Source of the DNA: a virus
Taxonomy: Duplodnaviria > Caudoviricetes
Strand: one strand, 5' to 3'
Length of the DNA: 34,220 nucleotides
Virus record (IMG/VR): IMGVR_UViG_3300046779_001348
Coordinates: 1-34,220 of that record
Below are positions 1 to 34,220 of this stretch, piece by piece. Within the stretch, counting starts at the first letter, position 1; each line of letters starts with the position of its first letter. The position numbers were made by a program, and so were the translations under genes. The notes beneath the pieces were generated by a model. The model was not told the DNA's origin, ran no database searches, and saw only the letters and a list, made by a program, of their open reading frames with translations.

Positions 1-127
1 GCGATCCATTCGGACTTCAGACCTTTGGTGACCAGGCGGATGCTGGAATCAACCATCGAATCGGTTTGAATGTCATAAACCTTGACCCACATTGGGTTTC
101 CCTGTTCGTCCACTTCCTCGCGGTCGT
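1..127. repeat. Terminal overlap (left copy), identical to 34094-34220; circular assembly signature
   Basis: gcgatccattcggac...ctcgcggtcgt at 1-127 matches the last 127 nt. A reading frame continues across the junction. Confidence 0.97.
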
Positions 128-314
128 TTAGAAGTTTGGGGTTGTTTGGCCCCCAATAGAACCGCTGGTCGTAAGGTTCCGAAACATCGGGCACCTCAAC
201 GATGCCGAGTTCAGCGCGGATGGCGGAATCACGCAGATGCGGGTATGTCACGCCCTCTGAAGTAGTGTAGGACCGGTCGATGCGGATTGGTTGGCCATTG
301 AGTTGGAATGCCAT
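1..314 (-). CDS. 5' part of a junction-spanning gene (314->1, continuing 34093->33874; 177 aa); putative tail-fibre assembly/chaperone-like protein
   Basis: ATG at 314, just past the stop of the 809-aa gene. MAFQLNGQPIRIDRSYTTSEGVTYPHLRDSAIRAELGIVEVPDVSEPYDQRFYWGPNNPKLLNDREEVDEQGNPMW... runs in frame into the 33874..34206 ORF. Confidence 0.85.
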   Translation of the reverse strand, partial: MAFQLNGQPIRIDRSYTTSEGVTYPHLRDSAIRAELGIVEVPDVSEPYDQRFYWGPNNPKLLNDREEVDEQGNPMWVKVYDIQTDSMVDSSIRLVTKGLKSEWI

Positions 315-316
315 GA

Positions 317-2746
317 TTACCTCGCAAGAGCGTATTTAAATGGGTTTTCGGCAAAGGCCGCGTATATATATGTAGAACCTGATCCGTTATCAAACGCACC
401 ATCGTTTCTTATTTTGAAACCGTTTGAAAGAATGTCAATGTCCCACACATTTGCTCCGCTAGAAGTATTTTCTGCGGCAAAATCATTTGGGGCTAACCAC
501 TTATATGCCCAGTTGTATGTGTCTCTAGTAGTGTCCCAAACATACCAACTGCCAGTGGTATTGGTGCGTTTCAATAAAACATAACGAGGCCGAAAATTTG
601 TAAAGACAAAGGGGCCATCGCTTGACCCGTTGCCGACAAAACTCCCGAAGGCGCTGAACGCAGAAACTGGTGCAAAACAATACGCCACGAATGTTCCGCC
701 GCTTCCGTTAATACTTGTGTCGGTTCCGGCAGTAAACACGGTGATGGTTGGGCTGGTGCTATTCCAATATACGTTGCTGGTTCCGCCGCTACTGGTTGAA
801 TCTAAAAACAATGCCCTAGTGTTTCCAGTAGAGATATGTTGAACGTGCCACGAATAGCCAGAGCCGCCGTTTCTACGCTTCACAATGACCATAGACGGGG
901 CGATTCCAATTCCGTGGCCAATGGTGCCGACAGAACCCGTTCCGCTATAAGTGACCACGGAAACGCCAGAGGTTGTGTTGGCTGAGACTGTGCTTTGAAT
1001 AGTGCCAATATTGTTTGTTACGCCAGAGCCGTTGGCTTTCCACACCCAGCCAACGTAAGTTCTTCCAGAAGCGTTATTGTCCCCTCCGCCGCCAGAACCA
1101 TCTAAATCAAATCCAGTTGAAGTAATACCCGCAAAACCGTTACCAGTGCTAGATTCCTGATCAGATGTGTTAGGGACAAGTCTTGCAATTCCACCGCGAA
1201 CAATATCAAACACGTTATGGTAATCGGCGTTGCTTCTTGACTTATTCCACACCAATCCTGGTTGAAAACCAGTTGAAATGCTTTGTGCGGTCTGAGTGCC
1301 AGTCCACAAAAAAGCATTCATATAGTCAGAACCATCAAGAACGGTTGGTTCAGGCAAGTTGGTTGTTACCAGAGCCTTGAACCCCGAGGGGGCCGTGTAG
1401 GAAAAGGGTCTTTGACCAAAGTTTAGTGTCCAGCCTTGTGAGTTGTAGGCGCTGACCCCAGGAATATATGTTCCCGCTGGGATAGATGAAAAAGCAGCGT
1501 TTGTTCCAGCAGCCGGATCACCGCTGGCCTGCCATGTATTGTTTTTGGCAAACCAAATTTTGCCGCTATCAAGGTCTAATGCGACTCCAATGACATCATT
1601 GGTTGTATATGAATTTCCATAGGAGGAGTCGGTATTGTTGTTCCGTTTGTCACCGTTTGAAAAGTAACTATATCCGGTTGCGGAATAACCAATGACTCTA
1701 GACGCAGAAACTGTATCGTTAAAAATTGTGCTATTGCTTGGTTCAATACCAATAAAAGACACTGAAGCGCCAGAATTTGCTGTGCCTTCAAAGTACCACT
1801 TACCACTTGATAGACCAAGAGTTGAACCTATTGATTTTGCATATGTTGAATTAGCAAAAACAACATCAAGATTTCCATTTGATACAGTAATACTGAAACC
1901 CGCTGGAAACGCCAAAGGGTTTAGTGTGGAATAGTTGCCCCGCACCGTCCCGCCAGCGGCTGTATCCGTGCCCCATAGCGTAGGAACATCGACCAGGCTA
2001 TCGTTGCCAGCACCAGCAGTCACCGAGAAGTTGTTGGGCGTCCAGTTGTTGCCGTTGCCAGAGTAGTCTTTTCCCAGGGTCGTGCTGGTGGTACCGGAGT
2101 TGTCAGAAAAGTTGATGTAAAACCCGTTGGTTCCATATGTGCCCGCATACTCAATCGGTTGCCATACGCCTGTATCAGGGTTTGTTTCACCAAACGATGA
2201 TGGGGTTAGGGCTTGGCCATCAATGAAGTTGATCTCGGTGAGGTAGCCATCAAAGTAAAATCCGCTAGTGATTGTGTACCTACCAATGTTGTGAATAACA
2301 TTGCTGTTAATATAACTTTGCTCACCAGAAGACGGATGCGTTTCAACAGTCCAGTTATTTACCTCTACACCATTTACCCATAATCTTGTTCTATTACCAG
2401 CGGTTGCGTTATTCGTGTCCCACACCCAAACTAAGTGATACCACGATGATGGATCACGATAAACAGGGGTTGACTCATATTCAACTGTTGTGTTGCGAAT
2501 TTTGATAATGTCGGCAGAAGTCCAATATATGTAAGAAGCATTTGATGCATCTGCACTTAACAAGAACATTCCTGTTCCATTTTTACATTTCTTTGCCCAA
2601 CATGAAAAAGTCCAAGTTGTTCTGTTACCAGCAGACGCAGGAGTACGATTTAGGTAAGCAGAATCCGCAGAGTTAAACCGCAAACTGCGGTCAATCTCAT
2701 ACCCGCCTAGCGCAGACTCAATAGCGGTGCCAGCAATGATGGACAT
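317..2746 (-). CDS. Virion protein with concanavalin A/LamG-like and SPRY-like domains (putative receptor-binding or adhesion protein)
   Basis: 809 aa. LamG-like N-terminus (TWTFSCWAK...WYHLVWVWD...YFDGYLTEINFIDGQAL) and SPRY-like segment (SSGKWYFE...NDVIGVALDLDSGKIWFAKN). Coupled to the upstream fibre gene (TAATG). Confidence 0.8.
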   Translation of the reverse strand: MSIIAGTAIESALGGYEIDRSLRFNSADSAYLNRTPASAGNRTTWTFSCWAKKCKNGTGMFLLSADASNASYIYWTSADIIKIRNTTVEYESTPVYRDPSSWYHLVWVWDTNNATAGNRTRLWVNGVEVNNWTVETHPSSGEQSYINSNVIHNIGRYTITSGFYFDGYLTEINFIDGQALTPSSFGETNPDTGVWQPIEYAGTYGTNGFYINFSDNSGTTSTTLGKDYSGNGNNWTPNNFSVTAGAGNDSLVDVPTLWGTDTAAGGTVRGNYSTLNPLAFPAGFSITVSNGNLDVVFANSTYAKSIGSTLGLSSGKWYFEGTANSGASVSFIGIEPSNSTIFNDTVSASRVIGYSATGYSYFSNGDKRNNNTDSSYGNSYTTNDVIGVALDLDSGKIWFAKNNTWQASGDPAAGTNAAFSSIPAGTYIPGVSAYNSQGWTLNFGQRPFSYTAPSGFKALVTTNLPEPTVLDGSDYMNAFLWTGTQTAQSISTGFQPGLVWNKSRSNADYHNVFDIVRGGIARLVPNTSDQESSTGNGFAGITSTGFDLDGSGGGGDNNASGRTYVGWVWKANGSGVTNNIGTIQSTVSANTTSGVSVVTYSGTGSVGTIGHGIGIAPSMVIVKRRNGGSGYSWHVQHISTGNTRALFLDSTSSGGTSNVYWNSTSPTITVFTAGTDTSINGSGGTFVAYCFAPVSAFSAFGSFVGNGSSDGPFVFTNFRPRYVLLKRTNTTGSWYVWDTTRDTYNWAYKWLAPNDFAAENTSSGANVWDIDILSNGFKIRNDGAFDNGSGSTYIYAAFAENPFKYALAR

Positions 2747-5391
2747 TAGGTCAGCGCTCCAGATGCGGTGACGGCCACGTTGGTGCCATCAGGTGAATAG
2801 TATGAGAGCCAATAAATTCCCGCAGTCGAGATGGCCGTCAGAACATCGGCGTTGATATAAACCGCAGCCGCAGCCGAGACCGTGTAACCGCCGGAGTTGT
2901 CCAGCCAGATGTTTCCTGACTGGCCCGCAGTGATGTTGGTGAACGTCAACGTAAACGTACCCGTGGGGGTGCATTTGAAGTTGTTGGTCACGTTCATGTC
3001 GAACGAACCATCGTTGTCCGTGGTCACCGTTCCGCGCTGGGGGGCCGTGAAAGTCTGAGCAATCCCCAGGCCAGCAACAGTCGTGCTAGACGCAGGGAAG
3101 GTCATGGTGGTGCTATCGGTACCAGACAGGGTCAGGCTATTGTTTGCGGTCAGCGTCTTGCCAGCCGCAATCGTCAGCGTACCGGTGCCGGTCGTGAACG
3201 TGTTTCCGTTGACCGTTCCAGTCAGAGGCCCGCTAAGTGCAGTTGCCGTAAGCGTTCCGGTCGAGGGATTAAATTGCAGTTTGGTAGACGATACGTCCAG
3301 GGTCGTTTCGTTGCCCGTGGTCAGGTTCGAGAACGTGATGTAGCGGGTCGCGTTGGTCGTGGTGTCATCGGTGATGGTGACGCCGGAGGTGTCAGATGAC
3401 CAGGTCGGAACGCCAGAGGCTAGTTTTAGCACCTGGCCATCAGAGCCCGCAGCCAGGAATGTCGTGGTGTTGGATGCTGACTGGTAGGGCAGGGAGCCAG
3501 TCGCGCCACCGGCCAGGCTGGTTGCCAGCCCTGCGGTAACCGTGGACGGTGCCCTGTTTTCCCACCGACCGTCCGCGTTATCCCAAACAATCAGGTCGTT
3601 GTCTGACGGGCTGATAGCATAGACGTTGGACAGGTCATTCAGGCGAGGCTCAAACGTGGGCCGCACAAAGACGGTTCCGTTGGCGTTGGCATAGACCACC
3701 GCGCAGACCTGAACCTTGGCGTTGGGTGCGGTCGGTACGTTTTTGGACAGGCCACCCGTAACCGCAGGGTTGTAGTAAAGAACATCCCCGTTTGCCCAAG
3801 TCTCGCTCGATGCGGAACCCGTGGTATCAAACCCACGCACTTCGCCAAACGAGGACACATAGCCCCATGAGTTCAGCGTGATGTCCTCGGCAGCAATGCC
3901 CAGAATGTATGAGCCGGTCGCAGCCGTTAGACCGGTGGCCGGTGCAGCAGTCAGACCACCAGAGGCTCCCAGGGTGCCGGTAAACATGACCACCTGACCC
4001 TTGGTGATGGCGCTCGATGCCTTGACGCGGTAGTACTGATCCTCGCCAATCTGCTGAAGAACGTTGCCGCCAGCCATGACCATTTCCAGGCTTTGGCAGT
4101 TGTCCGCATCGTTCCAAGACACCGAACCCGCACCGCCAACCACACCGGTTGGGGTGACATCAAAGTTCAGTTCAGTGATGTTTTGCAGGGCACCAGCGTC
4201 AGACAGGGTGATGGCCGAGTTCTGAATAATCTTGCCGGTGGTGCTATCGAACCGCGCAATAGCGTTATCGGTCGATGAGGCGGGGCCAGAGACGTCACCA
4301 TAAGCGGTTGGGGTAGCCCAGGAAGGGACGCCAGCCGCAAGGGTGAGAACCTGGCCGTTAGAGCCAGCAGCGAGGAACGTGGTAGTGCCAGAGCCGCTTT
4401 GATATGGCAGCGAACCGGTCGCACCACCGCCCAGATTGGTTGCGGTTGTTGCAGTTGTTGCGGTTGTTGCGGTTGCGGCGTTGCCCGAAATCGAGCCCGT
4501 AATGATGTTAGACACCGTCAAATCGGTCAGGGTGCCAACGCCTGTGATGCCGCTATATGTGCCACTCAAACGGCCAGAATCGATGGTTCCAGCGGTGATT
4601 TGGTTGGCGTTAATCGCAATGTTTGTGTTGGTAACGCTAGTGATTTGACCCTGGGCGTTAACCGCAAACACGGGAACCGCAGCCGCAGAGCCATAAGTTG
4701 CAGCCGCTACGCCCGTGTTGGTGATGCTGAACGTGTTAGACGATAGGGTTAACCCTGTGCCCGCAAAGTAGGCGCCGGAAACCTGGAAGTTTGACCAGTT
4801 GACCGCAGTTGATCCGAGGGTGCCGCCTGGCTGAATGTAGCAATACCAGGCCGAGCCGGCCAAACCGCCAGAGGTAACAAACACCAGGGCAGACACCAGT
4901 TCGTCCCAGGTGTTTGCGTCCGGTGCCCGCGTCCAAGGCGTTCCGACAATGTAAATACCGTTTTCTGAGGCCGTTGACTGGTCTTTGACCAGCACTCGGT
5001 CACCGGCCACAACGGGCACGGTGTCGATGGTTTGGGCGCCAGACAGGGTGATATTGCCGGTTGTAGCCGCCAGGACTGGCTCTTTCCAAGAAATGCCAGC
5101 CAGGGCCGCGTCAACGTAGGTTTTGTTGGTCAGGTCATTGCCGCCAACGGGAAGGTTGGTGGCTGACGCAGTCGTAAACGTAGCCGCAGCGGGGGTCACC
5201 GCACCAATGACGGTGCTATTGATGGTGCTATTGGTGATGTTGACACCGTCCAGGTTAGGGTTAACCGGTGCATAAAAAGGCGTTCCGCCTGGGCCAATGA
5301 ACGAAATAATCTCGTATGGCGGCAGCGGTTCAAACGTGCCCTGAACCGTAATGAGGTTAGTCGTTACGGTCTTTGCGGTGTCATTAGCCAT
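2746..5391 (-). CDS. Fibre protein (Gly/Thr/Ser-rich, modular)
   Basis: 881 aa. Fibre motifs NKTYVD, WKEPVLAATTGNITLSGAQTIDTV..AGDRVLVKDQ, GPASSTDNAIARFDSTTGKIIQNS, and a duplicated GGATGSLPYQS..TTTFLAAGS.GQVL module. Confidence 0.85.
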   Translation of the reverse strand: MANDTAKTVTTNLITVQGTFEPLPPYEIISFIGPGGTPFYAPVNPNLDGVNITNSTINSTVIGAVTPAAATFTTASATNLPVGGNDLTNKTYVDAALAGISWKEPVLAATTGNITLSGAQTIDTVPVVAGDRVLVKDQSTASENGIYIVGTPWTRAPDANTWDELVSALVFVTSGGLAGSAWYCYIQPGGTLGSTAVNWSNFQVSGAYFAGTGLTLSSNTFSITNTGVAAATYGSAAAVPVFAVNAQGQITSVTNTNIAINANQITAGTIDSGRLSGTYSGITGVGTLTDLTVSNIITGSISGNAATATTATTATTATNLGGGATGSLPYQSGSGTTTFLAAGSNGQVLTLAAGVPSWATPTAYGDVSGPASSTDNAIARFDSTTGKIIQNSAITLSDAGALQNITELNFDVTPTGVVGGAGSVSWNDADNCQSLEMVMAGGNVLQQIGEDQYYRVKASSAITKGQVVMFTGTLGASGGLTAAPATGLTAATGSYILGIAAEDITLNSWGYVSSFGEVRGFDTTGSASSETWANGDVLYYNPAVTGGLSKNVPTAPNAKVQVCAVVYANANGTVFVRPTFEPRLNDLSNVYAISPSDNDLIVWDNADGRWENRAPSTVTAGLATSLAGGATGSLPYQSASNTTTFLAAGSDGQVLKLASGVPTWSSDTSGVTITDDTTTNATRYITFSNLTTGNETTLDVSSTKLQFNPSTGTLTATALSGPLTGTVNGNTFTTGTGTLTIAAGKTLTANNSLTLSGTDSTTMTFPASSTTVAGLGIAQTFTAPQRGTVTTDNDGSFDMNVTNNFKCTPTGTFTLTFTNITAGQSGNIWLDNSGGYTVSAAAAVYINADVLTAISTAGIYWLSYYSPDGTNVAVTASGALT
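4439..4476. repeat. Short 9-nt tandem repeat encoding (TTA)n in the fibre gene
   Basis: gttgcggtt gttgcagtt gttgcggtt gttgcggtt; protein reads NAATATTATTATTATN. Confidence 0.75.
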
Positions 5392-5400
5392 GATGAATCC

Positions 5401-5733
5401 TTATTCGGTGGCCACCAGAGTCATATACAGGACGTTTGTCCCTGAAGAAATGGCCTTAACGTAGATGTTTGGCGAACCGCAGTCGATGACTATGGGAACC
5501 AACATCGAGGGGGGCAACACAAACGAGCCACCAGTGCCGGTCGATGCGATGGCCGGTGTGTCCATGTTTGAGTCGGTAGTGCCAAACGTGATGGCCGCAG
5601 TTCCGGTGCCTGTGTTCAACAGGGCAACGCGGAAGGCGCGGGTCGTTGTGTTTGGAACCAGTTGGAGGGCGCTTGATGCGGAGGTGGTCAGCGACAACGC
5701 ATAAGTTGGGCTGAGAATCTTGAGGGAGTCCAT
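5401..5733 (-). CDS. Hypothetical virion-associated beta-rich protein
   Basis: 110-aa ORF with GAGGA RBS, inside the structural operon. Confidence 0.8.
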   Translation of the reverse strand: MDSLKILSPTYALSLTTSASSALQLVPNTTTRAFRVALLNTGTGTAAITFGTTDSNMDTPAIASTGTGGSFVLPPSMLVPIVIDCGSPNIYVKAISSGTNVLYMTLVATE

Positions 5734-5781
5734 AATTTTCCTCGGAGTTAGTTATCCAATTATCCTATTTCTGGCGGAAAT

Positions 5782-5817
5782 AAAAAAGGGCCATCCCTTG
5801 TGAGGATAGCCCTTTTT
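5782..5817. terminator. Rho-independent terminator (bidirectional-looking) after the capsid operon
   Basis: Minus strand AAAAAGGGCTATCC-TCACAAG-GGATGGCCCTTTTTT, with T-runs on both sides. Confidence 0.85.
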
Positions 5818-5834
5818 CGAGGTTTCATCACTAC

Positions 5835-6077
5835 TTATGCAGAGGCGATGAGACCCTTGTTACGCAGTGCCACCAGGATAGCGTTGACGGCAGTAGCGAT
5901 TTCGGTGCCGGAAGCGGTGTTGCCAAGGTTAGTGATAGCACCGGCTTGGGCAACGGGGGTTGCACCGTGGAAGGCCAACAGGTCAGCGGCGGTACCAGCG
6001 ATTTGAACGCCATCGGTGGAATCGCCGTTGAATAGGTAGTTGGTCGTTTGGCTAGAGGCTGGGCCTGGGTTTGCCAT
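5835..6077 (-). CDS. Small virion protein downstream of the coat gene (head decoration-like)
   Basis: 80 aa, AAGGAA RBS. C-terminus TAVNAILVALRNKGLI is typical of head-fibre/decoration proteins. Confidence 0.75.
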   Translation of the reverse strand: MANPGPASSQTTNYLFNGDSTDGVQIAGTAADLLAFHGATPVAQAGAITNLGNTASGTEIATAVNAILVALRNKGLIASA

Positions 6078-6105
6078 GATTAGTTCCTTTCAGAAAGTTT
6101 GTAGT

Positions 6106-6196
6106 GGGGAGCAGATTGGGCGGTTCAACTAGGCCAGGTGGAAAGCGGAAAAAACCCTGGCGTCCCGCATCCTCTTATGTCCGCTTAACACTCCCC
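6106..6196 (-). ncRNA. Putative pseudoknotted structured RNA in the intergenic gap after the coat gene
   Basis: Minus-strand pairings: P1 GGGGAGU/GCUCCCC, P2 GCGG/CCGC, P3 GCCAGG/CCUGGC, and pseudoknot AAGCGGA/UCCGCUU. The G-U pair favours the minus strand. Confidence 0.6.
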
Positions 6197-6202
6197 TCCA
6201 AA

Positions 6203-7450
6203 TTAGGCAGCCACTCGGCAAGCCAGTTCAGGGTACAAGGGCGCCCAACCGTAAAGAACATCCAGACGGGTGGGGATGGAGTCGTTGTTGATCGTGTACT
6301 GACGAACCACACGAATCGACAGGCCAACATCTTTGTCGCTTGCACGGCCAGCGAAATGGACGCCATCAGGCAGTTCCAGGTCGGCAGTGGCCACGGTAAA
6401 CGCGTTGCGATGGAACACCAGGTTCTGAGGGCTGACGGCACCGGTCTTGTTGAACGGTGTGACAACGGCAGAAGCGGAGGTGGTCGTAACGCTTACGTTC
6501 TGGAATTGTCCGCCGGTGATGATGGCGGGCGAAACCGTAACGGAAGCCGAGCCGCCGGACGAAATGGTAACGGCAGACTGCACAACAAAGTTGCGGAGAA
6601 CGCCGCCGCCATAAATCTGACGGTTCTGGGGGTTGACTGCATATACGCCAGCAATCTGGATGGTGTCACCAGCCTTCAGCACCGCGTTGGCCGTGGCCGC
6701 AGAGATGGTGATGGTGGAGGTCTGTGCCCAGCCAGTGGTCAGCGAACCGGTAAAGGTTGACGTGTTGGTGGACATGGTGGCCGTGGAATAAGAACCGTAA
6801 GTGTGAGTCACGATGTTCTGATCCATGTACCAGTTCATGCCGATGGTGTCGCGACCCATCAGACCCTTCTCGTACTGCTGAGAGATGGTGCCCTGGGGGT
6901 TGAACAGTCCTTTGAGCGAACCAACGATGCTGGCACCGGTGAAGGGGTCAACAACGCAAGAACGCTTGCCATCGCGGGGAGCGCCTTCACCATCCAGGTA
7001 AGCCTGGGCGGTCAGGAACGTAGCGATGTCGGAGGGAACCGTACCGGCGGAGCCAACGGTGTTGGCAGTCTCAAGGACGGCCATGGTGGTGCCGTCATAG
7101 TCCATCTTGTTAGCGATGGCGGCGATGGCGGGCTTCAGGACGCGATCCGAGAACATATCGAGGCTCAGGGTCAGGTCTTGAGTCGTGAACTGGGTGTCAA
7201 CGTGGAATTGAGTGTCCAGGGTCACGGGGGTTGAGGTTTCGTTGAAGTCCTCTACGTTCAGCGCAGGGCCGGTCGTACCGATGAAACGGCCAGGACGGCG
7301 GACGTTCACGGTGTTACCAATCTTGGCGCCAACGATGGCGAATTGCTCGTCATAAGAACGGTCAACGCGGCCAGTAAAGGTCAGTTCGTTTTCCAAGACC
7401 ATCAACGCTTCGTTGGTGATCATGGAGATGGTTAGCAAGTTATTTGCCAT
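6203..7450 (-). CDS. Major capsid protein, P22 coat (gp5) family
   Basis: 415 aa. MANNLLTISMITNEALMVLENEL...KIGNTVNVRRP...RLDVLYGW..LYPELACR; position after portal and scaffold. Confidence 0.95.
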   Translation of the reverse strand: MANNLLTISMITNEALMVLENELTFTGRVDRSYDEQFAIVGAKIGNTVNVRRPGRFIGTTGPALNVEDFNETSTPVTLDTQFHVDTQFTTQDLTLSLDMFSDRVLKPAIAAIANKMDYDGTTMAVLETANTVGSAGTVPSDIATFLTAQAYLDGEGAPRDGKRSCVVDPFTGASIVGSLKGLFNPQGTISQQYEKGLMGRDTIGMNWYMDQNIVTHTYGSYSTATMSTNTSTFTGSLTTGWAQTSTITISAATANAVLKAGDTIQIAGVYAVNPQNRQIYGGGVLRNFVVQSAVTISSGGSASVTVSPAIITGGQFQNVSVTTTSASAVVTPFNKTGAVSPQNLVFHRNAFTVATADLELPDGVHFAGRASDKDVGLSIRVVRQYTINNDSIPTRLDVLYGWAPLYPELACRVAA

Positions 7451-7483
7451 TTTGATTCTCCAAAAATTAGATAAGGTTTACCG

Positions 7484-8419
7484 TCATCTGATTTTCCCCG
7501 CAGCGCGTGCGGCCTTCCACTGAGCAAACGTGCCATGGAATTGCCTGTTGGCATCCAGGGTAACGTCTGCGGCGCTTCCGGTCGTGCGTAGCGGCGTAAT
7601 CGGTGCCGGTGCATTTGACTTCTTAGCAACAGGTGTCGGTTGCTTGGCTTTGGGCGCAGTCTTTTCAAACTGTGCTTCGAGCCGCCCTATGGCCCTGAGT
7701 TGGGCTGGAATCGACTTTTGGGCCAATTCCTGAGCGAATTCTGGATTCTCGGCCAGGTAATACATGATTTTTGGGCCGACATCACTTTCGATAATTGCAT
7801 CAGTCACGGGCTGAGATACTGAAACGTCACTCGATGCAATCATTTCATCGTAATCGGGCATCTCGGCCTTGGTTGCTTCGAGGCGCTTCTGAAACTCCGA
7901 CCGGAGTCTCGTCTGTTCCTCTTGCGCCCTGCGGGCCATATCCGCCTGATCTCGCTCCCTCAATTTCTTGTCGGCAGTCCACTCGGCTAACGCCTTCGCA
8001 TATTCGATGGCGTCCTCAAATTGGGCGGGATCGGGTTCTGGATCAGGGTCACGCGCCTGTTGGGGTGCGTTTTGTTGCTCCAGCCTTGCCAGCCTTTCTT
8101 CGAGTTCTAACCGCGCCTGGCGCTCACGTTCCGCTTCTAGGCGGGCCGCTTCGCGTTGCTTGGTCAGTTCCGAAAACCGCTTTTCAAGTTTCGGGTTTTG
8201 CTTCTTTTCACCTGTCGCAGCCTCTTTTTCGCCTTCGGGTTCACTCTCAGCCTGTTGCTCAACCATCGGCTCCGCCTCATTGGCGGCCTCAACGGGAGCA
8301 GATTCAGGGGCTAAACCCAATTTCTTGGCAGTAAATTCGGCCAAATTCTCACTGGTAATAACATTCGCAGCCTGTTTGGGTTGCGGTGTCGTATCGACTA
8401 CTTGTGCTGCATCAGACAT
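7484..8419 (-). CDS. Scaffolding protein
   Basis: 311 aa, acidic coiled coil, C-terminal APAPITPL...WKAAR; lies between portal and coat. Confidence 0.85.
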   Translation of the reverse strand: MSDAAQVVDTTPQPKQAANVITSENLAEFTAKKLGLAPESAPVEAANEAEPMVEQQAESEPEGEKEAATGEKKQNPKLEKRFSELTKQREAARLEAERERQARLELEERLARLEQQNAPQQARDPDPEPDPAQFEDAIEYAKALAEWTADKKLRERDQADMARRAQEEQTRLRSEFQKRLEATKAEMPDYDEMIASSDVSVSQPVTDAIIESDVGPKIMYYLAENPEFAQELAQKSIPAQLRAIGRLEAQFEKTAPKAKQPTPVAKKSNAPAPITPLRTTGSAADVTLDANRQFHGTFAQWKAARAAGKIR

Positions 8420-8439
8420 GGATTACTCCAAGAATAAAC

Positions 8440-8455
8440 CCGATGAACCCATCGG
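8440..8455 (-). promoter_or_regulatory. Hairpin in the scaffold mRNA leader
   Basis: CCGATG-GGTT-CATCGG upstream of the GGAG RBS. Confidence 0.5.
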
Positions 8456-8467
8456 TAGGTTAGTGCT

Positions 8468-8496
8468 ATTAAAAACCGTTAATTGATAGGTGTCAA
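8468..8496 (-). promoter_or_regulatory. Sigma70-type promoter for the scaffold-coat operon
   Basis: TTGACA-17 nt (cctatcaattAACGGTT)-TTTAAT. Confidence 0.65.
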
Positions 8497-10758
8497 CTAT
8501 GACGGCCCCATCGGTACGCCAGGAATCATCGGTTGCTGCGGTTGCTCTTGCATCGCCCTCATCGCGGCCAGTTGGTTGGCCTCTTGTCCAATGTTGGGGC
8601 CAGGCTCAAAGCCCGCAGTAGCAATCTGCATCTCTTGCTGGAGGAACGGGTTCGCACTCTGGTTGACCTCTTGCTCAGAGAATTGGAACGTGTCGGCTTG
8701 CTCCATGTCGCGGCGGTCAATCTCGGCCTGTAATTGGCGGATGTCCATGCCTTTGAGCAGCAGTTTGGTGATGGCATCGAGTTCGCCACGGTTCTGGTCG
8801 GCCTCGGTTCGCATGATTTGCTGGTTGACCTTGGCCTCGTTGATGGTGTCGGTGTTGTAAGCCCGTGAGGTGACATCCATCAGTTTGCGGCGGTTCTGGC
8901 CTTCCTCTTTGATCTTTGTGACGTCCAGTTGGTGCTGGAGGTTCATGGTTAGCGCGGCCAGTTGCTCCTGGAGGTCAGCGATTTGTTTCTGGCTAGCCAT
9001 GAGTTGCATCTGAACCTGGGGCGGGATTTCCGACTTCTCATCAATCTGAGCCAGGGGGTTCGATGCAGCCAGGCGGTCGGCAATGATGTCCGCACCTGGG
9101 AAGTCCATGTTGCGGAACACCAAGTCACCCGCAGCCTGGAATAGCGCTGGGTTGGCCTGGAGCAGGGGCACCATAGCCTCCACGGCCTCTTGGCGCTTGG
9201 ACTGATAGCCTGGGCCGGTGTCCATGAACACGTCATATTCACCCACGGTGACGTCATTTAGCACCTTCTCGGCGCCCATCTCATCGACCACGCGCTGGTT
9301 GATGGTGACCATCTCGGGCGTGTTGTCGTAACCGATGATCCGCATGACCCGTTCTTTGTCGTAAATCTTCGGAATCAGGTCGAGAATGATCCGGCCCGTC
9401 TGTTTAAGGGAGCGGGTCAGGTTGTCAAAGTAATGGAAGTTGGTCAGGTCAATCTGCATTTGCTGGCCACGGATGGCCTTACCAGACTGATTACCCTGGG
9501 CAAACATATTGGGATCATAGATGCCGACCACGGTTTGCAAGTCAGAGTTGATGCTCTCAGACGCTGCAATGACGCCAGCCGGTGGGGGTTCAGGTTGCAG
9601 ACGTTGGGGCGCGGGAGCCGGTTGGCCCTCGATGTCTTTCTGTTTGTAGCGCAGAACCGGCGTTGCTTTCACGTTGGCCTGTGCCCACTCGTTCTCATGG
9701 CCCTCGTCCTGACCTTCGGCCAGCAGCCACTTGGCCTTGGGAGCCAGGGCCACCGACTCGGTCAGAGCCGTCCGCCAGTAGTTATACATACGCTGCGGGT
9801 CTTTGGCCTGGCGAACCAGACCGTACTTGGTGCGCTTAGAGTCAACTACCAGTTGTTGACCGTAGACGGGAACGATGGGGATATATTTTCCTGGCCAGAC
9901 GCTTTCTTCCAGCACTTCGAGGCCGGTCAGTTTGCACCACTTGATTTGTTTGCGCATGGTCTCGCGCTCGGCCACCACGGTAATGCCGGCGGCCTCCAGA
10001 ATGTCAGCGCTAGGCGCATCGTCCTGAAACACCTGGGTTCCGTCAGAGAGCAGCAGCAGTTTGGTCTTTTTGCGCTCAACGTAAAAATACTCGGCCACGC
10101 GGATGTCATCTTTCATCACCCAGTCGGAGTCAGAGTCACCGGTGCCGCGCTCGTTGAAGTTAGCGCCATCGTCCGCACCAGGGTAATCGGCACGGAATTT
10201 CTTTTTGCTGATCACCTCAGTGACTAGGCACCGCTCAGCGTCCGAACCATCAGGCAGAACAGAGTTAGGGTCAAAATAAACAGTAAACGGGTTGTCGATG
10301 GGCTTAATGTAAATCTCTTGGTCGAACGAATCCTCACGAATGTAGTCCGTGACCACTCGCCAATAGCCCCAACCCATGCGAACCGCAAACTCAAACGCGG
10401 TGTCATAGGCGGCTTCGGCATCGGAGTTCACCTCAATATGTTTGAAGATGCCCGTGATGATGTCCGCGACCTTTGCATTGGCCGCAGAGTTCATCGAGTG
10501 GGCCTTCATGCGGGGACGCGCCTGGCGTTGCTGGTTGCAGACCTGGCGGATGAATCCCTCAAGTTTGTTGATTGTCAGGCATGGACGGGCTTCGAGGTTG
10601 CGGGAGTTCTGCACCTCGACTGGCCACTGATCACCAGATGAGAATTTAAGGTCTTGAAGCGCCTCTTGGCGGTTCTCAGAATCCGCATCGTTTGCGGCCT
10701 TTAGGAATTCCTGGGCTTTCTGAATCCGCTCGTCCGGCCCCATGTTGGTCTTTGCCAT
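8497..10758 (-). CDS. Portal protein, P22 gp1-like
   Basis: 753 aa. GDQW...RPCLTINKL, KDPQRMYNYW, YDVFMDTGPGYQSKRQEA motifs; long C-terminal coiled coil. Confidence 0.95.
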   Translation of the reverse strand: MAKTNMGPDERIQKAQEFLKAANDADSENRQEALQDLKFSSGDQWPVEVQNSRNLEARPCLTINKLEGFIRQVCNQQRQARPRMKAHSMNSAANAKVADIITGIFKHIEVNSDAEAAYDTAFEFAVRMGWGYWRVVTDYIREDSFDQEIYIKPIDNPFTVYFDPNSVLPDGSDAERCLVTEVISKKKFRADYPGADDGANFNERGTGDSDSDWVMKDDIRVAEYFYVERKKTKLLLLSDGTQVFQDDAPSADILEAAGITVVAERETMRKQIKWCKLTGLEVLEESVWPGKYIPIVPVYGQQLVVDSKRTKYGLVRQAKDPQRMYNYWRTALTESVALAPKAKWLLAEGQDEGHENEWAQANVKATPVLRYKQKDIEGQPAPAPQRLQPEPPPAGVIAASESINSDLQTVVGIYDPNMFAQGNQSGKAIRGQQMQIDLTNFHYFDNLTRSLKQTGRIILDLIPKIYDKERVMRIIGYDNTPEMVTINQRVVDEMGAEKVLNDVTVGEYDVFMDTGPGYQSKRQEAVEAMVPLLQANPALFQAAGDLVFRNMDFPGADIIADRLAASNPLAQIDEKSEIPPQVQMQLMASQKQIADLQEQLAALTMNLQHQLDVTKIKEEGQNRRKLMDVTSRAYNTDTINEAKVNQQIMRTEADQNRGELDAITKLLLKGMDIRQLQAEIDRRDMEQADTFQFSEQEVNQSANPFLQQEMQIATAGFEPGPNIGQEANQLAAMRAMQEQPQQPMIPGVPMGPS

Positions 10759-10761
10759 TTG

Positions 10762-12054
10762 TTACCCCATCCAATTTCCAGGTGTTTGGTAAACGGGCTT
10801 TTTGGGCGCTGGCCTTCTCGGCTCGTTGACCACCAGTCCAATATAACGAAACGCATCCGCACCGTGTGAATAAATGTCGTGCAAGGGCGTCTTGCTAAAT
10901 TGTTTTGTATCTGGGTCAACATCATACCGGTAGTGACGCAAACACTGAAGCCCCTGGTAACAGTTCTCTTGGTCGAAATAACACTTGGAGAAGATAGTCC
11001 GCGCCGCGTTAATCGAGTCGGCCACGGGCACCCTGGGCGTGATTTGAACCTTGTAACCCGCAGCCCTCACGATGTCGGCAATTGACCGTCCCGCAGCAGC
11101 CAGGGTTGTGTTCTCCGCGTCATGGGGCAGCCACATGGTGTCGAACACATAGCCAAACTTCTGCATTTCGGCCAGGTAGTAGGACATGGTCTTTTGGTTG
11201 TCCTCCAAGTAGCGGATCAGCCGAATCTCAAACCCAATAAATTGCACGAACCAGATGGCCGTATTGTCCGCCCAGCCCAGGTCAAACACCGCGTGGACTG
11301 GCTTGCTGGAGTCGTAGGGCACCCGCGTGATTTGGCCGTTGATGTCGGCCATAGTCAGTTCTTTAGCAAACACGGCACCGTCAACAGTCTGGCGGCAGAC
11401 GCCTTCCCAGACCATGTTGTAAGCCTCTGGGTCGCGGGACTGGAGCGCGTCTTTCTCATCTCGCAGGGTCTGCGGGAACCAGGGATTGTCGCGCCAGGTG
11501 ATTTTCTGCACCACGGCATTTGGCGGCGGGCTGACCACGAACCGCTGGTAGGTGTCATCGGTCTCCAGTTCGGGGTTGAACGTGATCCAGATTTCCGAGT
11601 TGTCCTTACGGATGGTTGGGATCAGCACGTTCCACGATGTTTTGGAAACCGTCTGGGCTTCCTCAACCCAGCAAATGTCCACACCCTCGAACGACTTGAC
11701 GTTGGTGATGTTGTTCTTTAGCCCAATAAAGAAGAATTCTGTGCCGTTCTTCCCACGGATGGTGGTCTGGGTTATCTCGTAGAACGAACCCAGGCCCATG
11801 GCGTCAATCTGGTCGCTCAACAGTTTGTGAACCGAGTCCTTGATGGAGACCTGGAATTCACGGGCGCAGAGTATACGGGTTGGGCTTTTGGCTCCCAGGA
11901 TCAGAAGCGCTCTGGCCACGCCCCAGGACTTGGCTCCGCCTCGGCCACCGTAGAGGACCTTGTAGCGCTTGGGATCAAACAGGCAAGCAAGTTTCTGCGG
12001 GAATTCCGCAGTCGGGATGGCTTGTTGGACTTCGGGTTCTAGCAGTTCAGTCAT
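10762..12054 (-). CDS. terL: Terminase large subunit (PBSX-like)
   Basis: Walker A YGGRGGAKS, Walker B ICWVEEAQ, coupling TFNP, nuclease VFDLGWADN and HGADAFRY. Confidence 0.97.
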   Translation of the reverse strand: MTELLEPEVQQAIPTAEFPQKLACLFDPKRYKVLYGGRGGAKSWGVARALLILGAKSPTRILCAREFQVSIKDSVHKLLSDQIDAMGLGSFYEITQTTIRGKNGTEFFFIGLKNNITNVKSFEGVDICWVEEAQTVSKTSWNVLIPTIRKDNSEIWITFNPELETDDTYQRFVVSPPPNAVVQKITWRDNPWFPQTLRDEKDALQSRDPEAYNMVWEGVCRQTVDGAVFAKELTMADINGQITRVPYDSSKPVHAVFDLGWADNTAIWFVQFIGFEIRLIRYLEDNQKTMSYYLAEMQKFGYVFDTMWLPHDAENTTLAAAGRSIADIVRAAGYKVQITPRVPVADSINAARTIFSKCYFDQENCYQGLQCLRHYRYDVDPDTKQFSKTPLHDIYSHGADAFRYIGLVVNEPRRPAPKKPVYQTPGNWMG

Positions 12055-12316
12055 CGGTCGGCTTCACAAACATGACCTGGATGCCAGACAGAAGCGGGGT
12101 TCCATCGGAGTTCTGCATCTCGGTTGTCTGGACGGCCTTTCCATCCAGGCGGTCGATGACTTCTTTGACGGCCCAGGCTTCGCCCAGTTCGGCTTGCGTT
12201 ACCAGTTGATTGACGATTTTCTCAAGTCGGTGAGGCTCTTGTACCAGGCATTTTCTTAGCCTGTCATAGAACATCTTGCCCTTTACGGCATTGCTATTTC
12301 CAATCGGTGCGGCCAT
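12047..12316 (-). CDS. terS: Terminase small subunit (putative)
   Basis: 89 aa beginning MAAPIGNSNA, with EVIDRLDGKAVQ; overlaps the terL start. Confidence 0.75.
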   Translation of the reverse strand: MAAPIGNSNAVKGKMFYDRLRKCLVQEPHRLEKIVNQLVTQAELGEAWAVKEVIDRLDGKAVQTTEMQNSDGTPLLSGIQVMFVKPTDD

Positions 12317-12351
12317 ATAAATTGACTCAATCTATAAGTTCCAGTGGTGGA

Positions 12352-12380
12352 ATGATAATTCGTTTACGGTTCGTTGTGAA
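12352..12380 (-). promoter_or_regulatory. Sigma70-type promoter for terS/terL
   Basis: TTCACA-17 nt (acGAACCGTAAACgaat)-TATCAT. Confidence 0.6.
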
Positions 12381-12391
12381 GATGGTAGACT
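12363..12391 (+). promoter_or_regulatory. Sigma70-type promoter for the lone plus-strand 83-aa gene, overlapping the divergent terS promoter
   Basis: TTTACG-17 nt-TAGACT with extended -10 TG; GTAAACGGT box immediately downstream. Confidence 0.6.
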
Positions 12392-12419
12392 GTAAACGGT
12401 AAATCTAAGGGGAATTAAG

Positions 12420-12671
12420 ATGGCCAAGAAGATTGTTTTCTACTGCGGGTTTAATCCTAAGACTGGGTGCGGATACGTTCGCAATGGCCAGGCTTATCTT
12501 GAGATGGATGACTCGCAACGGGTGCAAGTGGTTCGGGACGTTATCGCAGAGTTATGCGATGAGTTGGACTTTCTTACTGAGCGGGCGCTTGGTTTAAGTA
12601 CGCCATCAGTTTGTCCAGAGCCTCCTGATCAAACACCTCGCCGTGGTGACTCATCTGAAACGACCGCATGA
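12420..12671 (+). CDS. Small hypothetical protein, convergent and overlapping with the 462-aa gene (candidate immunity/antitoxin)
   Basis: 83 aa, AAGGGGAA RBS, own predicted promoter; fills an otherwise empty gap. Confidence 0.7.
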   Translation: MAKKIVFYCGFNPKTGCGYVRNGQAYLEMDDSQRVQVVRDVIAELCDELDFLTERALGLSTPSVCPEPPDQTPRRGDSSETTA

Positions 12672-13962
12672 TTTGAGGGTCTTTTTTGCCCATTTGACGC
12701 ATCCGGCCAATGGTCTTGGGGAACATCAAGTCCACGGGGACGCCAGTGGTGCCACCGGTTCGGCTGGCGATTCCACCCATATATTGGCCAGGGATGCCCG
12801 CAGAGTATGAACGGTGTGCAAAGTCAGGCGTCATGGTTTCTAGGGTTGGTTTAGCAGCAAACATAGTGCGGCCAGCCTCACCCTGAACCAGGCCAGGCTC
12901 TGACATTACCCGTGCCGTATCTTCCCAGCGTGGGAAGCCCATATCCCTAAACTTAGCCTTGCTCATTGACTGCACAATGGCCGTCCGCAGGGCACCAGGC
13001 GCAAACTCTTTGCTGCCAGTGCTAATCAATTCTTCGATGTTGGGCGAGTCCACGCCCGCAAAGTTAGCAAACGGATAACGCTTTTGGCCGGTCTTGGGGT
13101 CTTTAACCCAGGTGTTCCGAATGTCGGCGTTCAGTTGCTTATAGGCGTCTTTGCTGACCCGCAGGGCCGGCAGTTGACGGATCATGCCTTCGGCCATGTG
13201 GTGGCTGAAGTCGATGCCCTGGGGAGACATACCCGTAAACACCCCGACAACGTCCTCACCCTTTTGGGCAAATTTGCCAAGGTTGGCGGTCTTGCTAGAC
13301 GCAGCAGCCGGCTCAGAGGCCCAGGCCACGCCCTGGCGGACGTTTTGCTCAATGGTCGGATACAGGCGCCCTCCCTGCTGAGACACTATGCTCGACAGAG
13401 GAACGCCGGCAATTTGACTGACATCACCGCCGACTGTGGATAAGTCACCCATTACGGGCACCAGGCGCTTACCAACCAGGTTTGATGGATCGATGGGGAT
13501 TTCTCGCACCATCGTCAGCCCAGGTGTTGGCGTGACAATGTCTTGGCCACCAATCCGCATTTCCTCTCGGCGGCGCACCGCGGGGTTTTTGAGAGCCCCC
13601 TCGAATCGGGTGATGGCGGACTTTTCCGCGGAAGTTAGGTTTGATGCTGCGCGGCCAGGGTAGAGCAGTTCATTAAGGGGGATGCCCTTAAACTTGGTCA
13701 TTCCCATCGGGCCGGCATAAGCCTCCGCTAGGGTGTTTTGGATACGCTGGTCGGCTGCGGCCTGTTCCGCAGTTGGTGTTCGGCCCTCCAACCGAGCGGC
13801 ATATGCGTCCGCAGACAGTTGGAGGTCTCGGTTATGTTCGCCAGCCTGGTAGTTCAGTTGGTTTACAAACTGTTCCAACGTGCCACCAGGATCAGCGGCG
13901 AACGCCTTCATCTTCCGCTTGGCGGTGTTGCCCGCGCTGAAGATGTCGGCCAGCAACGGCAT
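12574..13962 (-). CDS. Uncharacterised 462-aa protein (helical N-terminus plus globular, possibly enzymatic C-terminal domain)
   Basis: Long ORF coupled to the upstream small gene. Motifs VMGDLS..QQGG..WAS..IDFSHH..HRSY; no family recognised with confidence. Confidence 0.85.
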   Translation of the reverse strand: MPLLADIFSAGNTAKRKMKAFAADPGGTLEQFVNQLNYQAGEHNRDLQLSADAYAARLEGRTPTAEQAAADQRIQNTLAEAYAGPMGMTKFKGIPLNELLYPGRAASNLTSAEKSAITRFEGALKNPAVRRREEMRIGGQDIVTPTPGLTMVREIPIDPSNLVGKRLVPVMGDLSTVGGDVSQIAGVPLSSIVSQQGGRLYPTIEQNVRQGVAWASEPAAASSKTANLGKFAQKGEDVVGVFTGMSPQGIDFSHHMAEGMIRQLPALRVSKDAYKQLNADIRNTWVKDPKTGQKRYPFANFAGVDSPNIEELISTGSKEFAPGALRTAIVQSMSKAKFRDMGFPRWEDTARVMSEPGLVQGEAGRTMFAAKPTLETMTPDFAHRSYSAGIPGQYMGGIASRTGGTTGVPVDLMFPKTIGRMRQMGKKDPQIMRSFQMSHHGEVFDQEALDKLMAYLNQAPAQ

Positions 13963-13964
13963 GA

Positions 13965-14108
13965 TTACTTCTTAGCCTTCGCCTTTTTTGAAGCCTCACG
14001 TTTAACCGAATACGCAATAGCGACCGCCTGTTTGACAGGCTTCCCTGCGGCGATTTCGGTCTTGACGTTCTTTTCAAACGCCTTTTTGGATGAGGACTTC
14101 TTCAGCAT
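13965..14108 (-). CDS. Small Lys-rich phage protein (47 aa)
   Basis: MLKKSSSKKAFEKNVKTEIAAGKPVKQAVAIAY...; start moved to ATG 14108. Confidence 0.8.
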   Translation of the reverse strand: MLKKSSSKKAFEKNVKTEIAAGKPVKQAVAIAYSVKREASKKAKAKK

Positions 14109-14110
14109 GG

Positions 14111-14266
14111 CTAGAAACAGGTTGTGTTGCAGTTGCGCCCGTACATATCGCAGCAAGTTGTGCAAGTCACAATTTTACCACCGGACATGATGGTGTGAGT
14201 GCTACAAGCGGCATACACGGAGCCAGCAACGGCCATGGTGGCCAAAGCAATGATAAGTTTACGCAT
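14111..14266 (-). CDS. Secreted cysteine-rich peptide (signal peptide plus 32-aa mature peptide with 6 Cys)
   Basis: MRKLIIALATMAVAGSVYA|ACSTHTIMSGGKIVTCTTCCDMYGRNCNTTCF; AGGGGA RBS before ATG 14266. Confidence 0.8.
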   Translation of the reverse strand: MRKLIIALATMAVAGSVYAACSTHTIMSGGKIVTCTTCCDMYGRNCNTTCF

Positions 14267-14276
14267 AGTGAATCCC

Positions 14277-14450
14277 CTATTTTTTCTTTGCGGTTTTGGC
14301 ACTTTGGCGGAAAGCCTCCGCGGTCGGCGCCCCCTTGGTACCTGGTGCCCTCATACGCTCTACCTTTTTGGCTCCAGATTCTTTTTGGCGCTCGATGCGC
14401 TCACGCTTGGCGTGGATGTTCGCATACAGGCCAGGTTTCGATGCTTTCAT
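14277..14450 (-). CDS. Small basic phage protein (57 aa, below the ORF-track cut-off)
   Basis: MKASKPGLYANIHAKRERIERQKESGAKKVERMRAPGTKGAPTAEAFRQSAKTAKKK; TAATG coupling with the upstream gene. Confidence 0.8.
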   Translation of the reverse strand: MKASKPGLYANIHAKRERIERQKESGAKKVERMRAPGTKGAPTAEAFRQSAKTAKKK

Positions 14451-14734
14451 TAGCAGTTCCAGTTCTTAAGTGACGCAGCCTTGCGGGTGGGACGGCCCTT
14501 CTCGTCCTTCATAGGGCCGGGCATCCCGCTCATCCTCGCGCAAAAACTTTTTTTACGAGCAGCGTCAGCCTTAGTTTTAGGGTTTGGAGCCGGAGGCTTA
14601 AGGTTTGAATTATTTTTCGCATTGTAAGCAGCCCTTCCTTTTGCGGTCATACCCGCTCCCTGTTCGGTCGGCTTGTAGTTCTTGCCCTTGCCGACAGTGG
14701 TCTTGGGGATGGGTTTATTGGTGGTCTTGGGCAT
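14450..14734 (-). CDS. Basic phage protein (DUF6321-like, from memory)
   Basis: 94 aa, GMTAKGRAAYN...RKKSFCARM...SLKNWNC; GAGGAAGG RBS before ATG 14734. Confidence 0.8.
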   Translation of the reverse strand: MPKTTNKPIPKTTVGKGKNYKPTEQGAGMTAKGRAAYNAKNNSNLKPPAPNPKTKADAARKKSFCARMSGMPGPMKDEKGRPTRKAASLKNWNC

Positions 14735-15020
14735 GGCCTTCCTCGACAAAAACAACGTCCTTCCACGATAAGACAATCATCTCGGTTCCGTCAACATCTA
14801 CCGTTGGAAACGTCAAATATTCGCCGCTGGTGCCGTAGCGCACAATCTGGCCAATCTCACACGGGTTCGGGTGCAGGCGTCCTTTTCGGTCTACCTCGCC
14901 TGGGCCGACCGCCATCACTTCCCCGATGTTCGGGTGTTCCTGCATCACCACCTCCAGAACGTGGCTCTTTATTCGGTTGATTGGCCGCACTACTATCTTG
15001 TCCCGCAACGGTCTGATCAT
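14715..15020 (-). CDS. groES: Co-chaperonin GroES (Cpn10)-like
   Basis: MIRPLRDKIVVRP...GEVMAVGPG...GQIVRY...VDGTEMIVLSWKDVV; AAGGGG RBS. Confidence 0.9.
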   Translation of the reverse strand: MIRPLRDKIVVRPINRIKSHVLEVVMQEHPNIGEVMAVGPGEVDRKGRLHPNPCEIGQIVRYGTSGEYLTFPTVDVDGTEMIVLSWKDVVFVEEGHAQDHQ

Positions 15021-15186
15021 GCATTTCCCCTTTAGCAATAGAAATCACGGTGGTTATGGCGTCTATTGGAATCGAACGAAACTCCCCGCACCACATTCCA
15101 GCCTGTTTTGTAACGTGTTCGGGGAACCGGCGGCAGTAGCCCATCCGGTTGTCCCCAACGTAAAACTGACACGTTCCGCAAGTCAC
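14857..15186 (-). CDS. Cys-rich (HiPIP/metal-binding-like) protein with C-terminal AT-hook, overlapping groES
   Basis: CGTCQF..CRRFP..WCGE at the N-terminus, RPRRGRPKR at the C-terminus; GTGA coupling to the upstream gene. Confidence 0.7.
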   Translation of the reverse strand: MTCGTCQFYVGDNRMGYCRRFPEHVTKQAGMWCGEFRSIPIDAITTVISIAKGEMHDQTVAGQDSSAANQPNKEPRSGGGDAGTPEHRGSDGGRPRRGRPKRTPAPEPV

Positions 15187-15539
15187 GACAGATTTTCGAG
15201 TTTGTAAACCGTGGTGTTGATCAAGTCCATGATGGCGTCCACGGTGTTCTGAAGTTCGGAGTCTTGGGGCAGATGTTCCCTGGATTCCTCGACAAACTGT
15301 TGGAGCCCTTTGAAATACTTCTTGGGGCTTTTCTCGAATTCGTATTCCTCATCAAACGTGCCGACCTGGCCATACTTGCCCATGTAGGACTCCGCCAGGT
15401 CATCGGTTAACGGGATAATGCCCTCGTAATACTTTTGGAGGGCTTTGTGTTCCGCATAGTTTTTGGTCTGCCAGTGCTGGATGTGGGCGCAAGTGGCCGA
15501 GTGCAGCAAAACTAGCAAAAACGCTTCGCAGTCTTTCAT
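15183..15539 (-). CDS. Ferritin/Dps-like protein
   Basis: HIQHWQT..YAEHKALQKYYE..DDLAE matches the Dps ferroxidase pattern (HW..H...D..AE). Confidence 0.8.
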   Translation of the reverse strand: MKDCEAFLLVLLHSATCAHIQHWQTKNYAEHKALQKYYEGIIPLTDDLAESYMGKYGQVGTFDEEYEFEKSPKKYFKGLQQFVEESREHLPQDSELQNTVDAIMDLINTTVYKLENLS

Positions 15540-15543
15540 GGTG

Positions 15544-15777
15544 TCACTCTGTGGGTTGTGATACTAGGGAATATACATTCACGCGCTTCGGGCCGAAAGT
15601 GCAAACCGCATCGGATGTGCCCGAAATGTGAATTTTGTTTTCCCGCAGCAATTTCCAGAGAACCGACTTGATGGAGTTGCGCTTGGCGCCGATGCGCGGA
15701 ACGATGATGCCCAACGGCTGCGGCCCCTCGGCCAGAACGGTCAGGATGTCTTTTGCTAGGTTGGATCGTCTTTTCAT
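15544..15777 (-). CDS. Winged-helix DNA-binding protein (alternative start at 15846)
   Basis: DILTVLAEGPQPLGIIVPRIGAKRNSIKSVLWKLLRENKI...VNVYSL fits a wHTH pattern. Confidence 0.7.
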   Translation of the reverse strand: MKRRSNLAKDILTVLAEGPQPLGIIVPRIGAKRNSIKSVLWKLLRENKIHISGTSDAVCTFGPKRVNVYSLVSQPTE

Positions 15778-15783
15778 CCCGTT

Positions 15784-15797
15784 ATTATAAACGGTTT
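15784..15797 (-). promoter_or_regulatory. -10 TATAAT with abutting AAACCGTTT box, 6 nt upstream of ATG 15777
   Basis: Minus strand ...acAAACCGTTTATAATaacgggATG; no good -35. Confidence 0.5.
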
Positions 15798-15842
15798 GTC
15801 GGGGAGCGGGTGTGTGTGCTGACCGAATCTTGCTTGCTTGAT

Positions 15843-16214
15843 TCATTTGGCGTCCGCCCCCCAAGTAATTTTAACCATGCCCCCGACTCGATCAGCCTTA
15901 TGGATTGTGAGCCTAAAGCGCTTATCGTTGACCCCCCAGGCTTCCGCAACACCGTCCAGGCCAGACTTGATGGACGCAAGACAGTTATCAAGGTCATGGG
16001 CTCGCTTGTTTGGTGGTACAAACTCAATGTCCAGGCTGATTGGCCCTTCTTCTGGCCATGCCGGTTTGGTCTGTTTGGCCAACATATAGCAGTTGAGCCG
16101 GTATTTCTTTTTGGCGCTGGCCACAACGGCCCAATGCTCACGGGCGTTGGGAGACAGGGGTCTCGGTGGCCAGGGCAGCACCAGTTTATTTTGTGAGTTT
16201 GTCGATTGTGTCAT
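15843..16214 (-). CDS. rusA: RusA-like Holliday junction resolvase
   Basis: LPWPP..SPN...PPNKRAHDLDNCLASIKSGLDGVA..VND catalytic Asp pattern. Confidence 0.8.
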   Translation of the reverse strand: MTQSTNSQNKLVLPWPPRPLSPNAREHWAVVASAKKKYRLNCYMLAKQTKPAWPEEGPISLDIEFVPPNKRAHDLDNCLASIKSGLDGVAEAWGVNDKRFRLTIHKADRVGGMVKITWGADAK

Positions 16215-16443
16215 TCAAAACGCTCAGTTCAGTTTTTTTCATTACGTTCCAGATTCGGCGTTGACCGTGGATGCCGTTATGGGCGCCCTGGTGGCAGTCC
16301 TTACATAGCGGTATACAGAGGAATTGCCTACCTTGCTCGATGTGATGGGCATCGCTTGGGCCGGATGCTCCGCACACTCCGCAGGGCATCTCTTTAACGG
16401 CGGCCAGGTGCCGTCTTTCGCGGGCGGTCAGTTTGTTGTTCAT
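16186..16443 (-). CDS. Ref/DUF968-like HNH Zn-binding nuclease
   Basis: PCGVCG..DAHH..IPLCKDCHQG..GIH; start moved to ATG 16443. Confidence 0.8.
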   Translation of the reverse strand: MNNKLTARERRHLAAVKEMPCGVCGASGPSDAHHIEQGRQFLCIPLCKDCHQGAHNGIHGQRRIWNVMKKTELSVLNDTIDKLTK

Positions 16444-16660
16444 CTTTTGGTTTGATATTAGCCCTACGTTGGCAGCGCCCCACACACCGGCAGTTGGGGT
16501 CGGTTCGTATGTCTGGAGCAGTCCCGTACTTCTTCTCCATATCGTCCGCATAATTTTTGCGGAGAATCTTGCAGGGTTCATGGTCAATTAGCCTCTGTCT
16601 GCACCCTGGGCACCCCAGGTCGAACGTATAACGGTGGGTTAGGCAGTATTCGCAGTTCAT
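16394..16660 (-). CDS. Cys-rich hypothetical protein
   Basis: 88 aa with CEYC, CPGC and CRC..C; ATGA coupling. Confidence 0.65.
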   Translation of the reverse strand: MNCEYCLTHRYTFDLGCPGCRQRLIDHEPCKILRKNYADDMEKKYGTAPDIRTDPNCRCVGRCQRRANIKPKDEQQTDRPRKTAPGRR

Positions 16661-17037
16661 GCGGCCTTCATAGCGCCCCGTAAAACCGCCGCCTTAAATT
16701 CCTGGGGGTGAGCATAGTCAGATTCACGGATGCCCAATTCGCGGCCCTTAGCAACGATTCCTGGCCAGGTCTCATGCCACTCTTTTCCATCGACCACGCC
16801 AGGCAAGGTGACCTTGAGTTCATCGTCCCACCGCTCTTGGCGCAGCCAGGTCGCTGGATAGGGGATAAATTGACCGTCATTCTTACGCCACTGGTCGCTC
16901 TTGGCCTGGGCCTCGATGGCCGCCAGCAGGGTGGTGAAGTCAGGGCGGATGGCCTCGGTCTGGCTCCAGGCTTTGCGGGCGTCACCCTTGGCAACCTTTT
17001 TCGGGTAAGCCTGCCAGAACGTGTCAAATTCAGTCAT
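16657..17037 (-). CDS. Stand-alone C-terminal domain of a phage replisome-organiser/replication protein
   Basis: FDTFWQAYPKKVAKGDARKAW...FIPYPATWLRQERWDDE begins at residue 4, so no N-terminal HTH; GGAGGA RBS. Confidence 0.8.
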   Translation of the reverse strand: MTEFDTFWQAYPKKVAKGDARKAWSQTEAIRPDFTTLLAAIEAQAKSDQWRKNDGQFIPYPATWLRQERWDDELKVTLPGVVDGKEWHETWPGIVAKGRELGIRESDYAHPQEFKAAVLRGAMKAA

Positions 17038-17583
17038 TTATCCTCCGATGGCGTGTACAGGTGCGGTGTAAAGTGGTTTGATTTCTAATGCGCTATTTTT
17101 TTCGTACGCTGTCGGCTCTCTCCACAGAAACTCGTGGCGATATTCGTATTGAATAAACCACGCCACAGGCTCTTGCTTCTCTTTATGCTCCATTGCCGCA
17201 TCCCAGCCACGCTCGTATCCACACTGCCATTGATGCTGACCATACCAGTCTTCGTGTTTATCTTTTGCCGTTTCATCGACACGTTCTTGCGATATGTCGC
17301 TGGCGTGTACAGGTGCGTTGTATAAGCCAGATACAAACGCCACAGGCTCTTTGGTAATTTCTGCCAACGCCGTGGGTGCTGTTTTAGAACAAGCCCCAGT
17401 GCAACCATTTGTTGCTTGGCATTTTGGATATGTGCATTGCGCCACAGGCTCTTGCTTTTTTGCCCCTGCAATGGCCTCAACAAACTTGAGCAGTTGGTCA
17501 TCGTTCCTAAACGTCCACCGGCCAAAGTCATCCCAATCGCCATGCTTCTCGGCTAGTTCAAAAATTTCCTGGTCAGTCATCAT
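17038..17583 (-). CDS. Mosaic EPVA-repeat protein (Ea22/Ead-like accessory)
   Basis: Three EPVA and two LY.APVHA modules, with matching DNA repeats. Confidence 0.75.
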   Translation of the reverse strand: MMTDQEIFELAEKHGDWDDFGRWTFRNDDQLLKFVEAIAGAKKQEPVAQCTYPKCQATNGCTGACSKTAPTALAEITKEPVAFVSGLYNAPVHASDISQERVDETAKDKHEDWYGQHQWQCGYERGWDAAMEHKEKQEPVAWFIQYEYRHEFLWREPTAYEKNSALEIKPLYTAPVHAIGG

Positions 17584-17848
17584 TTCCCCTTTCTCTTATT
17601 CGCTTCGATAATTCCTTGTCACCCGCGTAGTCACTGAGTTTGGCGCACTCGGCCCGCTCGTACTCAACCGCCTTCTTGATGGCGCGGATCATGTACTCGC
17701 TGGCGTTTTGTTTGAGGTCGTGAATGATCACGCTGGCAAACTGGTTGAGTTGGCCAGTTGATGCGACCCACATGGGCTTGATGAGGTCACCGGAGGTGCG
17801 AGTCATCCCGCAGCCGTGAGCCAGTTCCTCGATTTGGTTGATGTCCAT
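17573..17848 (-). CDS. Hypothetical protein (AVEYERAECAKL motif)
   Basis: Start moved to ATG 17848 (MDINQIEELAHG...), because the upstream ORF-track extension runs over a promoter. Confidence 0.75.
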   Translation of the reverse strand: MDINQIEELAHGCGMTRTSGDLIKPMWVASTGQLNQFASVIIHDLKQNASEYMIRAIKKAVEYERAECAKLSDYAGDKELSKRIRERGNDD

Positions 17849-17855
17849 GCCTTGC

Positions 17856-17884
17856 AGTTTACGGTTTATGCAAACCGTTTGCAA
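17856..17884 (-). promoter_or_regulatory. Sigma70-type promoter with two operator-like boxes; likely leaderless transcript
   Basis: TTGCAA-17 nt (acggtttgcataaaccg)-TAAACT-7 nt-ATG. Confidence 0.7.
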
Positions 17885-17885
17885 G

Positions 17886-18068
17886 TCAGGAGTTTGTTTT
17901 GCGGAGACAGGCTTCGCACTTCCATCTGCGGTTCATTCCGCCGTTAAAGGAGCGCCACTGGCCGCCCATGACCGAGCGGTATTGTTGGCAGTTGGAGCAG
18001 TATCGTTGTCCGGTTGCGCCTTCGACCAACGCGGTTGTTTTTGTTTCGGGTCTGACTTTGTTCTGCAT
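17886..18068 (-). CDS. Small Zn-ribbon protein (60 aa)
   Basis: MQNKVRPETK...YCSNCQQ...WKCEAC; purine-rich RBS AAGAGAAAAG before ATG 18068. Confidence 0.75.
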   Translation of the reverse strand: MQNKVRPETKTTALVEGATGQRYCSNCQQYRSVMGGQWRSFNGGMNRRWKCEACLRKTNS

Positions 18069-18084
18069 CTTTTCTCTTTTGACA

Positions 18085-18325
18085 ATACTTTCCCAAGGGG
18101 TGGTAGCCGACCACCTCCGTCCCAGAGTTGCGAATGTAGCACTCCCAGACAACGCATGACGCAGCGATTCATTCATCAAAGGTCTTGTCCCACCACTTTC
18201 CCTTTGACTACTCCAGTCCCTCGCTGACAGGCTGGAACCCAAACACGGGGTGCAATGCTGGGTGTCTTTTCTTCCGCGCAGCCGATTCAGGCCCGTTGCT
18301 ATCGAGCGGAGTCCGGTCGGAGCGC
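18085..18325 (-). ncRNA. Putative ~250-nt highly structured RNA downstream of the C4 RNA
   Basis: At least six stems plus a CAGCGA/UCGCUG pseudoknot found by eye. G-U pairs favour the minus strand; no credible protein is encoded. Confidence 0.6.
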
Positions 18326-18334
18326 CCAAAGAAA

Positions 18335-18416
18335 AACCCCCTGGTGAGGACTTGGGCTTGACAGGCCAGCATCGGGCGATAACCAAACGATGACTACAAG
18401 CCCTCACCAGGAGGTT
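18335..18416 (-). ncRNA. C4-type antisense RNA
   Basis: 20-bp closing stem AACCUCCUGGUGAGGGCUUG/CAAGUCCUCACCAGGGGGUU enclosing hairpins CAUCG-(uuuGGUUAUCGCC)-CGAUG and GGC-(CUGUCAA)-GCC, followed by a U-run. Confidence 0.8.
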
Positions 18417-18427
18417 CTGATTACTAC

Positions 18428-18464
18428 GGTTATCGCCAAATGCCGGAGCGTCACTTCCGACAGG
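18428..18464 (-). promoter_or_regulatory. C4 a1/b1-type target site in the leader
   Basis: Hairpin UGUCGGA-(AGUGACGC)-UCCGGCA, whose UGAC pairs with GUCA of the C4 loop, then GGCGAUAACC, the 10-nt complement of the other loop. Confidence 0.75.
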
Positions 18465-18467
18465 CCA

Positions 18468-18498
18468 AGTATAACACCACAAACGGTTCGCTACGCAA
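18468..18498 (-). promoter_or_regulatory. Leftward promoter driving the C4/ncRNA leader
   Basis: Extended -10 TGtTATACT, GAACCGTTT box upstream, TTGCGT at 19-nt spacing. Confidence 0.6.
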
Positions 18499-18585
18499 GC
18501 AAAAACCAGTTCTTGCAAACAACAACCGGATGTTGCTGATTTATAGGGGTTTTCCCTAAAAATGCAAAAAAACTCCAAAAAGTAG

Positions 18586-18613
18586 TTGCAAACGGTTTAC
18601 AAACCTGGATAAT
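18586..18613 (+). promoter_or_regulatory. Rightward early promoter 1
   Basis: A-tract UP element, then TTGCAA-16 nt (acggtttacaaacctg)-GATAAT. Confidence 0.6.
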
Positions 18614-18654
18614 TCAAATTGTAGTCATTGCAATTAACCAACCGGAGTGAAGAA

Positions 18655-18870
18655 ATGAACGTAACCAAGATCAAAGCGGGCAAGTACGAAATCAACGCAA
18701 ACGGGTTTGTCTTTACCCTTGTAAACGACTGCGGGCACTGGGTTCTGTCCAATAAAGCAGATGTTGAGTTAATGCGCGACTCCACCAAAACCGCCATCCT
18801 TAACGCTTTGCGTACTTACGATGGCCACGGTTTGGAAAGCCTCAACACCCAAGAATGGTGTTCTTACTAA
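18655..18870 (+). CDS. Early hypothetical protein (71 aa)
   Basis: CGGAGTGAAGAA-ATG; MNVTKIKAGKYEINANG... Confidence 0.8.
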   Translation: MNVTKIKAGKYEINANGFVFTLVNDCGHWVLSNKADVELMRDSTKTAILNALRTYDGHGLESLNTQEWCSY

Positions 18871-18879
18871 ACAAACCCT

Positions 18880-18893
18880 GGGGCTTCGGCCCC
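18880..18893 (+). repeat. GGGGCTTCGGCCCC UUCG hairpin, copy 1
   Basis: Also at 19593-19608 and 19858-19873. Confidence 0.85.
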
Positions 18894-18910
18894 ATCATCG
18901 GAGAGAAGAA

Positions 18911-19204
18911 ATGAACGCAATCGACATCGAAATTACCCAAATTGACCGCCTGGGTCTGTTGCTGGCTCAAATCGCTGACCTTACCAAAGAGGCCGAGTCC
19001 ATCAAAAACGCTATGAAAGACGCGGCCACCGCCGGCGGCCCATCCGCCTTCGAGGGCAATCTCTACAAGGCCACCGTGGTCTGCGCCAACCGTAAGGTCG
19101 TTGACTACTCTGCCCTGCTGGCCGAGTTGAACTGCACCGATGACCAGTTGGCCACCTTCACCAAGACCACCGCAGTGTTCTCGGTTAAGACCGTCAGCCG
19201 ATAA
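18911..19204 (+). CDS. Early hypothetical protein (97 aa, N-terminal coiled coil)
   Basis: CGGAGAGAAGAA-ATG; IDRLGLLLAQIADLTKEAESIK...FEGNLYKATV. Confidence 0.85.
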   Translation: MNAIDIEITQIDRLGLLLAQIADLTKEAESIKNAMKDAATAGGPSAFEGNLYKATVVCANRKVVDYSALLAELNCTDDQLATFTKTTAVFSVKTVSR

Positions 19205-19250
19205 AAATAGGGGGGAGGGTTTCCCCCTATAAAAAAAATCAAAAAAACAC

Positions 19251-19280
19251 TTGACACAGTTTACAAAGACGGTTTACTAT
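19251..19280 (+). promoter_or_regulatory. Rightward early promoter 2
   Basis: Long A-tracts, then TTGACA-18 nt-TACTAT; GACGGTTTAC box overlaps the -10. Confidence 0.8.
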
Positions 19281-19322
19281 TTAATCACGGTCAACGTTGA
19301 CCGGATAAATCGGAGAGAAGAA

Positions 19323-19586
19323 ATGAACACTTACCCACGCTACTCAGTCCAGCCCTTCAGCCTGTGGACAGAAAAAACAAACCACGGCGGCACCGAAAAC
19401 AGTATGCCCTGCGCCATCTGCGGCAAACAGATCAAGACTGACAACCCTAACGCAATTTGGGTCACCATCGTCAACGGTGGCGATTGGGCCGCTAACGAAC
19501 AAGAGGCCAACGATGACGGTGACGCTGGCTTTATGGGCGGATACCCAGTCGGTTCTGACTGCCACAAAAAGTATCTGATCAAGTAA
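19323..19586 (+). CDS. Early Zn-finger-like protein (87 aa)
   Basis: CGGAGAGAAGAA-ATG; CAICGK...PVGSDCHKK. Confidence 0.85.
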   Translation: MNTYPRYSVQPFSLWTEKTNHGGTENSMPCAICGKQIKTDNPNAIWVTIVNGGDWAANEQEANDDGDAGFMGGYPVGSDCHKKYLIK

Positions 19587-19592
19587 ATCAAC

Positions 19593-19608
19593 GGGGGCTT
19601 CGGCCCCC
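19593..19608 (+). repeat. GGGGGCTTCGGCCCCC UUCG hairpin, copy 2
   Basis: Between a stop codon and the next RBS. Confidence 0.85.
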
Positions 19609-19625
19609 ACACTCGGAGAGAAAAA

Positions 19626-19853
19626 ATGAAAACACTCAAACACACCATCGAAGCCCACGCGATTGACGAAATTGAATACGTTGATGGGCACCGCCACGCA
19701 GAGCCTGGCTGGTTCATATTCCTCAAAGACGGTTGCAGTTTCGACCCGATGGACGTCAACGACAATTGCCGGTTCGTTCCAGCCAGTAATCCAGATGAGG
19801 CCATGAATTTGCTAGTGGTCGAACACCCTGGATACACGCCAGACCTGTCATAA
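19626..19853 (+). CDS. Early hypothetical protein (75 aa, acidic)
   Basis: CGGAGAGAAAAA-ATG. Confidence 0.8.
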   Translation: MKTLKHTIEAHAIDEIEYVDGHRHAEPGWFIFLKDGCSFDPMDVNDNCRFVPASNPDEAMNLLVVEHPGYTPDLS

Positions 19854-19857
19854 GGGC

Positions 19858-19873
19858 GGGGGCTTCGGCCCCC
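19858..19873 (+). repeat. GGGGGCTTCGGCCCCC UUCG hairpin, copy 3
   Basis: Directly abuts the -35 of promoter 3. Confidence 0.85.
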
Positions 19874-19902
19874 TTGCAAACCGTTTGTAGACCGTTTACA
19901 AT
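19874..19902 (+). promoter_or_regulatory. Rightward early promoter 3
   Basis: TTGCAA-17 nt (accgtttgtagaccgtt)-TACAAT, with two boxes. Confidence 0.8.
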
Positions 19903-19931
19903 TACCTCACACAATCACTCGGAGAGAAGAA

Positions 19932-20093
19932 ATGCGACAAGACCTAATCGAAACGCTGGAGTGCAAAGAGGCCGAGTTGGCCGCGCTCCACGCCATCCCA
20001 GAGGACGATATGACCGCCGAGCAGTTGGCGCAGTATCAGTCCCTCGACCGCCAAATCATTTCGCTTAAACAATCCATCGACCAAGGGGAATAA
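19932..20093 (+). CDS. Small helical protein (53 aa, not in the ORF track)
   Basis: CGGAGAGAAGAA-ATG; MRQDLIETLECKEAELAALHAIPEDDMTAEQLAQYQSLDRQIISLKQSIDQGE. Confidence 0.8.
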   Translation: MRQDLIETLECKEAELAALHAIPEDDMTAEQLAQYQSLDRQIISLKQSIDQGE

Positions 20094-20094
20094 C

Positions 20095-20328
20095 ATGGAT
20101 GACACGCAAGCCCTGCACCATCAAGAGCAGTTAGACCAACAAGAGCAAGAGGAATCGTTTTACAAGCGGTTTGACCCCGAGACGGGGCTCTACGCTCACG
20201 TTCACCAGGACTCCGACACGGTGTTCCTGACCATCGGCACTTACTCCGCGCATTCCACGTTTCACCTGACCGGCGACCAGGCCAAGGAAATTGCTCGCCA
20301 TCTTATGATCAAAGGGGATCAAGCATGA
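20095..20328 (+). CDS. Hypothetical protein (77 aa)
   Basis: AAGGGGAA RBS; coupled to its neighbours. Confidence 0.75.
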   Translation: MDDTQALHHQEQLDQQEQEESFYKRFDPETGLYAHVHQDSDTVFLTIGTYSAHSTFHLTGDQAKEIARHLMIKGDQA

Positions 20329-20537
20329 CCAAGCAGACCAAAGTCGAGCAGGTGCGCCAGCACCTCATCAAGAAGCGCTCCATCACCAGTTGGGACGCCA
20401 TCACCAAATACCACGCCACGCGCCTGGCGGACATCATCTTCAGGCTTAAGCAAAAGGGCTGGATCATCCGCACCAGCACCGAACGCCAGGGCGATATGAC
20501 CTGGGCACGTTACACGCTAGTTCAAGAGGGGGAGTGA
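20325..20537 (+). CDS. Winged helix-turn-helix protein
   Basis: HLIKKRSITSWDAITKYHATRLADIIFRLKQKGWII...ARYTL. Confidence 0.85.
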   Translation: MTKQTKVEQVRQHLIKKRSITSWDAITKYHATRLADIIFRLKQKGWIIRTSTERQGDMTWARYTLVQEGE

Positions 20538-20662
20538 TTGTGAACCGTTTGCAAACCAATAAATACCAGCGTAACCTGTTCCACAAGCCGCCATCGTGGT
20601 TTGAACGCAATGCCGGCCTGTTGTTCGTTGTTTACCTTTTCGCTTGTTGGATTTTTTTCTAA
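20534..20662 (+). CDS. Putative 42-aa membrane peptide
   Basis: GTGA-coupled ORF ending ...WFERNAGLLFVVYLFACWIFF; fills the gap before erf. Confidence 0.5.
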   Translation: MIVNRLQTNKYQRNLFHKPPSWFERNAGLLFVVYLFACWIFF

Positions 20663-20673
20663 GGGAATAGTCA

Positions 20674-21261
20674 ATGCAAAAAGTCGCAGCCGCGCTCGTC
20701 AAAGCGCAAAAAGAGTTCGGGCCAGCCCTGAAAACCTCAACCAACCCACACTTCAAGTCCCGCTACGCTGACCTGGCCGCTTGCATCGAGGCCGTTATTG
20801 ACTCACTCAATAACCACGGCATCGCCCTAATGCAGCAGTCGCATGAGTGTGCGGACGGCATCATCATCGAGACCCTGTTCATCCATGAGTCCGGCGAGAC
20901 CCTGTCAGGCGGCAAATTGCACGTTCCAGCCTCCAAACAGGACGCCCAGGGCTATGGCTCCGCAATGACCTACGCAAGGCGTTACGCTCTCCAGGCGGCG
21001 TGCGGAATAGCACCGGAGGACGATGATGGCCACAAGGCCACCAACGCCCCCAAAGCGGCCCCCAAACCGGCCCGTGCCATTCGGACAAGGGATGAGGTCG
21101 AGAACCTGGTCAAAGCCGCTACGAGCCCCGAATTACTGACCACGGTCTGGAAGGCGTTGCTGCCAGAAGAACGCGAGTTGGTCAGGGAAATTGCAGCCGA
21201 ACACGGGGAGAAATTAAAACTCGACCAAAAACTCCGCACCGAGGGCGTCCAAAATGCGTGA
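20674..21261 (+). CDS. erf: ERF-family single-strand annealing protein
   Basis: NPHFKSRYADL...QGYGSAMTYARRYALQAACGIAPEDDDG. Confidence 0.95.
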   Translation: MQKVAAALVKAQKEFGPALKTSTNPHFKSRYADLAACIEAVIDSLNNHGIALMQQSHECADGIIIETLFIHESGETLSGGKLHVPASKQDAQGYGSAMTYARRYALQAACGIAPEDDDGHKATNAPKAAPKPARAIRTRDEVENLVKAATSPELLTTVWKALLPEERELVREIAAEHGEKLKLDQKLRTEGVQNA

Positions 21262-21892
21262 TCCCAACCCGTTCCAACAGGACGGAAATTGGTGGAATGA
21301 CCGGCTGGGCAAGTTAACCGCCAGCCGCGTCAACGCAGCCATGAATTTCCTCAAGTCCGGCAAAGAGTCCACCGAGCGCGAGAACCTCCGCTATGAGATT
21401 GTGGCCGAGCGCATCACCAACACGATGGTCAACAAGTACACCACGCCAGAGATGGCCTGGGGTATTGAGAAAGAGGCCGAGGCCAAAGAGAAGTTCGAGT
21501 CGGTGACCGGCCTCATCGTGACCGATGTCGGGTTCATGGATCACCCGCGCATCCCGTTCTGCGGGGCCAGCCCTGACGGGTTTTGCTCGGACGGCTGCGC
21601 CATCGAGGTCAAGTGCCCCACTACCCGCACGTTTATGAAATGGGTGGAAAAGCAAACCGTTCCCGCGGAGCATAAGGCCCAGATGACCCTCCAGGCCGCA
21701 GTCACCGGCAAAGACGTCTGGTTCGTTGCCTATGACCCGCGCATGGGCGAGGGCCGTGACCTGTTCATCCGCAAGTTCTCACCAACCCCAGAGGAAATTG
21801 CAGAGGTCGAGGCCGCTTGCGAGACCTTCCTGGCCGAGGTGGAAAAACTGTTCGACTTCTACACAACACAAGCCGTTTACCTGGAGAAATGA
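21254..21892 (+). CDS. YqaJ/lambda-type exonuclease
   Basis: WWNDRLGKLTAS...MAWG..E...GASPDG...IEVKCP...Q...YDPR. Confidence 0.95.
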   Translation: MRDPNPFQQDGNWWNDRLGKLTASRVNAAMNFLKSGKESTERENLRYEIVAERITNTMVNKYTTPEMAWGIEKEAEAKEKFESVTGLIVTDVGFMDHPRIPFCGASPDGFCSDGCAIEVKCPTTRTFMKWVEKQTVPAEHKAQMTLQAAVTGKDVWFVAYDPRMGEGRDLFIRKFSPTPEEIAEVEAACETFLAEVEKLFDFYTTQAVYLEK

Positions 21893-21893
21893 A

Positions 21894-22316
21894 ATGCAAT
21901 TGATTGGACTCGCCCGCCTGGGCAACAACCCCGAAATCCGCTACACCCCCAGCGGTGACCCTGTTATGGACTTGTCCCTGGCCTTCAACTACGGCAAGAA
22001 GGGCGCCGATGGCAAGGTTCCGACCCAGTGGGTCTCCGCGACCATGTGGGGCGCCCGCGTGGAAAAACTGCACCCTTATTTAACCAAGGGCCAGCAGTTG
22101 TTTGTAACCCTGGGTGATCCGCACCTGGAGGAATACAAGCGCAAAGACGGCACGGGGGGCACCACCCTGCGGGCCAGGCTCAACGAACTAGAGTTTGCAG
22201 GGCCAAAACCCGAGCAAGAGGATCGCCCTCAAAACCACACTTATATTCCGCATCATCAAGTCACCTCAAAACCAAAAGATTCGTTTGATGACCTTGAAGA
22301 TGACGTTCCCTTCTAA
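21894..22316 (+). CDS. ssb: Single-stranded DNA-binding protein
   Basis: Start ATG 21894; OB-fold PEIRYTPSG...LTKGQQLFV and acidic tail DDLEDDVPF. Confidence 0.95.
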   Translation: MQLIGLARLGNNPEIRYTPSGDPVMDLSLAFNYGKKGADGKVPTQWVSATMWGARVEKLHPYLTKGQQLFVTLGDPHLEEYKRKDGTGGTTLRARLNELEFAGPKPEQEDRPQNHTYIPHHQVTSKPKDSFDDLEDDVPF

Positions 22317-22522
22317 TGCTGCGGACGTTCAGAGGATGGGGCGTGGAGTCCACCGCCAGACAAGTCTGGGTGCGTCAGCCCAGGCCGGTGGACGGCCACA
22401 AAGCGTTCCCAATGGTGACGTTTAAATCCAAACGGGAGGCGCAATTGTGGATCGATGCTAGTTCGTACTGGAAGGGGAAAGCAAAACCAGTGCGAATCAT
22501 CATCAAGGTGACCGAATGGTGA
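22316..22522 (+). CDS. Hypothetical protein (68 aa)
   Basis: TAATG coupling; FKSKREAQLWI motif. Confidence 0.7.
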   Translation: MLRTFRGWGVESTARQVWVRQPRPVDGHKAFPMVTFKSKREAQLWIDASSYWKGKAKPVRIIIKVTEW

Positions 22523-22605
22523 ACTACGGCCAATCGGTAGGGGAGTTTTTCTTGTGGATGCTGGTGGTCATCGCCATCGGCATTTATATAGCCTATAAGG
22601 AATGA
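22516..22605 (+). CDS. Putative 29-aa single-TM peptide
   Basis: MVNYGQSVGEFFLWMLVVIAIGIYIAYKE; overlaps both neighbours. Confidence 0.55.
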   Translation: MVNYGQSVGEFFLWMLVVIAIGIYIAYKE

Positions 22606-22868
22606 CTATGAACAAAGCACTTTTGATAGTTTCTATCTTAGCCCTGGCGGGTTGTGCCCACCAGCCGTTGCCGCCAGAAGAAGAAATGCCAAAGCAAAAA
22701 CTGGTGGCCGATGACAAGGTTTACTCAATGAGCCGCCTGGAGGTGGTCAACGCCATCAAAGACTGTGAGTCGGCCCGCACCAGGGCCATTGTGGTCTACG
22801 GTAAACGTAGGGTTGGTGGGATGACCAGGGACATCGTTGTAGACGTCACCTGTGCCCCGCTTTACTGA
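22602..22868 (+). CDS. Lipoprotein
   Basis: Signal peptide II with lipobox LAGC and two further Cys. Confidence 0.8.
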   Translation: MTMNKALLIVSILALAGCAHQPLPPEEEMPKQKLVADDKVYSMSRLEVVNAIKDCESARTRAIVVYGKRRVGGMTRDIVVDVTCAPLY

Positions 22869-22869
22869 T

Positions 22870-22909
22870 AAAAAAACCCCCAGGCCAAGGGGATAGACCT
22901 GGGGGCTTT
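22870..22909. terminator. Terminator between the convergent early and lysis operons
   Basis: A7-CCCCCAGG...CCTGGGGG-cttt; strong U-tail on the minus strand. Confidence 0.75.
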
Positions 22910-22937
22910 CGCTACAAGGAGACCACGAAACAGCCCT

Positions 22938-23378
22938 TTAAGAATACGCTCTCGTCCCTTGCCGGTCAATGATCAATTTGGAACGGCGCGGGTCTGCACC
23001 GTCAACATTGGGCACCGAGATGTGCGTCCAAGAATCAAACTCCAGGATAATTTGATCAAACGGTAAATTAGCGTCAATACAGGCTTGCACCACCTCACGG
23101 GGGGTCATGCCTGGAACGCGGATGTCAGCCGCGCAGCCAGTCCGGTGCTGGCTTGAGTCTTTAGAGCCCACCGAGTCGTTGACCTGTTTGCTGCGGAACC
23201 CTGAGTTCACCATGATGGGCTTGCCGCCCAGGGTTTTTTTGACTTGCTCTAGCAGTTCGCACAAACGCGTCAGGTTGGCGATTTCCGCCTCGTTGGGGGT
23301 GTTGTCATACCCGTGGCGCGCAGCCGCCTCAGAGCGGGTCATCTCGTCCAGAGAAAAGTGTTCTGTTAATTGCATCAT
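22938..23378 (-). CDS. Endolysin, peptidase M15A
   Basis: LTEHFSLDEM...VNSGFRS..VN..VG..SSQH..G.AAD...WTHIS Zn-peptidase motifs. Confidence 0.93.
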   Translation of the reverse strand: MMQLTEHFSLDEMTRSEAAARHGYDNTPNEAEIANLTRLCELLEQVKKTLGGKPIMVNSGFRSKQVNDSVGSKDSSQHRTGCAADIRVPGMTPREVVQACIDANLPFDQIILEFDSWTHISVPNVDGADPRRSKLIIDRQGTRAYS

Positions 23379-23875
23379 CGTCCTTTCAGTGCTTTGACTT
23401 CTTCGGCCTTGTCCTTAGACCCTTGACTCGATCCACGGTGAAAGTTCACTACGGTTCCGCTCAAAGTCAGCAACGAGCCAAAGGCCATGTAGGCCAGTTC
23501 TTTGTTTGCCTCTGGCACGCCTTTGAAAAACAGAAACCAGGTCATAAAGATGGTTGCGCCAACAATCGCAAAGTCGATGATGTAGGCGGCGTTCTTGGCC
23601 AGGCTGGAGGCGTGTTCAGAGGTCTGAATGGACGCATTCATCTTGCGGGCCGAGTCGGTGTTGGCGTTGTGGGCCTCTAGTTCTTTGATGTCCAGTTCCC
23701 GCAATTTGTAGGCCAGGTTGGGGTCGGCCTGAATGGCCTTGGTCACCGCGTCTACGTTGTCCTCAACGCCCAGGGCACCGGCAATCATAGAGACCGCTTT
23801 GCCGGCCAGGGGGCCACCGAGGGCAGTTGCGACCGCTGGGGCCGCACTAGCGACCAGGCTAATTAGTTTGTCCAT
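23375..23875 (-). CDS. Holin-like membrane protein
   Basis: APAVATALGGPLAG N-terminus, two C-terminal TM segments, GSSQGS tail; adjacent to the endolysin. Confidence 0.7.
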   Translation of the reverse strand: MDKLISLVASAAPAVATALGGPLAGKAVSMIAGALGVEDNVDAVTKAIQADPNLAYKLRELDIKELEAHNANTDSARKMNASIQTSEHASSLAKNAAYIIDFAIVGATIFMTWFLFFKGVPEANKELAYMAFGSLLTLSGTVVNFHRGSSQGSKDKAEEVKALKGR

Positions 23876-24137
23876 CTTTGTCCTCCTTCATCAGGTTGGC
23901 CGCAGCATAGGCGCCCTTACGTCCGGCAATGCCACCGATGGCACCGATGCACAAGAGCATGATGTCTTTTAGGATCGACAAGTATTGTTTGTCAATCTCG
24001 GCAATCTCGCCCACGGTCTGGTCTACAAACGTTACCGAGTACAGGATCATGGCCACCGACCCAAACAGGATTAGGGCCAGGGTCATCACCACAAACGCCC
24101 AGACGCGAACCTCAAGTTCTTCTGTTGTCATTCTCAT
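23859..24137 (-). CDS. Two-TM membrane protein of the lysis cassette
   Basis: Two hydrophobic stretches. Confidence 0.7.
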   Translation of the reverse strand: MRMTTEELEVRVWAFVVMTLALILFGSVAMILYSVTFVDQTVGEIAEIDKQYLSILKDIMLLCIGAIGGIAGRKGAYAAANLMKEDKDGQTN

Positions 24138-24601
24138 TCTCCATAAAACGCGACCGCCATCTCATGGATGACGCCGGTGCCCCACAAAAGCATAGTTACC
24201 AAAAGGGCCGCACCAAAGCAGCCCCATTTCAGTCGGTTCATAGCCTCGCGGTCGTGGCCATCTTCAGTAAAAAGCCTGGCTCGGTCATCTTTTTGTCGGG
24301 CCTCGATGAGTTCTATCTCATTCCACGCCTGGGTGCCCCACTTGTCGATAACGTGGCGCTTGACTTCGTTCTTGGCGTCTACGGCCTCTTTGACCCGCTT
24401 CCACTCATCGACCGCGTCAACGTAAGCATAGTCACCGTAGACGGTGGCCTTCTTGCGCCTCCACGCACTGCGCGCCAGCCTTTCCTTCTCCCCCAGGCGG
24501 GCCACTTGCTGCGCGACCTTCTCTAGGTCATCGGCAACAGTAATGAGTTCGCTGGCGGTGTTTATTCCACCTTTGAGTGCGTCAACAAACGGGTCTGACA
24601 T
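24134..24601 (-). CDS. Coiled-coil protein with C-terminal TM anchor
   Basis: 155 aa; coupled in the lysis region. Confidence 0.75.
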   Translation of the reverse strand: MSDPFVDALKGGINTASELITVADDLEKVAQQVARLGEKERLARSAWRRKKATVYGDYAYVDAVDEWKRVKEAVDAKNEVKRHVIDKWGTQAWNEIELIEARQKDDRARLFTEDGHDREAMNRLKWGCFGAALLVTMLLWGTGVIHEMAVAFYGE

Positions 24602-24604
24602 GGC

Positions 24605-24859
24605 TCATCTATCCGCCTTTTCGTTGAGGCGATCATATAGCGAACCAATCAGGTTTTCTATCTTGTCAAACCGTGCGGACATCTCGGCCCTGACCTCTCT
24701 AAGGTCATCACGGCGAACGTAGATTTCTGGCAGGTCTTTCTCAATCTGATGGAGGTCTCGGCGCAGTTCTTTGACCGAGTCCCATATCTCACGGGCGAAC
24801 CATCCGACAAACGCTAAAACACCACCCAGCCCAATATTGATGACTGTCTGCCACTCCAT
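24605..24859 (-). CDS. N-terminal TM plus coiled-coil protein (holin/antiholin-like)
   Basis: INIGLGGVLAFVGWFAR...LPEIYVRRDD...KADR. Confidence 0.75.
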   Translation of the reverse strand: MEWQTVINIGLGGVLAFVGWFAREIWDSVKELRRDLHQIEKDLPEIYVRRDDLREVRAEMSARFDKIENLIGSLYDRLNEKADR

Positions 24860-24861
24860 GA

Positions 24862-25584
24862 TTACGCCTTTTGGATATAGCAGAGCGCATAGTACGGGGG
24901 AAGGTTGGCGTTAATGCCTGATACGCCAGCGGAATCAATTGTGACGCTGATGCCGGTTGTTGCGGTAGACGTTGCGGTGCTGGTGTTTGATGTCCAGCAA
25001 GGCGTGTTAGTTCCGGACTGAACCGCAGGGCCGGATGCTTTGTCGTAATTATGCGCGTGGCCTGGGTCTGTAACGGTGTTGGTGTGGGTGTGCGACACAA
25101 CTATTGCGTTTGCAGAGCCGCCAGTTGCGTTTACTGCATAGGTGGTACCAGCACCAACCACAAACCTGTCTCTTAAGTCAGGCGTTCCATTTGAGCCGTT
25201 GCAAAGATACCAGCCAGCAGGGATAGAACCAATCGAACCAGACCACAACACAATCACGCCAGACGGGGTAGGAGTGGCCGGAGATGGCGCAACACCGATA
25301 ATTCCATAAAGGTTGTCGTAAGTCTGAATGGTGACGTCAGCAGACGTTTTGAGAATGAATTTGTAGTAGTAACCTTCCAGCAGCCAAATCTCGTTCGGTG
25401 GCCGCCCATCGGTGCCCAAGATGATTGGGTTGGTGTTAGCAATCAGCCCCGCGTTGTCCGTGTAAGTAGCAAGCGGAGTGCTAGAGCCAGCCTGATATGT
25501 GTAAATCTTGCCGGCGTTAAGCGGCAGTCCGTTGCTATCAAAAAATTGGAAACCGTTACCGATTGGGGAGAGATTGACGGCCAT
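24862..25584 (-). CDS. Short tail appendage: head/tail-binding N-terminus plus tail-collar domain
   Basis: QFFDSNGLPLNAGKIYTYQAG..NPIIL..GR; collar motif GVIVLWSG..IPAGWYLCNG.NGTPDLRDRF...NLPPYYALCYI. Confidence 0.85.
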   Translation of the reverse strand: MAVNLSPIGNGFQFFDSNGLPLNAGKIYTYQAGSSTPLATYTDNAGLIANTNPIILGTDGRPPNEIWLLEGYYYKFILKTSADVTIQTYDNLYGIIGVAPSPATPTPSGVIVLWSGSIGSIPAGWYLCNGSNGTPDLRDRFVVGAGTTYAVNATGGSANAIVVSHTHTNTVTDPGHAHNYDKASGPAVQSGTNTPCWTSNTSTATSTATTGISVTIDSAGVSGINANLPPYYALCYIQKA

Positions 25585-25586
25585 GA

Positions 25587-27869
25587 TTATTTCCCGATGT
25601 CTTTGAGTTTAGTTTTCTTGCCCTTCGTTCCGGCCAAGGGTTCCAATGCCTGTTGGGTTTGTTTTGCTTCCGCCCTGGCGGCTCTAGCCTGTCTGGCCAT
25701 CGTACCAATGGAGGCGCCAGGTACCAACACGTTTAACGTCTGTTCCGCGGCGGTCGCACCCTTTTCTGCCAACGCACCAACCAGGGTTCCGCTCTTGTTG
25801 AAGAATGAACCACTGGGTTGAGCCTTCACACGGGTTGCAACATCACCAAGAACGCGGAGTTGGTTGACAGTTTCGGCGGGCATGATGATGGCCATTTTTG
25901 GCTCAAGTTCTTTGAACGCCTTCATGTATGCGGCCTGACTGAAGTCACCCGCAGCGTTGATGGACTTGTCGCGCAGATATTGCAACACCCCCGCGGCCAA
26001 TGCTTGGCGCTCTTGCGGCCCAAGGTTTGTCACCATCTGGCGCACGTTTTCTTGAGTTGCTTTACCAGCGCCAAACAAAAAGTCTCGCAACACATACTCG
26101 TCTGGAACGCCTTTGTTGATGATGTTTCCATAAGCCTGGTCACGTTTCATCAAATCAAAACGGGCCTTGGCTGCGGAACGAGCCTCATCGGCCAGCGGTT
26201 TGAGAGCGGCGGCGCCAGGTGAGAGTGGCAACGCATCTAATTCGTCCATCATCAACCGCGCAGCCATTCGTTCGTTGCCGTCTTTGCTCGATGCAATGAC
26301 CTTGCCCAGGTTGCGGCGCAGGGCCAGATAGTTCTCAAACGTCATCGAGTTGTTCTCGGCCATCTGAGTCAGACTTTTCATCTGGGCCGATGGCGCGTTA
26401 TCGGTCAACAATTCCGTGCCAAGTTTTTTCTCCACGTTAGAAAGCAATGTTCTAGCGTCAACGGGAAATGTGCCACCGGCTGCATCTCTAAGCCGCCCGT
26501 ATTTGGCGGTGATGTCAGCCTCTAATGCGTTGTCCAGGTTTTTGTAACCCTCTTTGACAATCTTGCCCAGGTCTGCGGGAGCGGTGCTGAAGATGTCCGG
26601 CGCCACGGTGTCGCGGAACGCATCCATATTGCCAACCAGGGCATCGTTTTGCTCTTTGAACCGCAGGGCCAATTCTGGGTTTTTGCCGCGTTGGTTGTAT
26701 TCCTTACTCATGGCCACAATGTCACCGGTGGCTTGGCCCGCGGTAAGGCGGACGGGCACGGGTAAGTTGACCGCCTGGGCGTGGTTTTCCAGCGCAACGG
26801 GGTTGATTCGCTCAACAGGAATAGAGCGGGCCACGGCCTGGTCTGATTCTGGGAGGCTGGCGATTGTGGCTTCAATTCGAACCGGATCACGCCGAGCGGC
26901 TGCGCCAACGCTTTGCATTGAGATGCCAGGCAATGGTTGCTGCAACGATGGGGCGGTGCCCTTCACAATCTGGCTGACCTGGGCGGCTTCCTGTGCGGTA
27001 TATCTGGGCTTTGGCTCACCGACCGGAACACGGGCAACGGGCGCTTTAGCGGCCTGGAGGGCAACAAACTCTGGCGTCAATACCGGTGGCAGTTTGCTGG
27101 CCTCAAATGCTTTGCCAATTTGCTCTACGTTTTCTTTGCCAAACTCGGTTCGAGGTTGGTAAACAAACTGACCCATCCGCTTGGCAAAAACGTCTGTCCT
27201 GGTGTTGGGCTGGCCTTCGATGACATTTCGCACCAATTGCTCACCAGCAGCCAACGGAGCCACAAACGCGCCAGTCCCCAAATTAAGAGCAGTCTCTGCC
27301 ATGCCGATAGGCGCCTCAAAAAAGTCGCTTACGCCTCGGATTTGACGGGGCTTTACTGGGGCGGGGGCTTCTCTTATCAAACGCCCAGATGCGTCAATTT
27401 GCGGAACCGCGGCCTGAAGGATTCGTTGTTGCTCGGCAGCGGCCTGGATCGGCGCCTGTTGGGCCTTGACGATTCTCTGTTGAATGATGTCCTCTAGCGT
27501 TCCGGAATCGGACGGGGCTGCGGACTTGATCCGCTTATCAATAAATCCCAGTAAGTCATCCATGGGTTCGCCTTTTACTTTCTGCACATAGGACGATGGG
27601 TCTTTGGTTTTGAACCCACCGTATTGGGCCAGGGCCGCGTCAACGTCACCCTTATTTTGATCGACAAGTTGCGTCAGGTAAATCCTGGCTGCATTTCTTG
27701 CCTGGGATTCATTAAACGGGTCAAACTTGATGCCCTGAGATTCCAGCATTTTGACCGTGCCAGGCATAAATTGATACGCGCCCATAGCACCGGTTTTAGG
27801 GTTGACTGCCCTTGGGTCACCGCTTGATTCCACCATCTTGAGACGGTCTAGCAAGTCATCAGTGACCAT
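25587..27869 (-). CDS. Large ejection (internal virion) protein with N-terminal lytic transglycosylase domain
   Basis: VESSGDPRAVNPKTGAMGAYQFMPGT...ALAQY SLT motif; P22 gp16 position. Confidence 0.85.
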   Translation of the reverse strand: MVTDDLLDRLKMVESSGDPRAVNPKTGAMGAYQFMPGTVKMLESQGIKFDPFNESQARNAARIYLTQLVDQNKGDVDAALAQYGGFKTKDPSSYVQKVKGEPMDDLLGFIDKRIKSAAPSDSGTLEDIIQQRIVKAQQAPIQAAAEQQRILQAAVPQIDASGRLIREAPAPVKPRQIRGVSDFFEAPIGMAETALNLGTGAFVAPLAAGEQLVRNVIEGQPNTRTDVFAKRMGQFVYQPRTEFGKENVEQIGKAFEASKLPPVLTPEFVALQAAKAPVARVPVGEPKPRYTAQEAAQVSQIVKGTAPSLQQPLPGISMQSVGAAARRDPVRIEATIASLPESDQAVARSIPVERINPVALENHAQAVNLPVPVRLTAGQATGDIVAMSKEYNQRGKNPELALRFKEQNDALVGNMDAFRDTVAPDIFSTAPADLGKIVKEGYKNLDNALEADITAKYGRLRDAAGGTFPVDARTLLSNVEKKLGTELLTDNAPSAQMKSLTQMAENNSMTFENYLALRRNLGKVIASSKDGNERMAARLMMDELDALPLSPGAAALKPLADEARSAAKARFDLMKRDQAYGNIINKGVPDEYVLRDFLFGAGKATQENVRQMVTNLGPQERQALAAGVLQYLRDKSINAAGDFSQAAYMKAFKELEPKMAIIMPAETVNQLRVLGDVATRVKAQPSGSFFNKSGTLVGALAEKGATAAEQTLNVLVPGASIGTMARQARAARAEAKQTQQALEPLAGTKGKKTKLKDIGK

Positions 27870-27872
27870 GAC

Positions 27873-29327
27873 TTATCTCTTTGACGGTTTAGATTGGCTA
27901 GGCAGCGTTCCAAACTGAGACAGGGAACGGATGTTTTGAATTCTTGTTTTGAAGTCTTGCAGTTCAGCCGCATCAATCGGGAGAATCTTATCCAGAGCCT
28001 TTTCGCGTTGCTCTCTGGACATCCGAGAGTCCATGATCGACATGGCCTCAAACACTCGGTTGTCAGAAGCATTACGCGCCCAAACGTCACGGTAGGCGGG
28101 AAGGTTTGCGTCACCAAACTTGGTGGCAAACGCCTGGGCACCCTGGGCCTCTAGGTCTAGCCCTTTGAGTTCGCCGCGCAAACGAGAGGCGATGCTTATA
28201 AGAACTTGCGGAGGGTAAGTTTCATCTCCAGTGGCCCTACTGATCAGTTCGCGCATAGAGTCGGTCGATGCGCCTGATGCTTGGGCAATCGCAATTTGTG
28301 CGTTAGCAATGTTTTTGCTGAGTTCTTTATAACGGGCATCACCAAAAAACACGCTTACGGCCCGCTCAATATCGGCTGGCTTGCCGGTCTCAAAGTTGAC
28401 TGTTTTTGACAGTTCAGCAGCACCGCGCAACACTTCGTCCACGTTTCTAATTCCGGCTGGAACCGTCTGTCGTGCAGATGCCAAACCGCTACGGTATTTG
28501 TTACCGGCGGCTTCGTCAGCCTGATATTGAGGCGTGACCGCCATAGCAACACCAGGTTGTGGCTTTGGATAGGGCAAGTCAAACCCTGGGCCACCTGGCC
28601 GCTGAGTCATATCGGCTGACGTCACACCCCTTGGTGCTGCTGGTTGTGCTGGGGCCGCGGGTTGAACGCCTTGTGGCGCAACGGGCATATTTGCGCCCAT
28701 ATCTGTGCGGCCACCTTCGGCCACCGGAACGCCTGGGGCAAACCCAGGGATAGGCTGAACCGGCCTTGGCATCAGGGGGTTGACCAACGATGGCTGGCCT
28801 GCAACGGACTGAATCTCTCCGGTTCCGCGAGACAGACGGGTTGCGGAATCGAGACCGGCCAACATCCGCTCGGTGTAATACTGTTTAAGGCCACCAGGGT
28901 TGTTCATGGCCATGGTGATATAGGGTTGGGCTAGTTTTTGGCCCTGACCTTCCCAAGGGATACCGGCATTTTTAGACTGCTGGATGGAGTTGTCAGTCAC
29001 CAACGTGACAAGTGCCTTGCGCTCATCCGATGTAAGACTATCGGGCGCGTTGGCGGCTTTTACAATCAAAGGGTTTGTAATCATGCTGGTCTGGCCAGCG
29101 GCAATCGTGTTGGCCAAACCAAGGTTGTAATCCAGAGAACCCTTGGCCGCGGTAGTTTCTGCACCAGCGGCTTCAGCCTTGGTTTTTTTAATCAATTCTG
29201 GATACAGTTCGGACAGGCGGGAAAACTCCATGGCCTTAGTGGCCGTTCCCAACAGGTCAGACAGTGACTGTTGCTGCGGGCCTTTTACGCCTAGAGCAAT
29301 GTCTGGTTTGATTCCAAAGTCGGCCAT
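27873..29327 (-). CDS. Ejection protein (P22 gp20 position)
   Basis: 484 aa, Ala/Gln-rich helical; between the gp7-like and gp16-like genes. Confidence 0.7.
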   Translation of the reverse strand: MADFGIKPDIALGVKGPQQQSLSDLLGTATKAMEFSRLSELYPELIKKTKAEAAGAETTAAKGSLDYNLGLANTIAAGQTSMITNPLIVKAANAPDSLTSDERKALVTLVTDNSIQQSKNAGIPWEGQGQKLAQPYITMAMNNPGGLKQYYTERMLAGLDSATRLSRGTGEIQSVAGQPSLVNPLMPRPVQPIPGFAPGVPVAEGGRTDMGANMPVAPQGVQPAAPAQPAAPRGVTSADMTQRPGGPGFDLPYPKPQPGVAMAVTPQYQADEAAGNKYRSGLASARQTVPAGIRNVDEVLRGAAELSKTVNFETGKPADIERAVSVFFGDARYKELSKNIANAQIAIAQASGASTDSMRELISRATGDETYPPQVLISIASRLRGELKGLDLEAQGAQAFATKFGDANLPAYRDVWARNASDNRVFEAMSIMDSRMSREQREKALDKILPIDAAELQDFKTRIQNIRSLSQFGTLPSQSKPSKR

Positions 29328-29336
29328 GATTAGTCC

Positions 29337-30080
29337 TTACGCAATACTTGTTAAAGCCGCCTGGGGCGCCATGGCTGAAGTTGGAGCCATGGTTGTAGCG
29401 GCTGGTGCCCCACCAAAACCACCAAATGGGTTTCGTCCCATCAGAGAGGACAGTTGCAAGTAGTTCGCTGGGCCTTGCAAGGCGTTCGTCCACGCGTTAG
29501 CAGCACCAACCGTTCCAGCGGCTTGAGCCTGGGCGCCGCCCACGGCAAGAGTTCCAAGGTTTTGAGCGGTTTGTTGCCCAGCGCTGATGCCTGTATTGAC
29601 CGCGCCCTGACCCATTCCGGCAATGTTTGCCAGGGTGTTGTAGATGTTTCCGCGCTCGGTTTGGAACCGATTAAAAGCATTTCCGTATTCGGTCGCGGCT
29701 AAATTTTGGCCATAGTCTTGCAGGGCGCGCATGGCATTTCCACCAATCGCTCCGCCAGAGACGTTGGCAAGCCGTTCCGTAGCCTGGGTTCCATATTTCA
29801 TGCGGAACGCCATGCTGGGGTCTAAATATTGGGCTAGTTGATCCCCGCTAAATTGACCAGTTAGATACGGTTTGAGCCTGTTGATGTCCTCTAAAGACTC
29901 GTAACCAATTTCACGGTACGGAGCCAAGTCCGCCCGTGATAGGTCATACATTTGTTTTTGGATGTCTGCCGCATAACGCGTTGCGCCGGCAGTTGTGTCC
30001 GCAGCCGACTTTGCGGCCTTAGACCCCATGTAGCCCGAAATCAGGCTTGATCCAACTACCGCTGCGGCTACCCAAGACAT
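29337..30080 (-). CDS. DNA transfer/ejection protein (P22 gp7-like)
   Basis: MSWVAAAVVG..DLAPYR..DPSMAFR..ALQDYGQNLAATEY.NAFNR. Confidence 0.8.
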   Translation of the reverse strand: MSWVAAAVVGSSLISGYMGSKAAKSAADTTAGATRYAADIQKQMYDLSRADLAPYREIGYESLEDINRLKPYLTGQFSGDQLAQYLDPSMAFRMKYGTQATERLANVSGGAIGGNAMRALQDYGQNLAATEYGNAFNRFQTERGNIYNTLANIAGMGQGAVNTGISAGQQTAQNLGTLAVGGAQAQAAGTVGAANAWTNALQGPANYLQLSSLMGRNPFGGFGGAPAATTMAPTSAMAPQAALTSIA

Positions 30081-30535
30081 TTTTGCACCTCGCTACTGTT
30101 TACCAATTTTTTGAGTTCATTGTGTGAGTCAAACAACGCCGTCTCGTCTGGTTCGATCAATTCGGCCTCAATCTCATCCAAATCGGTCTTGTCAGTTCGG
30201 TGGAATGTGACCCCTACGGAGTCCTTCACCGCCAGCGTCACCCGCTTGGTTCCGGCTTTGGATTCAATTATATCGCCAGGGAGCAGTGTGACCATACCTT
30301 TTTCAGACCAGGCAATGATTTCACCCTTTGCGCACATAAAAAAGTGGTCTTTTTTGTGGGCTTTGCCAACAATCAAAGTTCCCGCGGGCCGGCTTAATTT
30401 CCGGCAGTACATTCCGCCAGAGAAATAATGCTCAGTCTCTAGTTTGGCTTGGGGCATCTTGACCATGGCCGACTGAAGGCGGTTGATTTCCTCTAAGGTC
30501 GGAACCTTAGGCAGAGTATCTACTTCAAACGTCAT
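30068..30535 (-). CDS. Cupin-fold protein in the tail module
   Basis: EHYFSGGMYCRKL..PAG.LIVGKAHKKDH..GTKR; start moved to ATG 30535. Confidence 0.75.
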   Translation of the reverse strand: MTFEVDTLPKVPTLEEINRLQSAMVKMPQAKLETEHYFSGGMYCRKLSRPAGTLIVGKAHKKDHFFMCAKGEIIAWSEKGMVTLLPGDIIESKAGTKRVTLAVKDSVGVTFHRTDKTDLDEIEAELIEPDETALFDSHNELKKLVNSSEVQKCLG

Positions 30536-30743
30536 AGTAGGGCACCTTTTTGGCCTCACCGTTGACGGTGATGTTGATGAATCCCGCAGGGTTGGCCGGC
30601 AACGTAGCGGAACCCGCAGTCGCGGAGTTGCTACTGGAGAAGTTCAACAGGTTCAAGAACCACAATTGCCAGGCCCGCGTTGGCCGTTGGGTCTGGTCAA
30701 TCAGGGGGCTGGTGGGAATCCGCTGGTTTTGTTGGACGGCCAT
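30525..30743 (-). CDS. Small tail protein following gp10
   Basis: 72 aa, PLIDQTQRPTRAWQLWF; TGATG coupling. Confidence 0.75.
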   Translation of the reverse strand: MAVQQNQRIPTSPLIDQTQRPTRAWQLWFLNLLNFSSSNSATAGSATLPANPAGFINITVNGEAKKVPYYDV

Positions 30744-32614
30744 CAGTTGTCCCCCGCCTCGGCTTTTAGGTTGGCAGACACAATCACCGCCTTAATGGGA
30801 TCAGTCACCACCACCTCAAACACTCGGTCACGCGCCCATCCTAAACGGCGCCAAATTGCACGGTTTGTATAACGGCCCTGTTTGCCAATCGTTGTCCAGT
30901 ATTCGTTAGACCAGGTCGAGCCGCCGTCACTAGACCAGCGCAGCATGGCCTGGGGGTCTTCACCCTGGCCTGTGGATAACCCAACGCCAGGTTGGAATTG
31001 AATTTGGAGTTCGTGGAAATACTGGCGCTGCAAGTCAGACGTCAGGTGCGGGGCACGGCGCAGCCGGCGAACCAGTTGACCGTCATCGGTGTAGTAGTCC
31101 TGGCGCAGCCAGTAGAGTTTGCCGTTCTCGTAGTCACCAACCATGACCTTTTGGTTGAAAAACGCGCAGCAGTTGCCACGGTGGCGCTCGTACTCGTTCA
31201 TGTTGTTGGTATAGAGCCACTTATGCCAGGCGCCGGTGGTGTTGTCATACGCCCAGGTTAGGCCGTTTTCGCCCACGCTGGGAAATGTGACTACATAAAC
31301 CTCATGGCCCTCTAATTGGTAAGTCCAGGCCAGGGCGTCCGAAACGTTCTGACCGACCAGGGTATTTTCCACGGCGTGGGTGCTGATCCGCTCTGGAAAA
31401 TATCCGTTCATCCGCACGATGGTGGCTTCACCACGGTTGTTGCGGGACACATAAGCAAAAGAGTTGCCCATCCGAGCGCATGACCAACGGGCTGCAATAC
31501 CCTGTTGAGTTGAGGTTCCTGGGATTCGCGTGAACGGGAACGGCACCCCGCCGGAGTCAATCCAGACCTCAGATGACATCTCACCCAACAGATAAACCTC
31601 GCGCCGGTCAACGATGATGGCCACAAGGTCATCCGGTGATCCATCTTTGGAGCCAAACGACAAAGGGTCGGTGATGGGGCTTAACAGGTCGGAGGCCGCA
31701 AACAGTTGGGACTCAGGCTTGTTGTAAACGAAATAGTTGTCCGTGATGTCTACGGTGCCGCCGCCAGTAAACGCGCCGTCTGTGGCCGGCAAAACAGACC
31801 AGTTGGACGCGTAAATGGTAGTGCTGGAAACCGTTTGGGACGCACTGACCGTATAGGTTCCGGCCCCGCCCGACCCAGTTCCCAAGGCCGTGATGATGGT
31901 TCCATCGGTCACACCAGTGCCGACAATGGTCTGGCCAATCACCAGGGTGCCGCTGGTCACGCCAGATACCGTCATGGTGGTGCCGCTAATAGACGCAGTC
32001 ACGATGGCCGGAGAGGCCGCAGCGTTAATCGAGGTTGATGTAACGGTCTGGGACTTGCTGACGGTGTAGGTGCCAACCCCGCCCGATCCGGTGCCCAGGG
32101 CGGTAATGATAGTGTTTTGTCCAACACCGTTGCCAAAGATGGCTTGGCCAATTGCAATCGTGCCACTCAAAACAGAAGTCACGGTCAAGGTCGTGGTGCT
32201 AATTGACCCAGTAAAAATTGCCGCTGACGGGTTGGAAATCCGCCATGTGTATCGGTAGTCGTTGTCAACAATGTAGGCGTTCACACCGTTGTCCACCATG
32301 CCAACCAGTCCAGTGGCCGAGTTTAATTGGCCAATCATCTTGGGGGTCAGGTCGGATTCGAGAACGTAAACAAAGTCACCGCAGACGGCCATCAGTTGGG
32401 TGCCGCCGGACAGAGTTCGCAGGGCGCGGACTTCTTCCTGATTGGGGAAAATCGCCACCGTGTCCAAACCTGGAGTCGGATACAGGGCAATGACGCCGCG
32501 CTCTTGAGGTGACTTGGTGGGGTCAATCTCTGGATAGAAATTGATGCACTCCTGGGCGTCCTGGTAAATCGAGGGCGCCTCGTATGCGGCCCCAACGAAT
32601 CCAAAGTCAGGCAT
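30743..32614 (-). CDS. Tail hub / packaged-DNA stabilisation protein (P22 gp10-like) with two inserted beta modules
   Basis: [15 protein letters not shown]...DGSPD...YQLEGH..Y...[14 protein letters not shown]...WRRLG. Confidence 0.9.
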
Positions 32615-33579
32615 TAAAAGCCTCCGGTCAGAATCCAGCCCGCGTCAGCCCTCTTGCCAACCACCAGGTTGTCATCAAACCGAGCCACCTGGATGGGTTT
32701 CATGTTGGTTCGCTTGATGGTGGACTTGGCGTTACTGGCAAAGGCGTTGATCATCGCAATCTGTTGCGGGTTGGACTTGCCATACATTGGGCATAACCGC
32801 TCGGCCAGGCACCAGCGCATGGCCATATAGTAGCCCTGCGGAATAACAATGTTGTCGTACAGGGAGCCAAACCGTTGGAACATGGTGTCGGCAAAAATGT
32901 GCATCTCACCCTGGGATGGGTTCGGCCACACCGTGATGGTTCCAAGGGTCTCGCCTGGCTGGTAGTAGAGCGCACGGGGCCAAGGGCCGTTCATGGTCTT
33001 TAGACCAATCAGTTCGTAGTTCTCCAGGTTCAGGATGGTCACCGGATAGTCTAAGCCACCGCCCTGGATGGGCTGGCCGTTGGCGGTCGTGTTGACCCGC
33101 ACAAACGCGGAGTTGATCGACAGAGGGCGCTCGTAATAGGCCGAAATAGTCGTGCTGGCCACCGTCTGGGAGACGCTCACCGTGTACGTTCCAGCATAGT
33201 TAACGTTGCCGCCCGCACCGGTTCCGAACCCCACAATCTTAGTGCCCGCAGTGATTCCAGAGCCAGAGATGGTCATTCCCAAGGCAATCGCGCCCTGGGT
33301 GATGTTGGTCACCGTCAGGGTTGTGCCGCTAATGGAGCCGGTCACCGTGGCGCCAATCTGGCCACCAGGGCCGATGGTGTACTGGGTCTGGCCGGCAGTC
33401 AGTGTGTAAACAATTTCGGTCTTGTAAAAGACCATCATTTGCTCGTTTGACCACTGGTCGAGCATATCGTTGAGCATATCGAACGCGTCTTGGGCGTCCG
33501 CAGGGGCGGGAGTTTCACCGGCCTCTAATGCCCCGATGTCTTTTAGGGCGCGGCTGATGATGTCGATTGGTTGCGTCAT
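32614..33579 (-). CDS. Head-to-tail adaptor (P22 gp4-like) with one inserted beta module
   Basis: [18 protein letters not shown]...LNDMLDQW...[22 protein letters not shown]. Confidence 0.85.
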
Positions 33580-33887
33580 ATCGTCACCTTGAATGTGTCC
33601 ACGGCCCAGGGCGGCTTGGTCGATGGTGCAGACTTCAGCGCATCCAGTTGCTCTTGTAGCCTTGATTTTATTAGATGACGGTCATTTTGGATAGTGTCCA
33701 AATCCAGCCAATGTGCGACCTGGGCTTCAGACAGGTCAGGCGTAATTTCGTACTGTTTTCGCATCGTCCAGTAGCCCTCGGTCTCTACCGAAAGGTCACC
33801 GTCAGTCGCTTTGACACGGTATTTGACCGACTTAAGAACACCGTCCGCAATGACGGTCTCAGAGATTTTCCAGTCAAACGCGGTCAT
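33576..33887 (-). CDS. Hypothetical fibre-associated protein (103 aa)
   Basis: Start moved to ATG 33887 (MTAFDWKIS...[10 protein letters not shown]...KPPW). Confidence 0.75.
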
Positions 33888-34220
33888 TTGGCCACCCTTG
33901 GGCGTTAACCACGGCAATCAGTTCCTCAACGGACGCGCAAGCGGCAATCGCAGCCTCCAGGCGGTCGGCCTCGGCAATGATGGCAGCACGTTTGGTGGCC
34001 ACCGCGTCAGGAATGGCAACGTCACGCTCGGCCTTGCGAATTACCGTCCAGTCGGTATGGGCCAGCATAGAACCGGCAGTCTGTTTGACCTGGGCGATCC
34101 ATTCGGACTTCAGACCTTTGGTGACCAGGCGGATGCTGGAATCAACCATCGAATCGGTTTGAATGTCATAAACCTTGACCCACATTGGGTTTCCCTGTTC
34201 GTCCACTTCCTCGCGGTCGT
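33874..34220 (-). CDS. 3' part of the junction-spanning tail-fibre chaperone-like gene (starts at 314)
   Basis: LAHTDWTVIRKAE...IPDAVATKRAAI...WP motif; the frame is open to the window end. Confidence 0.85.
   Translation of the reverse strand, partial: DREEVDEQGNPMWVKVYDIQTDSMVDSSIRLVTKGLKSEWIAQVKQTAGSMLAHTDWTVIRKAERDVAIPDAVATKRAAIIAEADRLEAAIAACASVEELIAVVNAQGWPNDRV
34094..34220. repeat. Terminal overlap (right copy)
   Basis: Identical to 1-127. Confidence 0.97.

What the first reader, a model, noticed from the sequence alone, without database searches (positions are those of the whole stretch)
6106..6196. Compact pseudoknotted RNA between the coat gene and the next virion gene
The 125-nt gap is unusual in an otherwise tightly coupled operon. 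On the minus strand it folds as P1 (6196-6190/6112-6106), P2 GCGG/CCGC and P3 GCCAGG/CCUGGC. The P3 loop UCCGCUU pairs with AAGCGGA next to P1 (7-bp pseudoknot). Unpaired GAGGAU and CUAGUUGAA segments remain. The 5' GCGG can alternatively pair with the 3' CCGC, allowing a switch. It has no U-tail, so it is not a terminator. It could be a self-cleaving ribozyme, riboswitch or processing element setting coat-to-decoration stoichiometry, or a small mobile RNA element.
Basis: partly seen in the sequence, partly recalled or inferred. Interest (0 to 1): 0.7.

Follow-up and report, generated by a model that had tools for sequence, protein, structure and literature searches.

The report
Phage knotted RNA behind capsid gene
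The 91 bases behind this phage's capsid gene are a strongly conserved knotted RNA fold, a compact relative of two unexplained Agrobacterium small RNAs found at unrelated sites in many phages and bacteria; it is likely cut out as a stable free RNA that would bind a host protein, rather than acting as a switch for the next gene.

Summary
The structure is real. With all seven pseudoknot pairs left free in a viral scan, 102 of 105 distinct matches were complementary and six pairs covary; the other helices covary too. The proposed GCGG/CCGC switch is possible in only 2 of 146 copies. The element is a compact relative of Rfam Atu_At1 (RF02496; 37.4 bits, cut-off 60), whose members At1 and Ti2 are discrete ~113-nt Agrobacterium RNAs of unknown function. 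It is an accessory insert: 1 of 79 coat relatives carries it. About 1,000 IMG/VR stretches hold it (estimate), beside unrelated genes, abutting tRNAs, or opposite to both neighbours; bacterial copies have their own promoter-like motifs. At1 and Ti2 are not on the Hfq-enriched list. Best reading (0.5): a nuclease-resistant, likely triple-helical RNA released from the late transcript and acting in trans on a host protein. Cis mRNA stabiliser 0.22; riboswitch and ribozyme less likely. The scan found this family before on other DNA (16 findings); new here are the gain/loss evidence at the coat junction and the stand-alone compact copies in Polynucleobacter.

The parts
6106..6196 (-). Compact At1/Ti2-like pseudoknotted RNA (91 nt)
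   Evidence: Rfam RF02496 37.4 bits, E 1e-4, model 1-108; own model R1 88.4 bits, single copy in the window (R1 includes this sequence)
6190..6196 (-). P1 5' strand (pairs with 6106-6112)
   Evidence: family P1 6 of 6 pairs with double-sided changes; register here is shifted one base from the family consensus
6106..6112 (-). P1 3' strand
6187..6189 (-). Invariant GUY; G6189 pairs with C6179
   Evidence: GUY 109 of 111 and G-C 109 of 111 with these columns free
6180..6186 (-). Pseudoknot 5' strand AAGCGGA
   Evidence: 102 of 105 complementary with all 7 pairs free
6143..6149 (-). Pseudoknot 3' strand UCCGCUU in the P4 loop
6150..6153 (-). Invariant UUUU, predicted third strand in the major groove of the pseudoknot helix
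   Evidence: UUUU in 109 of 111 when free; triple-helix role is inference
6141..6142 (-). Invariant UC after the pseudoknot strand
   Evidence: 108 of 111 when free
6173..6175 (-).
   Evidence: helix 4: 96.1% paired, 3 of 4 pairs covary
6169..6172 (-). Conserved internal loop GGAU, facing CCAA 6116-6119 (family consensus CAAA)
   Evidence: alignment A1
6165..6168 (-). P3 GCGG (pairs with CCGC 6120-6123)
   Evidence: helix 5: 5 of 5 pairs covary
6156..6161 (-). P4 GCCAGG (pairs with CCUGGC 6133-6138)
   Evidence: helix 6: 6 of 6 pairs covary
6124..6132 (-). Variable segment CUAGUUGAA, in place of the extra hairpin of At1-type copies
6203..7450 (-). Upstream P22-like major capsid protein gene (415 aa)
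   Evidence: phrog_283, E 1e-75
6084..6091 (-). Ribosome-binding site of the next gene, outside the fold; same motif in relatives without the insert
5835..6077 (-). Downstream 80-aa gene, putative head fibre/decoration protein
   Evidence: no PHROG or Pfam hit; Atlas clusters auto-named head fibre at 0.97-0.98, PF11133 on 17% of one cluster: a lead only

Best explanation
This is a compact At1/Ti2-type pseudoknotted RNA inserted behind the capsid gene; it is likely transcribed as part of the late mRNA, likely trimmed by host RNases to the base of its closing stem, and would then accumulate as a stable free RNA that likely binds a host protein (not Hfq) through its conserved three-dimensional core. 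Shown: the fold, the family link, the patchy insertion and the gene-independent placement of homologues. Inferred: a U-rich third strand on the pseudoknot helix, release by processing, action in trans, and a protein target, probably one that matters in stressed or stationary cells. Placement right behind highly expressed genes (capsid, ssDNA-binding proteins) or in tRNA runs would serve to make many copies.
For: Fold. Family; Ti2 is an At1 homologue (one search hit H106; 80.5 bits). Discrete RNA whose ends match the closing stem: At1 113-115 nt, Ti2 113 nt (PMC3384568 passages; mapped on the sequence); At1 ends confirmed by RACE, read counts unchanged by TEX (PMC3738593). Gene independence: among 115 viral copies with flanks, neighbours were same/same 68, same/opposite 23, opposite/opposite 12, opposite/same 11, 1 unresolved; neighbours include capsid, SSB, exonuclease, polymerase, terminase, endolysin, HNH; five copies lie 0-5 nt from a same-strand tRNA; 5 of 9 Polynucleobacter copies printed lie opposite to both neighbours and 7 of 9 share an upstream AGAAC...TAAAG motif (read by eye). 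EcfG-type promoter motif (consensus recalled) before 81 of 122 cellular copies, 0 of 449 control positions, 0 of 170 viral copies. The pseudoknot sequence varies freely, so it is no fixed antisense seed; neither At1 nor Ti2 is on the Hfq-enriched list (PMC4201532 Table S6). No sigma-70 promoter in 5600-6600, so this copy depends on read-through.
Against: No partner protein identified and no binding shown. No reads cover this element, so expression and ends of this copy are untested. Deleting Ti2 did not change tumour formation (PMC3384568, data not shown there). Lee et al. read Ti2 as possibly part of a 207-nt 5' UTR, and the upstream gene is co-oriented in 91 of 115 viral copies: both also fit a cis stabiliser. 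Neighbour calls are crude ORF picks; of the 12 opposite/opposite viral cases one (L212) looks like a chance match and three have doubtful upstream ORFs. The RNA is sporadic in hosts too (10 of 71 Polynucleobacter genomes, lower bound).
Confidence: 0.5

Rival explanations
1. Cis-acting nuclease barrier: the knot blocks exonucleases, stabilising the coat mRNA behind which it sits (or the 5' end of stress mRNAs in rhizobia); the discrete RNA is a left-over.
For: Starts 4-6 nt after stop codons of capsid and SSB genes in several lineages; 14 coat relatives have a plain GC hairpin at the same site; Ti2 shares a promoter with the downstream operon and accumulates far above it.
Against: Copies opposite to both neighbours in phages and Polynucleobacter and copies abutting tRNAs have no mRNA to protect; 64 coat relatives need neither hairpin nor knot.
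Confidence: 0.22
2. Small-molecule aptamer (riboswitch or ligand sponge); the U-rich pseudoknot groove forms a pocket as in SAM-II or preQ1-II RNAs (recalled).
For: Many invariant unpaired bases around a pseudoknot; many alphaproteobacterial copies lie 5' of a gene.
Against: Downstream genes share no pathway (LigD, SDR, PAS kinase, porin, HlyD, RecQ and others); the switch pairing is in 2 of 146 copies; loop-RBS duplex -4.1 against pseudoknot -9.4 kcal/mol; many copies have no downstream gene in sense.
Confidence: 0.12
3. Selfish or neutral mobile RNA cassette that spreads by recombination and is kept only because it is harmless.
For: Patchy on the coat tree; nearest relatives also stand before terminase small subunit genes (0.85, 0.79 identity); sporadic in Polynucleobacter.
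Against: Strict covariation and invariant core across phages and two proteobacterial classes; recruited to different promoters (EcfG-like, VirG) ; no transposase, reverse transcriptase or target duplication seen at this site.
Confidence: 0.1
4. New self-cleaving ribozyme that processes the late transcript or adjacent tRNAs, like theta ribozymes.
For: Compact knotted fold in phage intergenic space; three copies start 0-3 nt after a tRNA 3' end, the theta-ribozyme context (PMC10879173, abstract).
Against: No Rfam ribozyme hit at E <= 10; topology is not HDV-like; At1 and Ti2 are reported at one full-length size; two copies stand before, not after, a tRNA; rhizobial copies begin at the transcription start, where 5' cleavage would do nothing.
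Confidence: 0.06

Closest known systems
Rfam RF02496 Atu_At1 (Agrobacterium fabrum C58 At1 on pAt and Ti2 on pTi; PMC3384568, PMC3738593)
   Same: Closing stem, GUYAA, the GAU internal loop, the P4 hairpin with UUUUUC-NNN-UUUC loop, identical spacing and the complementary 7-bp pseudoknot strands; reciprocal hit of the compact-only model R1 to At1 (26.5 bits, E 0.0036).
   Different: 37.4 bits, below the cut-off of 60; lacks the extra hairpin and the AGNCGAG segment; no own promoter; Rfam's structure shows a small hairpin where covariation shows a 7-bp pseudoknot (16:24 pairing 62 of 111 against 24:55 pairing 109 of 111).
Viral candidate motifs 42510.fasta.motif.h1_1 and 42511.fasta.motif.h2_1 (PMC10690425, supplementary file 3)
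   Same: Listed there as IMG/VR motifs matching RF02496, so phage occurrence of the family is on record.
   Different: Set aside there as already in Rfam; I could not see the alignments (files too large), so whether they are the compact form is unknown.
U-rich triple-helix RNAs: telomerase pseudoknot, ENE, SAM-II (recalled, no call)
   Same: A U-rich loop strand placed to cross the major groove of a pseudoknot helix whose first pairs keep purine on one strand (A-U 104 of 105; second pair purine-pyrimidine 105 of 105).
   Different: No sequence or model match; loop-loop topology inside a closing stem; triples not shown.
Theta (HDV-like) ribozymes (PMC10879173, abstract)
   Same: Small phage RNAs, some directly behind tRNAs.
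   Different: Different helix order, only 9 of 187 copies have a tRNA in the fetched flank, no cleavage evidence.

Membership tests
RF02496 Atu_At1 | Score at or above the gathering cut-off (60 bits) | tested here: not met
   37.4 bits; seven long-type phage copies and Ti2 do pass, ten compact copies were not listed at E <= 0.1
RF02496 Atu_At1 | Core sequence GUYAA...GAC, GAU, UUUUUC-NNN-UUUC in the same spacing | tested here: met
RF02496 Atu_At1 | Extra hairpin and AGNCGAG segment 3' of P4 | tested here: not met
   replaced by CUAGUUGAA
RF02496 Atu_At1 | Complementarity between the 5' loop and the P4 loop | tested here: met
RF02496 Atu_At1 | Accumulates as a discrete stable RNA | tested here: inconclusive
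   no contig of four runs covered the element
Riboswitch | Conserved expression platform (alternative pairing, terminator or RBS sequestration) | tested here: not met
   2 of 146 alternative pairing; RBS outside the fold; no terminator
Riboswitch | Consistent position 5' of genes of one pathway | tested here: not met
Riboswitch | Ligand binding | not testable with these tools
   needs probing
Known self-cleaving ribozyme classes | Match to a class model | tested here: not met
   no ribozyme among Rfam hits at E <= 10
Known self-cleaving ribozyme classes | Site-specific self-cleavage | not testable with these tools
   needs an in vitro assay
Hfq-dependent base-pairing sRNA | Hfq enrichment and a conserved exposed seed | tested here: not met
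   At1 and Ti2 absent from PMC4201532 Table S6; loop sequence covaries within the RNA
Intrinsic terminator | Hairpin followed by a U-tract | tested here: not met
Triple-helix RNAs (telomerase/ENE-like) | U.A-U major-groove triples | not testable with these tools
   conservation pattern fits; needs structure

The most novel reading that the evidence does not exclude
An unrecognised class of triple-helical, nuclease-proof RNA that both bacterial stress regulons and around a thousand phage contigs use as an RNA-only decoy or inhibitor of a host RNA-decay or defence nuclease; phages plug it in behind their most expressed genes to make it in capsid-like amounts.
Probability: 0.2. Interest if true: 0.8.

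Novelty: new variant of a known kind. Interest (0 to 1): 0.5.

Why it matters
RF02496 is catalogued as a Rhizobiales sRNA with no function and without its pseudoknot. The data here show a much larger, mostly phage-borne class with an unusually well-supported 7-bp pseudoknot, a 91-nt minimal form that is easy to probe or crystallise, and natural with/without pairs of close phages at one junction. If it acts in trans on a host protein it would be a new RNA tool of phage host control shared with the bacterial stress response; if it is a nuclease barrier it would be a portable bacterial mRNA stabiliser.

Tried and rejected
Thermodynamic folding gave no signal. Readthrough or a -1 frameshift fusing coat to the next gene: stop codons intervene (read). 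A pattern from the Rfam consensus found 0 viral matches. BLAST against named phages found only coat and flank matches. Four public runs laid on 5400-7500 covered only pieces from relatives, none the element: uninformative. The careful coat tree did not finish; the quick tree was used. A TATAAT-like test before viral copies was uninformative (22 of 115, no control). Paper searches: 'Atu_At1' 0; Agrobacterium/At1/pAt terms 0; 'RF02496' 2 listings on unrelated topics, not opened; Ti2 searches gave only the two 2012-2013 papers; structured-RNA/phage searches gave PMC10690425 and one review listing. No function for the family was found in these searches. Earlier notes on this genome or by sequence: none.

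Full report
Setting. The window is a complete 34.2-kb virus record with direct terminal repeats, a P22-like phage: terminase, portal, scaffold and major capsid gene on the minus strand. The capsid gene stops at 6203 and an 80-aa gene, a putative head fibre (lead only), starts at 6077, leaving 125 nt.

Observation. Folding energy is unremarkable (z -0.27). Rfam gives nothing at gathering level but one full-length sub-threshold hit, Atu_At1 RF02496, 37.4 bits, E 1e-4. A BLAST hit in a Rhizobium plasmid scored 98.9 bits for the same family and shares the core with the window.

Covariation. Pattern scans of viral contigs gave many homologues. Because patterns fix letters, I repeated them with different columns free. 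Three central pairs free: 40 of 89 distinct matches were fully Watson-Crick, the rest mostly chance matches. Five pairs free: 86 of 88 distinct copies among the 96 newly fetched loci. All seven free: 102 of 105 distinct copies among 117 new loci; pair 1 is A-U in 104, pair 2 is purine-pyrimidine in 105. On a 51-sequence alignment of compact copies (picked from the scans, long-type and near-duplicate copies left out) 95.1% of cells paired, 23 of 29 pairs changed on both sides, and slid controls gave 31-43% (its helix 2 is the rejected hairpin). GUY, a G-C lone pair, UUUU and UC stay invariant when free (109, 109, 109 and 108 of 111). The fold is thus: closing stem P1; a 5' loop held by one G-C pair; P2; a GGAU/CAAA internal loop; P3; P4 whose loop pairs back with the 5' loop. 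The UUUU strand must cross the pseudoknot helix parallel to its purine strand; from recall of telomerase and ENE structures I infer U.A-U triples. That is not shown.

The switch. The GCGG/CCGC alternative is possible in 2 of 146 compact copies, both at the coat site; the ribosome-binding site lies outside the fold and a loop-RBS duplex is weaker than the pseudoknot. There is no sigma-70 promoter in 5600-6600 and no terminator at the element.

Presence and absence. Of the 80 best coat relatives (of 600 confirmed), 79 had downstream sequence and one, L015, carries the RNA (confirmed with model R1). Adding loci found by pattern, junctions were tight in 64 rows, a plain hairpin in 14 and the RNA in 7 rows, which are four records including the window. 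On the quick coat tree of 68 unique rows the RNA label needs three changes, all forced by starred branches; L114 is a long branch and gain cannot be told from loss. The three coat-site lineages hold each other's closest RNAs (0.88, 0.86), followed by copies before terminase small subunit genes (0.85, 0.79). One origin at this junction, spread by recombination or lost repeatedly, and relocation between sites, fit best.

Elsewhere. About 960-1,100 viral stretches hold the compact form (estimates). Of 115 viral copies with enough flank, 68 lie between co-oriented genes, 23 before a convergent gene, 11 after a divergent gene and 12 opposite to both (crude ORF picks, one of the 12 probably false). 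Neighbours are unrelated: two capsid families, several SSB families, exonucleases, polymerases, terminase, endolysin, HNH (86 of 132 cluster representatives scanned). Nine of 187 copies have a tRNA in the flank, five within 0-5 nt on the same strand. In genomes the scan returned 120 of about 360 stretches, mostly Rhizobiales, some Rhodobacterales and Betaproteobacteria. An EcfG-type promoter motif (consensus recalled; EcfG control of ncRNAs in Rhizobium etli seen in passages of PMC3892343) precedes 81 of 122 cellular copies, 0 of 449 control positions; downstream genes share no pathway. The compact form occurs in 10 of 71 Polynucleobacter genomes (lower bound); 9 of 12 loci matched my pattern, their neighbours looked cellular (not scanned), 5 of the 9 lie opposite to both neighbours and 7 share an upstream motif.

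Literature. PMC3384568 (abstract and passages): At1, 113-115 nt, strongest at high density; Ti2, 113 nt, VirA/VirG-induced, far more abundant than the downstream mRNA from the same promoter, deletion without tumour phenotype. The reported ends match the closing stem. Ti2 is an At1 homologue, a lead taken from earlier scan notes and checked. PMC3738593 (passages): At1 ends by RACE, Ti2 possibly a 5' UTR. PMC4201532 (passages; Table S6 rows around both coordinates): neither RNA is listed as Hfq-enriched. PMC10690425 (passages, supplementary file 3 rows): two IMG/VR motifs match RF02496; alignments in files I could not read may show whether the compact form was seen. PMC10879173: abstract only.

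Mechanism. The only reading that covers promoter-driven stand-alone copies, tRNA-abutting copies and copies behind capsid or SSB stops is a discrete RNA acting in trans (0.5). Here it has no promoter, so it would be released from the late transcript by host RNases and trimmed to P1. The loop sequence is consumed by the pseudoknot and Hfq enrichment is absent, which points away from antisense action and towards a shape-recognised protein target; which protein is unknown. A cis nuclease barrier (0.22) explains the coat-site placement and the hairpins of relatives but not the stand-alone copies. Aptamer (0.12), neutral cassette (0.1) and ribozyme (0.06) follow. Expression of this copy is untested.

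Verdict. Real, strongly conserved, a compact variant of a catalogued family of unknown function; it fails the Rfam cut-off and lacks one hairpin, so it is filed as a variant, not a member. The scan has met the family before (16 findings). Interest 0.5.

Noticed in passing
window 18641-19952 (+): Five copies of a ~20-nt leader ending in the start codon precede successive small early genes (families D3, D4): a repeated gene-cassette leader.
   Followed up: no
window 12574-13962 (-): 462-aa orphan ORF upstream of the terminase genes; no PHROG or Pfam hit and no Atlas match above 0.75.
   Followed up: partly
window 5786-5799 (-): Terminator-like hairpin with U-tract after the 80-aa gene; it may end a coat-element-head fibre transcript.
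   Followed up: no
window 5835-6077; L001, L022, L114 downstream genes: The gene after the coat comes in two forms that share only the first ~12 codons and swap among close relatives, a sign of recombination at the very junction where the RNA is gained or lost.
   Followed up: no
L100 2268-2361, L102 2484-2577, L103 2484-2576, L153: Minimal ~80-nt copies with shortened P3/P4, often opposite to both neighbours: good constructs for structure work.
   Followed up: partly
L612-L620 upstream of the RNA: Shared upstream motif (ATGTGTGCTG...AGAAC...TATAAAG-like) travels with the Polynucleobacter copies between unrelated sites; sigma factor unknown.
   Followed up: partly
L408 cluster (30 viral loci): The commonest viral site is just behind a phrog_298 exonuclease gene.
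   Followed up: no
window 1-127 and 34094-34220: Exact 127-nt terminal repeat, consistent with a circular assembly.
   Followed up: yes

Follow-up and report, generated by a model that had tools for sequence, protein, structure and literature searches.

The phage genome analysed here, the 34,220-nt window, is complete (34.2 kb) and has direct terminal repeats. Its minus strand carries, at positions 18086..18318, a structured non-coding RNA of about 233 nt (type A), which is defined by covariation in homologues and by the model R1. The RNA lies behind an antisense switch, often where the DNA-binding half of a replication initiator is missing, and is therefore likely to be an RNA-based origin. 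On balance we favor the element as a candidate antisense-gated replication origin of the R-loop type.

A covarying RNA family

Type-A RNA was found in over a hundred uncultured phage contigs. The pattern scan for the element returned at least 119 viral loci (about 300 estimated), and the element was already present in loci fetched by way of a 126-aa protein of the window. After clustering at 90%, 11 of 76 clusters were dropped before alignment: seven were longer than 290 nt and four had no detected 3' motif, one of these (L103) being a chance match. The other 65 sequences were aligned on sequence only (alignment A1, mean column identity 47%), and mutual information on A1 yields the helices without any structural input. 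Over 53 pairs, 90.6% of the cells in A1 are paired, compared to 69.5% in shuffled and 34–42% in slid controls. Double-change cells number 726 as against 228 in the shuffles; counted by pairs, 36 of 53 show a double change, which is not above the shuffles, 52 of 500 being as high. The alignment contains 110 G-U cells versus 17 A-C cells, and the minus strand is therefore the RNA strand.

The element is a covarying non-coding RNA on the minus strand. The initial annotation, made from the letters of the window, had proposed a folded RNA on this strand and had suggested covariation among IMG/VR homologues as a check; the 65 sequences of A1 bear the proposal out, and every pairing string that it quoted occurs in the minus strand where it was placed. 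Codon-like conservation, which it had named as evidence to the contrary, was not seen: an open frame in any of the six frames is absent in 40 of 65 homologues, the homologue lengths modulo 3 divide 19/20/26, and a protein-coding region was rejected on these grounds. Folded as a single sequence, neither strand stood out (z 0.48 and −0.10), and 133 of 200 shuffles folded as well as the element.

Rfam covariance models had no match in the whole window; on 17700–19400 the best E-value was 7.1 and nothing exceeded a gathering threshold, so that no family of unrelated function, another possibility raised at the outset, was matched. Model R1 assigns 211 bits to the window element, which is a training member of R1. 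No tmRNA or tRNA was found. Annotated phages and plasmids gave nothing real in blastn searches with the element and with close members that resemble the consensus. The pattern scan of GTDB returned 59 loci, only four of which score with R1. Among 151 genomes of one Burkholderiales-type family, R1 matched two, one of them being the search centre, and the Rfam model RF02932 matched one. Plasmids had no match for types A, B or F (the further types are described below), apart from a type-B copy in Burkholderia sp. THE68. Short metatranscriptome contigs cover the element in four runs, but cover structural genes as well; they carry neither strand nor ends and therefore give no evidence of a distinct RNA. 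No joints across the element occur in the contigs of these four runs, which is a weak test. Full-text searches of the literature found no published description of the RNA, parts of which could be contained in the supplements of PMC5737381 and PMC10690425; the IMG/VR RNA candidates of 29–151 nt described in the available text of PMC10690425 may include fragments of it. We conclude that the RNA family is real, apparently uncatalogued, and part of a modular cassette.

Stems, loops and pseudoknots

Stems P2 to P6 are confirmed by covariation, together with at least five crossing pairings (all positions on the minus strand). The 5' domain (18265..18315), which is supported by A1 and by homologues found without the search pattern, comprises a stem 18315-13/18305-03 crossed by 18310-07/18276-73, a hairpin 18294-90/18283-78 and a 2-bp knot 18285-84/18266-65. 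Stem P3 (18237..18263) covaries, with double changes in five of five outer pairs in A1. Its conserved CACC loop (18252–18249) is nearly invariant and may act as a transient pairing partner.

The central region (18162..18235) is composed of P4 (18235-30/18219-13), a pseudoknot (18226-21/18167-62) and P5 (18208-01/18182-75), all defined by covariation. The pseudoknot CAGCGA/UCGCUG, already part of the initial annotation, is paired in 100% of the sequences with two pairs double-changing. Some of the pseudoknot bases had been fixed by the scan pattern, and homologues found via proteins were used as a check. Compensated variants of the whole region occur in such pattern-free homologues, where CAGAGA/UCUCUG, UAGCGA/UCGCUA and UUAAAUG/CAUUAA replace the pseudoknot of the window.

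A conserved, covarying 3' segment, YCACC-C-CUUG (18094..18103), pairs with the P5 loop at 18194-18190 and 18187-18185. The GGUG of this loop had been thought able to kiss the CACC loop of the earlier stem; that pairing has no double change. In all 65 sequences the base after GGUG covaries with the 3' end (GC 43, AU 22), and the GGUGR loop forms a longer helix with the 3' YCACC (mean 6.3 vs 4.6 bp). One homologue, L476, changes both sides, to a GCUGA loop and a 3' UCAGC. The second triplet of the P5 loop (18187-18185) pairs with the neighbouring 3' UUG. Directly after the conserved 3' segment follow a G-run and then A/T-richer DNA: the 50 nt downstream of the element have 61% A+T versus 42% inside, and the value is higher downstream in 65 of 65 homologues.

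Four more of the helices proposed earlier, GCC/GGC within CCGC/GCGG, ACCCA/UGGGU, CCAGCC/GGGACUGG and GUCAAAGG/CCUUUGAU, are supported by covariation. GCUCG/CGGGC is not supported, its bases covarying with other partners. The pairings GUCUGGGAGU/ACUCUGGGAC and GGUGGU/ACCACC are variable or local alternatives. The earlier list was correct in part and incomplete; it had missed three further pseudoknots and does not contain the pairings 18315-13/18305-03, 18285-84/18266-65, 18158/18146 and 18187-85/18096-94.

Antisense attenuator and cassette layout

The cassette spans about 380 bp in the order promoter, C4-type antisense attenuator, RNA. An extended −10 promoter-like site, TGnTATACT, can be read from the sequence at 18468..18476 (minus strand); it is absent from the consensus-scan list, and many homologues likewise show promoter-like sites in their upstream DNA. 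The C4-type antisense RNA (18362..18466, minus strand; fold z −2.38) contains a stem 18437-18427/18389-18375 that encloses the antisense segment 18418-18397. The attenuator (18328..18360, minus strand) consists of a two-part target (18360-18354 and 18349-18337) followed by a U-tract; it was assigned from the complementarity of the target to 18418-18397 (z −5.0) and from a terminator-like site called at 18328..18360. The initial annotation had called the upstream unit a C4 antisense RNA. Its anatomy is indeed of the C4 type, while the Rfam models C4, c4-2 and c4-a1b1, families listed in the available part of PMC2864571, did not match it at E ≤ 10.

The position of the element directly behind an antisense-type attenuator, noticed from the window, extends to the family: a U-tract lies upstream of 139 of 142 distinct elements and is at most 40 nt away in 124. 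The longest target complement averages 9.7 nt versus 5.6 nt in shuffles, the observed value being inflated by choice of the best tract, and a perfect complement of at least 8 nt is present in 107 of the 139 elements. Across the family the antisense targets fall into 50 types that reassort with the RNA types, as expected for incompatibility groups; the antisense type of the window co-occurs with five RNA types. In seven loci (L087, L107, L122, L128, L135, L147 and L164), 100–200 nt of other sequence separates the U-tract from the RNA, and the modules are therefore separable.

Directly behind the RNA of the window lies a gene for a 60-aa CxxC-CxxC protein (17886..18068, minus strand), which is not conserved across the family, and then a promoter-like site for the downstream operon, TTGCAA-17-TAAACT (17856..17884, minus strand), read from the sequence. 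An 11-nt repeat at 17870-17880, 18588-18598 and 18697-18707, near promoter-like sites that flank the cassette on both sides, is a possible operator. Upstream of the cassette promoter of phage L283 there are five to six tandem, iteron-like 12-nt repeats, 750–900 bases before the initiator-domain gene; they are absent in its sister L336.

Interchangeable RNA types in the slot

At least six RNA types, among them Rfam Betaproteobacteria-1 (RF02932, type B), can replace one another in the slot behind the U-tract. In the sister phage L003, whose 126-aa protein is 96% identical, RF02932 occupies the same slot with 76.9 bits, the antisense RNA ahead of it being the same too, and L307 likewise carries it; the window element has no RF02932 match. 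Types C, D, E and F and a further type in L493 fill the same slot. The candidates for types C–G are located at L027:4295-4500, L015:3700-3930, L317:4960-5190, L283:5402-5652 and L493 at about 3700-4000; Rfam gave no match among those that were scanned. Judged by eye, the 5' domain of type A resembles that of type E, and the 3' domain of type B is common to type F. Types A and B have a common ending, CACC-NNN and then a G-rich stretch, while the core fold of type B differs; its Rfam model spans about 120 of about 220 nt. The type-B RNA of Burkholderia sp. THE68 (L498:4930-5135) stands between dehydrogenase and porin genes on a 1.5-Mb replicon, the record of which has two such places.

Genome content and the 126-aa initiator domain

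The window encodes P22-like portal, capsid and ejection genes as well as Erf, an exonuclease, SSB and RusA. We scanned 54 distinct open reading frames, picked by eye out of 226 mechanical ones, with Pfam and/or PHROGs; no polymerase, helicase, primase or full initiator was matched among them, in agreement with the initial annotation as far as polymerase, helicase and primase are concerned. A complete genome of siphovirus type, G017, likewise has none of these four among 44 open reading frames chosen by a length rule. The host of the window phage is inferred to be a betaproteobacterium, because its relatives point there. Composition skew switches near 18500, but follows the direction of transcription and was set aside. 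Three copies of a 33-nt leader surround start codons of leftward early genes (18643-18675, 18899-18931 and 19311-19343, plus strand) and may together be targeted by a translational regulator. In L355, L358, L363 and L390, which belong to the podovirus group with a capsid-adjacent cassette (below), the major capsid gene is preceded, in about 130 nt, by a conserved, apparently structured leader, with or without a cassette.

The sole replication match among the scanned frames is the 126-aa gene at 16657..17037 (minus strand), a "headless" initiator, in which the C-terminal domain of phage replication initiators is joined to an additional helical tail. The initial annotation had recognised no initiator in this genome; there is no full one, and this gene represents the C-terminal half of one. 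It matches positions 178-253 of the 383 positions of phrog_270 with E = 3e-23. The predicted fold (pLDDT 87) resembles replisome organisers; matches to solved structures are weak, with Z = 5.0 for G39P (rmsd 2.5, 58 aligned) and Z = 3.6 for the C-domain of DnaD, all below the tool threshold of 8; Foldseek against the PDB and a PDB sequence search gave no match for the model. The extra tail (aa 83–126; window 16657-16790) is present in 20 of 29 stand-alone and in 0 of 47 full-length loci. It weakly resembles SAP/LEM domains and the N-terminal helical domain of Rho (Z 3.2–3.8). Gene 0040 of the Methylophilaceae phage P19250A has the same C-terminal initiator domain (54% identity). In contrast to the headless phages, its 221-aa product has an N-terminal domain, the gene contains internal repeats, and no type-A RNA was found in this cultured phage with its full initiator.

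Association with initiator architecture

Close relatives of the 126-aa protein have an RNA type at 71 of 80 loci; the other nine mostly have short upstream flanks, L071 and L075 not being short. In the set of 76 loci, RNA types A–F lie near 24 of 29 stand-alone domains versus none of 47 full-length initiators, the profiles for types B–F having been built partly from loci within this set. The five stand-alone misses comprise one truncated hit, one in which the RNA was found across a contig end, one with 170 bases upstream and two ambiguous cases. On whole contigs, R1 matched none of 35 controls (34 full-length, one ambiguous) and four of four positive controls. The phage MW202674, which had been selected only for its distant stand-alone domain, contains a type-A RNA with 70.9 bits; this out-of-sample case was reached only through the protein and not by blastn of the element. 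In a tree that omits the ambiguous loci L302 and L304, 27 of 29 stand-alone domains form one clade (support 99/92), and the other two are on long branches. The contingency is therefore mostly one event, with few events overall.

Independently, the arrangement recurs in another initiator family. In L088, L140, L152 and L159 the RNA is followed by a 96–100-aa O-like C-terminal domain and then by a P-like loader, which adjoins in lambda O-P type origins as well. The cassette in these loci takes the place that the N-terminal domain of O and the iterons have in lambda. In at least two initiator families, then, presence of the RNA goes with loss of the origin-binding half, and to this extent the link to initiator loss considered in the initial annotation is seen; strict mutual exclusivity is not.

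Other replication genes are found next to the cassette, too. In 14 of 58 representative loci the RNA is followed by a ParB-like gene, and an SF2 helicase is present in 13 of these. Only 12 of 40 helicase loci have a cassette within the fetched flanks, which speaks against the origin reading; where present, it can lie to either side of the ParB-helicase-primase module and in either orientation. An integrated, satellite-like element in a Burkholderiales MAG (L210:94-6170) holds the cassette behind primase and helicase, in the gene order integrase, HicB-like, regulator, int-alpA RNA, primase, helicase, cassette.

Proposed mechanism

Based on this arrangement we propose the following mechanism. 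By analogy to C4 of P1 and CI of P4, gating of RNA synthesis by the C4-type antisense RNA is likely: accumulated antisense RNA would pair with the target and terminate transcription at the U-tract. The long RNA would then be made solely at a low level of antisense RNA, i.e. at low copy number or with no related phage resident. In the next step the folded RNA would stay bound to the template through its G-rich 3' tail, forming an R-loop, and the P5 loop, being complementary to the displaced strand there, could hold the bubble open beside the A/T-rich DNA. The headless domain, or elsewhere a P-like loader or the phage helicase-primase, would load the helicase at this site. Loading at an RNA site would make the origin-binding domain and iterons dispensable. 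As a more tentative extension, the cassettes may constitute a superfamily of swappable RNA origins in phages of freshwater Betaproteobacteria, with at least six dissimilar pseudoknotted RNAs (Betaproteobacteria-1 among them), about 50 C4-type switches, spread of the cassette as an additional origin, repeated loss of the DNA-binding half of the initiator, and a leftover adaptor that may read the RNA.

Alternative explanations

A free trans-acting effector, such as a protein decoy or an anti-defence or anti-competitor RNA released upon titration of a C4-type sensor, is rather unlikely; here the link to replication genes would reflect the early-operon position of the cassette. It is favored by carriers that do have an initiator. 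In one podovirus group the cassette is optional: 9 of 76 measurable loci have it, inserted between the scaffold gene and the capsid gene (type A in six, type F in three), and the native capsid promoter is intact behind it. Type A is missing from eight near-complete non-carriers of this group, and none of the types A–F was found in eight fetched non-carrier genomes. An HTH O-like initiator occurs in 9 of 11 fetched genomes of the group, carriers included, and iteron-like repeats occur in two. Prophage L207 has a 289-aa initiator-like gene, identified by eye, 1.8 kb upstream of the RNA. These podoviruses and L207 carry both RNA and full initiator, contrary to strict mutual exclusivity. The type-B RNA in Burkholderia sp. 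THE68 is an orphan copy amid metabolic genes of a bacterial replicon, and the compact, 3'-closed fold would suit a stable RNA. Together with the 24 of 29 stand-alone loci, the capsid-adjacent group and L207 indicate that headless initiators nearly always come with the RNA and that the RNA needs no headless initiator. An origin that was added first and freed the protein domain later would fit this pattern; so would an RNA with another job. An effector leaves unexplained how replication starts in the headless phages, why one of six RNAs sits in the slot at 24 of 29 headless loci and why the same layout recurs in a second initiator family.

An improbable alternative is a loading signal for helicase or primase made of folded single-stranded DNA, with transcription and its RNA serving only to open the duplex. 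The genomic correlations would be identical to those of an RNA origin, and plasmid motifs of such size could act as ssDNA according to the part of PMC5737381 available. The excess of G-U over A-C cells, several tertiary pairings of 2–3 bp and the A-rich linkers would fit RNA better, and the strict position behind a transcription attenuator also argues against a DNA signal.

Little probability is likewise given to an antitermination RNA, like put of phage HK022, or a translational leader for the long rightward operon. In the window the RNA lies right behind an early promoter, with about 29 kb of co-oriented genes beyond it, and an SD-like G-run and an ATG come next in many homologues. Just 10 of 65 homologues, however, have an open reading frame of at least 40 aa starting at the RNA 3' end, so that the G-run plus ATG was rejected as a general start site. 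Because of this and of the native capsid promoter left intact behind the cassette, the RNA is not regarded as a leader. Separate promoter-like sites follow immediately: 23 of 98 type-A elements have one no more than 75 nt behind them, versus a background of 1.4%, and the copies in L461 and L474 are oriented against the neighbouring operon.

A self-cleaving or splicing RNA that processes the cassette transcript, which the initial annotation had offered as its alternative and which dense pseudoknots and conserved unpaired bases might suggest, is highly improbable: Rfam ribozyme and group I/II intron models have no match, a number of the "invariant" bases had been fixed by the search pattern and differ in homologues found without it, six dissimilar RNAs occupy the same slot, and relatives lack the whole cassette rather than an intron-like piece.

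Comparison with known systems

The proposed origin shares its logic with ColE1, in which a long folded RNA is kept in check by a small antisense RNA and replication starts without an origin-binding protein. The two differ in several respects. The antisense RNA of ColE1 is encoded on the opposite strand, that of the cassette upstream on the same strand, and no minus-facing counter-promoter is listed over the element; the cassette RNA has about 235 nt compared to about 555 nt for ColE1 RNA II, and control is likely by termination, unlike in ColE1. The initial annotation had drawn analogies to ColE1, ARRPOF and PAGEV. Membership in these families is not supported: the element has no Rfam match, PAGEV included, and no plasmid blastn match that would indicate ColE1-type homology, and R1 reaches at best 6.4 bits on ColE1, which is no match. 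Behind a G-run in the ColE1 record, a 10-nt stretch near 1183-1192 resembles the 3' tail of the RNA family at nine of ten positions, a weak, post hoc likeness.

C4 of P1/P7 and CI of P4 (RF01695) have in common with the cassette a same-strand antisense segment in a stem loop, a two-part downstream target and a U-tract. C4 of P1 gates icd and ant, and these systems as a whole gate icd, ant or kil genes, in contrast to the non-coding RNA gated in the cassette, which has no Rfam match and 50 target types.

Rep-less RNA origins exist according to the available part of PMC3035462, where ColE1 and MRB are the only two plasmid families named for an RNA start without a Rep protein. The Vibrionaceae MRB origin described there is Rep-less and about 500 bp in size (cassette about 380 bp); a small inhibitory RNA sets incompatibility and there is a longer RNA. 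Compared by description, this pair resembles the cassette, but the MRB RNAs come from opposite strands, while the cassette antisense RNA is on the same strand. As in ColE1, no origin-binding Rep protein was matched among the scanned frames of the window and of G017, whereas the capsid-adjacent group and L207 do not share this trait. ARRPOF, GEBRO and PAGEV, as given in the available part of PMC5737381, are structured motifs of 223–349 nt tied to plasmid replication regions; they belong to plasmids of other taxa, and no C4-type attenuator is described for them there.

Significance

Even with the origin reading wrong, a large structured RNA family that Rfam does not model would stand on good support. 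Should the function be confirmed, this RNA-based replication control would be a variant of a known principle. It would give the orphan Rfam family Betaproteobacteria-1 a function and provide a replicon of about 400 bp that is open to testing. It would also explain how numerous small phage genomes without a polymerase, helicase, primase or full initiator replicate, and would add a third RNA-start design in an abundant group of phages, combining a compact, knotted RNA with C4-type control and mix-and-match specificity.
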